DNA of 28,240 nucleotides from Verrucomicrobiota bacterium (GCA_038214755.1 JBBQRQ010000066.1:1-28240); one strand, 5' to 3'; numbered from the stretch's first letter, positions 1 through 28,240 are shown. Numbers and translations: made by a program. The notes: generated by a model not told the origin, from the sequence alone.

Positions 1-2558
1 TTCGGTTCCTCAGCGATGGTTTCTTCCTGTGGAACAATCTCTTTTTCCGCAACCGGCATTTGGGCTTGAACAACCGGCGCGACTGGCTCAATCGCAATGA
101 TGGGAGAAATAGCCACGGCTTCGGGAAATGGCTTCGCGGCCTTCTTTGGTGGTGGCTCTGATTCCTCGTCAAGTATCGCAGCGATTTGCTCCGCTTCAAT
201 CTGCTTTCTCGGCACGGCATACTTTTCTCTCGAAGCAGTAATGACCCGGTTCCGAATTCCCGCAGCTTCCACTTCGTCGGGTTCGGACAAATAGGGAATA
301 GATAAATTGAAATCGTAATCAGCCCGTTCAACACGGCAAATGGCCTGGAAGTTGGGAATATTCTGAAGGTCTTTGCTGTCGAAAAATGAAAAGCCGTCTC
401 CAAGTTTTCTAGCATCATCATCGCCGACACGAAAGCAAATGCGGGTGTATGGATTTGCGAGAACGGCACTGGAAACTTCGGTGTCGCGCTGTAATTGTCG
501 CAACTCCTGATGCGCCAAAACCAAACCCAAACGATATTTCCGTGCACCATTTAGGATCTGCGCCATTGAGGGGGTAATGAAGTTATGAAATTCATCGCAA
601 TAGAGCCAAAAATCTTTTCGTGCTGACGCTGCCTGCGCCTGCCTGCTCATGGCTAACTGCTGAAATTTAGAAACCAGAAAGCTACCTAAGAGATAAGCAT
701 TTTCATTTCCTATTTGTCCCTGCGAAAGTTTTGCGAGGAAGATTTTCCGGCTGTCCATGATCTTCGCAAAATCCAACTTGTTTTCCTTCTGCGTCACCAT
801 GTAGCGGACTGGTTTCCGATCCAAGAAACCGCTCAGTCGCGTCAGCACCGGTCCAATGGATTTGTTGCCGGTGAGTTGAGGAAATGCTTTCTTCCAATAG
901 TAAAGCACCTGCGAGTCTTGGACGGTTTTGAGAAATTCATTTCGGAAAGCCGGTTCAATCAGAAACCGTTGCAAATCCGCCAGCGTCCCGCCTTTGTTGC
1001 TTTCGAGAAATGCCAGAATCGCATTATTTAACACGCTGCCCATTTGATCGCCCCATGAAGTCGAGAGCCGCTGGAACACAGAAACCAAGTCGGATGCCAA
1101 AAGATTTTTCTCAAGATCGGAATGGGCCGAAAGAATATTATAACCAACGGAATATTCTTCATCCGATGGGTCAACCAGAACTACATCGTCGATTCGATGT
1201 TCGGGAATGCAGCCCAAAATCTTGTCAATCAAATCACCGTGAGGATCGAACACGGCCAGTCCCTGACCGTTTTCGATGTCCTGCAAAATCATATTGAAAA
1301 GCAATGTCGATTTGCCCGTGCCGGAAGTGCCGATGATGTAGGTATGGCGGACACGTTGCTCAGGGTTGAGGCGAATTTCATTGGTGACGCCGGCATACGT
1401 ATTGGTTCCCAAAAGCAAGCCGCTTTGATTCAAAGCGATCTTCGGCGCGGCCTTGGTCTTCTGCAATTCACGTTTGAGCTTCGGCGCTCGGACAGATGAG
1501 GAAGGCAAATGAACGAGTGAAACCAATTCGTCGCTGTTTAAAATCATCCCGCTGCGCCGGGACTGTCGGCGGAGTAGATCCTCCTCGTGCTCGGCGAATT
1601 CATAGTCACTGTTTTCCAGGGGAATGAGTTCATTGCCGCTGGGACTTGAGAACACCGTGAGTGCCCCGGCAATGTTGCGGGCAATGTCGAGCATCCGATC
1701 ATCACTTTTGACCGCTATGCGAACAACGGCGGCGAAGAGTGGGCGGGAGATTTTCTTCTTCGTTTCACCTGAAAGTTCCGGTCGGTTAACGAAAAAATCT
1801 TTTCCGCTCCCGTCCGAGACGGAGCGCAAAATACTTTCATCCCACGGATGACGCACTAGCTCGAAAGTGACTTGGAAAAGTGCGAGTTCGTTTTGGCGAA
1901 GGTTTGAAAGTGCGGCGGTAAGTCCAATGAACGGGTCAACATTGAAATTGCGCACCGTCGCCAGTTGAAGCATGAACTCCTCGGCCAATCCGAATTCAAA
2001 AATGACGGCTTCCTGCGCTTCGGTCTGGTTCCATGTTTCTTCTAAAAAGGAATCCTGCCTGATACAGACCACTTCGGGGAAGTGGGCTTCAAGTTGGTCG
2101 CGGACTAGCTCAACATCCGCTTCTGCCGTGACCAATTGCGCGGTAATGCTCTCATGCCCTCCAATTAACTCGAACGAAATTGGCTCACGGCAGTTAGCCA
2201 GACTCAAAATGAATTGCTCAAAGACTTCTTTGGAAATCTGCGCCGTGGGCGGCAGAGAAATGTGTAACTCAACCAAGTCAGAGCGCTCCAACAAATCGGG
2301 TTCGCGTTCTTCCTCCTCCTCGGCAATCGGCTCCGGTTCCTTTTGATCTGCAAGCTTATTGCTGAGTTTCTCAATGAAGGAACTGAGAAAGGTTGGCCTG
2401 CGCCCATCATCAATGGCTGGTTGTGGGGTGATATAGTGACCGTAAAACGGGCGGAAGGGTGGCTCTGGTGAAACAGGGTGATCCCAAACCTGCCAACCCC
2501 GGCCACGCTCTTCCCATTGGTAAAACTGCTCGCTCAGTTTTTCTTCAATGAGGGACAT
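1..2558 (-). CDS. Type IV secretion coupling protein-like (VirD4/TraD/HerA superfamily) ATPase, 3' end truncated by window edge (>850 aa)
   Basis: Read manually in segments (not in ORF track): ATG at 2558 gives MSLIEEKLSEQFYQWEERGRGW. Same frame has Walker A IIGTSGTGKS (~1331-1308), DPHGDL and Walker B LYCDEFHNF, then ARKYRLGLVLAHQ and a Pro/Glu-rich tail running off the edge. Confidence 0.88.
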   Translation of the reverse strand, partial: MSLIEEKLSEQFYQWEERGRGWQVWDHPVSPEPPFRPFYGHYITPQPAIDDGRRPTFLSSFIEKLSNKLADQKEPEPIAEEEEEREPDLLERSDLVELHISLPPTAQISKEVFEQFILSLANCREPISFELIGGHESITAQLVTAEADVELVRDQLEAHFPEVVCIRQDSFLEETWNQTEAQEAVIFEFGLAEEFMLQLATVRNFNVDPFIGLTAALSNLRQNELALFQVTFELVRHPWDESILRSVSDGSGKDFFVNRPELSGETKKKISRPLFAAVVRIAVKSDDRMLDIARNIAGALTVFSSPSGNELIPLENSDYEFAEHEEDLLRRQSRRSGMILNSDELVSLVHLPSSSVRAPKLKRELQKTKAAPKIALNQSGLLLGTNTYAGVTNEIRLNPEQRVRHTYIIGTSGTGKSTLLFNMILQDIENGQGLAVFDPHGDLIDKILGCIPEHRIDDVVLVDPSDEEYSVGYNILSAHSDLEKNLLASDLVSVFQRLSTSWGDQMGSVLNNAILAFLESNKGGTLADLQRFLIEPAFRNEFLKTVQDSQVLYYWKKAFPQLTGNKSIGPVLTRLSGFLDRKPVRYMVTQKENKLDFAKIMDSRKIFLAKLSQGQIGNENAYLLGSFLVSKFQQLAMSRQAQAASARKDFWLYCDEFHNFITPSMAQILNGARKYRLGLVLAHQELRQLQRDTEVSSAVLANPYTRICFRVGDDDARKLGDGFSFFDSKDLQNIPNFQAICRVERADYDFNLSIPYLSEPDEVEAAGIRNRVITASREKYAVPRKQIEAEQIAAILDEESEPPPKKAAKPFPEAVAISPIIAIEPVAPVVQAQMPVAEKEIVPQEETIAEEP

Positions 2559-2563
2559 ATGAC

Positions 2564-3316
2564 TTACACCGTGGGCTTTGGAGTGTCGTTTCCACCGAGA
2601 TGTTTGGTGGTGGCCTGATACAAATCTCCACCGGGCGGCTTCCGCTCATATTGTTTGAGCAATTTGATGCCTTTAGCCGCCGTGACTTCTTCAACCAACG
2701 TTTCCGTAATGCTATTTACGGTGGAGAGATACATGAGCCGCGTGTCCTGGCGGTGATACGTTTCTTTGCGAAAAAATACTTCATAGAGCGGACCAATGAC
2801 GGGTGTTTTCAGCAAACTTGCATCAAGGTCTTTTAAGCCAAGCGCCACTGAGTTGCGCATGATGTAAATGCTTCCGATGACAAGAGCAAAGAATGCGAAC
2901 AATCCTAAAATGATTCCCAGGAATTTTATCAGGAGGCCAAACATAATCGCGCAACCGATTAGAAAAATTATTAACTCAAGTAGTTTAATACCTAAAGGAA
3001 GTTCAACGAATCGGAATGAAAAGAAATAGCTCGTGCCGAACGGCGCGGCGCAAATATCGAAGACAAGACGTTCACGTTTCAATCGAAGATATTCGCGCTT
3101 ATCTGATAGCAAACCACCTTCACTCAAATTGACACGGGACAATTCCAAACCGGGAACTTTCCGCGCCTGCAACTCCTTTTCAATGGCCTGGTAAAAGTCG
3201 TTACTGGCGTAGTCGAAATTGTCCAATGGAACATACCAGTGTTTGTGAACCTCATCCTTGGGAGAGAAAAACCTTTTCCAGAGGGGGATTCCGTTTGGCA
3301 TATATTCAAGAGTCAC
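2564..3316 (-). CDS. Hypothetical membrane protein (two central TM helices), upstream partner of the ATPase
   Basis: 250-aa ORF (alternative ATG at 3301) with hydrophobic stretch LLELIIFLIGCAIMFGLLIKFLGIILGLFAFFALVIGSIYI; stop is 5 nt before the ATPase ATG. Confidence 0.8.
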   Translation of the reverse strand: MTLEYMPNGIPLWKRFFSPKDEVHKHWYVPLDNFDYASNDFYQAIEKELQARKVPGLELSRVNLSEGGLLSDKREYLRLKRERLVFDICAAPFGTSYFFSFRFVELPLGIKLLELIIFLIGCAIMFGLLIKFLGIILGLFAFFALVIGSIYIMRNSVALGLKDLDASLLKTPVIGPLYEVFFRKETYHRQDTRLMYLSTVNSITETLVEEVTAAKGIKLLKQYERKPPGGDLYQATTKHLGGNDTPKPTV

Positions 3317-3459
3317 TTCCGACTTGTGTGTAACTCGTAATTTGCTTAAGCTAACGCCTGATTTTCTGTAAGAAGGAGCCTGTTCCTGCTCTTGCGGTAT
3401 TCTTCATCGGTTGGTTCATACGTTTTCAAAACTGAGGCAACGTGCGGCTAATTCATAAA

Positions 3460-3488
3460 ATGATAAGAGCCAAGCTCTCATTCGACAA
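3460..3488 (-). promoter_or_regulatory. Candidate sigma70 promoter for the membrane protein/ATPase operon
   Basis: Minus strand TTGTCG-N17-TATCAT; the spacer contains the dyad AGAGC-caa-GCTCT (3466-3478). Confidence 0.35.
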
Positions 3489-3563
3489 TATTTAGCCCAA
3501 CCAGTCAAATATCTGACATCTGCTAAAAACAACTCCAATTGGACAATCTGGATTAATGGTGAC

Positions 3564-5129
3564 TTACTGCACTAAATGGTCGGGCCTTAGAATCCAATTA
3601 GTTCCGTCATACATCCAACTATGGAAATTTATACCTTGCGGTTCACCGATTTTAGTAAATTTATAACCTTCAGCCAAAAAGCAACCTGCTATTGATGCAG
3701 GTTTTTCGCTGAGTTGCTTTTTAATGACATCGACTGCTTGAAAAATGTCTTTGCGATTTGGCCTTGTTTTTTTCCCAAATGCGGCCTTTAAAATTTCATG
3801 CGTCAAAACTCCAGAATCATGACCGACCATAGTAAAGCTTGGTCGCTCAAATCTGCCGTGAACATTTTCATGTTGAGACGATGGGTTACCTTGGGGAAAA
3901 AAGCCTATGATTCCTTTCAAATCTTCGCGTTGCGCATAACTTGAGATTGCCTTTTCGACACTACCATCTGAAAGCAGAATGATAGGATTCCAGTTGTTTG
4001 AAAAACTTTGACTGTAAAGACGAATTTGACGAACAAGGGGAATTCCCGTTTCCAACATACCCATAAAAACAACATAGTCCGGTTTAAACCGAGCAAAGGA
4101 TGTTACGTAGTCGGAAGAGCCACCAGGACCAATTGACCCGTCAGAAACAACTGTTACTTTTTTTAACACTGTTCTTTCTCTGAGAGCCGTCGCTAAATCT
4201 GAACTGTAGGTATTATTGCGGAGATCTCTTAGAATTGACAATGTAACGAAGTTTGTGCCTCCGTTATTTTTGGGATTTCCTACAATTTCGTTAGCGATCA
4301 ATTCCACTTGTTCGGTGTTTGACGGCACAAGTCGCAGAATCGGCTTTTGTCCGTCTTTGTTGTATTTTTCCAAGAGCTTTGACGCTGTCGCCATAGGCAA
4401 AATCAACACTGGTAACGAAGTGTCCCCGGATAGCCGCTTCTCGTTCATTATCTGAAGTGCGATTTCCGCTTTGGTGGAAGTGACAAATCCAATAATAGCT
4501 AATACGTCATTGTCGTTAATAAGTTTTCGTATTACGCCTTTGGTTTCTTCATTGTCGGTCGCTTCATCCTTCTCAAGAATCTTAATCCGCTCTTTCTTTT
4601 CATTGGGGAGTGGCAGTTCGAAATATCCAATGACATCGGGCTCAGATGGCTGCCAACTACCTAAGGAACAACATTTCCCATTCTCTTGCAAAACCATCTC
4701 GAAGCCTGCTTTAAATGACTTCCAATGTGGCGAGTCTTGTGAGTCCTTGGGGCCAATTAAGACTACCTTGTAATCATGTTTTCGACTAATCGAACCTATC
4801 CAAGCACTCAAGCTAGTTGACGTGTTGCTGGCCATTACGCCGAAAACACCTGCTCCCAGAATTACTACCCAGCCAGAATTCATCTGCTCTTTATCAAAAA
4901 ATTTCGTGTAACGGACCAAAAAAATTAGTGAAATGATCCATACCACTGGGAATAATATCCGAGCATACTTTTCCATCCATGGAACCCCTTCCCAAAGGCT
5001 ACTTGCATTGCCGAGTAGTGAAACCACAAAAGTAACGAACAGTAACCCCAGAAGCTTGAGAATGCTTAAAACGCTGATTTGCGGCTTTCTGGCTCCAGTC
5101 GAAGCAATAGGTTTTTCCTCTGGTTGCAT
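3564..5129 (-). CDS. Membrane-anchored periplasmic/solute-binding protein (LivJ/type I PBP-like fold) with ~3 N-terminal TM helices
   Basis: 521 aa; hydrophobic N-terminal ~105 aa, then DVLAIIGFVTS, ILPMATAS, ILRLVPSNTEQ, KPDYVVFMG, resembling Leu/Ile/Val-binding-type PBP motifs. Confidence 0.7.
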   Translation of the reverse strand: MQPEEKPIASTGARKPQISVLSILKLLGLLFVTFVVSLLGNASSLWEGVPWMEKYARILFPVVWIISLIFLVRYTKFFDKEQMNSGWVVILGAGVFGVMASNTSTSLSAWIGSISRKHDYKVVLIGPKDSQDSPHWKSFKAGFEMVLQENGKCCSLGSWQPSEPDVIGYFELPLPNEKKERIKILEKDEATDNEETKGVIRKLINDNDVLAIIGFVTSTKAEIALQIMNEKRLSGDTSLPVLILPMATASKLLEKYNKDGQKPILRLVPSNTEQVELIANEIVGNPKNNGGTNFVTLSILRDLRNNTYSSDLATALRERTVLKKVTVVSDGSIGPGGSSDYVTSFARFKPDYVVFMGMLETGIPLVRQIRLYSQSFSNNWNPIILLSDGSVEKAISSYAQREDLKGIIGFFPQGNPSSQHENVHGRFERPSFTMVGHDSGVLTHEILKAAFGKKTRPNRKDIFQAVDVIKKQLSEKPASIAGCFLAEGYKFTKIGEPQGINFHSWMYDGTNWILRPDHLVQ

Positions 5130-5158
5130 GGGGTAAGACGATAAAAGAGACGTAAAAA

Positions 5159-5320
5159 CTATTTCGCCTTTGTCAATCTGGTTGATTGGTTGCTCAACGT
5201 TTTAGACACGGCACCCATCCGAAATTTACGTTCGCTTGGATGCGAGTTTATCCCCGCCACTGATTCGGTGCCGACCCGTTCCCTGGTGCCAATCCAGCTT
5301 TTTTTATTGTTTGTTTTCAT
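5159..5320 (-). CDS. Small basic 53-aa peptide, possible radical SAM substrate/precursor
   Basis: ATG at 5320, 7 nt after the radical SAM stop; ends 29 nt before the next gene. MKTNNKKSWIGTRERVGTESVAGINSHPSERKFRMGAVSKTLSNQSTRLTKAK. Confidence 0.5.
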   Translation of the reverse strand: MKTNNKKSWIGTRERVGTESVAGINSHPSERKFRMGAVSKTLSNQSTRLTKAK

Positions 5321-5327
5321 ATTAGCG

Positions 5328-6839
5328 CTAAGTATTGACTGCAATAAATCCTATCTTTTTGCAAAGGATTTCCTCACACAATTCACGAGACCTAATTTTA
5401 AACCTTACGGCGTCAACAAATAATTCTCGTGAAACTGCCTTGGATATTTCTTCAAAAAAACAGGTTATTCCTTTGTGGCCACCTTCAAGTAAATCGTTCA
5501 ATTCATACGGATACAACGAAATCAGATTTTGGGCCAAATTAATCAGCATAAGACGGTTCTTATAAAATTCCGAATCCATCACAGGATTTACATGAAAGGG
5601 AAACAATTGGGGAAATTGCATCGCAAGCGGGTTATTAATCACGACCTCTGGACAATCGAACATCAATCGAATTCTAAAATCATTGTCGATAAACTCTACG
5701 CCTTCGCTTTTTTCTCGGCTAAGTTTTGTTTGTGGATATTTTGTTAAGATATGAAAGCTTAATTCTGCGCCTTCAAGCCTCAGTTTAGTTGCCCAGCGAA
5801 AAGTTTCCTCCAATTCCTCTTGGGGCCAAAAAGCGTCGATTATGAACGAGCACGTTGGTGTCACTTTCTTTGCGACGAGACTTCGGATTTTTTCCAAGCA
5901 GGCGGCTTGGCTTTTTGCAAAAAATTTACCCAATGCCTTTTTCTGAAGAGAGGTGACAGCGTCAATTCCGATATATGCAGAGTTACAACGTGCCCGCGAA
6001 AGCAAGGTTGGAATTTCTGCGTGAATATCTGGTAAGGATGCGTAACAGTTCCAAGTGGGCAAATCGCGTATTTCTGCGAGCCGAGTGCATATGTCCGCAG
6101 TCCGGTGACGATCATTTAGGAAATTATCGTCGACAACAAAAAGGTGTTTTGCTCCGACTTTACGAGCTATTTCGAAATCCGAGATAATAGTCTCCATCGG
6201 AAATTCAAGGCGTTGCGTCCAATGAGCGGGGCTGTAGCAAAAACTGCACTTATACTTGCATCCTCTAGCAGTCTCAAAATTAAGGACCTTTCGTTCATTC
6301 AAAATAAAATAATCAGAAAGATTGATCGTTGCATATGCATCCCATGGATGAGTTAGAATAGTTGGAGAACCATGATCGAATAAAAGACGAGCAGTGGGAT
6401 TTTTGCCTGAATGTAGCACACGAACTAGATCGGAAAATGTTCTTTCGCCTTGTCCCGAAATTACGAAATCTACGAACGGAAAATTTCGAAATAAATCTTC
6501 AGCAATTGCACCCAAGTGCGCTCCACCGAAAACTGTAATTACATGCGGATCTTTTTGTTTTATATTAGCCGCCAACCTTAAGCTTACGTGGGAGTTTATT
6601 CCCATTGATGTGAAACCAACGATCTTGGGCTTGCGGCAGGAAATTCGTGCAGTCGCATATTCATAGAAATCCTCTCCATCAGGCATCTCGCCCGAACATG
6701 AATCTAAGTTGAAATCCAGAACTTCTACTGAAACAGAGTCGTTCAACATCGATTGACTCAATCGCAAAAGGCCCAACGGAGGAGCTAAATCATCAAGGTC
6801 GAATCTGTGATTCGGTGGGTTAACTAATACCACATGCAT
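5328..6839 (-). CDS. Cobalamin-dependent (class B) radical SAM protein
   Basis: N-terminal B12-binding domain (VLVNPP...PPLGL...VGFTSM...FGGAH...GQGE) and ETARGCKYKCSFC (CxxxCxxC) with VDDNF. Confidence 0.92.
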   Translation of the reverse strand: MHVVLVNPPNHRFDLDDLAPPLGLLRLSQSMLNDSVSVEVLDFNLDSCSGEMPDGEDFYEYATARISCRKPKIVGFTSMGINSHVSLRLAANIKQKDPHVITVFGGAHLGAIAEDLFRNFPFVDFVISGQGERTFSDLVRVLHSGKNPTARLLFDHGSPTILTHPWDAYATINLSDYFILNERKVLNFETARGCKYKCSFCYSPAHWTQRLEFPMETIISDFEIARKVGAKHLFVVDDNFLNDRHRTADICTRLAEIRDLPTWNCYASLPDIHAEIPTLLSRARCNSAYIGIDAVTSLQKKALGKFFAKSQAACLEKIRSLVAKKVTPTCSFIIDAFWPQEELEETFRWATKLRLEGAELSFHILTKYPQTKLSREKSEGVEFIDNDFRIRLMFDCPEVVINNPLAMQFPQLFPFHVNPVMDSEFYKNRLMLINLAQNLISLYPYELNDLLEGGHKGITCFFEEISKAVSRELFVDAVRFKIRSRELCEEILCKKIGFIAVNT

Positions 6840-6931
6840 AATTCATCAAGTGTTCAACCGTAACCTTCAACCCATCATGCAGCAATCGTCTTTGAGGTAA
6901 ATTTTTTAAACTGCAATCTCATTAAACGCGT

Positions 6932-6959
6932 AAAGGGATTACTTTTGCAAGTAATCCCT
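6932..6959 (-). terminator. Strong hairpin after the small TM-peptide ORF (terminator-like)
   Basis: Perfect 11-bp stem AGGGATTACTT/AAGTAATCCCT (6934-6959) with a GCAA (GNRA) loop on the minus strand; only a short U-tract. Confidence 0.5.
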
Positions 6960-6970
6960 GAGGGTGCTAC

Positions 6971-7081
6971 TCAAAAATCCATCTGATACAAAAGATTTTT
7001 GATCAGAAAGACAATAAGCACTAATAATAGAACGCATACCGTAATTTTTTTGCGGTATTGTATCGGAATATCGCGAAACAT
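6971..7081 (-). CDS. 36-aa single-TM peptide, type I toxin-like
   Basis: Not in ORF track. TAAGGA-5nt-ATG; MFRDIPIQYRKKITVCVLLLVLIVFLIKNLLYQMDF*, a basic patch RKK followed by a hydrophobic helix. Confidence 0.65.
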   Translation of the reverse strand: MFRDIPIQYRKKITVCVLLLVLIVFLIKNLLYQMDF

Positions 7082-7174
7082 AGGATTCCTTAGTTAATTG
7101 TTGCAGCCGACAACCCATGTGCGAAGCACCCGGCCCTCTCGGCTGCAACCTAAACAATCCCAGATATCCGATAC
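7060..7174 (-). promoter_or_regulatory. 115-nt 5' hairpin sequestering the SD and start of the 36-aa ORF
   Basis: Nested stems on the minus strand: GTATCGGA-TATC/GATA-t-TCCGATAC; TGGGATTgTTTAG/CTAAGgAATCCTA (covers the SD); GTTGCAGCCGA/TCGGCTGCAAC; apical GTGC-TTC-GCAC. G-U wobbles favour the minus strand. Confidence 0.65.
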
Positions 7175-7180
7175 GCGCTC

Positions 7181-7209
7181 ATTATGGGTGATAGCAGTAA
7201 ATTTGTCAA
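7181..7209 (-). promoter_or_regulatory. Sigma70 promoter
   Basis: TTGACA (7209-7204)-N17-CATAAT (7186-7181); predicted +1 ~7174 coincides with the first base of the long hairpin. Confidence 0.75.
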
Positions 7210-7301
7210 CGCAAGAGATTATTTATTAAGTAGTTAGGTGATTCGCATAATTTGATACGCATTTACATTTGCAACCTCTTTCATGTGTCTTTTCGCCAAT
7301 G

Positions 7302-7332
7302 AAAAAGCCCCTCCGTCTTATCGGTGGGGCTT
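7302..7332 (-). terminator. Intrinsic terminator
   Basis: Minus strand AAGCCCC-ACCG-ataaga-CGGA-GGGGC-TTTTT, downstream of ardC. Confidence 0.7.
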
Positions 7333-7344
7333 GGATCTGTTTTT

Positions 7345-7496
7345 AATCCCAAGTTGACAGCCTTTCCTTCTTACTCGCCCTTACGGGCGACAATGTTCAC
7401 CCTAAATCTTGAAACATATGGAATACATCACTCGTAAAGTTGACCGAGTTTCAGTAAGCAATTAATGCTTGGGATTTCCAATAACGACTTGGTCAA
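7345..7496. ncRNA. Candidate structured RNA/ssDNA element between ardC and its terminator
   Basis: Closing stem AATCCCAAG/CTTGGGATT (7345-7353/7468-7476) encloses CTTAC/GTAAG and three hairpins, including TCGCCC-ttac-GGGCGA; no long ORF. Confidence 0.35.
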
Positions 7497-7560
7497 GAGC
7501 TTCGATTCTCAGAAGTTGTCCAGCCCAATAACTTTTACATCTACTTCTGTGGGGTGCCGT

Positions 7561-8736
7561 TTACCCGTTGCGTTGTTGTATCTCCTTCGATAGCAGGGCC
7601 ACGTTTTTGGAATGTAGCACAATAACTCCAAGAGCCATACACCTTACGCTGACATGGTTTCCGGGTTTGAATCCCGCTCGCTCAAGCCAGAGTCCCGTTA
7701 GCCGAATTTTCGGTTTGATTTTTCCCCGTGCAAAATCTCCGTCCTCCTCAATCTTTAACGAGCGAGGTTTCGGCTGACCATATTCCACGCTCTTTTGCAG
7801 AGTGTTGCTCATCGGCGCTTCTTTAAGGGTTGGGCACTCTCGTAATACAATCGCCTCCGCTTCCTTCGGTTGGTATTCCACCGGGCCTTCATCCTCTACC
7901 TTTACATCGAGGATGAAATCACAAGCTTTCTGTGCTTGTGCGGCGGCGTGAACGACAAGTTTCCGGTCGTCCTTCAATCGTTCCAGCCAGTTTTGGATGT
8001 AGCCAGCGGATTGATCGATGGTCATGTTCTCAATCTCGCAATGTCCACAGAGGAAGGCTGCTCCCATTTCGGCAACCAATTCCTCGCGGCTGTAGAGATC
8101 ACTGCCAAACCGATTCGGTTCGCTGATTTCTTTACGATTCAAGCGGGACAAATGCCCGGTTGAATGGGTTAGCTCATGGAAGAGCGTGTTGTAATACCCT
8201 TCCCTGGATTCAAACAGATTTGCCTCTGGCATACTGATTTCATCCAGAGATTGGTGATAACAAGCTCGTCCGCCCTTGTGTTTGATCACAGGCGGCTTTG
8301 GCATTCCTGCAACCACCTGTTCACATCTTTCAATCGGATGAAACTTGTTTTCACCCACTGGGAGTCCAGGCTCCTTGATTCCTTCACATTGCGCCACGTT
8401 GAACACGCGATGATAGCGAAGAAAGGAAATCCGTTTGGTTTCATCTTCACCTTCAACTTCTTCTTTGAGGATTTTCCAGAACACTACCGGGAACGAGTGT
8501 TCACCTTTTTTCACTGATCCTCCCAGCGTCTGCACCTGTTTAAAGGTGAGCCAGAAGGGAGAGACATAACTTGCCGCGTTGAGGAGAAACAGATTGATTC
8601 CCCGATACGTTTTCTTGCTGATTAAGTTTTGCGGCCATTGATTTCCACCTTTCCACGGCTGATGCCAGGGAACGGTGCCTGCTTCGAGCAACTGAATGAT
8701 TCTATCTGTCACGACTTGATATACGTCATTTTTCAC
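7561..8736 (-). CDS. ardC: ArdC-family antirestriction ssDNA-binding/zincin metalloprotease protein with C-terminal SymE-like domain
   Basis: N-terminal VYQVVTDRII..LEAGTVPWHQPW...YRGIN...WLTFKQ...GGSVKKGE; metalloprotease HELTH...RL.R...YSREELVAE; C-terminal PKIRLTGLWLERAGFKPGNHVSV. Confidence 0.88.
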   Translation of the reverse strand: MKNDVYQVVTDRIIQLLEAGTVPWHQPWKGGNQWPQNLISKKTYRGINLFLLNAASYVSPFWLTFKQVQTLGGSVKKGEHSFPVVFWKILKEEVEGEDETKRISFLRYHRVFNVAQCEGIKEPGLPVGENKFHPIERCEQVVAGMPKPPVIKHKGGRACYHQSLDEISMPEANLFESREGYYNTLFHELTHSTGHLSRLNRKEISEPNRFGSDLYSREELVAEMGAAFLCGHCEIENMTIDQSAGYIQNWLERLKDDRKLVVHAAAQAQKACDFILDVKVEDEGPVEYQPKEAEAIVLRECPTLKEAPMSNTLQKSVEYGQPKPRSLKIEEDGDFARGKIKPKIRLTGLWLERAGFKPGNHVSVRCMALGVIVLHSKNVALLSKEIQQRNG

Positions 8737-8863
8737 GTAACTCTCTTTCTCGCCGTCCCACCTGTTAGTGCAGGTTGCTTCTGGTTGGGTAACTCTCGCT
8801 GGAAGCGCGGGACGGCGCTTTGTTTTTCAGCGAGTTGTTTGCACACGGCCAAGGGAGCCATGA

Positions 8864-8897
8864 GAAAAAAGAAACCTCCCTCGGGATGAGAGAGGTT
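8864..8897 (-). terminator. Intrinsic terminator
   Basis: Minus strand AACCTCTCTC-atccc-GAGGGAGGTT followed by TCTTTTTT, just after the 95-aa gene. Confidence 0.7.
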
Positions 8898-8911
8898 GTT
8901 GAATGTGTTGG

Positions 8912-9199
8912 TCAGTAATCCTCTGGCAAAAGAACAGAGGTTGACGAACGATTTGCTTCGGTGATGACCCAAAACTTCAATCCCGTGCGGGAATGATAGA
9001 CCGACCAAAGACGAAACCCTTCTTTTAAGGAAAGCTCGTTCTCTCTTCGATCTTCTTCGCTGACCTCACCCCAATCACCGGCCTGGTGACGTTGGATTCC
9101 CATGAGAATATCCTCCTGGGTCAGTTGCGACTTCGCGTTCGCTGTCGTCACGATTTTACCAAGCCGAAACCTGGCGATGGGCATAACGTTCGCGCTCAC
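8912..9199 (-). CDS. Conserved plasmid/phage-associated hypothetical protein (RH..GDWG...WVITE...TSVLLPEDY type)
   Basis: 95 aa; motif pattern familiar from mobile-element proteins; 4-nt overlap with the upstream gene. Confidence 0.75.
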   Translation of the reverse strand: MSANVMPIARFRLGKIVTTANAKSQLTQEDILMGIQRHQAGDWGEVSEEDRRENELSLKEGFRLWSVYHSRTGLKFWVITEANRSSTSVLLPEDY

Positions 9200-9711
9200 G
9201 GCGCGCCTTTCCCGGTCGGTGGCTCCACGTCTGCGCTCGGATCGCTGTTCAATGAATCCATGACGAACTCACCTCGCGAGGTATCGAGCGGCATGGCATG
9301 AGCAAGCTCAATCGCTTTGTCTATTGATTGAGCTTCCACCTCCACTTGGTCACAAAGCTGCCAATACCGATTTACCACGAATTTCATTGCGGCCTCTCTG
9401 TGAGGATTTTCTTGCTCGCGGATACGTTGTAGCGCCTCTGCAATGTCCTGGCTGGTCAACTGCCAGCGTCTAATGGGCAATTTCGTAACGACCGTCCACT
9501 TGAAGCGCTGATACAGGTTCAAAGCCTGTTCGTCATCCCTCAAGTGGTCAGTTAACAATGCGAGCGCCAGTTGCGCCGGACCGCTCCCACAGTAGCCCCA
9601 CTCAAATCCAGTCGGACTATGGTTATACAAATCCAGGCGGGGATTGAGCGGAGCGCCATTGACCCTCACAATAGCTGCGTAACCTTCTCGTCTGCCTTCA
9701 TAGGTTTTCAT
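9196..9711 (-). CDS. DUF6166-like protein with C-terminal extension
   Basis: LNPRLDLYNHSPTGFEWGYCGSGPAQLALALL motif; 171 aa. Confidence 0.7.
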   Translation of the reverse strand: MKTYEGRREGYAAIVRVNGAPLNPRLDLYNHSPTGFEWGYCGSGPAQLALALLTDHLRDDEQALNLYQRFKWTVVTKLPIRRWQLTSQDIAEALQRIREQENPHREAAMKFVVNRYWQLCDQVEVEAQSIDKAIELAHAMPLDTSRGEFVMDSLNSDPSADVEPPTGKGAP

Positions 9712-9712
9712 G

Positions 9713-10024
9713 TTATCCTCCTTTCAGTTTGGGTTTGCGTTTCCTTTTCCCCTGGGCTTTGCGGTTAAGGATTTCCATTTCGGAATTGACGGAGATACGA
9801 ATGATCCGTGGTGACGGCTGGAAATGGACGGGCTTGTCAAAGCGCGTCGTGAATTCCCGCGCCGCTTGATTGATGAGCACGACCGCCGCGCATTCATTGA
9901 TCCGAATGACTCGCCCGAGCTTGTCACCCAGGCGGATGATGTCATTGACGTGAAGACGAAAGCGCTCTTGGCGTGGCCGCCAGATAAGGCCGAAAAGCTC
10001 GGCCTGTTCGCCATTGGTGTTCAT
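9713..10024 (-). CDS. Hypothetical protein (basic C-terminus)
   Basis: 103-aa ORF tightly packed (8-nt and 1-nt gaps) in the primase operon. Confidence 0.6.
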   Translation of the reverse strand: MNTNGEQAELFGLIWRPRQERFRLHVNDIIRLGDKLGRVIRINECAAVVLINQAAREFTTRFDKPVHFQPSPRIIRISVNSEMEILNRKAQGKRKRKPKLKGG

Positions 10025-10032
10025 AAGGCACC

Positions 10033-11043
10033 TCAGTTGAGCAGGCCATGCACTTCCTCTGCGGAGAGATGGTCCGGCTGGGTATCTGCTTTCTCAAAGG
10101 TAATCACCTTGACGAAGCAAAGCTTTGACAGGCGACACGCCATGTCTTCGCGTCCAGCCTGTCCCGCTTCGTCTTCATCAAGGACGATGACGATGTGGCT
10201 GTTTGCCTTCGTATGGTTGCGAATGATTTCCTCCTGCGCCGCTCCCATAGTGCTGCCCATGAGGGCAACCACTTTGCGGAAGCCGTGCTGATGAAGCTTC
10301 ATGCAACCAAAGAAGCCTTCGACGATGACCAATGGCATATCCTCCGGTTCTTTAATTGCGCGGTCAATGTTGTATAGCTCCTGCGACTTGCGGAATCCTG
10401 GAGGCAGTTTGTATTTGGGCGTATCCTCGGATGGTTCTCCGGGAAAACGCCCTGCATACGCGACGACTTCGCCGCCGACATTGTGAATGGGAATGGCGAT
10501 GAGTCCCGCCATCATTCCCTTGGCACAGTGTCCGATCCCGAAATCAATGATGGTTTCGGGAGTCAGGCCGCGTTCCGTAAGATACGGATGATTTCGTTCC
10601 AACTTATCGAGTCGGAATTTCAATGGCTTGTTTGGTGTATTTGCTTCCGGGGTTAGAGGGGGTTTGGCAGCCGGTTTCGATGGAGCGCTCGTTGGGGCTT
10701 CCTCGGAAGAATCTTCCTCCGAATTGGCTTTCATCTCTTCTCGATCCAAGCTGAACCACTCAATAGCTTTGAGTGCTGCGGCGTGGATACTTATTTTTTC
10801 CATCTCGGCAATGAAGTCCAAAACGTTCCCACCGTGCTTGCATTCTGAAAAACAGTTCCAGATATTTTTGGTCGTGCTTACCCTGAATTGAGTGGGATTA
10901 CTTCCTTTGTGAATGGGGCATGGCCCGGTGAGGCTCTCTCCATTCCTTTTGAACTGGTTAAGGAGGCTGTAGTGCGTAAGCACCTGTTCCATGGTGATGG
11001 CCGCTTTAACGGCCTTGAAGTCAACAAACGATTTATTTGGCAT
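10033..11043 (-). CDS. DnaG-like primase (CHC2 zinc finger + Toprim)
   Basis: CPIH...WNCFSECKHGGNVLDF zinc finger; YLTERG, AYAGR, PKY, VIVEGFF and DEDEAG Toprim motifs; AGGAG SD. Confidence 0.88.
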   Translation of the reverse strand: MPNKSFVDFKAVKAAITMEQVLTHYSLLNQFKRNGESLTGPCPIHKGSNPTQFRVSTTKNIWNCFSECKHGGNVLDFIAEMEKISIHAAALKAIEWFSLDREEMKANSEEDSSEEAPTSAPSKPAAKPPLTPEANTPNKPLKFRLDKLERNHPYLTERGLTPETIIDFGIGHCAKGMMAGLIAIPIHNVGGEVVAYAGRFPGEPSEDTPKYKLPPGFRKSQELYNIDRAIKEPEDMPLVIVEGFFGCMKLHQHGFRKVVALMGSTMGAAQEEIIRNHTKANSHIVIVLDEDEAGQAGREDMACRLSKLCFVKVITFEKADTQPDHLSAEEVHGLLN

Positions 11044-11165
11044 AGATACTCCTGTAGTTAAGTTTTCGAGGAACTACTGCGGCTCAAGAATTGAACCGCC
11101 TCTGACTGCAATCCTATCGCCCACGAAGGATTGAAGAAGACGGGGAATATTGCCGTTATGGTTAA
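11036..11165 (-). repeat. Structured leader repeat, copy 1 (upstream of primase)
   Basis: Shares long identical blocks with 12344-12471, e.g. GAGGAACTACTGCGGCTCAAGA and ATCCTATCGCCCACGAAGGATTGAAGAAGACGG. Confidence 0.9.
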
Positions 11166-11198
11166 GTGAAAAGGATGTGTTACCGATTTTCCTTGGCA

Positions 11199-11228
11199 CA
11201 AAAGAACCCCGCCGGTTACGACAGGGTT
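11199..11228 (-). terminator. Intrinsic terminator after the ligase gene
   Basis: Minus strand AACCCTGTCG-taac-CGGCGGGGTT-CTTTTG. Confidence 0.65.
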
Positions 11229-11268
11229 TGGATTTGAGTTCAACTGAGGGAGCCCACTTGAATGATTA

Positions 11269-12351
11269 TTATGACTCCTCTTCGGTATTCTTGAACTTGA
11301 GCTGGCGAGTGACGCATTCGGTCTGGAGAACATCAGCACGCACTCCGAGATAGACGGGTTGATAAAGACAACCACTTTCCTTGAAGGCGTAAAGGTATCG
11401 GATTTCCACTACTTGGCCGACCTTCGGAATGGCGCGGTTCGCTGGAATGGTGACATTGCCGGCCTTGACCAGATCCTTGTCGCTCCAGAGTTTGATTTCG
11501 ATGCTCCGCTTTCCGTTGATGGCGCCGACAATCGCAGAGAGGGTAGCACAGAACTTGTGTTTTACCTGGGTGCCAGCACTCGAGGGCCTGACGGCAACGT
11601 AAGGAGCATCGGTGCGTTTGAACACGATGCCCTCCTTGTTCTCCTGTCGAAGCGCGATGAGAAGTTCGTTCTTCTCGCGCTCAGTCCAAGCCGTTTCCGC
11701 GAGCAGGAGGTGAGACCGCTCAACACCAGCAAGGAGATTCCGAAGGGGCGTGGCGCGTGCATGGTATGGCAAAGGACGAAGATCCTCCCCATTACAGGTC
11801 AGAAGATCGAAGACATGTAATCGCTCACCCATGCTCTCGCCGTCCAGGATGAAGTCTCCCTTTAACGCCTGAGCCGCAACGACCATCGGTGAGGGCAATC
11901 CAACAAGCAATCCCTTGCGGTTAATGCCGTGGATGGCCGCTCCATGCTTCTCAAGGAGAATGCGTTTACCATCGAATTTTTCCTGGGCGCACCATTGGTC
12001 GTCCTCAATCAACCCATCGACTTCAGATTCTAGGACGGGGTTCAGGAGTTGGGGCAGGATGCCGGTGACGCGATTTTCTTTTTCCGTGTGCTGGTAAGGT
12101 GTGCCTGCTTCACCTTCCGTATAGCCCTTGGCTTTCTTTTCCGTGACGAGCTTGTTCCAGATTTGGGTGGCGGTCGCGAGGTCCACCGGCGTGTTGGTCT
12201 TTGTTCCGGTCTGAAGCGTGCTGCCTCTGCGGCCGTAGGAAAAGTTGACGACGTAGCCGCCGTCTCTGGGATCGATTGAGGCATGATATTCTTTGTCACT
12301 GGAACCTTGTTTGAAATATAGACTTGCGGTCTGCACTGATGTTTTTGGCAT
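11269..12351 (-). CDS. WGR-domain ATP-dependent DNA ligase-like protein
   Basis: Start placed at ATG 12351 behind AGGAG. WGR-like N-terminus (SDKEY...YGRRG...KKAKGY); nucleotidyltransferase motifs QEKFDGKR, LDGE, FDLL, EGIVFK; OB-like C-terminus (VVEIRY...LYQPVYLGVRAD). Confidence 0.85.
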   Translation of the reverse strand: MPKTSVQTASLYFKQGSSDKEYHASIDPRDGGYVVNFSYGRRGSTLQTGTKTNTPVDLATATQIWNKLVTEKKAKGYTEGEAGTPYQHTEKENRVTGILPQLLNPVLESEVDGLIEDDQWCAQEKFDGKRILLEKHGAAIHGINRKGLLVGLPSPMVVAAQALKGDFILDGESMGERLHVFDLLTCNGEDLRPLPYHARATPLRNLLAGVERSHLLLAETAWTEREKNELLIALRQENKEGIVFKRTDAPYVAVRPSSAGTQVKHKFCATLSAIVGAINGKRSIEIKLWSDKDLVKAGNVTIPANRAIPKVGQVVEIRYLYAFKESGCLYQPVYLGVRADVLQTECVTRQLKFKNTEEES

Positions 12352-12471
12352 AGATACTCCTGTGTGAATTTTTGAGGAACTACTGCGGCTCAAGAGTTGA
12401 ACCGCTTCCGAAAGTCATCCTATCGCCCACGAAGGATTGAAGAAGACGGAGAAATTTGCCATGGTGGTCAA
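12344..12471 (-). repeat. Structured leader repeat, copy 2 (upstream of ligase)
   Basis: See copy 1; both copies include the SD and ATGCCAAA start. Confidence 0.9.
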
Positions 12472-12575
12472 TATGGTGTCGAAAGAAAGTAACACCATAC
12501 ATCCAACCAAATCTCAGGTACCTATTTAAATTCTCTTGACGAGTGAGAGTGACCGGATTTAAGGCTTACCGCACC

Positions 12576-12908
12576 ATGATCAATCTTAAAGACATCTCTC
12601 TCGAACAACTGAAGAAAGTTGCCGGCATCAAAGAAAAGATAGCTCTACTTGAGAAGCAACTTCAGACGCTACTCGGTGGAGCGAATACACGTAATGGGCA
12701 ATCGAAAAAAGGAGTTATTTCCGCCGCCGGGCGCGCCAGAATTTCGGCCGCGTCCAAAGCGCGATGGGCGAAGATTAAAGGGTCTCAAGGTAAAAGGAGA
12801 GCTTCTGCAAGTCCTGGCAAAAGGACAGTCAGCGCCGCTACCAGAGCGAAGCTTCGTGCTGCGAGTAAACTCCGGTGGGACAAGGTCAAAGCAGCGAAGG
12901 AAAGTTAG
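12576..12908 (+). CDS. Small basic coiled-coil/histone-like putative DNA-binding protein
   Basis: 110 aa from ATG 12576; coiled coil then two repeats ISAAGRARISAASKARW / VSAATRAKLRAASKLRW. Confidence 0.7.
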   Translation: MINLKDISLEQLKKVAGIKEKIALLEKQLQTLLGGANTRNGQSKKGVISAAGRARISAASKARWAKIKGSQGKRRASASPGKRTVSAATRAKLRAASKLRWDKVKAAKES

Positions 12909-12946
12909 GCGATACCTTTCTCAACCCGGTTTAGCTACTGCCAACG

Positions 12947-13951
12947 CTAATTTAATAAAGTTGCAGTTTCGCCCTTTTTTCCCGTTAACCAGAGCGAAGA
13001 TAATATATCCCCGGGCTTCTCTAAAATGGTTCGGTCGGCAAAGAGGAATAATCCGTGGCCTCGCTTTAATTGTGAACAAGCATCGACGAGTGACTTCACT
13101 CGCGCCGCGCTTGTTGTGACGGTAAGCACTCGAAAGCGATTGAAGCCAAAACGTCTGCGGTGGAGGGATTGGGACCAAGTTGCTTCATAGGCGCGGAGTT
13201 TGCGGTAAAAGGATGTTTGAGAAAAATTCTTACGTATTACCGGCATTGTTCCTCGGTCTGCTTCCAAAAAGAAAAAGGCTTGTTCTTTCTTTCCTGCCTT
13301 CGTTAAGAATTCCAAAGCGAACACTCGATCAGGAATGACGCTCAGGCTTAAACCTCCACCAGCCTTTACTTTCCATCGAAACGGTTGACGCTGCAATCGC
13401 GTCGATTCCGGCAACGGAATTTGGCCCTCCGCGAGCAGCCTTATTTGACCATGTTTGCGGCAAGCTAATTCAAGCTGCACCATAATGTCAGATACCAGAA
13501 GGGCGTGTTCGAGGAAGATTCGTCCAGTGGAACTGTTCTTCTCGTTCCAATCCAGGTTGTGATAAGCAACACTGCCTGTATTGCGAAAGAGCGTTGCTCC
13601 TTTATTTCCTAACCCATAAATAATCGGTCGGGAACCGCCCTTGTGGTAGTAATCGAGTTGGGCGCGGGGCCGTGTCAAATAGCCGTGATGGTAGAGTAAT
13701 TGCAGTCGTCTCTGGAGATGCTGCGCGCTCGTGCCGATGAGTGCCACGACATGAGAGGAACGGAGAAAACGATACCGGTGAATCAACTCAATGATTTCCT
13801 GGTCACGCGCGGTCAACTGTATTGGGGCAACTGTGGAAGCGCGTTTGAAGCGGGGAAGACGAGGTAACTCCATTCCTTGCAGCTTACCGGAGATGGAATG
13901 GGTCAAGAAGCCGGCGGCTTTTGCCGTTCGAGACAACTCAAAAAGTGACAT
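12947..13951 (-). CDS. Replication-relaxation (Replic_Relax) family relaxase-like protein
   Basis: LTARDQEII...RFL...RRLQLLY wHTH-like start, HALLVSD, PDRVF and FFLEADRGT motifs; alternative start ATG 13873. Confidence 0.82.
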   Translation of the reverse strand: MSLFELSRTAKAAGFLTHSISGKLQGMELPRLPRFKRASTVAPIQLTARDQEIIELIHRYRFLRSSHVVALIGTSAQHLQRRLQLLYHHGYLTRPRAQLDYYHKGGSRPIIYGLGNKGATLFRNTGSVAYHNLDWNEKNSSTGRIFLEHALLVSDIMVQLELACRKHGQIRLLAEGQIPLPESTRLQRQPFRWKVKAGGGLSLSVIPDRVFALEFLTKAGKKEQAFFFLEADRGTMPVIRKNFSQTSFYRKLRAYEATWSQSLHRRRFGFNRFRVLTVTTSAARVKSLVDACSQLKRGHGLFLFADRTILEKPGDILSSLWLTGKKGETATLLN

Positions 13952-14126
13952 TGTTTTTTCAGGAGTTCAATGACGCCATCCAGTTCAAGTTCTCCTCGCC
14001 GCTAATCGTTCAAACCGATGCTTGAGCACTTCGATTGGAAGACTACCCCATGCCAGTGCGAATGAAAATGCGACCTTGACATTTGTGCCTCTCAGGCACA
14101 AACATCTCTTTGTTGACAAAAAATTT

Positions 14127-14462
14127 ATGGCCACGAGTAAAACCACCGAGGATGTGCGGAAGGTAATGATCGAAACTGCCCAAGTGCAATTTGCTTCGTT
14201 GAACGCGGGTATTGTCTTCTGGAGTGGTTGGCTTGAGAGCGCCAGTAAATTCGCGCAGACACTTAACATCGAATTGACAAACTTGGGCAAAGAGGGGTTC
14301 GACACCGATGCGAGCCTGTCGAAGATCACCGACTCAAGCCGTGAATACCTGCGCAAGCTCACTGAATTGCCCGAAGCCGCGACCGCTCGCTTTAAGAAGG
14401 ACGCGGCTGGGGTCGGCGCGCGACGGGCCGAGCGCACACGATCCGCTCGCGCCAAGGCGTGA
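14127..14462 (+). CDS. Hypothetical helical protein (111 aa)
   Basis: ATG 14127; amphipathic helical sequence with basic tail; convergent with the prenyl synthase (13-nt gap). Confidence 0.6.
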   Translation: MATSKTTEDVRKVMIETAQVQFASLNAGIVFWSGWLESASKFAQTLNIELTNLGKEGFDTDASLSKITDSSREYLRKLTELPEAATARFKKDAAGVGARRAERTRSARAKA

Positions 14463-14475
14463 AGAGGAATCGCAG

Positions 14476-15426
14476 CTAACTTTTTGACAGCGCGCGTGTG
14501 TGCTCTACGAGCGCCAGAAGCTTCTGGGGATCCGTCGCGTTCGCTATCGCCTCCCGTCGCGCGTCCGCGGCGAGGCCATCCAGATAATCTTCCGCCTCCG
14601 GCAAAACCTTCGCCATAGCTCTCATCAGACGATTGTAATTCTTTGGCCCAGCCTGACGAAAAAGAGCGCCCACTTTCGGATCTCGAACCGCCAATGCGGC
14701 TGGCAACGTCAGAATACCATCCAAAACATCCTTTTCACCTCCGCCCCCCAATGCCACTGCTCCGCGCACGTCCCCGACATCATCACATCCGTGATAAACC
14801 AAGCCGAGCAGCAAGCCAAACTTCCGTAACCGGTCGTCCCTCGCCCCGAGCCGGGCACAGATTTCAAACATCGAACCTGTATCCTCCCCCGCAATCATCC
14901 GCCAATCCTCGACCCCCAAGGGATGCCGACGTAACCGCCATTGTGTGCATTCGGCCACACCGAGCCGTTGCATCAACTCAGCTAGTAGTCGCACGCTGTA
15001 AGTATCTTTTTGCACGAGGTCGAAACCACCCGCAGTCAAGTAACCGGAAGCCATCAAGGCGGGAAGAAACCCGAAGCGGCAGTGCAGAGTGAGCCGTCCG
15101 CGTCGAGAGCGCGAAGCGTCGAGAATATCATCCACAATCAAGGAAACATTGTGGAAGATCTCCAAGGCGGCCGTGGAGCGGAGCAGTGTCTCGGACACCG
15201 GCGCGACGGACGTAGCATGATGGCACGCGAAAATCGTGAGCGGACGGAAATACTTCGGCCGGCTCAACAATTGCCAGCGCAACAGAGCTTCCACTTCGGG
15301 GTTTTGTCTGTCCAGCCACTTGGTAATGAAATTCTTCAGGCGTTCCATGTCATCGGCTACACCGATACGCTGGGGCAACTCGGTTACAGGGACAGTTCCG
15401 ATTAACATTTCTGGAGTGTCAAGCAT
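14476..15426 (-). CDS. Divergent polyprenyl synthetase (trans-isoprenyl diphosphate synthase fold)
   Basis: K.FRP, EIFHNVSLIVDDILD...RRG (first Asp-rich motif), DDVGD (second), KDVLDGILTLP. Confidence 0.85.
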   Translation of the reverse strand: MLDTPEMLIGTVPVTELPQRIGVADDMERLKNFITKWLDRQNPEVEALLRWQLLSRPKYFRPLTIFACHHATSVAPVSETLLRSTAALEIFHNVSLIVDDILDASRSRRGRLTLHCRFGFLPALMASGYLTAGGFDLVQKDTYSVRLLAELMQRLGVAECTQWRLRRHPLGVEDWRMIAGEDTGSMFEICARLGARDDRLRKFGLLLGLVYHGCDDVGDVRGAVALGGGGEKDVLDGILTLPAALAVRDPKVGALFRQAGPKNYNRLMRAMAKVLPEAEDYLDGLAADARREAIANATDPQKLLALVEHTRALSKS

Positions 15427-15625
15427 TGGATTTTGCGTCCCGGCTGAACCTCATGGCTCAGGAGCAAGGGAGCATGGAGGGCTTCGATTATCACGTCAAT
15501 GGCTTTGACCGGCCGGCCCTTTATGGAACTTGATTCATTCGAGAAGCTACTCCTGCGCGGGCGAACGGTTGACTAATTAATGTCATCCCTACCGCCTGCT
15601 GGACGTCGGGGTCCCGCCGAACTTG

Positions 15626-16915
15626 TTATGGACTTAATTCTGAGGAAGCCATCCAACGCTTCAACTTGTCTTCAATGATAGTTCTCTTCATTGCAAATCG
15701 CTGACGCGATCTTGCGATGAGCTTCTCTTTCCGGCCAACACGATTTTCCAAAGGCGGCAACATTTTTGCCCGGAATGGCTCCTTGTTGGTTCCGTCCTCT
15801 AGTAATTTTACCACTGCCTCGTAGCGGCCAAGATCAGCAAGCGCAATGGCCGGAACTGCTTTTCCAAATTCCTTCTCCATTATTTCCGCATCAGAATATC
15901 CCAGGCGAAACGATATGAGCGTTCCCACATTTCCGAACACTGCCTGTCGGATCGGAAGCGGCAATTGGTCAATATATTGATGGGAGAGGATGAGACATGA
16001 ACGGTATTTCCGAGCCTCAGCAAGAATGGAGGCAAATGCATCGGTTGAAAAGTTTTGGAATTCATCAATGAAGAGATAGAAGTCACGGCGCTCTTCTTCG
16101 GGTCGGTTTGACCGAGCCATTGCTGCCAATTGAAATTGAGTGGTAAGGAGCGAACCAAGCAGGTTTGCTTTTTCATGTCCAAGACTTCCCTTGGATAAGT
16201 TCGCAATAAAGAGGCGCCCATGGTCCATGATGAAGGGAATGCTTACCCTTGTTTTGACCTGTCCTAAAATATTTCGAACCACTGGGTTCAATAGAAACTG
16301 TCCAATCTTGTTCTGAATCGGAGCAATGGCCTCGCGCCGAAAGCGCTCGTCGTAGTTCTCATACTCTTCCGCCCAAAACGCTCGAATGAAAGGATCCTTG
16401 ATTTGACGAATGACTCTGGCTCGAAATCTATCATCAGTAAGCATTCGATTGACGCCGAGCAAGGTTGCATTTCTACAATTCAGAAGCGCCGCTACCGCGT
16501 TGTAGAGAATGTATTCCAGTCGGGGTCCCCAGGAGTCGCGCCAAATACCTTTGAATGCACTCACAACGCCAGATGCAACAAGATGACGGTTATCTGGTGC
16601 AACATTGGAAAGAACGTTAAGTCCAATTGGATATTCCAGATCACCAGGATTGAAGTAACATAAGTGGTCCGTTCGTTTAGGTGGAATGTGGTTCAACAAT
16701 TCTTCAGCCAAATCACCGTGCGGGTCGATTACGCCGACTCCGTGCCCTAAAGCAATGTGCTGAATGATCAAGTTCCGTAAAAGGGTAGTCTTACCTGAAC
16801 CCGTCTTTCCGATGACGTAGATATGTTGCCTCTGGTCCACCTTCGATATGCCAAAACGCTGAGGACTGCCCCAGCCTTCGCGCTCTCCGATGATGATGGT
16901 TGGTTCTTCATTCAT
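15626..16915 (-). CDS. Second VirD4/TraD-like coupling ATPase
   Basis: HIYVIGKTGSGKT Walker A, DPHGDL, LFIDEFQNF Walker B, EARKY...HQ; start ATG 16915. Confidence 0.88.
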   Translation of the reverse strand: MNEEPTIIIGEREGWGSPQRFGISKVDQRQHIYVIGKTGSGKTTLLRNLIIQHIALGHGVGVIDPHGDLAEELLNHIPPKRTDHLCYFNPGDLEYPIGLNVLSNVAPDNRHLVASGVVSAFKGIWRDSWGPRLEYILYNAVAALLNCRNATLLGVNRMLTDDRFRARVIRQIKDPFIRAFWAEEYENYDERFRREAIAPIQNKIGQFLLNPVVRNILGQVKTRVSIPFIMDHGRLFIANLSKGSLGHEKANLLGSLLTTQFQLAAMARSNRPEEERRDFYLFIDEFQNFSTDAFASILAEARKYRSCLILSHQYIDQLPLPIRQAVFGNVGTLISFRLGYSDAEIMEKEFGKAVPAIALADLGRYEAVVKLLEDGTNKEPFRAKMLPPLENRVGRKEKLIARSRQRFAMKRTIIEDKLKRWMASSELSP

Positions 16916-17145
16916 GGTTCCAAAACCAATCGCCACTCCTTTCCACAGAAAGTTTCTCCTTCAGCAAACTCTCGGATAAGTGGAATCGACCTTTGCGTCG
17001 GCAGAGTGTTTTGGGACACGCCGACGAGGTAATAGCGACTGGTGTTGAAATCCGAATAGCAGGTGAGACTCACAGAATACTCGTCATTCGTATTCAGATG
17101 TAGACGCCACAACTTGCCAAGTTGGGCGAAAAATGGACGCGCCAA
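16912..17145 (-). CDS. Hypothetical protein, translationally coupled to the ATPase; start uncertain
   Basis: Stop overlaps the ATPase ATG (ATGA); frame stays open upstream to 17226 without an ATG. Confidence 0.4.
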   Translation of the reverse strand: MARPFFAQLGKLWRLHLNTNDEYSVSLTCYSDFNTSRYYLVGVSQNTLPTQRSIPLIREFAEGETFCGKEWRLVLEP

Positions 17146-17316
17146 AGGGCGCGGCTCTCTGTATGCCGCATTCGCGGCTGCGCTTTTTCCAACCCAGTCG
17201 AACCGGTCGTAATAAAAATCGTTAAGTTAGTGAACTGGTCGTCCACTCCGCACTTCGGTGCGAACCGGTCGCGTGAGCGGACTCGTCGTCGGTGCGATAG
17301 CGCCTCCTCCTAAACC

Positions 17317-17473
17317 AGTCCCCCAACGTGTCGGCGGATAGGGCGCTAGCCCGTTCCGGCCGACTTAATCGATTTTTGATAAAGGACATTCCGAATCGGA
17401 TGTCCTTTAGCCGGCTAGCCCTTGTGGAAAAAGCGATTAAGTCGGGCGGTAGCCGACGACACGTTGGGGGACT
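17317..17473. repeat. Nested inverted repeats (cruciform), candidate oriT/single-strand origin
   Basis: Perfect 17-bp outer IR (17317-17333/17457-17473), perfect 12-bp IR (17360-17371/17434-17445), 10-bp inner IR (17380-17389/17400-17409). Confidence 0.8.
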
Positions 17474-17523
17474 AGTGGTGCGGCGGTTAAGCCGTGGAAG
17501 TAATAAAGTGACGGGCGTCAGCC

Positions 17524-17544
17524 CCTACATACAATGTATGTAGG
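17524..17544. promoter_or_regulatory. Perfect dyad, probable protein-binding site
   Basis: CCTACATACA-A-TGTATGTAGG between the divergent mobilisation and cas operons. Confidence 0.5.
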
Positions 17545-17729
17545 CCGTGCATCTCCGAAGTTTATAAATCGGGATTTTGCTTCTGGCTGTCTGGCAATTA
17601 AATTTTGTTGAGAATTATATTTGCTTGGACAGCCTTTGTCCCACGGCACGAAGTAGAGTCCGCGCGGAAACAAAGCCTTGCTGGAATAATTTCGACGCCA
17701 TAGCGTCGGGGGCCTTTCCCAACAACAAC

Positions 17730-17936
17730 ATGGAATATTACGGGCATACGGCGGACGATCCGGACGGGCAACGATTGCCCGTCGCGCGATGGCAATTGCT
17801 GCGAGAACATCTGCGTAACGTTGCCACTCTCGCTAAACGATTTGGCGAATTATTGGGGATTGCTCCCGAAGCTGAACGTAGGGGTTTATTGGAGAATTTG
17901 ATATTCTGGATTCGCTCTCAAATGGCAAAACTATGA
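17730..17936 (+). pseudogene. Truncated Cas3 HD-domain N-terminal fragment (68 aa)
   Basis: MEYYGHT...WQLLREHLRNVATLAKRFG...AERRGLL parallels the Cas3 start YLAH...LPKHLIDVAEKAARFA...ARLAGLLHD but lacks the HD; stop overlaps the cas3 ATG. Confidence 0.7.
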
Positions 17937-20332
17937 TTAAATATCTCGCTCATCCAAATCATCCCCTGCCAAAGCATCTCATCGACGTTGCAGAGAAGGC
18001 GGCACGATTTGCTCGTTGCTTTGGTGGAGATAGACACGCCCGGCTCGCTGGCTTGCTCCATGATTTGGGTAAAGCAGAGCCGGAATTTTTGAAACGAATT
18101 TGCTCGAATGACAAAGACGGGAAGAAAGAACCTCATGCTCTCCACGGCGCAGCTCTTGTCTTGGGCAATGGCTCCGGGCGAGAACCGGTTTGGCCCGTTG
18201 CGCTGGCAATCAACGGGCATCACGCCGGATTACATAATCGCGGTAATGTTGAAAAAAAACGCAGGGAATACTTCCCGAAAGCAATGGCGGCCATGGATCG
18301 TCTGAAAGGTGATGAAACATGGAAGGGCCAGACATGGCCACTCATAGATTCAGATTTCGGTTCGAATTTGCCCGATTGGTTGGCAAAACTCTCGTTCGAT
18401 GCTCGAATGACCAGTGAAGGTTGGTTAGCGGTAGAGCTTTACACTCGTTTCTTGTTTAGCGCACTGATTGACGCGGATCGCTTGGATACGGAAGAAAACG
18501 ACCCGGAAGTTCAAAAGCACAATTCTCCTGAAAAACGCCGCGATTGGAACGCCTTCAATGCTGATACGCTCCTGGCCAAATTGAATATCCATATTCAGGA
18601 GCTTGCGGCAACTGCTGCGAAGAAAGCCTCGGCATCGGTGCTCGCGGTTCGGAACGAAGTTGTTAATGAATGTCGAAACAGTGCATCGAAAGATCGAGGT
18701 GTTTTCACTCTCACTGTTCCGACTGGCGGCGGGAAGACTCTCGCCTCAATGGTTTTTGCCTTGGATCATGCCAAGGCGCATCCGCAAATCCGGCGCGTCA
18801 TTGTGGTAATTCCTTACCTCAGCATTATTCAACAAACGGCCAAAATCCTGGCCGACGTATTCGGCGAAAAATACGTGTTGGAACACCATTCTCAAGCCGC
18901 TGATCCACCTATCGACAAGAAAATCCAATCCGATGACACCGACGGTTACGATCAGAAAAGAACTCGCCGCCAATTGGCTGCCGAAAATTGGGACGCCCCC
19001 CTCATTGTCACCACCAGTGTTCAGTTCTTTGATTCACTGTTCTCCCGTCGTCCCGCCGACGCCCGCAAGCTCCACAACATCGCTCAGTCGGTGATTATTT
19101 TTGATGAGGTTCAGACACTTCCTCCTATTCTTCTTCGCCCAATTCTGGACGTGCTCGGTGAACTGGCTAATCCGGAGCGCCCATACGGATGTTCCATTGT
19201 CTTATGCACTGCCACGCAGCCAGCGTTGACGCGCCATGAAGATGATTTTCCATGCGGCTTGCGCAATCCCCGCCCCATCATTTCCGACGGGCGAGATGGC
19301 TCACCCAATCTTGTTGAAAAGCATTTTGAAATTCTCCGGCGCACGACCTATCCCGAATTGGAAAGCAAAGAGGCCGTTCCAACTCTGACTTGGGAACAGA
19401 TTGCCGAACGGCTACTTGCCTCATCGCAAAAACAAGGTCTGGTCGTCGTGAACACCCGCCGACACGCCCGCGACTTATTCCAGAAGGTCGTCAGTTTGAG
19501 TGTGAAAAATGGGAATTCCACCCCGGCAAACGCCATTTTCCATCTCTCCACCTGGATGACGCCCGCCCATCGCTTGGAAGTGCTCGAAACTGTGCGCCAG
19601 CGATTGGATGCCGGGCAACCATGTTTTCTTATCAGCACCCAGTGCATTGAAGCGGGCGTCGATGTTGACTTTCCCGTCGTCTGGCGGGCGTTCGCGCCTT
19701 ATGACTCAATCGTGCAAGCCGGTGGCCGCTGCAACCGCAATGGCAACCTGCCAGCGGAAGAGGCCCAAGTTCACATTTTTAAACCGAAGGATGGAAAGAT
19801 TCCGCCGGGTCTTTACGAAACCGCCACCAATCAAACTGAGTTGTTGCGCAAGCTCGACCGCGCCAAGCCGCACGATCACACTTCATTCGGTGATTACTTT
19901 CGGCTGCTCTACCAACTCAGTGTGCCGGACGAATGCGAAATCCAAACACAGCGCGGCCAACTTCATTTTGAAGAAGTCAACGACCTGTTTCACTTTATCG
20001 AGGACAACAGCTTTCCCGTGCTCGTGCGGCAGTTCATCGAAGAAACGAATGGCGCAAAAGTTCAGCACGACACTAAATCCGCAAAAGTTTACGCTGATGC
20101 TGAAAGGCGTAGCTTCTTCCTTCGTGAAGATTGGCGCACGTTTCAACGGGACATCATCAACCTGCCTGTTTACAACCAGAATGAACTCATCAGCCAACAC
20201 ATCATCACTCCAGCGTTCCAAGGCAGGGACGAAAGTCTCTACGTTTTAACTGGTGACGCTTACTACGAAGGCGGTTTGCACGGCTTTGGTTTCTACTCTG
20301 GGGCAAACTATTCCGAAAGGACTGTTTTGTGA
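17933..20332 (+). CDS. cas3: CRISPR-associated helicase/nuclease Cas3
   Basis: GLLHDLGK, GHHAGL, LIDAD (HD domain); VPTGGGKT, IIFDEVQ, TATQP, EAGVDVDF, QAGGRCNR (SF2 helicase). Confidence 0.97.
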   Translation: MIKYLAHPNHPLPKHLIDVAEKAARFARCFGGDRHARLAGLLHDLGKAEPEFLKRICSNDKDGKKEPHALHGAALVLGNGSGREPVWPVALAINGHHAGLHNRGNVEKKRREYFPKAMAAMDRLKGDETWKGQTWPLIDSDFGSNLPDWLAKLSFDARMTSEGWLAVELYTRFLFSALIDADRLDTEENDPEVQKHNSPEKRRDWNAFNADTLLAKLNIHIQELAATAAKKASASVLAVRNEVVNECRNSASKDRGVFTLTVPTGGGKTLASMVFALDHAKAHPQIRRVIVVIPYLSIIQQTAKILADVFGEKYVLEHHSQAADPPIDKKIQSDDTDGYDQKRTRRQLAAENWDAPLIVTTSVQFFDSLFSRRPADARKLHNIAQSVIIFDEVQTLPPILLRPILDVLGELANPERPYGCSIVLCTATQPALTRHEDDFPCGLRNPRPIISDGRDGSPNLVEKHFEILRRTTYPELESKEAVPTLTWEQIAERLLASSQKQGLVVVNTRRHARDLFQKVVSLSVKNGNSTPANAIFHLSTWMTPAHRLEVLETVRQRLDAGQPCFLISTQCIEAGVDVDFPVVWRAFAPYDSIVQAGGRCNRNGNLPAEEAQVHIFKPKDGKIPPGLYETATNQTELLRKLDRAKPHDHTSFGDYFRLLYQLSVPDECEIQTQRGQLHFEEVNDLFHFIEDNSFPVLVRQFIEETNGAKVQHDTKSAKVYADAERRSFFLREDWRTFQRDIINLPVYNQNELISQHIITPAFQGRDESLYVLTGDAYYEGGLHGFGFYSGANYSERTVL

Positions 20333-21126
20333 TTTCCACTCCTATTTATCTTCGCGTCAAAGGCCCATTTGCCTGCTTCACCCGTCCAGAATTCCACGTT
20401 GAGCGCGTCAGTTACCCTGTCATCACGCCGAGCGCCGCGCGCGGCGTGCTGGAAGCCATTTTGATGAAGCCGATTGAGAAACCGGAATCTGCCAAACGAC
20501 ATAACAAAGTGGGCTTCGCTTGGCACATTCTGCGGTTGGGCATTCTCACGAAAGGAACCCTCATGCCCATTCTCCGTAATGAACTGGGTTACGAAAGCCA
20601 TCCTTCCTACGGAAATACCAAAGGCTTCGACATCATGGAAAAGCGCACTCAAAGGCACAGTCTCATTCTCAAAGATGTCGAATACCTGATCGAAGCAGTG
20701 ATTGACGTGCCCGAAGGCAAGACTCGATGCAACGTCCCCAATGTTCTCGCCAAATACCACCAAATGTTTCTCCGTCGGGCGGAAGCTGGCCAATGCTTTT
20801 ACCAGCCATTCCTCGGCTGTCGTGAATTCTCCGTCTCCGAATGGGAATTGGTGAAAGAACCAGCCAAAGCCGTTCCCGACGTGACGATCAACGATGACTT
20901 CGGCTTTATCTTTCGTGACTTCGATTTCGCACCGGTCTGGCAGCATTGGGGTGACGGGAAGAATCAACCAAGGCCAAACGATTGGAGCGATCCACGCGAC
21001 CAACGAAAGGTGCCGGCTGCCGAAAAATATCAAGTTCATCCTGTCGCTCAACGTTCACTCCATGCCAAAGCGGTCAATGGCTGGATAACAGTCCACTCAC
21101 GCGAGGACGGAAGGAGGGCGGCATGA
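20329..21126 (+). CDS. cas5: Type I-C Cas5 (Cas5d)
   Basis: GPFACFTRPEFHVERVSYPVITPSAARGVLEAI and QPFLGCREF. Confidence 0.95.
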   Translation: MISTPIYLRVKGPFACFTRPEFHVERVSYPVITPSAARGVLEAILMKPIEKPESAKRHNKVGFAWHILRLGILTKGTLMPILRNELGYESHPSYGNTKGFDIMEKRTQRHSLILKDVEYLIEAVIDVPEGKTRCNVPNVLAKYHQMFLRRAEAGQCFYQPFLGCREFSVSEWELVKEPAKAVPDVTINDDFGFIFRDFDFAPVWQHWGDGKNQPRPNDWSDPRDQRKVPAAEKYQVHPVAQRSLHAKAVNGWITVHSREDGRRAA

Positions 21127-23252
21127 TTTCCGAACTTCTGAATTTGGCGGACCATCTTGAATTGGAAACACCCATGCCGTTTGAACGGCGGCTGGTTCAC
21201 TTCTTTATCGACTTGGATTTGAAAGGGAACGTGGTCGGCATCTCCCCCGCTTGTGGCAAGAGTCAGAAAGGCAAGGAACGATTGGGTAAGGAATTTGATT
21301 GCCCAGTTTTCTTCCCATTGATTTTGGATGCAAAAACAGGCGAAAACGTCCAAGCAACTGCTGGCGGAGGAAAGTCGGTTGCTGAACTGGCAAGCGGCGA
21401 CATCATGGAAATCTTTCGTTCAAAAATCACCGTTCCCAAAGGCAAGCCGCCAAGAATTGAAGAAATTAAACCCTCGGTGGATGGTGAAGAAGAAGAGAGC
21501 ACGGAAGATCAAGCCAATGATGATGACAGTCCAGATGAAGACGCGGACGAGGATTCTGAAGATGCCGCTGACCAAACCAACGAAAATAAGAAGGATCAGT
21601 TTGTTCGGCGCTCAAATTGGGTTCAGTTGCATAAGCAACTTTTTACCCACTTGACTGCCCAGCAAAAGCTGACTGTCGAACATCGCGCATTGGAATTGTT
21701 CGTCGAGACAGGCGGTCTCTTGGAACCTTATTTACAGTATTTCCGTCTCCCCAACCCGGAAAAGGACACGGAGGCGATTGTGGATCCGTCCGAGCGGCGC
21801 AAACGACAGAAGGAGATCACTCAAGCAGCGGCGAAATCTCTAAAGCAGATCGCCAGCGCCAAGTATGCCTTTCGCGTCAACGGGAAGCTCATGCTTAAAG
21901 ACCCAGCCGTTCGCGAATGGTGGGGAAATGAATATCGAGCGAAGCGTCTGTTGGTCATTGCTAAACTTCCTTTTGGTGATGACATGTTCACCGATTCGCA
22001 AAGCGATAGAGGAGAGAATGCAGGAAAACTAACCACCGTATTTCCACACATTTCAGGCGTTCCCAATGGCGGGCCATGGTGTCCGTTAGCGTCGTTCGAT
22101 AAAGCAACAAGCCAATCCTACGGCTTGGGAAAAGTAACTGCCCAAATGACCTTGGGAACAGCCGAGCGAGTCGCTGCCGCCTTAAACCATTTGCTGCGTA
22201 ACGAAACAACTTCTTATTCCCTGTCGAAATCAGTGAAGGCCGTCTTTTGGGCTTTGGATACGAAGAAGGAGAAAGGAGTTGAGGACGTTGGCTTCACCGC
22301 TTTGATGAGCCGTCCCGATCCTCTCCAGGTTCTCGATTTCTTACGAAACATTCGCGGGCGGGCCGCGACGCCGCCAGATAGCGCGCAATTCTATTGCGCA
22401 TTGCTTTCTTCGCCCAAGGCTCGCATTACCATTCGCTCCTGGCACACCGAAACGCTTGGCAAAGTGACCGAGAAAACACGCGCTTACTTTGAATCAGTGT
22501 CTCTTCCAGACTCTAAATCCGGTGACTTATTAACCAGCAAACTCGACGAATTGGCAAAGGCTACCGTGCGCGATTCAAAAAAGACACCGCCTCAACCATC
22601 CACGTTTACAGCATTACTCAATACCGCTCTATTCGGTTCGCTTTTGCCGGATCGCTTGCTGCCACAAGTAATCCGTCGGCAATGCCTGGAACTTGCCCAA
22701 GGGAAAACCGAGAAAAACAAAAAGAGCTATGAACCACGACTTCGCAGCCGCACCGCTCTCATAAAACTCTACTTCGCTATTAACCGGAAAATTATTATGA
22801 ACGAAACCACAACAAACAGTGACAGCCGTCCCGCGATTCTTTGCGGACGATTACTCGCCATCCTAGATAAAATCCACAACGAGGCGCATGACAATAAATC
22901 CGCCTCCTCACCGGCTAACCGTCTTTACGGAGCGGCGTCGGCTACCCCCGCGTTGATTTTTCCGCAACTCCAAAAACTCGCCCGTCATCATCTGAATAAG
23001 ATCGGAGGCGGCTGGGCACGTCGGCTGGAGTTCGGATACAACGCCGAAGATAGCGATAAGCTCGTGGAACCTTTAGAGAAAGACTTTGAGTCATTGGCCC
23101 AAATCACTGCCCGGCTCATAGAAGTTGCCGATAATAACTATCCCCGAATTCTCTCGCTCGAAGACCAGGGCCGATTTTCCATCGGATTTTACTACGAACG
23201 CTGTCGGAAATGGCCGAAAACCAAAGACAGCGCAGAGAAGAACAAACAATAA
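21123..23252 (+). CDS. cas8c: Type I-C large subunit Cas8c (Csd1)
   Basis: Start ATG 21123 overlapping the cas5 stop; LASFDKATSQSYG, CGRLLAILDKIH, YGAASATPALIFPQL, LSLEDQGRFSIGFY; lies between cas5 and cas7. Confidence 0.9.
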   Translation: MISELLNLADHLELETPMPFERRLVHFFIDLDLKGNVVGISPACGKSQKGKERLGKEFDCPVFFPLILDAKTGENVQATAGGGKSVAELASGDIMEIFRSKITVPKGKPPRIEEIKPSVDGEEEESTEDQANDDDSPDEDADEDSEDAADQTNENKKDQFVRRSNWVQLHKQLFTHLTAQQKLTVEHRALELFVETGGLLEPYLQYFRLPNPEKDTEAIVDPSERRKRQKEITQAAAKSLKQIASAKYAFRVNGKLMLKDPAVREWWGNEYRAKRLLVIAKLPFGDDMFTDSQSDRGENAGKLTTVFPHISGVPNGGPWCPLASFDKATSQSYGLGKVTAQMTLGTAERVAAALNHLLRNETTSYSLSKSVKAVFWALDTKKEKGVEDVGFTALMSRPDPLQVLDFLRNIRGRAATPPDSAQFYCALLSSPKARITIRSWHTETLGKVTEKTRAYFESVSLPDSKSGDLLTSKLDELAKATVRDSKKTPPQPSTFTALLNTALFGSLLPDRLLPQVIRRQCLELAQGKTEKNKKSYEPRLRSRTALIKLYFAINRKIIMNETTTNSDSRPAILCGRLLAILDKIHNEAHDNKSASSPANRLYGAASATPALIFPQLQKLARHHLNKIGGGWARRLEFGYNAEDSDKLVEPLEKDFESLAQITARLIEVADNNYPRILSLEDQGRFSIGFYYERCRKWPKTKDSAEKNKQ
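22797..23252 (+). CDS. cas11: Predicted internally translated small subunit Cas11c (151 aa)
   Basis: In-frame ATG (MNETTTNSDSRPAILCGRLLA) just before the C-terminal helical domain; context AAAATTATTATG resembles the cas7 start AAAATATTATG. Internal Cas11 translation is established for type I-C. Confidence 0.65.
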   Translation: MNETTTNSDSRPAILCGRLLAILDKIHNEAHDNKSASSPANRLYGAASATPALIFPQLQKLARHHLNKIGGGWARRLEFGYNAEDSDKLVEPLEKDFESLAQITARLIEVADNNYPRILSLEDQGRFSIGFYYERCRKWPKTKDSAEKNKQ

Positions 23253-23276
23253 CCTTTAACCACATTTGAAAATATT

Positions 23277-24428
23277 ATGAGCACTGAACTTACACTCCGC
23301 CACAATCTGATCGGTTTGCCATCAGACAAGCTGCCTTCCGACACAGTCACGGAACGGCACGAACTAGAACTCTTGTTCGATTGCGAGAAATCCAATCCCA
23401 ACGGCGATCCTGACACCGGCAACATGCCACGACTTCAGCCCGATTCCCTCAAAGGACTCGTTACAGATGTCTGCCTCAAGCGAAAACTCAGAAACTTTTT
23501 CAGCCTCTACACGCCGCATGAAGCCGTCGCGCGTCCGTGGCAAGATGGCGAAGCAAACCCGGAACCAAGAAACGGCTACGAAGTATTTATCCGGGAAAGT
23601 GCAATCCTCCAAAAGACGATGGAGCGAGATGACATCGAGAAACTCGCCCAAGAAATCTTTGACGGTTACAAAGACAAGGATAAAGGCAAATGGAAGCGAC
23701 CGCCGAAGGACAAGGAAGGCAAGGAAAGCAGGGGCGAAACCGAATTTATCCAGCGCGCATACCGAGATGTTTTGTGTAAGGCCTTCGTGGACATCCGCGC
23801 TTTTGGTGGGGTTGTTTCCACAAGCGGGCCTTTGCACGGCACTTTCTACGGTCAGATACGCGGTCCATTCCAAGTAACGTTTGCTCAAAGCCTGGACAAG
23901 GTTCTCCAGCTTGATTCCACGATCACACGTTGCGCGGTCGCTAACGACAAGGAGCGCAAGCAGGTTGAATCCGAAAGCGGCGACAACCGCACTATGGGCC
24001 GCAAACATGGTATCGACTACGGCCTTTACCGCTGTCATATCCACTTTTCCCCCGCCTTCGCCGCCAAGACTGGATTCACCTACTACGACTTGGACAACTT
24101 CCTTTTTGCCCTCAAACACATGTTTGTGGACGACCACGCCGCTGGACGACACCTGCGCTTGGTTGGCTTGGTAGATTTTCAACACCAGTCCTCCCTCGGT
24201 AACGCCCTGGCACATAAACTTTTCGAGCTGGTTAAAGTGGAGGGCATCAAGGAGCGGAAGAACGACAAAGAGGTTTTTAAATCATCCGGCAGCGAATTTC
24301 CCCAAGGACTATTCGATTACAGCGGCCAAGCTCCAGGCAGCTTGGAAAAACACGAGCCGGTTCCCGGTTACGAAGGCAAAGGCATCGTCGCGAGACAAAT
24401 CGTTTGGGAAATTCCAGCGGCGAAGTGA
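23277..24428 (+). CDS. cas7: Type I-C Cas7 (Csd2)
   Basis: NPNGDPDTGNMPR, GLVTDVCLKRKLRN, DIRAFG, RGPFQ, RTMGRKH, YGLY. Confidence 0.95.
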   Translation: MSTELTLRHNLIGLPSDKLPSDTVTERHELELLFDCEKSNPNGDPDTGNMPRLQPDSLKGLVTDVCLKRKLRNFFSLYTPHEAVARPWQDGEANPEPRNGYEVFIRESAILQKTMERDDIEKLAQEIFDGYKDKDKGKWKRPPKDKEGKESRGETEFIQRAYRDVLCKAFVDIRAFGGVVSTSGPLHGTFYGQIRGPFQVTFAQSLDKVLQLDSTITRCAVANDKERKQVESESGDNRTMGRKHGIDYGLYRCHIHFSPAFAAKTGFTYYDLDNFLFALKHMFVDDHAAGRHLRLVGLVDFQHQSSLGNALAHKLFELVKVEGIKERKNDKEVFKSSGSEFPQGLFDYSGQAPGSLEKHEPVPGYEGKGIVARQIVWEIPAAK

Positions 24429-24492
24429 GCCACTTTAATCCGGCGAAGTTCCCGCGTCAGCCGCTTTTGCATCGGAGATGTGAGATCGCAGA

Positions 24493-24521
24493 TTGCAGAA
24501 GGGAAAGTCCTGCGGTATAGT
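24493..24521 (+). promoter_or_regulatory. Internal sigma70 promoter for the Fic module and cas4-cas1-cas2
   Basis: TTGCAG-N17-TATAGT; predicted +1 falls near the tandem ATGs at 24526/24530 (leaderless). Confidence 0.55.
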
Positions 24522-24525
24522 CGGC

Positions 24526-25281
24526 ATGAATGAATTGGATCCAGAACATCATCCGCTGGCGCAACCTGACGCCGGAAGCCAAACTCCGCCTGCGTTGGGA
24601 AGCGATCCCGTCGGACGTGGCGCAGAGCATGGCGTTCGAGGGGGAACCGGTGCCGCTGGAGACGATTCGCGCGACACTCGACCGGATCGAGCCACCCGCT
24701 TTGTTGAAACGACGCACGGAATTCTCAGCTACGCGCAGTTAGCTCCGCTGCTGGCGGAACGGGTTGCCGCTGCTGAAACGGAAATCTACCGGGAATTTTT
24801 CAGCGCTCGTCCACTGGATGAATCGCTCTTGCTGGACCTTCACGCTCGCATCTGCGGCGACCTGGTGCCGGAGTGGGCTGGGCGCTGGCGTTGCATCGAG
24901 GTCGCGGTCGGGAAGCTTCAACCGCCGCCCGCTCACAACGTAGCGGGACACATGCGGGACTATGCGCTCGATCTTCAAACCCGATGGCAAGAGGCTTCGC
25001 AAATGGTTTCGGACCTGACGCTGGAGTTTTTGAGCTATGCGGAAGGGCGGTTCCTTTCGATTCATCCTTTCCAGGATTTTAATGGGCGCACAATTCGTCT
25101 CTTTCTGCTGGAATTGCTCCGTCGTCTTGATCTGCCGCGCGTGGTTCTGGCGGTCGAATCCGCCGCAGAACGGGCGGATTATTTCGCCGCGCTGGAATCC
25201 GCCGATCAACGCGACTTTCGTCCGTTAATGGAAATCTGGCGGCAGAGATTCACGGGAAGCAAACCGAGCCAGCCCGGATGA
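24526..25281 (+). CDS. Fic/Doc family protein
   Basis: LH.RI.GDL..EWAGRWR and Fic motif variant HPFQDFNGRTIR; the only ATG upstream of the domain is 24526; stop overlaps the cas4 ATG. Confidence 0.85.
   Translation: MNELDPEHHPLAQPDAGSQTPPALGSDPVGRGAEHGVRGGTGAAGDDSRDTRPDRATRFVETTHGILSYAQLAPLLAERVAAAETEIYREFFSARPLDESLLLDLHARICGDLVPEWAGRWRCIEVAVGKLQPPPAHNVAGHMRDYALDLQTRWQEASQMVSDLTLEFLSYAEGRFLSIHPFQDFNGRTIRLFLLELLRRLDLPRVVLAVESAAERADYFAALESADQRDFRPLMEIWRQRFTGSKPSQPG
24530..24742 (+). CDS. Putative Fic antitoxin (VbhA/FicA-like), nested out of frame in the Fic ORF
   Basis: 70 aa with SMAFEG matching the inhibitory (S/T)xxxE(G/N) motif. Confidence 0.65.
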   Translation: MNWIQNIIRWRNLTPEAKLRLRWEAIPSDVAQSMAFEGEPVPLETIRATLDRIEPPALLKRRTEFSATRS

Positions 25282-25931
25282 GCATGGAAGGACTTCTTCA
25301 TCACGAAGCGGCACAGGCACCCGTCGAACTGCTGCCGCTGAGTTTGCTGAACGACTACCTTTACTGCCATCGGCGCGCGGCGTTGAAAATCGTGGAAGGC
25401 TGGCGGTCTTCCAATGAGCACACCAATCGCGGCGATGTTGTTCATGAACATGCCGATCTCGCCGGTTATGAAGTTGCGAAAGGCGTAACGTTGCTCCGTG
25501 CTTTGCCGGTCTGGTCAGAACGGCTTGGGCTGAATGGGAAATGCGACATCGTTGAGCAACGTCCGGACAGATCCCTTTTTCCCGTTGAATTCAAACTGGG
25601 CAAACGCCGCCAATGGGAGAACGACGACATCCAACTCTGCGCGCAGGCCATTTGTCTGGAAGAAATGCTCGGAGTCACCGTGCCGCACGGCGCGGTTTTT
25701 CATGCGGACAGCAAACGCCGGCGCCAAGTGGAATTTACAAAGGAACTCCGCGTGGTCACCGAAGAGACGGCGGCGCACTTGCATGAATTACTGGCGAGTG
25801 GTCATGTTCCTCCAGCGGTGTTCAAGCCTGCGTGTGAGGAATGTTCGCTTTATCAAATCTGCCTCCCCAAAGCGACGGAGAAGGAAAGTCGCGCCAGCCG
25901 CTTGAACCAAGCTCTCTTTACCACCAACTGA
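25278..25931 (+). CDS. cas4: CRISPR-associated Cas4
   Basis: YLYCHRR, GKCDIVE, PVEFK, QLCAQAICLEE, CEECSLYQIC Fe-S cysteines. Confidence 0.95.
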   Translation: MSMEGLLHHEAAQAPVELLPLSLLNDYLYCHRRAALKIVEGWRSSNEHTNRGDVVHEHADLAGYEVAKGVTLLRALPVWSERLGLNGKCDIVEQRPDRSLFPVEFKLGKRRQWENDDIQLCAQAICLEEMLGVTVPHGAVFHADSKRRRQVEFTKELRVVTEETAAHLHELLASGHVPPAVFKPACEECSLYQICLPKATEKESRASRLNQALFTTN

Positions 25932-25932
25932 C

Positions 25933-27036
25933 ATGGACAGCATCCAACAAAATACGTTGTATCTCACCACACCGGGAAGTTACGTGGGGCGAGACCACTT
26001 AACACTTCAGATTGAAGTGCCCATTTATCCTGACGATCTTCCGATAGAGGAACGCATTCGCGAGAAGGCGACTGGCCATCGCAAGCTCGCTGTCCCAATT
26101 CATCATCTCGAATCCATCTGTGTCTTTGGCGCCAGCACAATAAGTCCGCCTGCGCTTGACCTTTGCTGGGAAAATGGAGTGGCCGTGAACTATTTAAGCC
26201 TCTTCGGCCATCTTCAGGCGAGAATGACAGGGATCGCCGATACGAGTGTTACACTGCGACGAACTCATTACCGCGTGGCCGATGATCCAGTTAAATGCGC
26301 CGGAATCGTTCGGCAAATTGTGGCGGGAAAAATTCAAAACAGTCGCAACAGCCTGCTTCGCGCTGCGAGGGAAAATGGTTCGACAGAGGAGGGCGAACAG
26401 ATCAATAAAGCCACGGACGCATTGGCGCGACAAATCCATTTGTTGGCGGAAATTGAAATTTCCGATTCCAAATCTCAGATCAATGAGATTCGCGGGGCCG
26501 AAGGAATGGCGTCGGTTGTTTATTTTTCGGCCTTTTCTCTCATGTTGAAACAGCAGCGAGAAACGTTCGCGTTCACGGGGCGCAGCCGCCGTCCACCGCG
26601 CGATCGAATCAACTGTTTGCTTTCGTTCCTTTACGCATTGGTGCGACACGACTGTATTGCCGGCTTGACTGCTGCTGGACTTGATCCATTTGTCGGATTC
26701 CTTCACGTGGACCGGGCGAATCGGCCATCGCTCGCGCTCGATCTAATGGAGGAATTTCGTCCATGGCTGGCGGATCGTTTAGCGATCACGTTAATCAACC
26801 GGCAGCAGATTGGCGCGGAACACTTTCGTGAACGGGAAGGTGGTGCGGTGGAATTCAGCGATACCGGCCGCAAACTGGTCATCAAGGCGTATCAGGAGCG
26901 GAAGCAGGAAAACTTGAATCATTCGTTGCTGGATCAGAATTTGCGAATCGCGCAATTTCCATTTGTGCAGGCGCGCGTCCTTGCCCGACATTTGCGGGGT
27001 GACATCGCGGACTACATCCCATTTGTTCCAAAATAG
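25933..27036 (+). CDS. cas1: Type I-C Cas1
   Basis: NTLYLTT, RGAEG, RSRRPPRDRINCLLSFLY, GLDPFVGFLH, SLALDLMEEFRP. Confidence 0.97.
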   Translation: MDSIQQNTLYLTTPGSYVGRDHLTLQIEVPIYPDDLPIEERIREKATGHRKLAVPIHHLESICVFGASTISPPALDLCWENGVAVNYLSLFGHLQARMTGIADTSVTLRRTHYRVADDPVKCAGIVRQIVAGKIQNSRNSLLRAARENGSTEEGEQINKATDALARQIHLLAEIEISDSKSQINEIRGAEGMASVVYFSAFSLMLKQQRETFAFTGRSRRPPRDRINCLLSFLYALVRHDCIAGLTAAGLDPFVGFLHVDRANRPSLALDLMEEFRPWLADRLAITLINRQQIGAEHFREREGGAVEFSDTGRKLVIKAYQERKQENLNHSLLDQNLRIAQFPFVQARVLARHLRGDIADYIPFVPK

Positions 27037-27054
27037 AGTGTTTAACTTTCGCTT

Positions 27055-27345
27055 ATGTTGATTCTGGTCACATACGACGTATCGACCGTGGAAAAGCCCG
27101 GTGTTCGCCGCCTTCGGCGCGTGGCCCAAGCTTGCGAGGATTACGGGACGCGCGTTCAGAAAAGTGTTTTCGAATGTCAGGTCGGCCAAAAAGAATGGAT
27201 TTTATTGCGCAATCGTCTCCTCCAGGAAATCAATGCCCAGCAGGATTCATTACGCTTCTATTTTTTGGATGAGAAAGCCGTCGCCCGGACGGAGCATCAC
27301 GGGATCGCAAAACCAGTCGATCTCACTGAACCTCTCATTTTGTGA
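27055..27345 (+). CDS. cas2: Cas2
   Basis: MLILVTYDVST...RRLRRVAQAC..YGTRVQKSVFEC...DSLRFY. Confidence 0.97.
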   Translation: MLILVTYDVSTVEKPGVRRLRRVAQACEDYGTRVQKSVFECQVGQKEWILLRNRLLQEINAQQDSLRFYFLDEKAVARTEHHGIAKPVDLTEPLIL

Positions 27346-27532
27346 TTGCTATCCGCGAACCTGGAGTGCCGAGGTGTAAAGCACAGTTTCGCGAAAGAGC
27401 GATTCATCGCTGCCGCATTGAACAATTTCGATTGCTCCTTGAAATAGTAGAACTGTTATCGAATCAAGACTCGCGCGGTTCGCGAAAAAGCCCTACAAAG
27501 TTGCTGCGGTTGTGTGAATTAACGCGACCGCA
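27346..27532 (+). promoter_or_regulatory. CRISPR leader
   Basis: Between the cas2 stop and first repeat; contains GCGAACC and GGTTCGC blocks typical of type I-C leaders. Confidence 0.7.
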
Positions 27533-28212
27533 GTCGCTCCGTGATTCGTCACGGAGCGCGGATTGAAACAGTCTTGATATGAATTTTTAATTTTGTTTTT
27601 CATGTCGCTCCGTGATTCGTCACGGAGCGCGGATTGAAACCCCGACAATCAGGGAACGGACGTCCCCCTTTTTTAGTCGCTCCGTGATTCGTCACGGAGC
27701 GCGGATTGAAACTCCGACACATCACAGTCCAATTCATCGGCTAATGTCGCTCCGTGATTCGTCACGGAGCGCGGATTGAAACTCAACTGGTCACCGTTCT
27801 CAACAATCATCAACAAGTCGCTCCGTGATTCGTCACGGAGCGCGGATTGAAACACGCTTTTTTAAATCTTTGTGTCTCCGTTCGAATGTCGCTCCGTGAT
27901 TCGTCACGGAGCGCGGATTGAAACTCGTGCTTGTTGTCTCAGGATCGGTGACATGAGTGTCGCTCCGTGATTCGTCACGGAGCGCGGATTGAAACGGCTG
28001 ACTGGAGAAATCATAACTATAATTCTCTCGTCGCTCCGTGATTCGTCACGGAGCGCGGATTGAAACTGAAGATAACAGTGCGTAGTGCGAAAAAACAGGC
28101 GAGTCGCTCCGTGATTCGTCACGGAGCGCGGATTGAAACATGTTGTCCTCTTTTGCGTCGGCGAGTGCTCGGGCGTGGCGGCCGGTATTGTAACGGAGCG
28201 CGGCTTGGAAAC
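27533..28212 (+). CRISPR. CRISPR array: 37-bp repeat GTCGCTCCGTGATTCGTCACGGAGCGCGGATTGAAAC, 9 identical + 1 degenerate terminal repeat, 9 spacers (33-36 bp)
   Basis: Repeat starts at 27533, 27604, 27676, 27746, 27817, 27888, 27959, 28030, 28103; degenerate copy 28175-28212; 3' ATTGAAAC handle gives + orientation. Confidence 0.98.
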
Positions 28213-28240
28213 ACAAGGGGTTGTTATCGGCGCCCAGCGG

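Follow-up and report, generated by a model that had tools for sequence, protein, structure and literature searches.

Type I toxin mRNAs, as catalogued in T1TAdb, measure 150–400 nt and encode peptides of 20–60 aa, with an anti-Shine-Dalgarno (anti-SD) sequence upstream and a stem-loop at the 3′ end (10.1101/2021.04.14.439843). The toxins are described as hydrophobic, single-helix peptides of fewer than 60 aa, and most of those that act at the membrane have a cationic C-terminus (PMC8309996). Two routes of activation are described for these messages, one of which is activation at the 5′ end (PMC13000454). According to a 2025 paper, type I modules had previously been found only in Proteobacteria, Firmicutes and Tenericutes, a restriction that it blames on homology-biased searches (PMC12390103). 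Among the papers listed by our literature search on type I modules in Verrucomicrobia or Verrucomicrobiota, none was on the topic to judge by title or opening of the abstract (subscription papers, supplements and the T1TAdb tables could hold related predictions), and the search on type I toxins in ICEs returned work on Pseudomonas only.

Here we describe an element in a 28,240-nt stretch of DNA from an uncultured Verrucomicrobiota bacterium of sediment (GCA_038214755.1, JBBQRQ010000066.1:1-28240; hereafter the window), which an earlier note had read as a hidden type I toxin-antitoxin-like locus. Its features are as follows.

7181–7209 (−): P1, a sigma-70-type promoter, TTGACA-17-CATAAT, AT-rich upstream, with a predicted +1 at 7174
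7060–7174 (−): HP1, the 5′ hairpin given by folding, 115 nt and 44 bp, covering the SD and the first codons
7150–7162 (−): anti-SD arm, duplex −13.1 kcal/mol, whose removal in silico frees the SD
6939–7157 (−): overlapping frame of 72 aa (59 aa from an ATG at 7118), spanning the whole ORF in a mok-like position
7087–7092 (−): SD-like TAAGGA, 5 nt before the ATG, anti-SD duplex −4.8 kcal/mol
6971–7081 (−): ORF of 36 aa with a basic N-terminus and one hydrophobic helix (GRAVY 1.04, net charge +3, one Cys)
7036–7058 (either strand): HP2, a small intra-ORF hairpin whose loop is A-rich; read on the + strand, the 5′ hairpin of a candidate antisense RNA
6999–7028 (+): P2, a candidate convergent antisense promoter, TTGATC-18-AATAAT, weak at 9/12, with a predicted +1 near 7035
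6963–7024 (−): HP3, a 62-nt hairpin over hydrophobic codons and the stop codon (z −4.2, −18.7 kcal/mol)
6934–6959 (−): HP4, an 11-bp, GCAA-capped 3′ hairpin with a poor U-tail

The tisB/IstR-1 and zorO/OrzO loci combine a long, structured 5′ UTR that sequesters the ribosome-binding site (RBS) with a small hydrophobic peptide, as does the element (PMC5397157, PMC13000454, PMC7708055), and like tisB and zorO in these accounts the element is predicted to be activated by the removal of 5′ bases. In zorO the 5′ cut is described as opening the upstream region while leaving the RBS structure unchanged, whereas in the element it is predicted to open the SD. The element also differs from both loci in having neither sequence likeness to them nor an adjacent antitoxin gene of long complementarity. 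With aapA/IsoA of Helicobacter it shares a fully structured mRNA of about 250 nt and a single-helix peptide of the 30–36-aa size class (PMC5416894, PMC6733600), together with at least two anti-SDs and a candidate promoter, located within the ORF, for an antisense RNA over the 5′ UTR. However, aapA is described as locked by a long-distance 5′–3′ helix and activated by 3′ trimming (PMC5416894), which is inert in silico for the element, and AapA1 reportedly needs a C-terminal cationic pair that the element's peptide lacks. Like hok/Sok and ldr/Rdl, the element lies by the leading region of a conjugative element, flmAB being placed in the F leading region (PMC9849209), and overlaps a longer frame, a leader ORF being recorded in T1TAdb. 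Unlike them it has no Pfam match to their families (E ≤0.1) and no 3′ fold-back, and its overlapping frame is open in 5–16% of null models and so not significant, for which reason we rejected mok-like coupling.

The element has several features of the class: a predicted mRNA of 245 nt, a predicted 36-aa peptide, a single hydrophobic helix and an RBS predicted to be sequestered by an anti-SD. The toxin-mRNA anatomy that the earlier note had proposed is present and goes far beyond chance, but the end-to-end pairing that it had thought possible, which would be of the hok/aapA kind, is not supported. On sequence, we put it at about an even chance that a new type I toxin-antitoxin module has its toxin gene in the segment 7209–6930. 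This is the best reading: the size, the anti-SD upstream, the lone hydrophobic helix, the hairpin at the 3′ end and the location on a mobile element are all there; against it stand a C-terminus that is not cationic, a moderate SD lock, the weak P2 and the poor terminator at HP4.

Promoter, fold and peptide of the element

Our analysis of the sequence indicates that the element is a real, sharply bounded, unannotated small-gene unit. The promoter that the earlier note had picked out, TTGACA-N17-CATAAT, is present and scores 11/12. P1 is the only site above 9/12 among the five promoter sites in 5000–9000. Throughout the 5.1-Mb genome 15 sites, P1 included, score 11/12 or more, and another of these sits ahead of a tRNA gene. 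The transcript predicted from P1 through the 3′ hairpin (7174–6930; 245 nt, both ends predicted from sequence) folds with −94.9 kcal/mol and a z of −8.9, and the slightly longer segment 7180–6920 with a z of −7.7. The 5′ and 3′ halves fold separately (z −6.2 and −6.6) while the flanks do not (z +1.1 and +0.95); folding therefore begins and ends at the predicted transcript ends. The structure also depends on codon choice: none of 200 synonymous shuffles (−80.1 ± 3.4 kcal/mol) folds as well as the real codons do. Both strands of the element fold well, the opposite one with a z of −7.8.

The 115-nt hairpin 7174–7060 was confirmed, and its first base coincides with the conventional +1. HP1 has a z of −5.7 (0/200 shuffles; −6.2 in a second computation) and includes a perfect 11-bp stem (7149–7139/7110–7100). 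The end-to-end helix that had been suggested between GCGCGTA (7178–7172) and TACGCGT (6932–6926) found no support: four of its seven 5′ bases (7178–7175) precede the predicted +1, and in a transcript starting at 7175 bases 7174–7170 are paired with 7060–7064 at a probability of 1.0. A pseudoknot was rejected as well, with just one A/U-rich, 6-bp loop match.

The predicted 36-aa ORF is in place at 7081–6971, and we think it probable that it is translated into a real peptide, be it a toxin, a benign small protein or a leader. Sixteen of the 36 codons specify Ile, Leu or Val and these are clustered at 13–27; the maximum 17-residue hydropathy is 2.96, and a single-sequence structure model gives a helix at residues 8–35 (pLDDT 84). 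The positive charge is N-terminal, and the C-terminus holds one Lys and one Asp. Of 20,000 dinucleotide shuffles of the transcript, 7 produced an ATG ORF that is led by an SD and includes a TM-like stretch. The genome has 41 small hydrophobic ATG ORFs, seven of them with an SD; of these seven, only the ORF described here has a promoter of at least 10/12, and its fold z of −7.8 compares with −1.9 for the next. Similarly, 180 other loci (1.39 Mb) contained 19 such ORFs, the sole structured one being the element's own copy (L234).

As judged from its sequence, the peptide fits none of the named type I families in Pfam, NCBIfam and Rfam. Pfam returned VP7 only (E 0.095) and no match to Hok-type families at E ≤0.1, NCBIfam returned no match, and PHROGs one uncharacterised family (E 0.037); Rfam had nothing at gathering score for the element, the best weak match being a viral UTR (20/100 bits). 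The nearest atlas clusters, at 0.75–0.79, are generic membrane proteins of 31–40 aa and serve as a lead only. We rejected, on weak evidence from protein-set searches at near and longer lengths, the idea that the ORF is the N-terminal fragment of a longer membrane protein. Under the SECIS rule the element's UGA would lie 22 nt before a G-led loop, and the frame stays open for 31 codons past that UGA; selenocysteine read-through nevertheless fails because selA is absent from the 97% complete genome. A tRNA-Sec search gave one putative match, at 48 bits against a cut-off of 47.

Predicted occlusion of the ribosome-binding site and predicted activation

The earlier note had described a hairpin arm that pairs over TAAGGA and into the ATG. 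We found that TAAGGA is indeed paired, by way of a G-U pair and a G.G mismatch, but that only the A of the ATG is paired; its UG lies in an 8-nt bulge of HP1. In the predicted transcript it takes 6.6 kcal/mol to open the SD and 13.5 kcal/mol to open the whole RBS. Among 154 SD-bearing host genes, whose start codons were roughly called, 17.5% (SD) and 28% (RBS) are as hard to open, and SD occlusion by itself is moderate, not exceptional.

What the lock responds to in silico is the 5′ end of the message. Cutting that end to 7156, which removes about 18 nt, lowered the cost from 6.6 to 1.1 kcal/mol for the SD and from 13.5 to 6.5 kcal/mol for the RBS. The 5′–3′ lock of the hok/aapA type, relieved by 3′ trimming, was not found: the costs stay at 6.6 (SD) and 13.5 kcal/mol (RBS) with any 3′ end from 7050 to 6915. 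Since the 5′ cut opens the SD and 3′ trimming is inert, the model fits activation of the tisB/zorO type and not of the hok/aapA type. An RNA thermometer was rejected, the opening cost being 8.2 kcal/mol at 10°C and still 5.9 kcal/mol at 45°C.

From these calculations the following sequence of events can be proposed. The anti-SD arm would be transcribed first, so that the SD would be captured as it emerges and the primary mRNA would be silent; in the nascent RNA the SD opening cost is 0.4 kcal/mol with the end at 7086 and 6.7 kcal/mol with the end at 7082. The message would be activated when its first ~18 nt are lost or displaced, as in 5′-processed tisB and zorO, and not by 3′ trimming. The predicted 245-nt RNA would lock its own RBS, and the peptide, when made, would damage the membrane; through post-segregational killing the module might stabilise the island or its radical SAM cargo, or else it might take part in abortive defence.

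The host genes show no SD enrichment (59 vs 53 of 1,109), so that the SD may matter little there, and Verrucomicrobiales are reported to lack SDs (PMC10798248). The element poses the question of how SD-based locks operate in SD-less hosts. At less than 300 bp it lends itself to an assay in E. coli; should it prove toxic, both its peptide family and its leader switch would be new. A bolder and less likely idea is that the element represents the first type I family from an island of the PVC superphylum (probably Verrucomicrobiota), with twin, mutually inverted promoters for the toxin and antitoxin RNAs, a 5′ lock whose anti-SD recurs in the 3′ hairpin as a second lock, and an SD-led toxin in a largely SD-less host.

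The 3′ hairpin, a candidate antisense RNA and competing readings

The 11-bp, GCAA-capped hairpin was found where the earlier note had placed it, at 6959–6934, yet its description as terminator-like is weak: three U's follow a 10-bp stem, and a terminator scan listed six sites of which HP4 is not one. Its arms repeat the anti-SD/SD helix at 8 of 10 bases, and the folding model makes the 5′ arm a second anti-SD. Between that arm and the SD region the pairing is worth −9.8 kcal/mol, a value reached in 1.4% of 5,000 shuffles; compared over the whole 5′ region, however, the likeness of both HP4 arms is not significant (18% of 2,000 shuffles). In a 5′-cut message trimmed to 6947, the HP4 5′ arm lifts the SD cost from 1.2 to 5.3 kcal/mol. 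If HP4 were trimmed in the activated message, its 5′ arm could then re-cover the SD and act as a fail-safe.

As antitoxin, the module would have a cis-antisense RNA that starts from P2 near 7035 and runs over the first codons, the SD and the leader. P2 by its score is at chance level, the region 5000–9000 having five sites of this level against 5.7 expected. In an alignment of 45 columns, P2 agrees with P1 plus 9 nt at 28, a likeness seen in 1.3% of 3,000 shuffles with the 9 nt, in 7.4% for the part upstream of +1 alone, and in 2 of 426 background windows. Its predicted start is one base ahead of a 9-bp hairpin, the loop of which complements the A-rich loop of the mRNA. No terminator was found for the + strand antisense RNA, and elsewhere in the assembly there is no complement of more than 17 nt that could act in trans. 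The P2 transcript is, on sequence grounds, the best antitoxin candidate, though a weak one.

The alternative raised by the earlier note was a leader peptide controlling the downstream radical SAM operon. As a ribosome-mediated Ile/Val/Leu attenuator, the element would use HP3 as the 1:2 protector, a 2:3 helix over the stop codon as the antiterminator and HP4 as the terminator, and a stalled ribosome would allow transcription from P1 to continue into the radical SAM and binding-protein genes; we consider this reading unlikely. The geometry allows such a design, but two tests passed by the attenuator-like leaders of the host itself go against it. Classical ilv/leu attenuators, as described in PMC1262725, share with the element a short ORF rich in Ile, Leu and Val, a hairpin over these codons and a hairpin after the stop; the 16 regulatory codons are in place, and when a ribosome stall is modelled the HP4 5′ arm is paired at 0.64–0.81 for codons 17–32 and at 0.22–0.49 for codons 33–37. 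The downstream protein matches Peripla_BP_6 below cut-off, and the stretch from HP4 to the radical SAM start contains no promoter on the minus strand that scores 9/12 or more. Unlike the classical leaders, however, the element has no U-tract (three U's vs six in the host controls), its antiterminator is at chance (a 2:3 gain of −5.1 kcal/mol that 33% of 1,000 shuffles equal), its leader start is occluded by a 93-nt 5′ UTR, and the downstream genes are not for amino-acid biosynthesis. Moreover, the HP4 arm is paired at 0.66 even without a ribosome, and stalls at codons 12–16 give 0.43. The host itself carries a 26-codon Ile/Val leader before ilvB and a 22-codon Leu leader before a leuA-like gene (in G000, C1 upstream of 34993 (+) and C38 upstream of 28435 (+); both without an SD). 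The antiterminators of these leaders reach −21.4 and −15.9 kcal/mol, with six-U tails and a clean switch, and vanish once the ribosome passes codon 16–17; that of the element reaches −8.3 to −13.3 kcal/mol with several G-U pairs. Under these models, the attenuator reading is weaker than for the host's two genuine-looking attenuators. It is further disfavoured by a related gene pair (L155, 34% identity) that has no such element upstream; this leader test rests on n = 1, L155 being the one close family member among the loci listed. Some read-through from P1 into the radical SAM gene is likely under any model, given that HP4 is a weak stop and that no other promoter of at least 9/12 lies there.

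All the positive evidence concerns a translationally locked membrane-peptide gene, none of it concerns toxicity, and no convincing antisense unit was found; with the generic membrane proteins in the nearest atlas clusters as a lead, the ORF could encode a non-toxic small membrane protein, for example an accessory or regulator of the binding protein, switched on by 5′ processing or an RNA-binding factor and with no antitoxin. We give this only a small chance: other SD-led small membrane ORFs, in the genome and in the 180 other loci, lack such a leader, and the L155 gene pair has no peptide gene upstream. Smaller still is the chance that the element is a structured non-coding RNA, or a decayed palindromic element, with an incidental ORF. 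Folding does run through the ORF and depends on codon choice, both strands fold, and unrelated hairpin repeats occupy the same slot in relatives, but the rarity of an SD-led TM-like ORF in shuffled transcripts, the lack of an Rfam family at gathering score and the lack of a second genome copy all speak against it. Finally, the element may recall an Frpo/ssi-like single-stranded hairpin of the leading region, in which P1 and P2 would be arms that rebuild a promoter for early expression or priming. Frpo is described as rebuilding its −35 and −10 boxes in a stem-loop and as switching off on conversion (PMC9849209). In the element, 6995–7213 folds with DNA parameters on both strands (z −4.7 and −6.2) and forms an outer stem of ~6 kcal/mol that takes in the −10 box and some of the −35 box, and the element, like Frpo, is near a leading-region gene, here ardC. 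In contrast to Frpo, P1 is already close to consensus in duplex DNA and is thus not confined to single strands; any two convergent sigma-70 promoters would be partial inverted repeats; the element is missing from the same slot of 12 related islands and is found past the terminator that closes the leading operon; and the ORF and HP4 are left unexplained. We regard this last reading as the most improbable of all.

Island context and the search for relatives

The host genome (5.1 Mb) is 97% complete. It has 29 PSD1 matches and a VPDSG-CTERM domain, neither of which occurs in 14 control genomes, and these point to a host of the PVC superphylum, probably Verrucomicrobiota; the assembly includes no 16S gene. 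The window is contig C66 of this genome and contains a conjugative island with a Replic_Relax relaxase, a VirD4-like coupling protein, a primase, a ligase and ArdC. Beside the island lie a putative cas3/5/7/4/1/2-like operon and a CRISPR array. Over 5000–9000 the window is identical to the public contig, which is probably the source data and so gives no independent confirmation. Of the sequencing runs listed, one, probably the source, contains this DNA and none is an RNA run, which says nothing about expression. The element's immediate neighbours are as follows.

7298–7332 (−): a U-tailed hairpin closing the ardC-radC operon, upstream of P1
3564–6839 (−): the downstream cargo, with a B12-binding radical SAM gene (6839–5328) and a membrane-anchored, Peripla_BP_6-like binding protein (5129–3564)

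The ardC operon ends in a radC remnant, followed by the U-tailed hairpin. About 4 kb of cargo, consisting of the element, the B12 radical SAM gene and the gene for the membrane-anchored binding protein, lie between this operon and a backbone gene (3316–2564) and have 41–42% GC, compared with 52.7% for the genome. The radical SAM gene falls into no assigned family; its best NCBIfam matches are RiPP methyltransferases, far under cut-off. Twelve of 20 fetched regions from related islands share the downstream backbone gene, 0.9–10.6 kb after ardC, and the content of the slot between ardC and this gene differs among the 12; the element is absent from the slot in all of them. These comparisons of sequence indicate that the conjugative island carries the element as cargo, in a slot whose content varies.

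Among the at least 159 loci listed, L155 is the sole close member of the radical SAM family. It carries the radical SAM and binding-protein pair (the binding proteins are 26% alike, E 2e-8), and the region upstream contains neither the element nor the peptide gene. At E ≤1e-35, the radical SAM protein was not found in 400 genomes of the phylum.

No homologue of the element was found. Searches of its own genome, by BLAST and nhmmer and with an RNA model (R1), gave no second copy; DNA searches gave no homologue in 100 relatives and, in 399 genomes of the order, only 18 matches of 19–59 nt (E 0.005–0.048), 14 of which were fetched and had no SD-led hydrophobic ORF and no R1 match. R1, a model built from one sequence, the element itself, and thus of limited reach, was negative in 149 relatives, 39 ArdC-positive genomes, 34 loci, 20 regions and 46 loci. 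With the peptide as query, 300 genomes of the class gave one match (E 0.046) with two internal stops, and a set of 1.84 billion protein representatives and one of 5.8 billion proteins, at near and longer lengths, returned the peptide itself only. Plasmid and phage searches found no homologue, and one strict pattern had no match in metagenomes. Four patterns gave 40, 81, 3 and 29 matches in viral contigs, which we judged to be chance from 120 of the first 121 plus the other 32. Given the low power of short hydrophobic queries and of a one-sequence model, these negatives show rarity and not absence; with no homologue, neither covariation nor ORF conservation can be drawn on. Of what the earlier note had proposed as checks, then, RNA folding came out in its favour (z −8.9) and the search for homologues of peptide or structure did not. 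Working addiction modules usually spread, and the singleton status counts against the toxin reading. As a singleton the element carries moderate weight at present; as a structure-defined candidate without sequence kin in a PVC-type genome, it puts the homology-bias idea directly to the test.

Several further observations concern the island and related loci. ArdC (8736–7561, −) is C-terminally fused to a SymE-like domain (PF08845, 31 bits against a cut-off of 29), and only the tail of radC (~7530–7470) is left behind it. A SymE-like piece is fused or adjacent in the relatives L006, L009, L015–L017, L021, L026 and L028 as well; our literature search on ArdC and SymE together returned nothing relevant. 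Four genes of the island's leading region (9199–12351) have strong SDs (−6.9 to −10.9 kcal/mol), and strong folding occurs inside the primase-like ORF, at about 10290–10635 (−), where three segments of 115 nt have a z of −3.4 to −4.5. The relaxase and the coupling protein are separated by a polyprenyl synthetase gene (14476–15426, −) and an unassigned 146-aa ORF (14022–14462, +).

Between the radical SAM and binding-protein genes, the window (5344–5159, −) and L155 (5463–5645, +) each have an ORF of ~60 aa, and the two share VGTE and HP motifs; on sequence, this ORF may be the peptide substrate of the radical SAM enzyme. Long hairpin repeats (z to −10), related to one another, occur directly after radC or between cargo genes in the islands L325, L330 and L316 and may be REP-like slot boundaries. 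An integron attC site was rejected for the element, the core sites as read from the sequence being in reversed order. A CRISPR link was likewise dropped, as none of 22 spacers matches the element. The CRISPR arrays at 27500–28200 and on another contig of the genome (C7, ~84200–85200) share one repeat, and one pair of spacers is identical at 21 of 23 positions. In an Omnitrophota single-cell genome (L231), three SD-led membrane paralogues of 27–28 aa are found at 2873, 3010 and 5184 (+); these peptides end in FDFYWW-like sequences, the first two have an 11/12 promoter match upstream, and no strong 5′ structure is seen.
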